From the IMG/VR virus record IMGVR_UViG_3300030433_001893, positions 1-31,208 of that record: 31,208 bases of DNA; one strand, given 5' to 3'. Origin of the DNA: a virus. Taxonomy: Duplodnaviria; Caudoviricetes. The translations under genes were made by a program, and so were the position numbers. Of this stretch, positions 1 to 31,208 are shown piece by piece (position 1 is the first letter of the stretch; every line of letters starts with the position of its first letter). The notes beneath the pieces were generated by a model. That model made no database searches. It was not told where the DNA came from and saw nothing but the letters and a program-made list of their open reading frames with translations.

Positions 1-1
1 A

Positions 2-277
2 CCTAGCGACACCAAGCCCGGCAAGTTTGAGAAATCTGAGTTCACGGCAATCTTCAAGCGAGTGAAGATGTCTGAGCTGGAGGGCGTGAGTGAGTCAGAG
101 GGCGTGTCTCTGCTCAAGAAAGTTCTTGTTGGTTGGGAGGGCATCAAGGATGAGGACGGTGACGAAATTAAGTTCTCTGAGGCTGAGCTTGATGATTTTG
201 CTGATGACGTGGATTGGTTGAAAGCAGTGCTTGCTGCTTACACCAAGACTTACGGCGAGGCGCAAGCGGGAAACTAA
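2..277 (+). CDS. Tail assembly chaperone (gpG-like), 5'-truncated by window start
   Basis: Frame is open from base 2 (PSDTKPGKFEKSEFTAIFKRVKMSE...) to TAA 275-277; contains VGWEGIKDEDGDEIKFS typical of tail chaperones; lies upstream of the tape measure gene and ends at a slippery heptamer. Confidence 0.85.
   Translation, partial: PSDTKPGKFEKSEFTAIFKRVKMSELEGVSESEGVSLLKKVLVGWEGIKDEDGDEIKFSEAELDDFADDVDWLKAVLAAYTKTYGEAQAGN
268..274 (+). promoter_or_regulatory. Programmed -1 ribosomal frameshift site G GGA AAC (G/GT chaperone)
   Basis: X XXY YYZ heptamer in frame immediately before the stop codon; the -1 frame (GGG AAA CTA AGA..., GKLREAAVYW) is open to 621; same arrangement as lambda G-T (GGGAAAG). 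Confidence 0.9.
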
Positions 278-621
278 GAGAGGCTGCGGTCTATTGGGCT
301 GCTGGCGGCAAGATTGTTGAGGACAAAACTCAGGATGATGCTGCCGCCTTTGGCATAGAACTGCCAGCACCAAAGAAAACAGAGTCAGAGGACTTTGAGG
401 TCTGGGACGAGAACTGGGATATCGTCACGATGTTCTTGCGTATGCAGACCCAGTGGACCGTCAGCATGTCTGGGTATGTGGGGTTGCGATATGACGTACT
501 GCTGGTTTCCGGGGGGCTTTTTGACCTTTATGATGTGGAGAACCGTCGCGAAGTGCTAGAGGGCCTCCAAGTCATGGAATCCGCAGCACTCCGCGAATTC
601 AGCAAGAAGGCAGATGGCTAG
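268..621 (+). CDS. Tail assembly chaperone frameshift extension (gpT-like, DUF1799-like)
   Basis: FEVWDENWDIVTMFLRMQTQW...GLRYD...LQVMESAAL resembles DUF1799; no good independent start, best explained as the C-terminal part of a GT fusion. Confidence 0.8.
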   Translation, partial: GKLREAAVYWAAGGKIVEDKTQDDAAAFGIELPAPKKTESEDFEVWDENWDIVTMFLRMQTQWTVSMSGYVGLRYDVLLVSGGLFDLYDVENRREVLEGLQVMESAALREFSKKADG

Positions 622-3600
622 CAAGTCGGTTGCTGATTTTCTGGTAGACCTCAAGATTGACGGCATCGAGGGCGTCAATCAGCTGAAAGGATCTCTGCGT
701 TCTTTGTCGAGAGCCGCAGGCCCTACAGACAAAGGCTTAAAAGATATTGCAAGAGCGGTAAAAAACTTCAATCGAGCTGGAGGAGAAAGTCGTCAGGTAA
801 TTCAAGGGCAGATAGACGCACTAAAAGGCTTGAAGTCTCAGGCCACTTTGGGTGGAGAGGCCTTTAGACAGCTAACTAAAGATGTTGCTGAGTACGAGGC
901 AAAACTCAAGAGCGTTGACGCTCAGATTGATTCCACTGGCAGAAAGATAAAAAGCCTGCGACAAGTTGAAACTCAATTCACCAAAAGGAGCATTGAGGGC
1001 TTAGAAGGTCAAATTCAAAGCAGGAAAGGGCTTTTAGAGGCAGAAAAACCTTTGACGGCTGCTTATGCACAGCAGCTTGGTGGAATTCTTGCCATTGAAG
1101 AAGCAATCGTTCAAGCCAAGCAGCGACAAGCCGTTATTGCTGCCGCTCAAAGACAGGCTGAAGTTACTTTTGGTGGGGCGAAGCTTGGGATGCCTGCAAA
1201 GGTGTCTGGCACTGGAGCAGACATAAGAGATGCAATTACATCTGACCTCGGAGAGCTTCCAAATACTCTTAGCGCAATCAACTTAGAGCTTGGCGAGCAG
1301 CGGTCGAAGCTGCAGGATTTGGATGTTACTTCAGACGAATACACTAAGACTCAACAAGCTATCCTCGATCTCGAGAAAAGACTCAAGGCGGCGACTGAGG
1401 GCAGAACACAAGCAGTAATTGATCAAGAGCAAAGGCTTAAAGCCCTAGATGAGCAAGAGATACGTCGTGCCAGAAGAGCCGCAAAAATTGCAGGCATCCA
1501 AGAAGCGCTTTCTGGCCGAACGGGCGACACCCTTGAGATTGGCAGTCGTGATCCTCGTACTGGTGCAATCATCGCTGAGGGCACTGCGCCTCTCAGGCCA
1601 CAAGTGCCCACACAGGTAAGAGAAGTCAGCGGGTTGTATCGCAGTATTAGTGATATCGGCATGTCTGGCATTAATGCAGACATTGACCGGATGGGCAAGA
1701 GCGTTGAGATGGTCACTCGTGACATCAAGGCTGCTACTGCTGCATCGAATGGCAGCATCAGCGCTCTTCAGAATCAAAGAGCAGCGTTTGCTTCTTTGCG
1801 TGCAGGTATTGACCCCACCAGCAAGGAGTTCCGCAAGCTAAGCAGGGAAATCGAAAGAGTTGACAGAAGACTGGAAAAACTAAGCAAGCGTCGAGGTTTT
1901 AGCCTTAGGAACATCACTGCAACTCTTGGTGGCGTTGCGGCTGGTGGCATTTTTGGCGGGCCTGAAGGCGCTTTTGGTGGGGCTGTCGGCGGCATACTTG
2001 GCGGCGGACCTGGCGCGGCTACAGGGGCCGCTATCGGCGCTCAGGCCGGGATGCTTAGGCAAAACGTTGAAGGCTTTGCTGAATATGCCGCAAATGTCGA
2101 CAAGGCTCTTATTGCGCTTAAAGGTATTGCTGGCACCCAGGAAAATTACAACGTCCTGCTTGCGCAAGCCACCAAAGTCACGGAGCAATTAAACGTCCCA
2201 CAAGAAGTAGCCATTCGAGGCATTACCAGGCTCTCTGCTGCCGTTCTTGGTGCAGGCGGCAACGTCAATGACGCTGCTCGTGCGTTCACGCAAATCATTA
2301 TCGCCGTCAAAGGAACTGCTGGTGGCGCTGAAGACGTAAATAGTGCTCTTACTGCTCTTGTACAGATCTTCTCGAAGGGCAAAGTCTCTGCCGAGGAACT
2401 TTCTGGACAGTTGGGTGAGCGCTTCCCTGCGGCTGTAACGGAGTTCGCGAAGGCGAACGAGATGACAACTATGGAACTGCAGGCTGCCCTCAAAAACGGC
2501 ACAGTTGGACTTGGCGAGCTGATGGAGTTCCTTGCAGGAGTTGGCGAAAAATATCAAGATATTGCGCTGGAAATTGCTCAGTCAAACGAAGAAGCTGGAG
2601 CAAGGTCGCAAGTTGCATTTAATGAAATGCGGCTTGCGATTGGTCGGGCGATTACTCCCATTGGGGCCGAACTGCAAACGGCTATCGCTAATTTTGTTAA
2701 AAATAACATCACGGCGATTACTAACTTTGCTCAAATTTTTGCTGACTTTATTAGAAAAGTTTTGGATGGAATCGCTCTTGTTATTAAGCATGGAGACAAG
2801 ATTAAAGACCTTATAGCTATTATCGTTGGTGGCGCAGTGGGCGGCAAGCTTGTTGGCCTCATAACCAGTGTTGGCACTAAAATTGTGCCCTTGGTCAAAA
2901 GGGTCGGGCTGCTGCGTACAGCAATTTTGCTGCTTAATCGGACAATGATGATTAATCCATTCTTCCTGCTTGCAGCTGGCATTACGGCTGCAGGTGTAGC
3001 GATTGGGAATTATGTGAATAGGCACGACAAAGTCGTCCAGAAGATAAATAGCGGTGCTTTGTCAATTGCTGAATCGGAAAAAGCAATTGCTGGTTTTAGG
3101 AAAGAGCTTAAAGAGCTTCAGAGAGAAGATGACATAAACACAGGAATAACAGGCGTTGTCACTCCGGCAAGCAAAAGTGGTCTTCCAAGAATAACTGGCG
3201 CAGATCTTCGTCCTTCAAGACGGCGGCCTGAAATTACCCAGCAAAGAATAAGAGAACTTACTGCTTACATTGCTGCAGGTGAGGCTGCGATTGAAAACAG
3301 AAAAGAGCTTGAGAAACCGTTGTCAGGCTTGCTTGAAGGCCTTGGGGAAGGCAATCCTTTTGCCAAGCTGCAGCCCACAGGTGGAGGTGACGAAAAGAAA
3401 GACATGTCAGCGCTTGAGCTGGAGTTGCGCAAGAGGATTCTTGACGCTCAGTACGAGGGTAATGATGTTTTGGCAGCTCGACTGCAGATGATTAGCCGTA
3501 TCATGCTTGCGGATGAGAAACTTGCAGACGGTCAAATCAAAGCTAATCAGCATCAAAATGAGCAGTACGAGGGCACTGTTGAGTACTTAACAACTATCAG

Positions 3601-4519
3601 AGAGTTAGCTAAAGAGCGCAAAGAGCAGCAAGAGCAAGCTTTTAGGCAACTACAAGATGCAAGGTTTGAAGGCACACTTGTTAGCGAGCAAGAGCGGCAA
3701 AGAGTTGAGATTCAACGTCAGCTGAAAGATTTCGCTAAGGCGTATAAAGACTTCATGACTGATGAGGAGCTGCGAGCTGCATTGGCTGAACTTCAAACAC
3801 ATCTCGAAAATGCCAACGAGCCCCTTTTTAAATTCAAGAAGGGCCTCCGCGAAGTATTTGACGAGGCAATGAATGTCGCCGAGGCTGTTGGCAAGGTTGG
3901 AGTTGATGCAGTCAATGATCTTGGCGATGCATTCGCCGACTTCGTCACCACCGGCAAGGCTAATTTCCGTGATTTTGCGAATTCTGTCATCAGAGACCTA
4001 GCTCGCATCTTCGCCAAGAAGGCGCTGTTCCAAGGATTGAGCTTGATTCCAGGTGTTGGCAGTTTCCTTGGGCTGGCGGGAGCTGTTTCTGGTGGCAGTG
4101 GTGCTGCCAGCACTGGTTTCAGCAAAACTGGTTTTTACGATCCCATCACTGGCAAGGGGACTGCTGGTCCAAACTTTGGTCTTGCGAATGGTGCAGCATT
4201 CGTCAAAAACAAGATCGTGCCTTACGCCACGGGCGGCATTGTCAACAAGCCCACGTTGTTTCCTATGGCAAATGGTACTGGGCTCATGGGTGAGGCTGGA
4301 CCTGAAGCAATTATGCCGCTGCGTCGTGGAGCTAACGGCAAGCTTGGGGTTGAGGCTTCTGGCTCTGGAATAGGTAACATCACAGTGAATGTTGACGCTT
4401 CTGGTTCTTCTGTGGAAGGTGACGCTTCCGAGGCAGCACAACTCGGCAAGATGCTTGGCGCTGCAGTGCAGGCTGAGCTGGTTAAGCAGAAACGTCCTGG
4501 AGGCTTACTTGCAAGCTAA
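614..4519 (+). CDS. Tail tape measure protein
   Basis: 1301 aa, helical and Ala-rich; tape-measure motif LVQIFSKGKVSAEELSGQLGERFP; lambda-type C-terminus GGIVNKPTLF...MGEAGPEAIMPLRRG..GKLGV; located between chaperone and gpM. Confidence 0.95.
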   Translation: MASKSVADFLVDLKIDGIEGVNQLKGSLRSLSRAAGPTDKGLKDIARAVKNFNRAGGESRQVIQGQIDALKGLKSQATLGGEAFRQLTKDVAEYEAKLKSVDAQIDSTGRKIKSLRQVETQFTKRSIEGLEGQIQSRKGLLEAEKPLTAAYAQQLGGILAIEEAIVQAKQRQAVIAAAQRQAEVTFGGAKLGMPAKVSGTGADIRDAITSDLGELPNTLSAINLELGEQRSKLQDLDVTSDEYTKTQQAILDLEKRLKAATEGRTQAVIDQEQRLKALDEQEIRRARRAAKIAGIQEALSGRTGDTLEIGSRDPRTGAIIAEGTAPLRPQVPTQVREVSGLYRSISDIGMSGINADIDRMGKSVEMVTRDIKAATAASNGSISALQNQRAAFASLRAGIDPTSKEFRKLSREIERVDRRLEKLSKRRGFSLRNITATLGGVAAGGIFGGPEGAFGGAVGGILGGGPGAATGAAIGAQAGMLRQNVEGFAEYAANVDKALIALKGIAGTQENYNVLLAQATKVTEQLNVPQEVAIRGITRLSAAVLGAGGNVNDAARAFTQIIIAVKGTAGGAEDVNSALTALVQIFSKGKVSAEELSGQLGERFPAAVTEFAKANEMTTMELQAALKNGTVGLGELMEFLAGVGEKYQDIALEIAQSNEEAGARSQVAFNEMRLAIGRAITPIGAELQTAIANFVKNNITAITNFAQIFADFIRKVLDGIALVIKHGDKIKDLIAIIVGGAVGGKLVGLITSVGTKIVPLVKRVGLLRTAILLLNRTMMINPFFLLAAGITAAGVAIGNYVNRHDKVVQKINSGALSIAESEKAIAGFRKELKELQREDDINTGITGVVTPASKSGLPRITGADLRPSRRRPEITQQRIRELTAYIAAGEAAIENRKELEKPLSGLLEGLGEGNPFAKLQPTGGGDEKKDMSALELELRKRILDAQYEGNDVLAARLQMISRIMLADEKLADGQIKANQHQNEQYEGTVEYLTTIRELAKERKEQQEQAFRQLQDARFEGTLVSEQERQRVEIQRQLKDFAKAYKDFMTDEELRAALAELQTHLENANEPLFKFKKGLREVFDEAMNVAEAVGKVGVDAVNDLGDAFADFVTTGKANFRDFANSVIRDLARIFAKKALFQGLSLIPGVGSFLGLAGAVSGGSGAASTGFSKTGFYDPITGKGTAGPNFGLANGAAFVKNKIVPYATGGIVNKPTLFPMANGTGLMGEAGPEAIMPLRRGANGKLGVEASGSGIGNITVNVDASGSSVEGDASEAAQLGKMLGAAVQAELVKQKRPGGLLAS

Positions 4520-4866
4520 TGGCAACTTTTCCTTCTATTGATCCGTCTTACGGAGCGCAAAAGCGTAGTCAACCTAAGTTTAAAACCGTCCAATTTGGCG
4601 ATGGTTACCAAACTCGCTTGACCTATGGCTTAAACCAAGACATGAAAGAGTGGCAGCTTGAGTTTAGAAATTTGACTGAAACAGATTCTGACACGATTGA
4701 AGCTTTTCTAGAAGCCAGAGCGGCTAATAATATGGAATCGTTCGACTGGTCTCCTCCAGACGAGACCGATACTTACAAATGGATTTGCAGCTCTTGGACC
4801 AAGACCTTGCCTTATTCAAACTTGGCAACTATACAGACAACATTTACTCAAGTACCTGAACCCTAA
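4519..4866 (+). CDS. Minor tail protein, lambda gpM-like (distal tail)
   Basis: 115 aa with VQFGDGYQTR...GLN and FLEARA...SFDWSPP motifs; directly after the tape measure gene with TAATG overlap. Confidence 0.9.
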   Translation: MATFPSIDPSYGAQKRSQPKFKTVQFGDGYQTRLTYGLNQDMKEWQLEFRNLTETDSDTIEAFLEARAANNMESFDWSPPDETDTYKWICSSWTKTLPYSNLATIQTTFTQVPEP

Positions 4867-5882
4867 TGGCTTATACCGCTTGGGCTGCTAGCACCGCGTT
4901 TGCTGTTGGAGACGTTCGACGTGCTACTGCGTCTCAAAACAACGGCGTAGTTTTTGAGTGCATTGAAGCTGGAACATCAGGCGGCACAGAGCCTGTTTGG
5001 CCTACAAGTCTTTTCAATGTAGACAGCACTGTTAACACAGCTGATGCAGATGCGGTCGCTGGCAACTGTTTGCTTGTTTTTAACGAGCAATGCGTCACAG
5101 CAGGTGCCGTTGTTGATGGAACGGTTACATGGAAAGCAATCAGTTCGATCTATGCAGACCTTTCAGCAATTTCACCAAGCGCGATTATTGAGCTATTTGA
5201 ACTGCATTACGACAGTACCTTGCATGGCAGTAGCGATGTCTTGCGGTGGCATGCAGGAGCAAATGATGCGATAACTGGCAACATCACTTGGAATGGGAAT
5301 GATTACGCTCGTCTTCCTGTTAAGGCCGAAGGCTTTGAGTACAAAAACTCTGGGTCGTTACCACGCCCAACGCTGTCTGTAGCAAATTTAAATTCCGCAA
5401 TAACTGCGTTATTGATTGGAGTCAACGCGATCACTCCAGGTAATGATTTGATTGGAGCAAAGGTCAAGCGCATCAGAACCTTGAAGAAGTTTCTCGATGG
5501 TGAATCTGGAGCCGACCCTTACGCAACTTTCCCTGTTGAGGAATGGTTCGTCGACCGTAAAGCCTCAGAATCACGCGATGTTGTCACTTTTGAGCTTGCC
5601 AGCAAGTTTGACCTGTCGAACAAACAGTTGCCAAACCGGCAGGTAGTGGCCAACATTTGCCAGTGGGTCTATAAGTCCTCAGAATGCGGCTACGTTCCAG
5701 GATCTGAACCTGGAAAAGTAGTTGATGGCGTTACATATTATCGTTTTGATAAAAATGATGAGCCAGAAACTCTTGATGCAAATGATGTTTGCGGCAAGCG
5801 TCTTTCTAGCTGTAAATGTCGCTTTGGTGACAATAATGAACTACCGTTTGGGTCGTTCCCCGGCGCCGGACTGCTGAGATGA
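4866..5882 (+). CDS. Minor tail protein, lambda gpL-like, with N-terminal extension
   Basis: IELFEL, ITWNGNDY..LPVKAEGFE, LPRPTLSVAN, KRIRTLKKFLD, VTFELASKFD; C-terminal Cys set CQWVYKSSEC...DVCGKRLSSCKCRF...FGSFPG as in the gpL Fe-S motif. Confidence 0.92.
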   Translation: MAYTAWAASTAFAVGDVRRATASQNNGVVFECIEAGTSGGTEPVWPTSLFNVDSTVNTADADAVAGNCLLVFNEQCVTAGAVVDGTVTWKAISSIYADLSAISPSAIIELFELHYDSTLHGSSDVLRWHAGANDAITGNITWNGNDYARLPVKAEGFEYKNSGSLPRPTLSVANLNSAITALLIGVNAITPGNDLIGAKVKRIRTLKKFLDGESGADPYATFPVEEWFVDRKASESRDVVTFELASKFDLSNKQLPNRQVVANICQWVYKSSECGYVPGSEPGKVVDGVTYYRFDKNDEPETLDANDVCGKRLSSCKCRFGDNNELPFGSFPGAGLLR

Positions 5883-6592
5883 CTTTGCCTTCTTCCATCA
5901 CCAGTCAGGTCTTGGCACATGCAAAAGAAGAGAGCCCAAGAGAATGCTGTGGGTTGGTGGCTGTAGTGAAGGGCAAGCGTCGTTATTTCCCTTGCAAAAA
6001 CTTGGCTGACACGCCGGACGAGCATTTTGTGCTCGATCCAGCTGATTACGCAGCTGTGGAGGATAAAGGCGAAATCGTTGCGGTGATCCACAGTCATCCA
6101 ACCACCAACCACAATCCTTCACCAGCTGATCGTGTCGCTTGTGAGCAAAGCGGTTTGCCTTGGCACATTGTCAATCCGAACACTGAGAATTGGGGTTATT
6201 GCGAGCCTGATGGGTTCGAGTTGCCATATGTAGGACGTGAGTTTTCGCATGGTGTGGTGGACTGCTACAGCCTTTGCCGCGATTGGTATAAGCGGGAGTT
6301 TGGGCTTGAACTGCGGAACTATCCACGCCGGGACAAGTGGTGGGACCACGGCGAAAACCTCTACCTAGAGAACTTTCAAAAGGAAGGGTTTAGAAAGATT
6401 CCAATTACTGAACTGAAGCGTGGCGATGCGTTGCTAATGCAGTTGGTGTCTCCCGTCCCAAACCATGCAGCGATCTACCTGGGCGATCAGCAGGTTTTGC
6501 ATCATGTGCAGGGCCGGCTGTCTAGCAGGGACGTTTACGGCGGGTATTATTTGAAGAACACCGCCTGCGCCTTGAGGCATGAAAGTCGTTAA
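5879..6592 (+). CDS. Tail assembly protein, lambda gpK-like (JAB/MPN + NlpC/P60)
   Basis: ESPRECCG and HSHP...SPADR (JAB); GVVDCYSL...NHAAIYLG...LHH (NlpC/P60). Confidence 0.93.
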   Translation: MTLPSSITSQVLAHAKEESPRECCGLVAVVKGKRRYFPCKNLADTPDEHFVLDPADYAAVEDKGEIVAVIHSHPTTNHNPSPADRVACEQSGLPWHIVNPNTENWGYCEPDGFELPYVGREFSHGVVDCYSLCRDWYKREFGLELRNYPRRDKWWDHGENLYLENFQKEGFRKIPITELKRGDALLMQLVSPVPNHAAIYLGDQQVLHHVQGRLSSRDVYGGYYLKNTACALRHESR

Positions 6593-7226
6593 GGTCTACG
6601 GGGCACTGCGCGAGCTGCTGGGAGCCAGTCGCTTTGAGTTCGTAGCTGATACACCTGCTCAGGCGATGCGTGCCTTGCTAGTCAACTTTCCGCAGCTTGA
6701 GCAATGGTTGATTGATAGCGAGAAGAATGGAGTTGCTTATCGAGTAAGCCTCGGCAAGCAAAAAATATACAGCGAGGATGTTTCCGGAATGTTCACGCCA
6801 TGGAGTGAGCAAGATGTTTTTGCAATTACGCCTGTTTTGACTGGTGCTGGTAATGGTGGCGTTGGGACATTTATTCTTGGCGCTGTCTTGGTCGGTGTTG
6901 CGATTTTCAATCCTTTCGTGGGCTTCTCGCTTGCTAAAGGTGGTTTCGCTGTGATGGGCAGTGCTGCAGTGGCTGCTGGTGGCGCTGGATTAGTGGCGGC
7001 AGCAGGAACATTAGGCATTGGCTTGATGTTGGCCGGTGTAGCTCAAATGCTTTCTCCTGTGCCAAAACCGCCTGGACCTGCTGAAGCACCGACACAGTTG
7101 GAATCAAACAGCTTTAGCGGCGTTGCGAATACTGTTCGTCAGGGCGTGCCCGTGCCAATAGCCTATGGGCGTGTGTTTGTTGGATCAGCGGTTATTTCTG
7201 CTGGCCTTGACGTTGATCAGGTTTGA
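6579..7226 (+). CDS. Tail assembly protein, lambda gpI-like
   Basis: VKVYGALRELLG...AMRAL beta-grasp-like N-terminus ending PVLTGAG, Gly/Ala hydrophobic middle, C-terminal SFSG..NT..QGVPVPIAYGRVFVGSAVISAG. Confidence 0.92.
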   Translation: MKVVKVYGALRELLGASRFEFVADTPAQAMRALLVNFPQLEQWLIDSEKNGVAYRVSLGKQKIYSEDVSGMFTPWSEQDVFAITPVLTGAGNGGVGTFILGAVLVGVAIFNPFVGFSLAKGGFAVMGSAAVAAGGAGLVAAAGTLGIGLMLAGVAQMLSPVPKPPGPAEAPTQLESNSFSGVANTVRQGVPVPIAYGRVFVGSAVISAGLDVDQV

Positions 7227-7228
7227 AC

Positions 7229-10200
7229 ATGACTGAAGCAAAGTACATTTCAGGCGCTGGTGGTGGTGGCTGCTTCACAGCCGATACGCTTGTGTCAACT
7301 CCTGACGGGCAGGTTCGGATTGACCAGCTCAAAGAAGGCAGTGAAGTAATCAGTTTTGATGACAAGGGCAATACACATGTTGCAAAGGTACTAAAAGTTC
7401 ATGTTCACGAAAAAGAGCAAGTTTATCGGTATGGCTTTTGGGGAAACGAGTATGTAGACGCAACACCAAATCATTGGGTCTTGAACCAATACAACGCATT
7501 CGTTGCGATTGGGAGCCTTGGTTTTGATGACTGCTTGATTGATGTCATGGGGCATCTTAGGCCGATGACGAGCCGAAAGGATTTGGGCACAGCGACTGTC
7601 TACAACTTGACGGTAGAACGGCAGCATACGTTTATCGCAAATAACATTCGCGTTCACAATGCAGGCCTAGGCCAAAGAATTGCAGGTGCTGGTGGTGGCC
7701 GCAAAAGTGGCGGTGGTGGCCACACTCCAACTGAAGCTGATGATTCACTGCAGTCAAAGCAGTTTGCAAACGTTCTTGACTTAATCAGTGAGGGCGAAAT
7801 TCAAGGCTTAGATGACGGCAATAAAAGTATCTTTTTTGACGGCACTCCTTTGCAAGCACCAGACGACACATACAATTTTTCTGACTATACAGTCAGCACT
7901 CGTAATGGCACGCAAGGACAGACCTATATTCCCGGCGTTTTTAGCAATGTTGAGTCTGAGACACAAGTTGGTGTTGAGGTTACTAAAGCCGCGCCAGTAG
8001 TTAGGCAGATTACGGATGACGATGTTGACCGTGTTCGAGTAACAATCGAGATCCCTTCGCTAAGGAAAATAGAAGATGATGGCGACATTATTGGCACGAG
8101 TGTAAGTATTAGCATTCAGGTTCAATACAACGGCGGCGGCTACAACACGGTTAAGACTGATAAGATTAAAGGCAAAAGCAATGGCCGCTATCAACGAGAT
8201 TACTTGATAACTCTTAGCGGCGCGTTCCCTGTAGACATCAAGGTTGTAAGAAATACTGCCGACAACAGCTCATCAACTCTTGCCAATACGACAAATTGGT
8301 CGAGCTTTACTTCAATTATTGACGCCAAGCTTGCCTATCCAAACAGCGCTCTTGTTGGCTTACGTTTTGGGTCCAAGCAGTTCAATCGTATTCCTCAGCG
8401 CAAATATTTAATTCGTGGAATAAAGATAGGTGTTCCGACTAATGCAAAAATTGACACAAGCGCGACTGAAAGGCTTGTTGTATCAACTGGTTCTACCGAA
8501 TCAATTACAGGCGGAATACCTGGAAGAATTACATATACTGGTGTTTGGAATGGTGAATTAAGCACCGATCCAGGGGCCTCAGGTGGCGCGGTTTGGACAA
8601 ACGATCCGGCTTGGTGCTTATGGGATTTGCTTACAAACGATAGGTACGGAGCTGGTGTTCCTGAATCCTCGCTTGATCGCTATGACTTTTTTGCAACCAG
8701 CCAGTATTGCAACACCCTTGTTGATGATGGAAAAGGTGGACAAGAGCCACGTTTTAGCTGCAATCTGCTAATCAACCAGCGCAAAGAGGTTTACAACGTC
8801 ATCCAAGAGATGACCAGCATTTTTAGAGGCATTTCTTTTTATGGCGCAGGCTCATTGGTGTTGTTGCAGGACAAGCCTTCTGACGCTCAATACACTCTTG
8901 GCCCAGCCAACGTTGTTGATGGCGCTTTTTCGTATTCTGGATCGTCAGTCCGAAGCCGTCACACTTGTGCAACTGTTGCGTACCAGGATTACGACGAACT
9001 GGGTGAGGTTTCGTTTGAGTACGTTGAAGATGCTGACGCTGTTGCCAAGTATGGCGTAAACAATAAGGACATTAAAGCGGTCGGCTGTTATTCGCAGGGT
9101 CAAGCCAACAGGCTGGGAAAATGGACACTGCTTAGCGAGCAAGACCTCTACGAGACGTGCAACTTCGCCATCGGCATTGACTCAGGCATTGTCGTTAGGC
9201 CTGGCATGGTGGTGGACATTGCTGATCCTTTGCGCGGTGGGACGCGAAGGAATGGACGTGTTTCTTCTGCAACTACGACTCAAATAACCCTTGATAGCGA
9301 CACTGATCTATTAGTTGACACAAGCGAAGACCCGAAACTGTCAATTGTTTTGCCGAACGGTTTAGTTGAAACAAGAAACATTGGTTCAATTAGCGGCAAA
9401 GTGGTTACTGTTCCTGTCGCATTTAGTCAGGCACCAGCGGCCAATGCGCCTTGGCTAATTCAAACAGACGATATTCAATCTCAGCAGTTTCGTGTAGTTA
9501 GCGTTGCAGAAGAAGGTGACGGAGTTTTTGGAGTAGCTGCAATTAAATACAACGAAAGCATTTACAACGCAGTAGAGGAGGACCTCAAATTAACTCAGCG
9601 CGACATTAGCAATCTCACTGAGCCACCATCAGCGGTAAGCGACTTGTCGGCCACCGAATTTTTATATGAAGAAGGTGGAACTGTCAAAACAGCTGTTGAC
9701 CTCAACTGGGAAAGCCCTGTTAATCAAGTTACACATGCGGACGACAATGTAATAACCGTTCAAGATCCTAACGTTAATGATTTTGTTGTTCGTTACCGTT
9801 TGGATAACAGTAATTTTGAAACAATCACCACTGAAGCTTCATCAACACAAATCAAAGGGTTGAAAGCAGGAAACCTGGAGGTTCAGGTTAGTGCTCGCAA
9901 TTTTAATAACAAATCTGGCCCAATCACTAAAGAGTTTTTTGAACTCGCAGGAAAAACAGCAATCCCAGGCAACGTACAAAATCTGACGTTAGAACCTTTG
10001 AATTACAACAGCGCACGTTTGCGTTGGGATGAGACTGTCGACCTTGACGTAAAAGTCAGTGGCAAGGTTCATATCCGACACAGCAATCTGACTGACGGCA
10101 GTGCGACGTGGTCAAACAGCACTGACCTCATTGCCGCGATTGCGGGCAGTTCAACTGAAGCGACTGTGCCTCTCTTAGAAGGGGAGTACCTAGTCAAGTT

Positions 10201-11029
10201 TGAAGACGACGGTCTGCGTAAGAGCGCAACAGAAACCACCGTCATTGTTGACCAACCAGTTTCGCAGACGTTCTTTGGTGTCAAAAACCAGCGTGAGGAT
10301 CAGATCACGCCAACACCGTTTACTGGCAGTAAGACTGACACAACCTACGACACAACCTATGACGCTTTGATTCTCGATAGTGATGGCGTCTCAGCAGGCA
10401 CTGGTGAATACGCTTTTGCCGACACGCTGGACCTCGAGGCTGTTTACAGCTTGGACCTGGAGCGTCGGCTTGTTGCTCGCGGCATTTACCCAAGTGACCT
10501 TTGGGACAGCCGAACAGACAACATTGACACTTGGCAGGACATTGATGGCGGTGTTGTCGATCAGGTCAATGCTGAGCTTTATGTGCGAAAGACCAACGAC
10601 GATCCGTCTGGCTCGCCGACTTACAGCGCATGGCAGCCGTTGGCAAATGGTGTTTTGAAAGCCCGTGCGTTTCAGTTCAAAACCGTTCTGACCACGACCA
10701 ACGCAGCTCAAAACATCCTTGTGGACGAGCTGGGCTACAAAGCACAACTGCAGCAGCGCACTGAGCAAAGCACCGCAACGATTGCTAGCGGCACATCAGC
10801 CAAAGCTGTCACGTTTACCAATGCGTTTTTTACAGGCACTAGCAGCCTTGGAGGAGCAGACAGCGCGCTGCCCACCATCGGCATCACACCGTTAAACATG
10901 GCCACTGGAGACTTCTTTGAGCTGTCCAGCATCTCAAGAACTGGCTTCACTGTTACGTTCAAAAACAGCAGCGGCACAATCGTTGACCGGAACTTCAACT
11001 ACATGGCAACAGGCTTTGGCAAGTCGTAA
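7229..11029 (+). CDS. Central tail fibre / tip attachment protein, lambda gpJ-like, with N-terminal Hint domain
   Basis: DLISEGEIQGL, YPNSALVG, WTNDPAWCLWDLLTNDRYG, YCNTLVDDGKGGQEPRFSCN, GCYSQGQANRLGKW and FN3-like repeats; ATG 7229 preferred over TTG 7223. Confidence 0.95.
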   Translation: MTEAKYISGAGGGGCFTADTLVSTPDGQVRIDQLKEGSEVISFDDKGNTHVAKVLKVHVHEKEQVYRYGFWGNEYVDATPNHWVLNQYNAFVAIGSLGFDDCLIDVMGHLRPMTSRKDLGTATVYNLTVERQHTFIANNIRVHNAGLGQRIAGAGGGRKSGGGGHTPTEADDSLQSKQFANVLDLISEGEIQGLDDGNKSIFFDGTPLQAPDDTYNFSDYTVSTRNGTQGQTYIPGVFSNVESETQVGVEVTKAAPVVRQITDDDVDRVRVTIEIPSLRKIEDDGDIIGTSVSISIQVQYNGGGYNTVKTDKIKGKSNGRYQRDYLITLSGAFPVDIKVVRNTADNSSSTLANTTNWSSFTSIIDAKLAYPNSALVGLRFGSKQFNRIPQRKYLIRGIKIGVPTNAKIDTSATERLVVSTGSTESITGGIPGRITYTGVWNGELSTDPGASGGAVWTNDPAWCLWDLLTNDRYGAGVPESSLDRYDFFATSQYCNTLVDDGKGGQEPRFSCNLLINQRKEVYNVIQEMTSIFRGISFYGAGSLVLLQDKPSDAQYTLGPANVVDGAFSYSGSSVRSRHTCATVAYQDYDELGEVSFEYVEDADAVAKYGVNNKDIKAVGCYSQGQANRLGKWTLLSEQDLYETCNFAIGIDSGIVVRPGMVVDIADPLRGGTRRNGRVSSATTTQITLDSDTDLLVDTSEDPKLSIVLPNGLVETRNIGSISGKVVTVPVAFSQAPAANAPWLIQTDDIQSQQFRVVSVAEEGDGVFGVAAIKYNESIYNAVEEDLKLTQRDISNLTEPPSAVSDLSATEFLYEEGGTVKTAVDLNWESPVNQVTHADDNVITVQDPNVNDFVVRYRLDNSNFETITTEASSTQIKGLKAGNLEVQVSARNFNNKSGPITKEFFELAGKTAIPGNVQNLTLEPLNYNSARLRWDETVDLDVKVSGKVHIRHSNLTDGSATWSNSTDLIAAIAGSSTEATVPLLEGEYLVKFEDDGLRKSATETTVIVDQPVSQTFFGVKNQREDQITPTPFTGSKTDTTYDTTYDALILDSDGVSAGTGEYAFADTLDLEAVYSLDLERRLVARGIYPSDLWDSRTDNIDTWQDIDGGVVDQVNAELYVRKTNDDPSGSPTYSAWQPLANGVLKARAFQFKTVLTTTNAAQNILVDELGYKAQLQQRTEQSTATIASGTSAKAVTFTNAFFTGTSSLGGADSALPTIGITPLNMATGDFFELSSISRTGFTVTFKNSSGTIVDRNFNYMATGFGKS
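7271..7660 (+). other. Hint domain (mini-intein / bacterial intein-like), 130 aa, no endonuclease
   Basis: Block A CFTADTLV, block B ATPNHW (TxxH), block F VYNLTV..QHTFIAN, terminal VHN; the following residue is Ala. Confidence 0.9.
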
Positions 11030-11057
11030 ACTGTCAGCAATAGTGCGCTAAGGCTTT

Positions 11058-11663
11058 GTGGCGACTCACGACTACTCTTTAGCCAACCAAAGCGGTAGCG
11101 CGTTTCGTGGCGACCTCAATAACGCGCTGTCTGCGATTGCGACAAACAACAGCAGCTCGACAGATCCGGCTACTACGTTTGCCAACCAGTGGTACGTCGA
11201 TACAGGCGATAGCACTCTCAAACTTAGAAATGCTGCAAACAGTGCTTACGTCAATGTCAGTGCGGTAGGCGGTATTGGAACGGCCAACCTTGGTCTAGCC
11301 CTTGCGGCATCACCAACGTTTACAGGCACTGCCACGTTTGGTGGCAACATCCTGATGTCAGGCACTGGAACGCTTGACCTGCCAGTCGGGACAACAGCTC
11401 AGCGTCCGGGCAGCCCTAATAACGGGATGATCCGTTACAACACAACTTTGACCAGATATGAGGGCTACAGCGGGTCAGCTTGGGGCTCTCTTGGTGGTGG
11501 TGCTACTGGCGGCGGCGGTGATCAATGGGTTGTTGAGACAGATCAGACTGTCACCACTAACTACGAGCTGACTGCTAACAAACATGGGATGACGGTATCG
11601 CCCACAATCAATAGCGGGGTTACACTGACAGTGCCGTCTGGTGCGGTTCTCGTAATTCTCTGA
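11058..11663 (+). CDS. Tail fibre / adaptor protein
   Basis: GTG start; MATHDYSLANQSGSAFRGDLNNAL N-terminus, LPVGTTAQRP..GMIRYNTT..YEGY fibre module, C-terminal ETDQTVTTNY...LTVPSG module; follows gpJ. Confidence 0.75.
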   Translation: MATHDYSLANQSGSAFRGDLNNALSAIATNNSSSTDPATTFANQWYVDTGDSTLKLRNAANSAYVNVSAVGGIGTANLGLALAASPTFTGTATFGGNILMSGTGTLDLPVGTTAQRPGSPNNGMIRYNTTLTRYEGYSGSAWGSLGGGATGGGGDQWVVETDQTVTTNYELTANKHGMTVSPTINSGVTLTVPSGAVLVIL

Positions 11664-11665
11664 TC

Positions 11666-12262
11666 ATGCCAATAGCAATCAACGGCAGCGGAACTATTAC
11701 AGGCGTCTCAGTCGGCGGCTTGCCTGACGGCATTGTCGATACTGACATGCTTGCTGCTGGAGCGGTAACGGCGGCTAAGCGCGGTGCTGGTGGAATTCTG
11801 CAGGTTCAGCAGACGGTTAAAACCAACATCTTTTCAACAACCGCTGATGGTTTTAACGACGTAACAGGCTTGACGGTTGACATCACTCCGACGTCTAGCT
11901 CAAGTAAAATTTTGGCGATGTGCTATGTGAATTACGGTACTGCTAGTGATGATATCCGCCTAGCAGCACGCATTGTTAGAGAAGAAGGCGGCAGTGACAC
12001 TATTATTTCCCAAGGTGATGCGAGCGGAAACAGGCAAAGGTCTATGTGGATCGGGCGTCACGAAAATCTGGTCGGAGCCCAATTACAGGTAAACATTCAA
12101 ATTCTAGATTCTCCGTCTAGCACTAATGCTTTGACGTATAAATTTCAGACTGGAAGAATAGATGGTGGAACGTTAGTTGTTAATGACGGTCGTTCTGATG
12201 CAAACGCAAGCACCCACGCAAGACCTATTTCTACTATCACCGTAATCGAGGTCGCAGGATGA
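11666..12262 (+). CDS. Putative small tail fibre / receptor-binding protein
   Basis: 198 aa, beta-rich; GGILQVQQT...VTGLTVDITPTSSSSKIL...STITVIEVAG; followed by a chaperone-like gene. Confidence 0.6.
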   Translation: MPIAINGSGTITGVSVGGLPDGIVDTDMLAAGAVTAAKRGAGGILQVQQTVKTNIFSTTADGFNDVTGLTVDITPTSSSSKILAMCYVNYGTASDDIRLAARIVREEGGSDTIISQGDASGNRQRSMWIGRHENLVGAQLQVNIQILDSPSSTNALTYKFQTGRIDGGTLVVNDGRSDANASTHARPISTITVIEVAG

Positions 12263-12585
12263 ACCATTTCGCAATCCGCCGTGCGTATCCAAATGTTGTC
12301 ACCATTGACGATGGGACAGGGGCTTTTGATGCTGACGGCAACCAGATCACACTTGATCAGTCACTCGTGGACGCTGCGGCAGCCGAGCTAGTAACTGAAA
12401 ACGCTTGGAGCGATCTGCGGACAAAGCGCGACCAGTTACTTACCTCAACAGACTGGGAGATCGTCAAGCACAAAGAGCTTGGCACTACTGTCCCAGCCGC
12501 GCTAAAAACATACAGGCAAGAGTTGCGCGATCTGCCAGCCAACACTTCTAATCCTTCCAACCCTATTTGGCCCGTTAGATCATGA
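12259..12585 (+). CDS. Tail fibre assembly chaperone-like protein
   Basis: WSDLRTKRDQLLTSTDW...YRQELRDLP...WP motif typical of phage tail assembly chaperones; ATGA overlap. Confidence 0.8.
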   Translation: MNHFAIRRAYPNVVTIDDGTGAFDADGNQITLDQSLVDAAAAELVTENAWSDLRTKRDQLLTSTDWEIVKHKELGTTVPAALKTYRQELRDLPANTSNPSNPIWPVRS

Positions 12586-13268
12586 GCATCAAACTCAAAG
12601 GCAGTACTGCTGGAAGCGTTGGTTTTGACGCACCAGCAAACACCAGCCCTTCTGGTTCGGACATTGTGCTGACCCTGCCGATTGATGCAGGCAGTGCAAA
12701 TCAGTATTTAAAGAACGGCAGCACTGCTGGCCAGCTGGAGTTTGGTGCGCTGGACAGGGTAAAGCGCACTTACAGCTCAGAATTAAGTGTTAGCAATGGT
12801 GACACTGAGCTTGAATTTACAGGAATACCCGCAAATTTTTCGCGACTCAGGCTCATCTTCCATGACCTAAGCCTTAGTGGTGGTAATCACCTTGCAGTCC
12901 AAATAGGGCATGCCGCTAGCGGTGGAACATATTTCACTTCTGGCTACATTTGTTATTTTGGCGCTATAGGCACAACTGGCATTTCAGGAGATGACCAGAC
13001 AGATAGTTTTAGAATGCGCCTTGGCACTTCCGGCCAATCACTTTTTGGCTTTCACGAACTTTGCCCTGACAAAGCAAGTTCGCCAACAAGGTTTTATGCA
13101 CAACACGTGTCGATTAGACAAGATGGTGCAAGTCTGCGAACAGGTGCAGGATATTCGCCAGACATTAGCAGCGTGACAATCGATCGAATCAAAATTCGAC
13201 CTAGTACTACAAACACATTTGATGACACCAATGGGGGAGTTACCCTGATTACGGAGGTGATCGAATGA
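12582..13268 (+). CDS. Putative small tail fibre / receptor-binding protein
   Basis: MSIKLKGSTAGSV..APA...LTLP..G.ANQYLK..G..GQLEFG fibre N-terminus plus a beta-rich head; ATGA overlaps at both ends. Confidence 0.6.
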   Translation: MSIKLKGSTAGSVGFDAPANTSPSGSDIVLTLPIDAGSANQYLKNGSTAGQLEFGALDRVKRTYSSELSVSNGDTELEFTGIPANFSRLRLIFHDLSLSGGNHLAVQIGHAASGGTYFTSGYICYFGAIGTTGISGDDQTDSFRMRLGTSGQSLFGFHELCPDKASSPTRFYAQHVSIRQDGASLRTGAGYSPDISSVTIDRIKIRPSTTNTFDDTNGGVTLITEVIE

Positions 13269-13555
13269 CCTTGAACAAGCGCAGCGTTAATGCCATCACT
13301 GGCGAAGTAACCGTTACTCCGCTGTCTGCAGAGGAGATTGCAGAACGCGAAGCCTATGAACGTGATGTTCAGCCTGGCGTTGATCTAGGTCTGTTGCGTG
13401 AAGAGCGCAATCGTCGTCTTGCCGAGACTGACTATCTGGCGTTGTCTGACGCTACTTTGACAGAAGAGATGCGGACTTATCGTCAGGCGTTGCGGGATCT
13501 ACCCGCTAACACCAGCGATCCAGCAACCCCCACCTGGCCCGTAAAGCCTTCCTGA
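13265..13555 (+). CDS. Tail fibre assembly chaperone-like protein
   Basis: LREERNRRLAETDY...YRQALRDLPANTSDP..PTWPVKP; paralog of 12259-12585. Confidence 0.8.
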   Translation: MTLNKRSVNAITGEVTVTPLSAEEIAEREAYERDVQPGVDLGLLREERNRRLAETDYLALSDATLTEEMRTYRQALRDLPANTSDPATPTWPVKPS

Positions 13556-13556
13556 A

Positions 13557-13982
13557 ATGTCGATTCTCAAGGTCAATAAAGTAGAGCACACCTCAAGCAC
13601 TGACGGTGGGTTCTCAATCAGTGGTACGGGCCTTGTCACGTTTGAAACGGCAAACGGCACTATCTCTGCGATTTCTGTTGCTGCCAGCGACACCACTAAG
13701 ACGCTTGATTTTGCAACGTCAAATAATTTTGCCTTGACGCTTGCGAATACTTCGTCTTGCACGCTGGCCAACCCAAGCAACCTGACGGCAGGTCAAAGCG
13801 GTTCGATTTTTATCGTCCAAGACAGCACTGGTGGTCGCCTGTTGACCTACGGCAGCCAGTGGGACTTTGAAAACGGAGTAGCTCCCACGTTGTCTACAGG
13901 AGCGTCAGCTGTAGATCGCATTGATTACGTCGTTCGCACCACAAGTTCAATTCACGCTGTCTTCACCGCTAACTACTCATGA
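13557..13982 (+). CDS. Putative tail fibre adaptor protein
   Basis: LDFATSNNFALTL...LANPSNLTAGQSGSIFIVQDSTGGR..TYGSQWDF..G.APTLST...VDRIDY, a motif common in phage fibre C-termini. Confidence 0.6.
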   Translation: MSILKVNKVEHTSSTDGGFSISGTGLVTFETANGTISAISVAASDTTKTLDFATSNNFALTLANTSSCTLANPSNLTAGQSGSIFIVQDSTGGRLLTYGSQWDFENGVAPTLSTGASAVDRIDYVVRTTSSIHAVFTANYS

Positions 13983-16363
13983 GCATCCTTGGCAGCAATA
14001 TGCTCACTGGTGCGGCTGGTCGCACTAGGTATGAGATTGAACGCAGCGTGCGGTTTAATGATGGTGACAATGCTTATCTAAGAAAAAATACTTTCGGGAC
14101 GCCTGACAGCACAAAGATATTTACGTTTTCTGCGTGGATAAAAAAAGGTCAGCTTGGCGACTGGTTCCCTATAGCTGGGTCGCACTCTGGCACTGCTGCT
14201 TTCACCGTTTTTGGGCTAGATGCCAGCGACAGGTTGATATGGAGGATCAGAAATTCAAGCGGCTCAGATATAACTAGACTCGAAAGTGCGGCTCGCTTAA
14301 GAGACCCAAGCGCTTGGTATCATCTTTTGCTGCAAAGAGACAGCACAGACTCAACAGCGGCAGATAGAGCAAAGCTATATATCAACGGAGTTCGAGTTAC
14401 TGATTTCGACCAAGAAAATACTGACGAGCTTGACAGAACATATTCAAGCGATTTTTTGCAAGATATAAATATCGGAAGAGTTCAGATTAACACCAGCAAC
14501 CTTAAGTACGCTGACGGCTACATCGCAGAATACTATTACATTGATGGGACGGCGCTTGACCCTTCAAGTTTTACAGAAACAGATCCAATGACAGGACAGC
14601 TAGTTCCTAAAAGGTATGTCGGCAGCTTTGGCACCAATGGCTTCTATTTAAAGTTCTCAGACAACTCAGACGTTACCCCAACGACTCTTGGCAAGGACAG
14701 CAGCGGCAACGGCAACAACTTTACGCCAAACAATCTCAGCGTGACCGCTGGTGCGGATAACGACAGCTTGTTGGACACGCCGACAAACAACTGGTGTACG
14801 TTGAACCCACTAAATACTGACAATGTATCTACTTTCAGCAACGGCAATCTAGACACTGTTTGCAATAACGCAAGTACATCTGGCGGCAGCATCGCAGTCA
14901 ATAGCGGCAAGTGGTATGCCGAAGTGGTGTGTACTGCTAAGACTGCTACTAACGCCATGGTTGGTATATGCACCATCAGGGGATTTGACGGTGAAAGACA
15001 AGTTGATGAATCTCAAAGGGGTGGGTCTGGACATGGTTACGTTATGAATGGCACTAAGCTCTCTGGTGGAGCATCTTACGGAGCAACTTGGGCTGTCAAT
15101 GATGTAATAGGAATTGCATTAGATCTAGATTCAGCTCAAAATACAGTAACTTTTTACAAGAACGGAGCTAGCCAGGGCGCTATCAACATTGACAATGAAG
15201 AATATGTTTTTGCGTGCAGCAACGGGCAGTCAAGTTCAACAGTTACCTATGCCTACAACTTCGGCCAACGCGCTTTTGCCTATACGCCGCCAGTCGGATA
15301 CCTAGCCCTAAACACTAAAAATTTGTCTTTACCCACTGTTCGAGATGGAACGAAGCACTTCAACACTGTTCTTTTCACAGGCAACGGTTCAACTCAATCA
15401 GTGACCGGTGTTGGGTTTCAACCTGACTGGACATGGATTAAAATGCGTTCTGATGGCAGCAGAGGCCATGCAGTCTTTGATTCAGTTAGAGGTGGTTCGG
15501 AGCGTCTAGACCGTTCTGCAACACAAGAAGGTCGCACTAACGAGGGCAACATTTCATTTCAAGCAGATGGTTTTAATGTCACCTCTTCGCACCCAACGGT
15601 TAATGACAGCTCAGACACTGCGGTGGCTTGGAACTGGCTTGCAGGCGGTACTGCTTCAAGCAACTCTGACGGCTCGATTACAAGCTCGGTAAGCGTAAAT
15701 CCTGAGGCAGGCTTCTCGATTGTCACCTATACAGGACCCGGCAGCACTGAAACTGTTGGCCATGGCCTAGGTGTTGCACCGAAAATGATAATCATCAAAG
15801 GGCGGAAAAATACAGATCATTGGTTTATGTACAATGCAAATTTAAATAATCCGACAACTGAATACATGTATTGGAACTTGGGGAACGCAGCTAACAGCGG
15901 CGCAAATCCATGGAACGGCACAGCTCCAACAAGCAGCGTTTTCACTATTGTCAATGACGGTGGTGTCGGCAGCGCTTACAACGGTAATACTTATGTTGCT
16001 TACTGCTTTGCTGAAGTTGAAGGCTATAGCAAGTTTGGCAAGTACAAAGGCAATTCTGGCCAACCTGACGGTACTTTTGTTTACACCGGCTTCAAGCCAG
16101 CGTTTGTTGAGCTGAAGAGATTTGACGCTGGTGATTTTTGGTTGATTATGGACAACAAAAGAAGCCCACACAACCCTAGAGACAATTTCATCAAGGGAGA
16201 CTCTGACACTTCTGAGGGGGACTACAACCTCACGCAGGGCATTGATATTTACTCGAATGGATTTAAGCTTAAAGATAACGATAGTGCTGCTAATGGAAAT
16301 AATGATGACTATATCTATATGGCATTCGCTGAGGTGCCTTTCAAGTACGCCAACGCCTGCTAA
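13979..16363 (+). CDS. Large lectin-like tail protein (LamG/ConA-like + SPRY-like + C-terminal beta domains)
   Basis: FTFSAWIKK...LRDPSAWYH...KLYING...GYIAEYYYIDG (LamG-like); SGKWYAEV...DVIGIALDLD..VTFYKNG..QG...NFGQ (SPRY-like); TGVGFQPDWTWIK and VGHGLGVAPKMIIIK repeats. Confidence 0.75.
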   Translation: MSILGSNMLTGAAGRTRYEIERSVRFNDGDNAYLRKNTFGTPDSTKIFTFSAWIKKGQLGDWFPIAGSHSGTAAFTVFGLDASDRLIWRIRNSSGSDITRLESAARLRDPSAWYHLLLQRDSTDSTAADRAKLYINGVRVTDFDQENTDELDRTYSSDFLQDINIGRVQINTSNLKYADGYIAEYYYIDGTALDPSSFTETDPMTGQLVPKRYVGSFGTNGFYLKFSDNSDVTPTTLGKDSSGNGNNFTPNNLSVTAGADNDSLLDTPTNNWCTLNPLNTDNVSTFSNGNLDTVCNNASTSGGSIAVNSGKWYAEVVCTAKTATNAMVGICTIRGFDGERQVDESQRGGSGHGYVMNGTKLSGGASYGATWAVNDVIGIALDLDSAQNTVTFYKNGASQGAINIDNEEYVFACSNGQSSSTVTYAYNFGQRAFAYTPPVGYLALNTKNLSLPTVRDGTKHFNTVLFTGNGSTQSVTGVGFQPDWTWIKMRSDGSRGHAVFDSVRGGSERLDRSATQEGRTNEGNISFQADGFNVTSSHPTVNDSSDTAVAWNWLAGGTASSNSDGSITSSVSVNPEAGFSIVTYTGPGSTETVGHGLGVAPKMIIIKGRKNTDHWFMYNANLNNPTTEYMYWNLGNAANSGANPWNGTAPTSSVFTIVNDGGVGSAYNGNTYVAYCFAEVEGYSKFGKYKGNSGQPDGTFVYTGFKPAFVELKRFDAGDFWLIMDNKRSPHNPRDNFIKGDSDTSEGDYNLTQGIDIYSNGFKLKDNDSAANGNNDDYIYMAFAEVPFKYANAC

Positions 16364-16372
16364 CCTTCAATC

Positions 16373-16939
16373 ATGGCCTTCCTTCTCAATGGTCAGCCTC
16401 TTGGCGTAGACCGCCCCTTCACAGATGCAGACGGTACGCAGTATCCAGCTAACTGGCTGCGTCGTGCTTCTGCTGAGGATAAAGCAGCAGTCGGCATCAC
16501 TGAGGTCGCTGACCCTGAACCGTATGACCAGCGGTTTTATTGGGGCGTTGGCAACCCCAAGGCACTTGAGAACGTCAACGTAGTAGACGAAAACAACAAC
16601 CCTGTCTTGGATGGCGACGGCAACCAAGTCGTTACCAAGGGCCTTAAGTCCGTATGGGCAGCAGCGCAGAAAGAGATTGCTGCAACGCTGCTCGCGCCAA
16701 CCGACTGGTACGTCACCCGCAAAGCAGAAACTGATGTTGCTGTCCCTTCAACGGTGAGCACATATCGAGCTGCTGTTCGGACTACCTGCGGGACACGCGA
16801 AACCGAAATCAACGCTTGTACGACCACAGACGAGTTGGCAGCATTGTTGACTAACCCTGCTGAGGTGTTGGACAGCGAGGGCAACATGGTTGCGAATACT
16901 GAGTCGTTCATCACTCGCTGGCCCGATAGACTCAGCTGA
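16373..16939 (+). CDS. Tail fibre-associated / chaperone-like protein
   Basis: GTQYPANWL N-terminus; LLAPTDWYVTRKAE...YRAAVRT resembles the TDW...YR..LR motif of the two upstream chaperones; ends WP. Confidence 0.6.
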   Translation: MAFLLNGQPLGVDRPFTDADGTQYPANWLRRASAEDKAAVGITEVADPEPYDQRFYWGVGNPKALENVNVVDENNNPVLDGDGNQVVTKGLKSVWAAAQKEIAATLLAPTDWYVTRKAETDVAVPSTVSTYRAAVRTTCGTRETEINACTTTDELAALLTNPAEVLDSEGNMVANTESFITRWPDRLS

Positions 16940-16945
16940 GGAGGT
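16938..16945 (+). promoter_or_regulatory. Shine-Dalgarno sequence for the 16951 gene
   Basis: GAGGAGGT 5 nt upstream of ATG 16951. Confidence 0.6.
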
Positions 16946-16950
16946 GCGCC

Positions 16951-17292
16951 ATGGCCGTTAGTCCTGGGACCTATAACTTCGTGCTCCAGCGCAGAAGCGA
17001 CTGGAGTGTGATTTTGCAATTCAAAGACAGCGATGACGCAGCGATCGACTTAACTGGCTACACCGTGTATGCGCAAGCGTGGAGCAAGCAGCGCTCAACT
17101 AAATACGCTGACTTCACGGTGGCCTACACAAGCCGGACTGATGGCAAAGTCACGATTAGCTTGACGGACACGCAAACCAGCACGTTCCCTGATCAGCTCA
17201 ACTACGACGTTTTGCTTGAGAACGGATCAGAATTGCGCGAGTATTACCTGGAAGGAGTTATCACTGTCTCGGAGGGCTATACCGCGCCATGA
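16951..17292 (+). CDS. Putative virion adaptor protein (BppU N-terminal-like)
   Basis: PGTYNF..Q..DW...LQFKD...IDLTGYT..AQ...GKVTISLT..QT...YDVLL...YYLEG.I.V..G.T pattern; strong RBS. Confidence 0.6.
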   Translation: MAVSPGTYNFVLQRRSDWSVILQFKDSDDAAIDLTGYTVYAQAWSKQRSTKYADFTVAYTSRTDGKVTISLTDTQTSTFPDQLNYDVLLENGSELREYYLEGVITVSEGYTAP

Positions 17293-17522
17293 CATCGGTT
17301 AACGTCACCACCGACGGCAAGACGACAGTCGTCAAAGACACGACGACTAACACTGTTTCTATTACGACGACAGGGCCTCAAGGTCCTGCAGCTTCTGGTT
17401 TCGACTTCGATGGAACCGCTAAGGTGGACAGGAGCATTGTCTATTTTGATGATGCATCTAGTCAGTTCAAGGCTGACGCGACCATCACCAAAACCACGCT
17501 CACAGACGGGGGCAACTTCTAG
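17289..17522 (+). CDS. Small virion linker protein ending DGGNF
   Basis: 77 aa, Thr-rich, short collagen-like GPQGP, C-terminal LTDGGNF; ATGA overlap. Confidence 0.6.
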   Translation: MTSVNVTTDGKTTVVKDTTTNTVSITTTGPQGPAASGFDFDGTAKVDRSIVYFDDASSQFKADATITKTTLTDGGNF

Positions 17523-17524
17523 CC

Positions 17525-19093
17525 ATGGCCAACACTCTTCGTATTAAGCGTCGGGCTTCTGGCGGCTCAGCAGGAGCGCCTAGCTCGCTTGAAAATGCCG
17601 AGTTGGCATACAACGAGTCAGATGCTGGGAATGGCATTCTTTACTACGGACTTGGCACAGGTGGTGCTGGAGGCAGCGCAACAAGTGTTGTTGCGATTGG
17701 CGGTGATGGCGCTTATTGCACACTGAGCGGCAACCAGACAATCAGTGGGAACAAAACCTTCACCGGGACGGTTACGCTCCCAACTCTTGCCTCTTTAACG
17801 ACTAGCGGCAACGCCACGATTGGCGGAAATTTGACAGTCCAGGGGACTACAACAACCATTTCGTCATCGACAATTAACGTTGACGACAAAAATATTGAAT
17901 TAGGCGCTGTTGATTCTCCAAGTGACACCACTGCTGATGGTGGTGGCATCACTTTGAAGGGTGCAAGCGATCACACCATCCTTTGGACTAACAGCACTGA
18001 CAGCTGGGATTTCTCTGAGCATGTAAATATTGCGTCTGGCAAAGAGTTCAAGATTAATGGCACTAGCGTCCTTAGTAGTAGCACTCTTGGTTCTGGTGTT
18101 ACTGGCTCCAGCCTTACTTCTGTCGGCACGCTGACCTCTGGAACGTGGTCTGCAAGCACCATTGCTGTCAATAAAGGCGGCACCGGCCAAACCAGCTATA
18201 CCAACGGTCAGCTGCTAATTGGTAACTCAACTGGCAACACGCTTAGCAAGGCGACTCTGACTGCTGGCGACAACATCACAATCACCAACTCTGCGGGTGG
18301 TATCACCATTGCAGCATCAGGTGCTCCTACTGCTGGTGATGGCATCGACGTAAGCGGCAGCACCGTCAGCATCGACGCCAAATCGAATGGTGGGCTTGTT
18401 ATTGAGAGCAGTGAATTAGCTGTTGATTTAGGTGCATCCAGCATTACTGGAACGCTTGCAGTTGGAGATGGTGGCACAGGTGCAACTTCTGCTTCTGGTG
18501 CCAGGACGGCCCTAGGCCTTGCAATCGGCAGCGATGTCCAGGCCTATAACGCGAAGTTGGCTGCTGTTGCTGGCCTTGCTGTTACTGACGGCAACATCAT
18601 TGTCGGCAACGGCAGCACATTTGTTTCTGAAGGTGGTGCAACCGCCAGAGCCTCTTTAGGCCTCACCATCGGCACAAACGTTCAGGCATACGATGCTCAG
18701 CTCGACACCTTTGCCGGGGCTGCTTCTGCAACAGCAACTGCTCTGGTCGCACTGACTTCTACTGAAGTTGCAATCCTGGATGGAGCCACAGTTACAACTG
18801 CTGAGCTGAACATCCTTGATGGTGTCACTTCTACGGCTTCAGAGCTGAACATCCTTGACGGTGTCACGGCAACCACCGCTGAGATCAACAAGCTCGATGG
18901 CCTCAATGCCAGCACCACAGAGCTAAACATCGTTGATGGCAGCACCTCCGCAACTTCAACCACGCTTGCAGCAGCAGACCGCATGGTGATCAACGATGCT
19001 GGAACGATGGTTCAGGTCGCATTGAGTGACCTCGTTACTTTCCTCGAGAACGGAACCGCCAGTAGCTTTGAGCTTGATGGCGGCACCTTTTGA
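17525..19093 (+). CDS. Long fibre protein with internal repeats
   Basis: 522 aa, Gly/Ser/Thr-rich; MANTLRIKRR...ELAYNE N-terminal module; GGTGAT..SGARTALGL.IG..VQAY repeats; 13-aa ELNILDG repeats; ends DGGTF. Confidence 0.75.
   Translation: MANTLRIKRRASGGSAGAPSSLENAELAYNESDAGNGILYYGLGTGGAGGSATSVVAIGGDGAYCTLSGNQTISGNKTFTGTVTLPTLASLTTSGNATIGGNLTVQGTTTTISSSTINVDDKNIELGAVDSPSDTTADGGGITLKGASDHTILWTNSTDSWDFSEHVNIASGKEFKINGTSVLSSSTLGSGVTGSSLTSVGTLTSGTWSASTIAVNKGGTGQTSYTNGQLLIGNSTGNTLSKATLTAGDNITITNSAGGITIAASGAPTAGDGIDVSGSTVSIDAKSNGGLVIESSELAVDLGASSITGTLAVGDGGTGATSASGARTALGLAIGSDVQAYNAKLAAVAGLAVTDGNIIVGNGSTFVSEGGATARASLGLTIGTNVQAYDAQLDTFAGAASATATALVALTSTEVAILDGATVTTAELNILDGVTSTASELNILDGVTATTAEINKLDGLNASTTELNIVDGSTSATSTTLAAADRMVINDAGTMVQVALSDLVTFLENGTASSFELDGGTF
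18755..18940 (+). repeat. Five degenerate 39-nt (13-aa) coding tandem repeats
   Basis: EVAILDG / ELNILDG / ELNILDG / EINKLDG / ELNIVDG at 13-aa spacing; DNA gagctgaacatccttga(t/c)ggtgtcac recurs 39 nt apart. Confidence 0.85.
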
Positions 19094-19103
19094 GGTCTAA
19101 GCA

Positions 19104-19409
19104 ATGGCTAATACCATCAAGCAAAAACGGGGCACCTCTGATCCAGGTGCCTCAGATCTTGTTGTAGGCGAACTTGCTATTAACACCACTGATGGCGGTG
19201 TTTTTACCAAGACTGATGGTGGATCGGTTGTTGAGGTTGGCGCAGGCGGCGCCACTGTTGCTGATGATTGCATCTACGAGAACTCGCAGACAATTTCTAA
19301 CAACTACACAATCAGCACTAACAAGAACGCTATGAGCGCAGGGCCGATTACTGTCAACGCAAGCGTGACAGTCACAGTACCCTCTGGAAGTACCTACACA
19401 ATCATTTGA
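19104..19409 (+). CDS. Small fibre adaptor protein (Mtd N-terminal-like module + C-terminal module)
   Basis: MANTIKQKRGT..P...L..GELAINTTDG.VF; C-terminal YENSQTISNNYTI..NAMSAGPIT..VTVPSGS similar to the end of 11058-11663. Confidence 0.7.
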   Translation: MANTIKQKRGTSDPGASDLVVGELAINTTDGGVFTKTDGGSVVEVGAGGATVADDCIYENSQTISNNYTISTNKNAMSAGPITVNASVTVTVPSGSTYTII

Positions 19410-19600
19410 TGCAACGCCCTGACCCAATGATCGCCGCTAAGCCTGGAGCGGAGGACATACAGGCCATGGCCTCAAGAGTGCTGTGGATCAACGAGTTGTA
19501 TTTCCTTGATGGTCGCGATCAGATCAGCCATCCGCAGCATGGTTTGTACACCGGCCTAACCAACAAATATGCGCTGCTGGAGTCAACTGACGGCATCTAA
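19406..19600 (+). CDS. Hypothetical protein
   Basis: 64-aa ORF overlapping the previous stop and the next start; ELYFLDGRD...HGLYTGL. Confidence 0.6.
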   Translation: MMQRPDPMIAAKPGAEDIQAMASRVLWINELYFLDGRDQISHPQHGLYTGLTNKYALLESTDGI

Positions 19601-19725
19601 TGGCTAAATCAATCAGCGGGCAAAATTTTGTCCCTAGCAAACCAAAAAAGACTCGTCAAGGGGATGGATCACATTCAAAACCGTCCCATGGACGGAAGAA
19701 GTATCGTGGCCAAGGAAAACGTTAG
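19600..19725 (+). CDS. Small basic protein (41 aa), not in ORF track
   Basis: Hand translation MAKSISGQNFVPSKPKKTRQGDGSHSKPSHGRKKYRGQGKR; TAATG coupling to the upstream gene; fills the gap before 19737. Confidence 0.7.
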   Translation: MAKSISGQNFVPSKPKKTRQGDGSHSKPSHGRKKYRGQGKR

Positions 19726-19736
19726 TTCTCTTTCCA

Positions 19737-20099
19737 ATGTTCAAACTTCTCATTGCGAGTGGTGTCGCCGTTTCAGCAGCTGCGCTGGCATCTCCTGCGC
19801 TCGCCGACGTGTATGTGAACCCTGAATTCAACGGTGGTTCCTACGGCAACGATTGGCTGGGTGGAACCCTCAACCTTGATGTGGGTTACGAAACCTCTGA
19901 TGGCGTGTATTCCTTTTACATCCAAGGCGGTCCTGCAGTTGTCATGCCTGACGGCCTTGACCAAGAGCTGGAACTCGCTGGCAAATTTGGTGGCTCTGTC
20001 GCCGTAAGCGAGAAAGCCTCTGTGTATGGCGAACTCAGCGGCATCACTGGCGATGAGTTTTCTGTTGGAACCAAAGTTGGCATGAAGTACAGCTTCTGA
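19737..20099 (+). CDS. Small outer-membrane beta-barrel-like protein
   Basis: Signal peptide ending ALA|D, alternating amphipathic strands (LNLDVGYE, FYIQGGP, SVYGELSG), C-terminal beta-signal GTKVGMKYSF with terminal Phe. Confidence 0.8.
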   Translation: MFKLLIASGVAVSAAALASPALADVYVNPEFNGGSYGNDWLGGTLNLDVGYETSDGVYSFYIQGGPAVVMPDGLDQELELAGKFGGSVAVSEKASVYGELSGITGDEFSVGTKVGMKYSF

Positions 20100-20122
20100 G
20101 CTACTTTTTAATCGCAGATCTG

Positions 20123-20163
20123 CCCCCTCTCCTGGTTCTCACACAGCAGGAGGGGGGTTTTTT
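20123..20163 (+). terminator. Rho-independent terminator
   Basis: Stem CCCCCTCTCCTG / CAGGAGGGGGG with 12-nt loop GTTCTCACACAG, followed by TTTTTT. Confidence 0.8.
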
Positions 20164-20175
20164 ATCAATGCGATT

Positions 20176-20370
20176 ATGAGCACCAAACTCAACGGCAACA
20201 GGTTCTCCCCAATGGGTAGCCGCGTTCCAACAGAGCTTTTGCCAACCGCTATCCGTTATGAACATGCACGAGCCGTGCTGTTTGATCAATTTGGACAACA
20301 CAGCAAAGCCAGAGAGTGTGAAAAGCTGAAGCGTTATTACGAGCGCCGTAGCATGGATGAGTGCGTTTAA
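20176..20370 (+). CDS. Hypothetical protein
   Basis: 64-aa ATG ORF filling the gap between the terminator and the next gene. Confidence 0.55.
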   Translation: MSTKLNGNRFSPMGSRVPTELLPTAIRYEHARAVLFDQFGQHSKARECEKLKRYYERRSMDECV

Positions 20371-20375
20371 GACTC

Positions 20376-20609
20376 ATGCAACGTATTTACAACCTGCTGG
20401 GGGTACTCGGCTTCGTGATGAGTGGAACAATGGCTGTCATGGGAGTGGTGGCTTACGCCCGCGTCCCATCAATGGTCAAAAGCTACGTCAGCGACTTGAA
20501 GCTTGAGTTGATGGAAACGATTACTGAGATGGTCCCAGGTCAAATTGACCAAGCCATGCCAGAGTTGCCGACCAGCACCGGACCGGCTGTGCCGTTCAAG
20601 CTTCCATGA
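20376..20609 (+). CDS. Membrane-anchored hypothetical protein
   Basis: ATG 20376; N-terminal TM segment (LLGVLGFVMSGTMAVMGVVAY), C-terminal MPELPTSTGPAVPF; ATGA overlap with the next gene. Confidence 0.7.
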   Translation: MQRIYNLLGVLGFVMSGTMAVMGVVAYARVPSMVKSYVSDLKLELMETITEMVPGQIDQAMPELPTSTGPAVPFKLP

Positions 20610-20830
20610 GCGATCAGGTCAATTCACCAGCGCACTACACCAAGGGTCGCGTCGAAGCGATTGAGGTGATCGAAGATGTAGTCGCTGGTGCGCCTGACGC
20701 TGTAACTGGCTATCTGGTGGGGCAGACCATGAAGTACTTACTGCGGGCATGGCACAAGGGCAACACCGTGCAAGACCTGCAGAAGGCCGCTTGGTATTTA
20801 AACCGCGCTATCGACAGGTTCAACGCTTAG
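20606..20830 (+). CDS. DUF3310 family protein (T7 gp1.7 / SaV-like, possible nucleotide kinase)
   Basis: DQVNSPAHY..G.VEAIEVI...G..MKYL.R..HKG..QDLQKAAWYL signature. Confidence 0.85.
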   Translation: MSDQVNSPAHYTKGRVEAIEVIEDVVAGAPDAVTGYLVGQTMKYLLRAWHKGNTVQDLQKAAWYLNRAIDRFNA

Positions 20831-21141
20831 GTAATCATCTTGGTGTTGGCGGTTGGATCATCGTCATGAGCTTCAGGCCCGAAGCCTTCGGACTTGATTT
20901 TTGCCATATCCAGTTCTGGCGCGGGTGCCTCAGGTTTCTTGTCAAACGACGCTAGCCATTCCCGTAGCGCGTCACCTGTAGGCGTACCTTTGGGCCACTT
21001 CACCCATTTGAGGATGGCTTTTGGATCTGTAAATGGCCTGGCTGAGTTGCCGCACAATACGGTGTAAACAACAGGCGGTCCCTCGCGTCTGCGGTTACGT
21101 TCAATCCAAAGTTGACCTGCTGTAAACCGCTCTGACTTCAT
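20827..21141 (-). CDS. Hypothetical protein
   Basis: 104-aa ATG ORF filling the gap between two + strand genes, with only a 4-nt stop overlap and a shared CATG at the start. Confidence 0.6.
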   Translation of the reverse strand: MKSERFTAGQLWIERNRRREGPPVVYTVLCGNSARPFTDPKAILKWVKWPKGTPTGDALREWLASFDKKPEAPAPELDMAKIKSEGFGPEAHDDDPTANTKMIT

Positions 21142-21907
21142 GCCTCAAATCCGTGAAATAGGTGTGCAAAGGATTGCGGTGCCTGATATCTCAGTAGGTA
21201 AGCCAATCCCGCCCCCTGTTTTACCAGCAGCAGCACCAGTTACCTCAGCAGCGTTTCCAGTTATTGAAATGCCTGGCTGCGTGCGTGCTCGTGTCAGCAA
21301 GGGCAGTGGTGTTGAGACGTTTGAGGACGACCCAAGAGGCACAGTCACTTTGTGCGATGGAGGAGTACCTGTATACGAAGCCCCTGACTACAGGCCTCAT
21401 GATTTCACATGGGTAGAGCCTCCAACAGCCCCCATGAAAAAGCCGGAGACAAAAGCTCCGGCAGCGATCCCTTCCCCAATTGTGCCGGGAGCCGACCCCG
21501 ACAATTCAAGGTTGCCACCAGATCCACCGTGCCCAGCTTTCGGCGCGAAAGAAATCGGATCGTTTAACAAATTAGGGACAGAGGTTCTTGCTGGTTATGA
21601 GCTGAGAGATGGCAAGTGCATAGCGCTTTGGGATCCTGTGCCTGTCGCACAGGTCGTCAACAATTATGTGCCTGATGTCGGCCCGACTGTTTCAGTTGCA
21701 GTGACCGCAGCGTTTGCCACTACTGCTGCCATCTTGAGCAAGCCAATTGCATCAGTGCTGCAGAAGCTGGTCAAGCCGATCACGAAGAAGGTCGTCAAGA
21801 AGCTCCTTTTGAAAAAGGAGAAACCGGTATCTTTACGGGAACGGATCCTGGCGCAACGAGATCGGAATCGCGCACTAATGGCTTTACGTCGGGCTGTGGG
21901 TAAATAA
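21140..21907 (+). CDS. Pro-rich, Cys-paired protein with C-terminal membrane anchor
   Basis: PGCV...TLCDG and PCP...KCI Cys pairs; TM segment VSVAVTAAFATTAAIL followed by a Lys/Arg-rich tail. Confidence 0.7.
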   Translation: MPQIREIGVQRIAVPDISVGKPIPPPVLPAAAPVTSAAFPVIEMPGCVRARVSKGSGVETFEDDPRGTVTLCDGGVPVYEAPDYRPHDFTWVEPPTAPMKKPETKAPAAIPSPIVPGADPDNSRLPPDPPCPAFGAKEIGSFNKLGTEVLAGYELRDGKCIALWDPVPVAQVVNNYVPDVGPTVSVAVTAAFATTAAILSKPIASVLQKLVKPITKKVVKKLLLKKEKPVSLRERILAQRDRNRALMALRRAVGK

Positions 21908-22565
21908 TTTCGTGAGTGTGATCCTTGAAAGGGATCGGCTTCAGCACTACGTCTGCACAAATGGCCTTGAACGGGCTGTTGCTGGAAAAACCATAACCCT
22001 CACGAATTGCCTGAGCACATGCCTTGAGGCGCCCCATTTCGTAGTTCAACCGCTTGTCAGCAAGGCTCTGTTCGTAAAGCGCGACCTGTTTCTCTGCTGC
22101 TTTCAGGCACATGTTTATGGCCCGACGATCTAGTGGCACTGAAATAGTGGCAGTGATGCCAAAGTTGTTGCTGTAATTGCTGCGATAGCCCGTCCTCATT
22201 GGCTTCATGAACAGGACTCGGCCTGGAGAATCGGGGATTCCATCCGGCCCGTCCAAGCCTGTTTCTGGGTCAATTAAGCCGTAATTGTCGCTGTTGTCGT
22301 AAACCGGCTCTTCATAGTATTCATTGTTGGGCCTACCCCAAGAGTGAACACCAGACACAAACGGGGAAATATTCAACGTGGCTCCGTCACACTGAATTCC
22401 AGACCCAAAGCTGAATTTTTGATATTGACCCGGCGTCACCTGCACGGCCTGGTTAACCACTGAGCCACTGCTATTGCTCACCGGAGATGCAGTTGCACTG
22501 ACTTGTGCAGCAGCAGGTGCCGTGTAAATCAAGCCGAGTAGCAGCGCAGTTGCTGTCGCTCTCAT
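21795..22565 (-). CDS. Exported hypothetical protein (possible outer-membrane channel subunit)
   Basis: Signal peptide ending PAAA|Q; strands LNISPFVSG and NNFGITATISVPLD followed by a helical segment; 4 Cys. Confidence 0.7.
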   Translation of the reverse strand: MRATATALLLGLIYTAPAAAQVSATASPVSNSSGSVVNQAVQVTPGQYQKFSFGSGIQCDGATLNISPFVSGVHSWGRPNNEYYEEPVYDNSDNYGLIDPETGLDGPDGIPDSPGRVLFMKPMRTGYRSNYSNNFGITATISVPLDRRAINMCLKAAEKQVALYEQSLADKRLNYEMGRLKACAQAIREGYGFSSNSPFKAICADVVLKPIPFKDHTHEIIYPQPDVKPLVRDSDLVAPGSVPVKIPVSPFSKGAS

Positions 22566-22957
22566 TGGCTGAATGTGCTGGTGGAGTCGGTCACGCTTTC
22601 AATAATGGTCTCTCTGTCAATGATCACTTTTTCAATGAGCCCAGGGCCTTGGTAGGTCTCCGCAAACTGAAAGGCAGCGCCTGGGGTTGATTGCACCCAA
22701 GTGCTTTTGCTGGAAAGATCTAAGCCCGTGCCGCTTACGGCTGGGCTCACAACCCCATCAGTGGGTTCTACTCCAGTGCCGCTGACCGTGTATTCCCAGC
22801 CAGTGCGGTGCGACTCTGAGACAATCGACTCTTTGACAATCGTTTTGGTCTCTGTGTGAGTCGAGACGACACCTTGGCTGAAGTTAGGCACTACAGGTAC
22901 AGCTGCCGCTGGTGATGCCAAAAGTAGCAATAGCGCACTAGCGGCTCTGCAGTTCAC
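22562..22957 (-). CDS. Exported hypothetical protein (beta-rich)
   Basis: Signal peptide ending PAAA|V; VPVVPNFSQG...FQFAETYQGPG...STSTFSQ; ATGA-coupled to the next gene. Confidence 0.7.
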   Translation of the reverse strand: MNCRAASALLLLLASPAAAVPVVPNFSQGVVSTHTETKTIVKESIVSESHRTGWEYTVSGTGVEPTDGVVSPAVSGTGLDLSSKSTWVQSTPGAAFQFAETYQGPGLIEKVIIDRETIIESVTDSTSTFSQ

Positions 22958-23441
22958 TGATCACCTGCCCGATCGCGCTGGTGTTTCCTGCGCCTGGAGA
23001 AATCGTTATTGCCCCGTTCGTGGTGATTGTGCCTGCCAAGCCAGTATTGGTGCCTGCTGCGGTGCTAGTCACATCGCCGAAAGCTGGAACCTCGCCAACC
23101 GTTGGAGCTGAGGTAGGCACGGTGTCACCTTGGGTGTAGCTGTTGGCAAAACTGAAAGCATTCCCACCAGTCGCCTGTGTTGCATCTGGAATCGTGATGG
23201 CATTGACGCCGTTAGTGGCTGATCCAAGACCACCGATGGCATCAGCGGTGGTATTGCCGCCTGCAGTGACGCTGGTGTCAACACCGCTGCCGCTGATGCT
23301 GTAGCTGTTACCCACGCGAATTGCACGGCTTGAAGCAGCGCCCACATCGAGCTGAACACTGCTGCTCAGCCGATGAGTCAAGTCAGCATGGGCAGGGGCA
23401 GCGAGCAAAGTAATCCCCAATACCAAAAGTGTGTGCTTCAT
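22938..23441 (-). CDS. Exported hypothetical protein (Gly/Ser/Thr/Ala-rich)
   Basis: Signal peptide ending PAHA|D; SSSVQLDV...GNSYSISGSGV...FSFANSYTQGD...SAIGQVISEL. Confidence 0.75.
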   Translation of the reverse strand: MKHTLLVLGITLLAAPAHADLTHRLSSSVQLDVGAASSRAIRVGNSYSISGSGVDTSVTAGGNTTADAIGGLGSATNGVNAITIPDATQATGGNAFSFANSYTQGDTVPTSAPTVGEVPAFGDVTSTAAGTNTGLAGTITTNGAITISPGAGNTSAIGQVISELQSR

Positions 23442-23716
23442 TTGGTGGTGGAAGTGGTGCTTTTACTTTCAAGGTTAACGCTTTCATCTTTTTTCTTCTT
23501 GCCTGTTCTGTTCATGGTCAATCCATAGCTGGCTGCAGTTGAACTCAACAGTGATGCGCTGAAAGTCACGTCGATTTGACCCTTGAAATAACCGACGTAA
23601 TTAGCCGTGATAATCGCCATCGCCCACAACATGATTGTGATGCGGACAAAGTCGCCCAACCAGCCATTGCTGTGGTCTTCCTGTTCCTGGTCTTGCGCTT
23701 CCTTGCTTTCTGCCAT
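23438..23716 (-). CDS. Small membrane protein
   Basis: Acidic N-terminus, TM FVRITIMLWAMAIITANYV, second hydrophobic stretch IDVTFSASLL..TAASYGL, basic KKKK; ATGA overlap. Confidence 0.7.
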   Translation of the reverse strand: MAESKEAQDQEQEDHSNGWLGDFVRITIMLWAMAIITANYVGYFKGQIDVTFSASLLSSTAASYGLTMNRTGKKKKDESVNLESKSTTSTTK

Positions 23717-23739
23717 GATGGTTTGACGCTAGAGGTCGA

Positions 23740-23994
23740 ATGGTGGTTGAAGTCTGGGCTGCAGTAGCTGGAGCGTCTGTTGGCGTTGCCTCAGCTGGGC
23801 TGACGGGAATGAGCCGTCAAAGCCAGCAGGGCCGTGACTCCCTGATTCGCCTTACAACCGCTGTAGACAACCTAGCCAGCCGTCTTGATGTGCTCCACGC
23901 AGACATCAGAACTCGCGATCAAGAAATCTTTGCGCGACTGGCAAATCTGGAGCAGTCAGTAGCGCGACTGGAAGGACATAGCAATAGGAACTAA
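23740..23994 (+). CDS. Membrane-anchored coiled-coil protein (possible lysis accessory)
   Basis: Hydrophobic N-terminus, heptad-rich C-terminus (RLANLEQSVARLEG); upstream of the peptidase. Confidence 0.65.
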   Translation: MVVEVWAAVAGASVGVASAGLTGMSRQSQQGRDSLIRLTTAVDNLASRLDVLHADIRTRDQEIFARLANLEQSVARLEGHSNRN

Positions 23995-24021
23995 GGTATT
24001 AGTGCTGTTCAAAACAGTCTC

Positions 24022-24195
24022 ATGCTTTTAGTACTCAAGCCCTTGGTGATGACCATGTGGCGCTCAAGGGCATTCAAAGACTTGATTGTCGCGATGCTTG
24101 AAAAGATCGTGACTCGTACTGACAACGATCTGGATGATCTTGCTGTAAAGCATTTGAAGGAGCTGCTTCTGCCTGACACTCGTGTGGAGAAGTGA
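24022..24195 (+). CDS. Small hypothetical protein (57 aa, TDNDLDD motif), not in ORF track
   Basis: Hand translation MLLVLKPLVMTMWRSRAFKDLIVAMLEKIVTRTDNDLDDLAVKHLKELLLPDTRVEK; lysis-region position. Confidence 0.7.
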   Translation: MLLVLKPLVMTMWRSRAFKDLIVAMLEKIVTRTDNDLDDLAVKHLKELLLPDTRVEK

Positions 24196-24338
24196 AGCTA
24201 TCCGCGTTTTCGGCGACTGGCTGGTTTCTTGCAGGCAGCGCGGTCACGTTTTTGCTTTGCAGTTCAATGCTGGTTTTCATCGCCGGATACAGCACTGGCG
24301 TAAACAGTTGCGACCAAGCAACATCAGACCAGCTTTAG
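24192..24338 (+). CDS. Small single-TM protein (48 aa, holin candidate), not in ORF track
   Basis: GTGA overlap; MKLSAFSATGWFLAGSAVTFLLCSSMLVFIAGYSTGVNSCDQATSDQL; immediately precedes the peptidase. Confidence 0.5.
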   Translation: MKLSAFSATGWFLAGSAVTFLLCSSMLVFIAGYSTGVNSCDQATSDQL

Positions 24339-24349
24339 CTGTAACTGGT

Positions 24350-25054
24350 GTGTTGAGTCTGCTGCCGTTTTTCCAGTTTTTCCGTGGTACGCCCCACCAG
24401 TTGGCTGCAATTAAACAGCTTGAAGAGTCGCTGCCAGCGCGATTACTGGAGGAAAACGAGGCTGATTGGTTTCAAGCGTGGAAGGAAAGTGGATATGACC
24501 AGCAGATCTATATGCCCTACTTCAGGCAGTGGGACAACAAGACTGGCACGGGTTATAGGGAGTGCTTCTCGTCGGCGTCAGCAATGGTGGCAGCGTTTTA
24601 TCGGCGCGTTAAGACGGATGATGAGTACAACGACATCCGCGCCAAGTACGGCGACAGCACGTCGGTAGACGCTCAGTTGGCAGCATTGCGCAGTCTCGGC
24701 TTGAGAGCTGAGTTCCGCAAAGACGGTGACGCTGACTTAGTAGAGCGTGAGCTTGAAGCAGGCAGGCCAGTCATGGTCGGCTGGCTTCATGCAGGCAACA
24801 TGCTCTTAGGAGAACCCCCTATGTGCAATGCATTGGGTTGCGGGCACTGGAGCGTTATCAGCGGCTATGCCGGCAAAAACAGCAGCGATCCTGAGTGGAT
24901 CATGCAAGACCCTCGTGGTTACCCCGAAATGGAGAAGGGTGGCCACTCAAACCCGCACCTCGGACGCAATGTCCGTGTAAGACAAGCGGCGTTCTATCAA
25001 CGCTGGCAAGCTGAAGGGCCAAAAACCGGCTGGGTGATCTTGGTCAGCGACTGA
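24350..25054 (+). CDS. C39-like cysteine peptidase, probable endolysin
   Basis: PYFRQWDN..G.GYRECFSSASAM (Gln/Cys), GHWSVISGY (His), IMQDP (Asp); GTG 24350 preferred over 24182 because two small ORFs occupy the upstream part. Confidence 0.8.
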   Translation: MLSLLPFFQFFRGTPHQLAAIKQLEESLPARLLEENEADWFQAWKESGYDQQIYMPYFRQWDNKTGTGYRECFSSASAMVAAFYRRVKTDDEYNDIRAKYGDSTSVDAQLAALRSLGLRAEFRKDGDADLVERELEAGRPVMVGWLHAGNMLLGEPPMCNALGCGHWSVISGYAGKNSSDPEWIMQDPRGYPEMEKGGHSNPHLGRNVRVRQAAFYQRWQAEGPKTGWVILVSD

Positions 25055-25087
25055 GATCTAAGTACCATTGGTTTTTGCGTTGCTCGT

Positions 25088-25606
25088 ATGGCGGTTCTGT
25101 GTGACTGGGAGATCCAAGCTCGTTGCAGGAAAGGCAACATGGTCGTCCCATTTGATCCAGAACTGCTGAATCCAGCCAGTTTGGACTTGCGCTTGGGCGA
25201 TCACTTGATGATCGAAAGCATCTATAGCCCTGAGCTGATTCGCATCGACATCTCAGACAGGACAGAAGATGAGCCGTTCATGCTTCAGCCCGGCGAGTTT
25301 TGCTTGGCTGAGACACTTGAGCTGTTTAACCTGCCCGACGACATCAGCTGCCAATTTGTACTCAAGTCAAGCCGTGCAAGAGATGGCGTTAATCACCTTC
25401 TCGCTGGCTGGTGCGATCCAGGCTGGCACGGAAGCAAGCTCACGCTCGAATTGAAGAACGAGCGACTGCATCATGCATTGCCTTTCTACCCAGGCATGAA
25501 GATCGGTCAGATGGTGTTTCACGCCATGTCAAACACTCCCATGCACTCGTACGCAGAGACAGGCCATTACAACAACCACTTGACAGTCATGCCCTCTGTG
25601 GCATGA
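25088..25606 (+). CDS. dcd: dCTP deaminase
   Basis: LNPASLDLRLG, LQPGEFCLAETLE, LKSSRARDG, AGWCDPGWHGSKLTLEL, GMKIGQMVF. Confidence 0.93.
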   Translation: MAVLCDWEIQARCRKGNMVVPFDPELLNPASLDLRLGDHLMIESIYSPELIRIDISDRTEDEPFMLQPGEFCLAETLELFNLPDDISCQFVLKSSRARDGVNHLLAGWCDPGWHGSKLTLELKNERLHHALPFYPGMKIGQMVFHAMSNTPMHSYAETGHYNNHLTVMPSVA

Positions 25607-25628
25607 ATTGAGAAGAATCTTCAAGGCT

Positions 25629-25847
25629 ATGGGCTGGGCTGACTGGATGGTCATCAACCAAAGCCTTGAGGAGGAACTTGAACTTGAGAAGAGTGTCCGC
25701 GACGTTCAAAGCTGTGATGACGGCGATGCGTTGCGGACTTTATGTATCTCTTTGGTAAAAACCAACTGGCACCAAGCCAAGCTGCTGCAGCAGGCCGTTG
25801 GTCACATCGCAGAACTTGATGCTTGCGAGGCAGCCATGGAGCTGTAA
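25629..25847 (+). CDS. Hypothetical protein
   Basis: ATG 25629; WM....SLEEELELE...LC..L...WHQ.KLLQQAVGHIAELD, helical. Confidence 0.65.
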   Translation: MGWADWMVINQSLEEELELEKSVRDVQSCDDGDALRTLCISLVKTNWHQAKLLQQAVGHIAELDACEAAMEL

Positions 25848-25984
25848 GCAACGCTTACAAGCTCAAAAAACTGCTTAGCCGCCCAGTCTTTTGACTCTGG
25901 AAAGTAGCGTGCCATGCCGCCATATTGAACCAACCAGACAGGGCAACCATCCTTAACCACAGGCTCAATAGTTGGCTTTGGCAT
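25802..25984 (-). CDS. Hypothetical protein
   Basis: 60-aa ATG ORF, last of the - strand run; converges on 25629-25847. Confidence 0.5.
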   Translation of the reverse strand: MPKPTIEPVVKDGCPVWLVQYGGMARYFPESKDWAAKQFFELVSVAYSSMAASQASSSAM

Positions 25985-26126
25985 GTTTCATGTGCTGGAT
26001 GTAAATGTCAGCCTGCCAAAGATCATTTGAAAACTGCTTTTGACCATCAGGGCCGCAGCTGCAATAGCGAGGCTCACCAATCGGTTCTACACCTTGTGTG
26101 ATGTAAAAGCCATCGCCATAGTCCAT
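25965..26126 (-). CDS. Hypothetical protein
   Basis: ATG 26126 just after the upstream stop; MDYGDGFYITQG...PRYCSCGPDG...DLWQADIY. Confidence 0.55.
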   Translation of the reverse strand: MDYGDGFYITQGVEPIGEPRYCSCGPDGQKQFSNDLWQADIYIQHMKHAKANY

Positions 26127-26130
26127 TGCA

Positions 26131-26442
26131 TCAGTCGGGATGTTGCCAGAAATAGGCGCAGTCTTTGGCGAAGGTTCCACCAGTCATCCTCCCTTCAGGG
26201 CAGCCAACATTGCAGTTGGCTTTAACTATTTCCCAGTGTATGCAGTTCATGCAACGCGGCTGAGCGCTGTTCATACAACGTGCATCTGCATACAGCTGCT
26301 CTGCTTCAAGTACTGCTTGCTCAAGCTCAGTAGCTGACAGGCTGTAGGAGACTTTTCCGGTCTTGGTTTTTATCTTGACGCGCCATCCATCGCCATCCTC
26401 GCTAAGGACCATCCGCCCAGCGTGATAACGCAAAGAGGCCAT
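26131..26442 (-). CDS. Cys-cluster protein (possible metal-binding DNA-binding protein)
   Basis: WRVKIK...SLSATELEQAVLEAEQLY N-domain; CMNCIHW...C..GCPE...CAYF C-domain. Confidence 0.7.
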   Translation of the reverse strand: MASLRYHAGRMVLSEDGDGWRVKIKTKTGKVSYSLSATELEQAVLEAEQLYADARCMNSAQPRCMNCIHWEIVKANCNVGCPEGRMTGGTFAKDCAYFWQHPD

Positions 26443-26445
26443 AAA

Positions 26446-26610
26446 TTACCGATAAGTCGATCTCAGTATCTCAGCCGCTTCAAGTGCTGCGCTATGGGTG
26501 TGGCACGGTTCACCCCAATACACAACTGATCCATCAAAAAACCAGGGCTTGAACAGAGGCATGATTCCAAGTGTCACAAGGTGAACTCCAACAGAATTTG
26601 GTTGTCGCAT
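26446..26610 (-). CDS. Hypothetical protein (54 aa), not in ORF track
   Basis: Hand translation MRQPNSVGVHLVTLGIMPLFKPWFFDGSVVYWGEPCHTHSAALEAAEILRSTYR; stop 3 nt before the next start. Confidence 0.6.
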   Translation of the reverse strand: MRQPNSVGVHLVTLGIMPLFKPWFFDGSVVYWGEPCHTHSAALEAAEILRSTYR

Positions 26611-26624
26611 GGCTATGATTCGGG

Positions 26625-26715
26625 CTCTTCACCCTGAAAGGGGCGAAGGACAAGTCACCTGCAGCGGATCAGGTGTGAGGGGTGCGGATGCGTGAGTCGG
26701 CCTTAGTCCGCAACC
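26625..26715. ncRNA. Putative structured intergenic RNA (family not recognised, strand uncertain)
   Basis: 116-nt gap containing nested stems CTCTTCA/TGAGGGG, CCCT-GAAA-GGGG, CACCTG/CAGGTG and TGCGGA/TCCGCA; TATGAT at 26614-26619 upstream on +. Confidence 0.5.
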
Positions 26716-26726
26716 AATTGTGTGGC

Positions 26727-26951
26727 CTAGGTGATGTAGGGCCAGGAAATCTCATCATCTTTTTGCCAAGCGTCAGGCTCGAAGCCTCGTGACGAAACGT
26801 AGTCGGCGAAGACCCGCTGCAGCTCGGTTTTAGACACACCTGCAGCAGCAGCCAGTTTCGCTGCGTTTGCCTTTCCTCGATACAAGAGATCGAGGGCATC
26901 CTCCAGCGCTACACCAGCGCTAAGGTCAATGCGAGACACACCTTTGGTCAT
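26727..26951 (-). CDS. Small HTH-like protein
   Basis: ALDLLYRGKANAAKLAAAAGVSKTELQRVF resembles a helix-turn-helix. Confidence 0.6.
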   Translation of the reverse strand: MTKGVSRIDLSAGVALEDALDLLYRGKANAAKLAAAAGVSKTELQRVFADYVSSRGFEPDAWQKDDEISWPYIT

Positions 26952-27021
26952 GCCCTATCACTACGACGACAAAAAGAAAGGCACCAAAAAAGGCGGCAGC
27001 AAGAAAGGCGGCAAGAAGTAA
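26950..27021 (+). CDS. Lys/Gly-rich micropeptide (23 aa), not in ORF track
   Basis: MPYHYDDKKKGTKKGGSKKGGKK* exactly fills the gap between two - strand genes. Confidence 0.5.
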   Translation: MPYHYDDKKKGTKKGGSKKGGKK

Positions 27022-27240
27022 TCACTTGATCACTTCAATGGCCGCTTCAGGCCACCGAGCCTTGCCGTACTTGATGGCAGCAGTCTTGTTTTCAGCAGAG
27101 GTGCGCCAGATCATTGGCGCAGCCTGCCCGTTGCGTACTAGCAGCTTAAATGGCTTGGTCTTGACACCCTTCCTGGGATGGCTGATGCCATCACCATGCT
27201 GCGCTTGCGCATGGTTGTCATTCCATTGAAAGGTCGTCAC
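27022..27240 (-). CDS. Hypothetical protein
   Basis: 72 aa; GDGISHP...AENKTAAIKYGKARWPEA; overlaps the upstream stop. Confidence 0.65.
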   Translation of the reverse strand: MTTFQWNDNHAQAQHGDGISHPRKGVKTKPFKLLVRNGQAAPMIWRTSAENKTAAIKYGKARWPEAAIEVIK

Positions 27241-27623
27241 GAAACAGATTCCTTGCGAAGTTGAGCCACCGCACCAACGCGGGACTTGTCGAATAATTGC
27301 TGAGCCTTGAGCGGACCCAGCTCGTTTGAGATCTCTTGTCGTAAATACAAGAGGTGATAGTGGTTCAGCTTTGAGCTATCAAGACTCGCAAGCTCATCGA
27401 TCCTTTCCAGGAACTGCTCGCAGATCTTAATTTTCAAGCTGATTCCATACAGCCAGTCACTCTCAGCGACATCTCTCTCCTCGTGCATTTTCTCCTGCAT
27501 AGAAGAAACTGCTACTTTTAATTCTGCACGAAGAGAGGCAACATCTCTGCCTGGCATATCATCTACTTCGGACAAATAAACTGTTCGATTAAGATAACTG
27601 CTGTTGAAAAACGGTAATCCCAT
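27237..27623 (-). CDS. Hypothetical protein
   Basis: 128-aa ATG ORF, helical, in operon order. Confidence 0.65.
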   Translation of the reverse strand: MGLPFFNSSYLNRTVYLSEVDDMPGRDVASLRAELKVAVSSMQEKMHEERDVAESDWLYGISLKIKICEQFLERIDELASLDSSKLNHYHLLYLRQEISNELGPLKAQQLFDKSRVGAVAQLRKESVS

Positions 27624-27647
27624 TGATAACGGCTGTAAGCGGTGATT

Positions 27648-27884
27648 CTAAGGCAAAGTTACCTTGATGGCACTTCCATTGGCGTTAACGTAAGACAGCG
27701 GGTTGGCTCGCCTCATTAGCCAGATGCCAGCGTGACCGATTGGCGCCACGTTGATTGGTGGCTTGTCAGCAGGGAGCGGGCTCAGGTACTGCACAGTCCA
27801 GCTGGGTGGGCGCTGCAGCAAAACAGGGCGCTTGCTGCCCCAGCGGAGCATGGTGAGGCCGATCTGTTCAATAGTCCGGGACAT
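27648..27884 (-). CDS. Hypothetical protein
   Basis: ATG 27884 overlapping the upstream gene end; 78 aa. Confidence 0.55.
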   Translation of the reverse strand: MSRTIEQIGLTMLRWGSKRPVLLQRPPSWTVQYLSPLPADKPPINVAPIGHAGIWLMRRANPLSYVNANGSAIKVTLP

Positions 27885-28059
27885 AGATCTCCAATAGTTT
27901 TTGTTGACGGGCGACAAGCTCCCCTAGCAGAAGTTGCTTGTCGATCATGTCGCGATACAGCTCAACGGGGATGCGGAGGGACGAACCCTCCGGCAGCTCG
28001 TCAAGCTTTTGGCGAATCCACTCACGCTGCATCTGCGCCGGAGAGTCCGGAATGTCCAT
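27868..28059 (-). CDS. Hypothetical protein
   Basis: 63 aa; TGATG coupling to the upstream gene. Confidence 0.6.
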   Translation of the reverse strand: MDIPDSPAQMQREWIRQKLDELPEGSSLRIPVELYRDMIDKQLLLGELVARQQKLLEIYVPDY

Positions 28060-28493
28060 CAGAAGATGTCCTCTTGCTGGGCTTGGAACACGACCGTGCC
28101 ATCCGTGGTCTTTGCAAGGCTAGCTGCAGCATCTTGAGCAGTTGGCGCAGACGCTGCCAATTCAGACGCTTCTTTAGCTTCACGAGAAGCCATCAGCGTC
28201 TTGTAGTCAGGTGAGTACGCAAGGCTCAAAAACTTCTTGCCGCTCTTGGATTCTTTCTGCCAGCCAGAGATCTTGACAGGCACTACGTCATCCTCGAGGT
28301 AGCTGTCAGTTTTCAGCTCAGTGCGGAGTGCCCAGTGCAAATACTCAACAAAAGCTGCAAGCTCTTTGCGGGGGATGTTCGCAGTGCCGGTGAAGACTGG
28401 ATAGTTCTTGTTGGGGTCATACTTGTCCCCATACAAGCGCTGTTGGTCTTCAGGGCTGTTCTTAAAGATGTTGGAGTTGAACTTGAATTCCAT
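28059..28493 (-). CDS. Probable single-stranded DNA-binding protein (DUF736-like)
   Basis: YPVFTGTANI...KISGWQKESKSGKKFLSL and acidic-aromatic tail QEDIF; next to the recombinase. Confidence 0.65.
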   Translation of the reverse strand: MEFKFNSNIFKNSPEDQQRLYGDKYDPNKNYPVFTGTANIPRKELAAFVEYLHWALRTELKTDSYLEDDVVPVKISGWQKESKSGKKFLSLAYSPDYKTLMASREAKEASELAASAPTAQDAAASLAKTTDGTVVFQAQQEDIF

Positions 28494-28496
28494 GGA

Positions 28497-28688
28497 TTAC
28501 TCCGGGGTGACGGTGTTTGCTTCTTCAAACGCTTCCACGTCTGAGAGCTTGTAGCGGATCTGGTTGTTGATCTTGACGAACTTCGGGCCAGTGCCTTTTG
28601 TCCGCCACCTAATCAACGTTTGACGATGACATTGCCAGCGTTCAGCCAGCTGCTCGTCAGTCAAAAAAATCGTCGGGTTCAATGACAT
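28497..28688 (-). CDS. Excisionase/AlpA-like winged HTH protein
   Basis: FLTDEQLAERWQCHRQTLIRWRTKGTGPKFVKINNQIRYKLSDVEAFE; ATG 28688 preferred. Confidence 0.85.
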   Translation of the reverse strand: MSLNPTIFLTDEQLAERWQCHRQTLIRWRTKGTGPKFVKINNQIRYKLSDVEAFEEANTVTPE

Positions 28689-29346
28689 CGGAAACAGGCT
28701 CGGGTTCAGGGACTGGCACAGGGTCAGCTTTAGGGGCCAACAGGTTCGAGACCTTGTCAAGCTTGTCCTCAGCAGTACTGGGTGCAACCTTGATGTCAGC
28801 CTCAATCACTTCAGCCTCGTCGACACTGCTCATGCCATTGAGAATGTCAGGAATGTAGTCCCTGCCAAAAAAGCTCACGGCACGAGCACGAAGCATCCGT
28901 TGAGGCATTGAACGCCACTTGGTGTTGCGAGTCCAACCCTCAGCCTTTGCCATCTCCAAGGTGATCTTTACGCCACGCACCTCTTCTCCAGAGTCGGCAC
29001 GCTTACAAACCACCTGACAGGAATCTTCTGTCTCGGCATAACCGAAGTCAGTAAACCTGCCGCAGCCCTGGATGGCACCACTGATGAACTCAGACTTCCA
29101 GCTGGGCCTGCCATTGATCACATTGATCGACTGGCAAACATAGGTGGGGTCCATGCCCATCCTGCGAGCGACACCAACAGCGACAACGCAGTTAGAAACT
29201 CCGTTATTGCCCTGGAACTCTCGTGGGACAAACGAGGATGCGGCCAGCATCTTGGCTTGACGCTGTGCAAACTCAAAGCTTGCCTCGCTGACATAAATAG
29301 ACCCAGAGACCTGCGGAACCTGGGTTATGGCGGTTGACTCACTCAT
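28657..29346 (-). CDS. recT: RecT-like single-strand annealing recombinase
   Basis: AKMLAASSFVP..FQG...NC..A...A.RMGMDP..V.QSI.VINGRPSW; MAKAEGW...KW.SMP..ML..RA.SFFGR...PD.L.G; near the RecE-like nuclease. Confidence 0.75.
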   Translation of the reverse strand: MSESTAITQVPQVSGSIYVSEASFEFAQRQAKMLAASSFVPREFQGNNGVSNCVVAVGVARRMGMDPTYVCQSINVINGRPSWKSEFISGAIQGCGRFTDFGYAETEDSCQVVCKRADSGEEVRGVKITLEMAKAEGWTRNTKWRSMPQRMLRARAVSFFGRDYIPDILNGMSSVDEAEVIEADIKVAPSTAEDKLDKVSNLLAPKADPVPVPEPEPVSDVIEPDDFFD

Positions 29347-29587
29347 TGATTACCTCAGGGGCAGGGAGGGCTTGTTCCATACGCAGGCGCAAATCGCCGA
29401 GCTTTTGATTGCTGGGCTCACGCTGACCAGAAAGAATCTGCACAGTGTTCTTGAGCAGCCAGGCAGAGAATGCTTGATCAGTCTCAAAACCAGAGTCGAC
29501 ACGCAACTCTTTGATCTTTTCGCCGTACCAAGGTGACAGAGTCAGCTCGATGCGGGTCTTGTTCTTAGCGCCAGGTTGACGGGCCAT
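29339..29587 (-). CDS. Putative ribbon-helix-helix-like regulator
   Basis: ATG 29587; KTRIELTLSP followed by two helices. Confidence 0.5.
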   Translation of the reverse strand: MARQPGAKNKTRIELTLSPWYGEKIKELRVDSGFETDQAFSAWLLKNTVQILSGQREPSNQKLGDLRLRMEQALPAPEVINE

Positions 29588-29639
29588 AACAAATAAGTAG
29601 ATGGAAAACAGGGACTTACACCTTGTGGATGCCCAGAAA

Positions 29640-30488
29640 TCAGTAAGAAACAGTGATGGGCTCAAATTCAGGCTGACCGCCGTCTTCTTTGGGCAGCATC
29701 CACTTGGGCAAGGAGATCTCCTCTACCCGCTCGGAGTAGCCAGGAAATTTGTCGTCGGCGATCCACTGCGCGATGTTGTTCAGGTCTTCGCGAGCTTGCT
29801 GCTTGCCAAGATCAATCATTGCCTGGTCGGCCATGTACACAGCAGTCGAAAAAGGGCGAGTTTTTTCAACAGCTACGAACAAAAATGCCTGTGGCCGCGT
29901 GCCAGTCGTGCCCTCGATCACGTCGAGGTAATGCGACGCCTGCACGAAGTAGCGATATCGAGCAACGCTGGATTGAAAACCCTTCGGTGACGCATCAACA
30001 GTGGACTTGAGATCGATAATCAGCGACAAATCGTCCATCAAGAAGTCGGGCCTTGCTTTGAGTTCAAGACCGGTCTCAGGATCAGTGCAAAAGAAGCTTT
30101 GCTCAGACTTGCCCTTCAGCTCGCCATTGACGAGACTCGCAGTAAATGGATGCTCACGAAGAGACAGCATCATCTGATCGAGCACATAAGCATCAGACGG
30201 GCTGACGATGATCTTGCCCTTGTGCTCAGCAACAAAAGCTTTGCCCTCCTTTGTGGTCTTCTTCATGCCCTCAGGCATGCGAACAGCAATGTCGTCGACG
30301 TTCTCGCCAGGAAGGCCAGATGCGTGAAACAACGTGCCGAAATCAAACGCAGGAGTCGACTCGCGTGAGGGGCCGTACACCACGTCATAGAAGTGCCGAC
30401 CGCTCTTGCGGGCAGCGTCGAGCTTGCTCTTGGAGATCGCCTTGTGGCCGTGATACTCCGCGTTGCTCATCTCAACTCCAAAACCCAT
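29640..30488 (-). CDS. recE: RecE-like exonuclease VIII (PD-(D/E)XK, DUF3799)
   Basis: MSNAEYH..AISKSKL, FGTLFH, EQSFF..D.ETG..LKARPD, IIDLKST, Y.VQA.HY, FLFVAVEK..PF. Confidence 0.88.
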   Translation of the reverse strand: MGFGVEMSNAEYHGHKAISKSKLDAARKSGRHFYDVVYGPSRESTPAFDFGTLFHASGLPGENVDDIAVRMPEGMKKTTKEGKAFVAEHKGKIIVSPSDAYVLDQMMLSLREHPFTASLVNGELKGKSEQSFFCTDPETGLELKARPDFLMDDLSLIIDLKSTVDASPKGFQSSVARYRYFVQASHYLDVIEGTTGTRPQAFLFVAVEKTRPFSTAVYMADQAMIDLGKQQAREDLNNIAQWIADDKFPGYSERVEEISLPKWMLPKEDGGQPEFEPITVSY

Positions 30489-30495
30489 AAGCACC

Positions 30496-30524
30496 TTGCG
30501 CGTTACTGCCGCATAATATAGCCT
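30496..30524 (+). promoter_or_regulatory. Putative sigma70-type promoter for the helicase
   Basis: TTGCGC (30496-30501), 17-bp spacer, TAGCCT (30519-30524). Confidence 0.5.
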
Positions 30525-30541
30525 GCGCGAAGTCCGTGCAA
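30513..30541 (-). promoter_or_regulatory. Putative sigma70-type promoter for the recE-recT operon
   Basis: On - strand TTGCAC (30541-30536), 17-bp spacer, TATTAT (30518-30513). Confidence 0.6.
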
Positions 30542-30547
30542 CCCCCT

Positions 30548-31208
30548 ATGGCACTGCGTGCCTACCAAGAGCTGGCTATAGCTCAAGTCAGAGAGGCGCT
30601 TGAGAACTATTTCAGAGCCCTTCTGGTGATGCCAACAGGCTCAGGAAAAACAATTGTCTTCGCAAGGATCTGCCGACTGGCAAGTGACAAAGGGCGAAAA
30701 GTTCTCATCCTTGTCCACCGCCGTGAACTCGTAAAACAAGCCTCAGACAAGCTCACGAAAGCCGGTGTTGAGCACGGCATCATCGCTGCAGGCTTTAAGC
30801 CGTCAGCGCATCCAGTGCAAATTGCCTCAGTGCAAACGCTCGCAAGGCGACTCCGCACGGTGTCGATTGAGCCAGACCTGATCATCATTGATGAGTGCCA
30901 TCACGCTGTCGCTGGCTCTTGGGACAAAATTCTCCAACACTTCGGAAACGCAAGAGTCATCGGTGTCACCGCAACACCAAGTCGACTCGACGGTCGCGGC
31001 CTTGGAAGCCATTTCTCAACCCTCGTCTCAGGACCCTCCGTAAAGCTGCTCACAGAGCTTGGGTTCTTGTCACGACACCGGGTTTTCGCGCCGCCTGTTA
31101 TCGCAGATCTGAAAGGAGTAAGAACCAGAGGAGGCGATTACGCAAGTGATCAGCTTTCTGAGGCAATGAATCGCCCGACGATCACTGGGGACGCCATCGC
31201 TCACTACA
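30548..31208 (+). CDS. Superfamily 2 DEAD/DEAH-box helicase, 3'-truncated by window end
   Basis: Hand translation MALRAYQ...MPTGSGKT (Walker A), LVHRRELVKQ, IIIDECHH (motif II), GVTATP.RLDG (motif III); no stop before the window end. Confidence 0.92.
   Translation, partial: MALRAYQELAIAQVREALENYFRALLVMPTGSGKTIVFARICRLASDKGRKVLILVHRRELVKQASDKLTKAGVEHGIIAAGFKPSAHPVQIASVQTLARRLRTVSIEPDLIIIDECHHAVAGSWDKILQHFGNARVIGVTATPSRLDGRGLGSHFSTLVSGPSVKLLTELGFLSRHRVFAPPVIADLKGVRTRGGDYASDQLSEAMNRPTITGDAIAHY

Follow-up and report, generated by a model that had tools for sequence, protein, structure and literature searches.

Canonical class 1 intein splicing calls for Cys, Ser or Thr at the +1 position. Mini-inteins of this class, such as gp41-1 and Ssp DnaB, have the Hint fold with blocks A, B, F and G, and their precise removal restores the empty allele. 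A-type BILs, including that of Clostridium thermocellum (PDB 2LWY; Pfam PT-HINT), are Hint domains of ~130-150 aa without an endonuclease that occupy variable regions of non-conserved bacterial proteins and carry Cys1 and the block B Thr/His. According to the accessible portions of the relevant reports, BILs without a +1 nucleophile give mainly cleaved products (PMC7664689; PMC7765530), and A-type BILs sometimes splice (PMC5874633). At the BUBL locus of Tetrahymena thermophila, Hint domains have ubiquitin-like flanks, and BIL2 (PDB 6Y75, 6TMM) has been described, in the available part of PMC8616854, as conjugating a Ubl to lysines without E1 or E2. Ubiquitin-like sequences also occur in phage tails: the N-terminal domain of gpI has been identified as ubiquitin-like and its cleavage by the gpK JAB domain predicted (Iyer et al. 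2006, PMC1779556, in its accessible part), and a conference summary (PMC12908700) states that gpK cleaves the gpI Ubl of lambda, ordering assembly. In the available portions of these lambda accounts, gpI alone is described as a gpK substrate, and neither a motif-bearing gpJ leader nor a Hint on gpJ is mentioned.

The locus considered here is a Hint domain at the start of the central tail fibre gene, gpJ, of an uncultured phage. It shares with A-type BILs a short Hint, Cys1, a His-Asn end and the lack of a +1 nucleophile, and 2LWY is its best PDB sequence match (E 1.6e-9; TM 0.87 of target). Its linker is variable and disordered, as theirs would be, but belongs to a conserved phage gene. Unlike A-type BILs, it resides in a phage structural protein, follows a fixed motif and comes with a second copy of the host leader; close alleles differ in whether they contain it, and some of its motifs (NHWVLNQ, WGG) are specific to its clade. 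The top Foldseek match is BUBL BIL2, although the scores of BIL2, DnaB mini-inteins and 2LWY are similar. Like BIL2, the gpJ Hint follows a Gly-ended, ubiquitin-tail-like sequence; unlike BIL2, it has a mere 14-aa peptide as its N-flank, with a Ubl N-flank found only in the gpI of three other phages, and its +1 residue is Ala rather than Lys; conjugation is a candidate activity. With class 1 mini-inteins it has in common the fold, blocks A, B, F and G, a patchy allelic distribution and purifying selection, but it lacks Cys, Ser or Thr at +1 (except in one Thr clade), shows Asn rather than Asp at the fourth position of block F, is inserted in a disordered linker with a duplicated flank and no endonuclease, and its removal does not precisely restore the empty allele. 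Finally, the operon is that of the lambda gpK/gpI pair, with the same motif at the end of the gpI Ubl, whereas lambda gpJ has no motif leader.

Anatomy of the gpJ start

The window, that is, the whole stretch of DNA that was analyzed (31,208 bases; IMGVR_UViG_3300030433_001893), is a linear virus fragment that is 95% complete and is represented in marine metagenome runs, among which no RNA run was listed. It contains a lambda-type tail operon with the tape measure (H), gpM, gpL, gpK, gpI and gpJ. The features of concern are as follows.

5879..6592, plus strand: gpK, with a JAB domain (intact HSH..S..D) plus an NlpC/P60 protease
6579..7226, plus strand: gpI tail assembly protein, its N-terminal domain ubiquitin-like according to the accessible part of PMC1779556
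6831-6851, plus strand: gpI motif PVLTGAG, at the end of the gpI N-terminal domain
7229-11029, plus strand: gpJ open reading frame, ATG at 7229, 1266 aa
7229..7270, plus strand: gpJ leader (N-extein) MTEAKYISGAGGGG, 14 aa, carrying the first IxG[AS]G motif
7247..7266, plus strand: DNA direct repeat, copy 1, 18/20 identical to copy 2
7271..7660, plus strand: Hint domain, exactly 130 aa, A-type BIL-like
7661..7699, plus strand: cassette spacer AGLGQR and second motif IAGAGGG, AGLGQRIAGAGGG, the predicted gpJ N-terminus after C-terminal cleavage
7679..7698, plus strand: DNA direct repeat, copy 2, in frame and 432 bp downstream of copy 1
7700..11029, plus strand: body of the central tail fibre gpJ (phrog_31, E 1e-230)

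The Hint displays C1, H46, T65, H68, N112, H119, H129 and N130, with TPNH at 65-68 and a VHN end, and is followed by Ala at +1 (codon 7661-7663). Beyond the second motif comes RKSGGGGHTPTEADDSLQS, an ordinary gpJ start, and the TipJ match begins at residue 159. The isolated Hint scores above the curated cut-offs of TIGR01445 (28.1 versus 24.5 bits) and TIGR01443 (23 versus 15.6); for Pfam PT-HINT it reaches 20.6 against a cut-off of 27.7, which relatives such as P0250 exceed. AlphaFold2 models the Hint core at a pLDDT of about 90 between disordered flanks, and Foldseek matches the domain to Hint structures with E about 1e-11. The first-pass annotation had described this same succession of leader, 130-aa Hint, Ala and second IxGAGGG, and was accurate in doing so. 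It was also borne out in noting the absence of a homing endonuclease: a Hint of 130 aa leaves no space for one, and a Pfam scan found no homing-endonuclease family among the 50 window proteins, which likewise disposes of a free-standing enzyme within this linear, 95% complete fragment.

Elsewhere in the window, RecT-like and PDDEXK exonuclease genes (28657-30494, minus strand) form a candidate recombination system for cassette movement. Two genes hint at a cyanobacterial host: one is cyanophage outer-membrane-protein-like (PF24653; 19737-20099), and the other encodes a papain-like C39/C70 peptidase that matches an endolysin PHROG (24182-25054).

The Hint family and its +1 residue

Relatives of the gpJ Hint have been collected at several distances. 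A homolog search with gpJ residues 1-190 returned 850 matches from 1547 candidates, some of which may match through the gpJ part alone; the closest 120 of the 850 all share the HN|AG junction (112 by parsing and 8 by reading the raw output). When 1.84 billion representatives were searched with a profile, 527 matched at E<=1e-10, and among the 150 matches listed, 70 were gpJ-like; after three partial ones were dropped, 70 complete junctions in 67 proteins were available. Among these listed matches, C1 and HN are found at 70/70 junctions and Gly at -1 in 68/70, while the +1 residue is Gly in 63, Ala in 4, Lys in 2, Gln in one and Cys, Ser or Thr in none. In a third set, comprising 99 distinct locus Hints, +1 is Ala in 77, Gly in 18 and Thr in 4, the last forming a single clade (L135, L137-L139). 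All four members of this clade retain the duplicated motif, providing a natural control for canonical splicing.

The remaining catalytic positions are equally well preserved. Among the matches listed, C1, H68, H129 and N130 are present in 70/70 distant gpJ Hints and T65 in 69/70; H46 (7406-7408) and N112 (7604-7606) are invariant (70/70), the non-catalytic H46, W57 and W69 are conserved, and 68/70 copies have a Hint length of 128-132. By spacing alone, H46 and N112 lie near the zinc ligands H48 and H125 reported for BIL2. The median dN/dS of the Hint is 0.047, calculated from those 341 pairs, out of 3655, whose dS falls in the range 0.1-1.5. Taken together, the invariant catalytic residues, the dN/dS and the Ala or Gly at +1 indicate that the missing nucleophile is the norm of the family and that the Hint, as read from these alignments, is under purifying selection without degeneration. 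The first-pass annotation had seen a Hint of the BIL type that lacks a +1 nucleophile, and the survey of gpJ homologs that it had suggested agrees (0/120 closest, 0/70 distant among the matches listed, and Thr in 4/99), Ala or Gly occurring nearly everywhere; only a strict reading, in which Cys, Ser or Thr never appears, is contradicted by the Thr clade. The +1 survey, the conserved catalysis and the dN/dS rule out a degenerate ordinary intein. Likewise, Cys88 was considered as a class-3-like internal nucleophile and rejected, being invariant in the close clade but Cys in only 18/70 distant Hints among the matches listed.

The close Hint clade alone is matched by 530 viral-contig stretches. 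A search of genome contigs for the Hint locus yielded four loci, every one on MAG contigs. In GenBank phages, no Hint on gpJ was found, though 1760 records hold gpJ, and thus no cultured carrier was found there; the only GenBank matches to the window Hint are three Ruminococcus phage hypothetical proteins, and with P0146 as the query, 80% cover was reached by no record among the matches listed (25 of 1737).

Sister Hints occur in bacterial proteins. For example, P0125, P0180, P0227 and similar proteins combine a hydrophobic N-terminal stretch with 2-5 tandem Hints, K-G(n) linkers and Tim44-like domains, and with Lys at +1 they would be able to form isopeptide bonds in the BUBL manner. In addition, close relatives of the gpJ Hint are found at the C-terminus of unrelated proteins (L278:2375-4435; P0166, P0168, P0173, P0185), followed by a short GGKGK tail; one is on a Flavobacterium MAG contig.

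Presence, absence and mobility of the cassette

The Hint is optional. It is missing from 18/58 loci of the first scan, where the gpJ start reads MTxSKYIAGAGGG..KGG..PTE(A/S)DD, and among the 121 nearest gpJs, ranked by the gpJ body alone, it is present in 17 (about 14%) and missing in 104. On a FastTree phylogeny of 60 dereplicated rows (midpoint root, without support values), presence and absence require 13 changes versus 12.7 in shuffles, a random distribution. In the closest relative, L043, the two flanks align at 89% and 91%, and exactly the cassette is missing. Identity of the Hint is only loosely coupled to that of the gpJ body (rho 0.30), with 61 pairs combining a Hint of at least 90% with a body below 72%, and 135 pairs a Hint below 72% with a body of at least 80%. 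By partial correlation over pairs that are not independent, the leader goes with the body (0.32 versus 0.20) and the spacer with the Hint (0.39 versus 0.10), and the leader motif lies at the same position in 104/104 Hint-less relatives. By these comparisons, the leader belongs to the host gene and not to the cassette, and the mobile unit is the Hint, spacer and motif copy between 18/20 direct repeats, without an endonuclease. Recombination is most simply taken as its putative mover. Tandem double cassettes are found in P0001, P0121, P0126 and P0249. Contigs with and without the cassette share runs X1, which may be where this DNA comes from, X3 and X4, and represent different strains; the contig joints that skip the cassette stem from diverged strains and are no demonstration of pop-out from this genome.

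The patchy presence and the decoupling of Hint and body argue for a mobile cassette without a required role as a gate. The first-pass annotation had favored a domesticated pro-domain that gates tail-tip assembly, a proposal that fails in the face of 104/121 nearest gpJs without a Hint, the closest relative included; as a general role, a required gate is ruled out by these near relatives and by the random distribution on the tree. Its companion remark that the Hint is not obviously selfish holds insofar as no endonuclease was found, but is weakened by the patchiness and by movement between gpJ backgrounds. Removal of the Hint alone would not recreate an empty allele, as about 13 extra residues remain, although it roughly does so in versions without the spare motif. 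The cassette is easily lost and has no endonuclease, yet it is retained in gpJs that share as little as 30-45% identity; neutrality gives no explanation for this persistence, which counts against the self-removal reading set out below.

The duplicated motif, gpK and a proposed self-removal

The [IVL]xG[AS]G motif in both flanks of the Hint also ends the gpI N-terminal domain, a match that had escaped the first-pass annotation, and the gpJ leader carries the motif expected of a gpK substrate, namely a Ubl tail [VIL]xG[AS] followed by G or K. The lambda gpI motif ends at A97, and lambda gpI is resolved from residue 101 (accessible part of PMC11101478). A related Hint sits directly behind PVIEGAGGG in the gpI of three phages (L124-L126), whose gpK JAB is intact; there (L124:8001-9317, and likewise in L125 and L126; P0250), it lies between the gpI ubiquitin-like and structural domains, and L124 has a Hint-less gpJ of unusual length (1779 aa). 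The JAB motif is also intact in 148/150 Hint-bearing loci (redundant loci), and together with L124-L126 this rules out a Hint that replaces gpK. In distant gpJs among the matches listed, the spare motif is present in 49/67 and missing in 18/67, and it is missing in the gpI copies as well. When the residue after G-x is compared between leader and spare copies, the types are G/G in 41, K/K in 6 (7 with P0253, scored by eye) and G/M in one, with no G/K cross. The nine K-type rows need nine changes on the Hint tree, and as they are scattered, the spare copy seems to adapt repeatedly to its host; no A/S covariation was found between the two motif copies.

A similar correspondence is seen between gpI and gpJ: in 55 dereplicated loci, their types are G/G in 27, K/K in 9, K/G in 4 and G/K in none, with 15 unscored, and shared ancestry inflates the association (Fisher p 2.6e-6), as 8/9 K/K rows are GenBank proteobacterial phages. 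A fold modelled from the gpK JAB, zinc and the peptide that follows the Hint scored 0.39 versus 0.02 for the best control, and it weakly backs a reading of the gpJ motif by gpK; the mark for such folds was reached by 116/157 solved and 2/215 mismatched pairs (run agreement at least 73%, partner pLDDT at least 46), with 18/157 solved pairs and both mismatches at 0.60 or under. Cultured proteobacterial siphophages (L190, L194-L200) have an IxG[SRH]K gpJ leader that parallels the GxK of their gpI Ubl tail. Counting against a gpJ-gpK link are the gpJs of lambda and L191, in which the leader motif is missing, the four loci with gpI of type K and gpJ of type G, and the lack of a beta-grasp fold ahead of the gpJ motif. 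On balance, the notion that many siphophages, laboratory T1-like coliphages among them, use the IxG[AS]-G/K leader of gpJ as a second gpK substrate or docking site is a serious candidate, standing a little short of an even chance.

As to the cassette itself, we somewhat favor the reading that this optional, mobile element removes itself by self-cleavage and leaves a gpJ of nearly the Hint-less type; cleavage is the likely chemistry of the Hint as judged from its sequence. Cyclization of Asn130 would free a gpJ that begins with AGLGQR-IAGAGGG, which keeps the register of native MTKSKY-IAGAGGG, and an acyl shift at Cys1 would release the leader. The freed Ala or Gly amine may allow some splicing, which would matter in versions without the spare motif. 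The IxG[AS]-G/K motif would mimic the C-terminal tail of the ubiquitin-like gpI and would likely be recognized or cleaved by the JAB domain of gpK, which is the proposed reason for the matching spare copy in the cassette. Spread and loss would proceed by recombination in the Gly-codon repeats, with no endonuclease. The motif Gly is at position 9 after Asn130 in 99, and at positions 8-10 in 118, of the closest 120 homologs, and at position 9 from Met in 104/104 Hint-less alleles of one close clade; this register fit and the host-matched spare motif make self-removal by cleavage the best reading. Against it, the invariance of C1, T65 and H68 suggests that C-terminal cleavage alone would not suffice unless the N- and C-terminal reactions are coupled, cleavage alone would lose the leader in the 18/67 gpJs (among the matches listed) and the gpI copies without a spare motif, Hint catalysis would be partly redundant if gpK cuts efficiently at the spare motif, and the Thr clade is an exception.

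Several of the same observations can be accommodated by splicing, in which the Hint would be a mini-intein for Gly-rich linkers and the leader would be joined to gpJ by aminolysis through the freed Gly or Ala amine. The N- and C-terminal catalytic sets are both invariant, -1 is Gly in 68/70 and +1 Gly or Ala in 67/70 junctions (among the matches listed), and leader loss would be avoided in the 18/67 listed gpJs and the gpI copies that lack a spare motif. Tandem Hints with Gly/Lys linkers of 2-10 aa, seen in gpJ as well as in bacterial proteins with Tim44 domains, point the same way, as does the ability of A-type BILs to splice (PMC5874633, in its available part); the Thr clade would splice canonically, the duplicated motif being a tolerated by-product. 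However, the characterized BILs yield mostly cleaved products (PMC7664689, available part), and 49/67 gpJs among the matches listed carry a host-type spare motif that efficient splicing would make needless, so that we regard splicing as the main outcome as unlikely. At the other extreme, gpK might remove leader and Hint together at the second motif, rendering the chemistry of the Hint irrelevant. The position of the spare motif downstream of the Hint and the JAB motif intact in 148/150 redundant loci are consistent with such a passive passenger, but invariant catalytic residues, a dN/dS of about 0.05 and the existence of versions without a downstream motif make it very improbable.

The first-pass annotation had also considered thioester activation of the Gly-terminated leader for ligation, and in a further alternative the Hint would be a domesticated ligase of this kind. 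The leader, mimicking a ubiquitin-like C-terminus, would become a thioester and be passed on to a lysine or other amine, the proposed acceptors being a Lys after the gpJ Gly run, gpI, or a host ubiquitin-like defence enzyme. BIL2 of the BUBL locus, the top fold match, conjugates a Ubl to lysines without E1 or E2 (PMC8616854, in part), gpJ is the target of Bil according to the accessible part of bioRxiv 10.1101/2023.09.04.556158, H46, W57 and W69 are conserved though non-catalytic, and about 14% of the nearest gpJs keep the cassette although it is easily lost, as might follow from a conditional benefit in cross-linking, in timing or in countering defence systems that tag gpJ. Yet most close relatives lack the cassette and co-occur with carriers, BIL2, 2LWY and ordinary mini-inteins score almost alike as fold matches, the leader goes with the host gene and not with the cassette, and no acceptor was pinpointed in this analysis; ligation is accordingly a doubtful alternative. 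Its boldest form, an E1/E2-free ligase at a ubiquitin-like tail-tip checkpoint, for which the leader would be a ubiquitin-tail mimic that gpK reads, and its thioester would be conjugated to tail-tip lysines or host Ubl-defence enzymes and would pre-empt gpJ-tagging systems such as Bil, strikes us as quite improbable.

No account of a Hint on gpJ or gpI was found in the literature within reach, which did not extend to subscription papers (the primary BIL reports and the full gpK/gpI work), and the lack of a gpJ Hint in GenBank phages with 1760 gpJ records may explain this gap. Non-canonical Hint elements of this kind form a large family within one structural protein of the virion and spread without an endonuclease. 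That the deubiquitinase-like protease gpK may also cut the gpJ leader or dock on it is a testable, general idea, and natural Hints selected with Gly or Ala at +1 are candidates for cysteine-free tools of protein ligation and cleavage.

Follow-up and report, generated by a model that had tools for sequence, protein, structure and literature searches.

What occupies the widest gap in the minus-strand operon of a small tailed phage, and does it, as a first-pass annotation proposed, plug the phage into the Yfr1/Yfr2 network of its host? The window analysed here is a virus record (IMG/VR IMGVR_UViG_3300030433_001893, the whole stretch of 31,208 nt), with lambda-like tail genes on the + strand and recombination genes on the − strand. 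The gene at 19737–20099 (+) encodes a 120-aa protein that matches Phage_OMP (PF24653) in Pfam, and 456 records among GenBank phages match this protein. Because 446 of these are named Synechococcus, Prochlorococcus or cyanophage (the other 10 are marine or uncultured), the phage is likely a cyanophage with a marine Synechococcus host, in keeping with the cyanobacterial host supposed on the first pass. A close cultured relative was looked for and not found, the best identities being below 60%. Just 5′ of the OMP gene lies a 41-aa basic ORF (19600–19725, +), which is clustered in 14 of 19 genomes compared and has no Pfam match. Between the OMP region and the endolysin, − strand genes of no assigned function run from 20827–21141 (−) to 23716 (−) (PHROGs 37139, 848, 650, 564 and 721), and this block is common to most relatives.

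The gap spans 26611–26726 and, at 116 nt, is indeed the widest between − strand ORFs taken as genes. The letters quoted for it in the annotation (GTGTGAGGGGT at 26673–26683, TATGAT at 26614–26619, CACCTG/CAGGTG and CCCT-GAAA-GGGG) are all present. It is bordered by two ORFs:

26446–26610 (−), 54-aa ORF, divergent; no fixed partner of the RNA described below, no PHROG or Pfam match
26727–26951 (−), 74-aa ORF, convergent; likewise no fixed partner, no PHROG or Pfam match

Relatives of the 54-aa gene were collected at 67 loci, which form two groups. Among the 25 closest loci, the block upstream of the gene is nearly unchanged wherever the sequence includes upstream DNA. In the distant relatives (L029, L037, L039, L044, L054 and L056), the homologues of the 54-aa and 74-aa ORFs abut with a gap of 0, and because the same two genes can stand without it, the block is a discrete insert. 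An overlapping 76-aa ORF (26669–26899, −) was set aside; it has no family match, and it cannot be general since the RNA occupies many contexts.

Pattern scans of IMG/VR located the core of the block in many other gene contexts on related viral contigs, the carrier phages being 35–45 kb with lambda-like tail genes. A census over all collected loci gives at least 135 distinct regex matches, 134 of them real (137 matches with a wider regex). The match at L570, which has neither −10 box nor stems, was dropped as chance, and a weak covariance-model match in G054 (20 bits) was rejected with the core absent. Degenerate pattern scans, covering 5/64 and 2/64 of the IMG/VR parts, returned mostly chance matches; in the second, the covariance model was run on 100 of 120 loci and recognised 3 as real. 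Clustering of the flanks of the 134 copies gives 14 groups upstream and 16 downstream, with insertions after the large terminase gene, after a homologue of a 79-aa gene, at several junctions of − strand operons and at other sites, and a convergent stop codon often lies within about 15 nt downstream. Each of 23 carrier records holds exactly one strong covariance-model copy, and 27 more distant, mostly partial records hold none. Among 50 OMP-bearing records, seven have a strong copy, none of them among the five near-complete ones, in which the homologous junctions are empty where found. No copy was found by blastn in the INPHARED phages, and the exact pattern gave a single match among 185,579 prokaryote genomes of GTDB, with none in cyanobacteria. 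That match (L441) sits on a 1.5-kb MAG contig in a bin labelled Pseudomonadales, and since the ORFs downstream of it group with ORFs from viral carriers, the contig is probably a piece of phage DNA sorted into that bin. The distribution resembles that of an accessory gene, a cassette that appears patchily, in single copy and at shifting gene junctions in uncultured marine phages.

Folding of the gap as a single sequence gave nothing beyond chance (z = −1.56 on + and −1.25 on −). Comparison of the copies points to the following fold:

26624–26651 (+), P1, a 5′ hairpin of variable sequence (CUUCACCCU-GAAA-GGGGCGAAG in this copy), from folding of 120 copies
26656–26675 (+), P2, the stem CACCUG/CAGGUG (26656–26661 with 26670–26675) closing the 8-nt loop CAGCGGAU, from covariation
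26664–26711 (+), a pseudoknot helix of 6 bp, loop bases GCGGAU (26664–26669) with GUCCGC (26706–26711), from covariation
26679–26704 (+), P3, a hairpin pairing 26679–26683 with 26700–26704, C26685 with G26699, and 26687–26689 with 26696–26698, from covariation

Of 120 copies, 99% have a 5′ segment with a folding energy under −3 kcal/mol (median −9.8), and P1 was left out of the covariation count because its columns align poorly. In P2, five of the six pairs show double-sided change. P3 has 100% of its cells paired, with double-sided change in five of nine pairs, and contains an invariant bulged G26684 and the loop GCGNGA (26690–26695); outside it, C26662, A26678 and A26705 are likewise unpaired and invariant. 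The pseudoknot cells are also 100% paired. One A-U pair becomes G-C in L825 and L846, probably a single lineage, a U-G pair becomes C-G or U-A in further copies, and the remaining four pairs are invariant, as tallied in a 31-row set enriched for variants. The first search patterns had the pseudoknot fixed, and the scans were repeated with it left free; standard pairing was then found in 117/119 and 103/107 copies, and every full-length exception still pairs.

Taking P2, the pseudoknot and P3 together, 98.0% of cells are paired and 7 of 21 pairs show double-sided change across 86 sequences (90 minus four that were incomplete or identical). None of 500 shuffles did as well, in controls that ignore relatedness, and slid controls reached 30–54% paired. 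In 70 distinct sequences, drawn from 18 of the 19 P2-variant copies and 53 hand-picked copies, the values rise to 98.7% and 10 of 21 pairs. A rough tree over the same 72 columns gives 5, 6, 2, 2 and 2 coupled events, apparently independent, at five pairs, and all one-sided changes retain pairing as G-U on the + strand. When the strands of the pseudoknot are kept from pairing, P2 and P3 form with a probability above 0.5 in 84% and 78% of copies, respectively. In this copy, the nested minimum free energy favours the helix chosen in the annotation (−35.8 versus −23.8 kcal/mol for the covarying fold, pseudoknot energy excluded). A helix that competes between the 5′ end and P3 is stronger than −8 kcal/mol in 44% of copies and is not conserved.

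On this comparative evidence, we regard as real a conserved structured RNA on the + strand, in which a compact pseudoknot follows a 5′ hairpin, and the element is very probably a functional RNA. The annotation had thus been right to see a structured intergenic RNA here, and the covariation analysis it called for supports P2, P3 and the pseudoknot, while its own drawing fares differently. The three-way junction is not the conserved fold, its enclosing stem CUCUUCA/UGAGGGG being 51.6% paired (over poorly aligned 5′ columns), and the hairpin UGCGGA/UCCGCA is 73.8% paired with 0 compensatory changes. The stem CUUCACCCU/GGGGCGAAG, offered as the alternative state of a switch, does exist, but as the usual 5′ hairpin.

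The signals for transcription and for the ends of the RNA are as follows:

26614–26619 (+), TATGAT, a −10 promoter-like hexamer, probably of a sigma70-type promoter, from conservation of TAnnnT
26624–26719 (+), predicted non-coding RNA of ~95 nt, from conservation and covariation, its ends placed by promoter spacing and a conserved tail
26712–26718 (+), 7-nt tail, nearly free of G and with an invariant final U, a putative end or processing signal, from column tallies

TAnnnT stands 39–48 nt upstream of the core, in the + orientation of the window, in 88/88 copies compared to 21 of 880 control bands (2.4%), and the census over all loci found the box in 134/134 real copies. The TATGAT that had been pointed out upstream is therefore a likely promoter; a generic promoter scan overlooked it because that scan demands a −35 match. 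The −10 box and the G-U wobble pattern both point to + as the RNA strand, which speaks against the Yfr1-like RNA that had been suggested on the − strand. The base 7 nt after TAnnnT is G in 69 of 120 copies and is usually the first base of the 5′ hairpin. From these features, we infer a 5′ end at 26624–26626 and a 3′ end at about 26718–26720. The tail comes right after a conserved CCGC, and U at 26718 is present in 120/120 aligned copies and in 134/134 real ones. A hairpin terminator within 150 nt downstream was detected in 1 of 121 copies, where the same test behind the OMP gene was positive at 58 of 59 loci. The RNA lies on the strand of the structural genes in all 131 copies with nearby marker genes (six have no marker), a count for which part of the early markers had been defined on carrier genomes in the first place. 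In 12 genomes it is positioned between the lysis genes and the portal gene, and it is always upstream of portal and capsid, at 1.4–12 kb from the portal gene where both are in one record.

Relatives of the element also occur in metatranscriptome contigs, which have read-through flanks and are unstranded. Their summed depth is higher over the core and several contigs start at 26624–26626, although the depth peak rests on the runs of one study and these starts are also graph branch points. The contigs show presence in RNA libraries only.

The proposed link to Yfr1 rested on a single segment, which the covarying fold divides:

26673–26683 (+), the 11-mer, its first 3 nt in P2, the next 3 unpaired and the last 5 in P3, from column tallies

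This segment is found where the annotation placed it, but it is not conserved as a unit. All 11 nt pair with the Yfr1 motif in 10 of the 135 regex matches, and at least 9 of 11 in 113; exact GTGTGAG is kept in 50 of the 135, and AGG(A/G) is almost invariant. Among 120 copies, the variants that break pairing with ACUCCUCACAC are A at 26674 (43 copies), C at 26676 (23), A at 26677 (20), A at 26682 (36) and C at 26683 (71), and position 26674 tracks its partner within the RNA. Within the window, 10-mers up to two mismatches from CTCCTCACAC are not enriched (14 versus a shuffle mean of 28.6). The P3 loop plus one base (GCGUGAG, 26690–26696, +) is a second near-complement of CUCACAC, at 6/7, with C or A as the fourth base in roughly one copy in three; the surroundings of start codons in 12 carrier genomes were searched for a conserved complement of this loop, and none was found.

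Comparison with Rfam gave nothing near a gathering score for the whole window, the gap or ten loci with divergent copies, and the Rfam scan that the annotation had recommended yielded no family match. The Yfr1 model (RF01116) reached 13.3 bits (E 2.5) on the − strand, against a gathering threshold of 38, and had no match in G000, and the Yfr2/Cyano-1 model (RF01701) had none up to E 10. Yfr1 exposes ACUCCUCACAC between two hairpins and has an intrinsic terminator at its 3′ end, whereas here the motif-like sequence is on the strand opposite the promoter, with variation at five positions, and the promoter strand nearly always lacks such a terminator. Yfr2 is characterized by an unpaired GUGUG(U)AGGAG-type motif at its 5′ terminus; the corresponding stretch here would lie ~50 nt from the 5′ end and is mostly paired. 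Like the Yfr1, Yfr10 and Yfr2 sRNAs, the RNA is small, has a probable promoter of its own and keeps no fixed gene neighbourhood, and part of the copies share with Yfr2 a GUGUGAGG-like stretch that matches the Yfr1 motif by complementarity. Unlike the Yfr2 family, it is pseudoknotted and occurs in phage contigs and, by exact pattern, in no cyanobacterial genome.

A better Yfr1 mimic lies elsewhere in the window, at the loop (20135–20146) that the annotation had picked out as a possible pairing partner and that proved noteworthy for its conserved Yfr1-type seed:

20102–20163 (+), candidate small RNA behind the Phage_OMP gene, separate from the pseudoknot RNA, from seed, −10 hexamer and terminator
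20102–20107 (+), −10-like TACTTT
20138–20144 (+), seed CUCACAC in the terminator loop
20158–20163 (+), U-tract

CTCACAC or CTTCACAC is found within 80 nt of the OMP stop codon at 55 of 65 distinct loci compared to 0 of 249 controls, and in none of the six cultured myo- and podoviruses among those 65. A −10-like hexamer (TAnnnT or TATAAC) lies within 10 nt of the stop codon at 56 of 59 loci, a set in which the terminator is missing only once. The seed is exposed in varying structures, and exact ACUCCUCACAC is present in L684. These features suggest that ~20114–20163 is a Yfr1-seed small RNA, likely either a phage-made regulator of host porins resembling Yfr1/Yfr10 or a Yfr2-binding site; ten OMP loci compared with Rfam gave nothing near gathering score. 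As for a circuit between the two RNAs, an obligatory form is not supported, as each element occurs without the other. The seed stands alone in three of the five near-complete OMP-bearing relatives (G074, G075 and G077), and five carriers have the pseudoknot RNA without the seed (G034, G039, G042, G044 and G045). Pairing within a genome is nevertheless predicted, with duplexes of about −8 to −17.5 kcal/mol that involve 9–11 nt in several genomes, from 14 pairs of which one had no motif picked and one was mis-picked. In L600, L612, L614 and L629 (from G034, G042, G044 and G045), the place directly 3′ of the OMP stop codon is taken by another hairpin, long and imperfect, instead of the CUCACAC module.

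How, then, might the pseudoknot RNA act? The reading that we prefer, and hold tentatively, is that of a portable cassette of promoter and RNA, whose discrete product acts in trans by binding a host protein. A host sigma70-type polymerase would start the transcript at 26624–26626, and P1 would shield its 5′ end. The pseudoknot helix and the nearly G-free tail with its invariant U would set the 3′ end, which may be formed via weak termination or RNase trimming. Because so many unpaired bases are invariant, the RNA may present a surface read by shape, formed by C26662, A26678, the bulged G26684, A26705 and the GCGNGA loop. The partner is guessed to be a host protein because inheritance is patchy, single-copy and junction-hopping; most plausibly, it would be an RNA-recognising defence or decay enzyme that is held up during infection. 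For a trans-acting RNA we count the covariation in three helices, the universal −10 box, the one copy in each carrier record and the dispensability seen in all five near-complete OMP-bearing relatives, and a 5′-UTR switch is disfavoured because there is no fixed downstream gene and a convergent stop codon is frequent. A phage pseudoknot RNA that neutralises a defence protein has a precedent in pseudo-ToxI, according to part of the text of PMC3475682. Like ToxI and pseudo-ToxI, the present RNA is phage-borne and pseudoknotted and could be a protein-binding decoy. The same part of that source describes ToxI as 36-nt repeats in an array, which the toxin cuts, whereas here one ~95-nt unit is found per genome, and neither a cognate toxin nor a host antitoxin counterpart was found, given the absence of a fixed neighbour and the lone match among prokaryote genomes. 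This difference counts against the trans role, as do the near absence of a terminator and the nested minimum free energy, and the strict late-strand orientation and the location between lysis and portal genes are left unexplained by it.

Orientation and location are what the main rival, itself rather unlikely, would account for. Here the RNA would be a cis-acting leader of a late promoter that, like HK022 put, modifies the RNA polymerase transcribing it for read-on into the head and tail genes. HK022 put binds the zinc-binding domain of the polymerase and suppresses pausing and termination in cis. The present RNA has its first base at the +1 predicted for its promoter, nearly always lacks a hairpin terminator and stands without exception on the structural-gene strand, 5′ of portal and capsid. 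PMC9378689 describes, in the part consulted, a putL of ~70 nt just behind its promoter that acts at least 10 kb away. The similar size, the position behind a sigma70-type promoter (a probable one here) and ahead of a long operon in the same orientation, the missing terminator and a conserved bulged G recall putL and putR. The put fold, however, has two stems arranged as a V, stem I containing a triplex, and the word pseudoknot is absent from the searched text of that source; the fold here instead combines a 5′ hairpin with a pseudoknot into which another hairpin is inserted. Nor is there Rfam similarity; the RNA shifts between junctions, complete relatives do without it, and read-through at several sites would be antisense to recombination genes. 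Few late-strand terminators precede the head genes for such a polymerase to pass, as judged by a strict scan, which overlooked a known terminator as well. A clearly unlikely reading is an unrecognised ribozyme or ligand-sensing RNA, with a core that is catalytic or binds a small molecule and that cuts or releases the late transcript near the tail. The compact pseudoknot with its inserted hairpin and many invariant unpaired bases would suit this, as would the helix competing between 5′ end and P3, except that this helix is not conserved, no Rfam model matches at a useful score, and no consistent downstream gene, ribosome-binding site or terminator is there to be controlled. We consider quite improbable the Yfr2-like sponge that the annotation favoured, in which GUGUGAGG would capture, by base-pairing, Yfr1/Yfr10 of the host or the OMP-tail RNA of the phage itself. 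The frequent pairing of at least 9 of 11 nt, the near-invariant AGG(A/G), the conserved CUCACAC seed behind the OMP gene in this phage group and in-genome duplexes of −13 to −17 kcal/mol in several pairs speak for it, and Yfr2 neutralises Yfr1 by comparable pairing (PMC6778093, in part). On the other hand, 8 of the 11 nt are in covarying stems, while Yfr2 has a 5′-terminal motif free of pairing (sections of PMC2518516 and PMC2662882); common substitutions at five positions break the pairing, 26674 following its intramolecular partner instead, and the two RNAs each occur alone. It is hardly credible that the element lacks a function as RNA and is a selfish repeat or works at the level of DNA. 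This would fit the many different junctions occupied, but not the G-U wobble asymmetry of one strand, the compensatory change in the pseudoknot, the fixed −10 spacing or the single copy per record.

Among the non-coding RNAs known from cyanophages, tRNAs and the cis-leaders of T4-like phages predominate. The wcaG, manA, PhotoRC-II and glnA motifs are, like the present RNA, conserved structured RNAs in cyanophage genomes; they are Rfam families in T4-like phages, and wcaG and manA are likely 5′ leaders (parts of PMC2864571 and PMC9964418). The pseudoknot RNA differs from them in having no Rfam match, in being found in 35–45-kb phages and in having no fixed downstream gene. A riboswitch or cis-leader, such as wcaG, manA or an RNA of preQ1-II-like topology, is recognised by a steady position 5′ of same-strand genes and an expression platform, in place of which convergent stop codons or unrelated genes follow here, without a terminator. 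No Rfam ribozyme model matches that would indicate a self-cleaving class, and likenesses to HDV-like, hammerhead and pistol ribozymes, a tRNA T-arm, a CsrA site and SAH riboswitches were rejected by eye against consensus features. The T-loop-like GGUUCUAGUCC is not kept across copies.

No published description of the pseudoknot RNA was found in a literature made up mostly of other than subscription papers, and exact-string matches were unrelated by title. The motif strings are absent from supplements 3–6 of PMC10690425, the part of that source covered, and an earlier listing as an anonymous candidate in its candidate alignments is possible. More tentatively than the trans role itself, we suggest a new class in which the folded RNA of a portable promoter–pseudoknot cassette would latch onto central machinery of the host with no phage protein involved; the target would be an anti-phage RNase or RNA polymerase, in the latter case in the manner of a differently folded cyanobacterial put. 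The same phages would then produce a second, Yfr1-seed RNA directed against porin messages. What sets the element apart is that a strongly covarying pseudoknot comes with a promoter signal of its own and behaves like an accessory gene in uncultured small tailed phages likely infecting marine Synechococcus. If the proposal is true, a phage RNA that blocks a defence enzyme or reprograms the cyanobacterial RNA polymerase without any protein would be a new mechanism of host takeover. At ~95 nt, the RNA is short enough for synthesis and direct testing, and the OMP-tail side finding offers a testable phage-made Yfr1-seed RNA.

A tiny lysine-rich ORF (MPYHYDDKKKG...) lies at 26951–27021 (+), on the late strand inside the − strand operon, and in the terminase context short basic ORFs resembling it come after the pseudoknot RNA.
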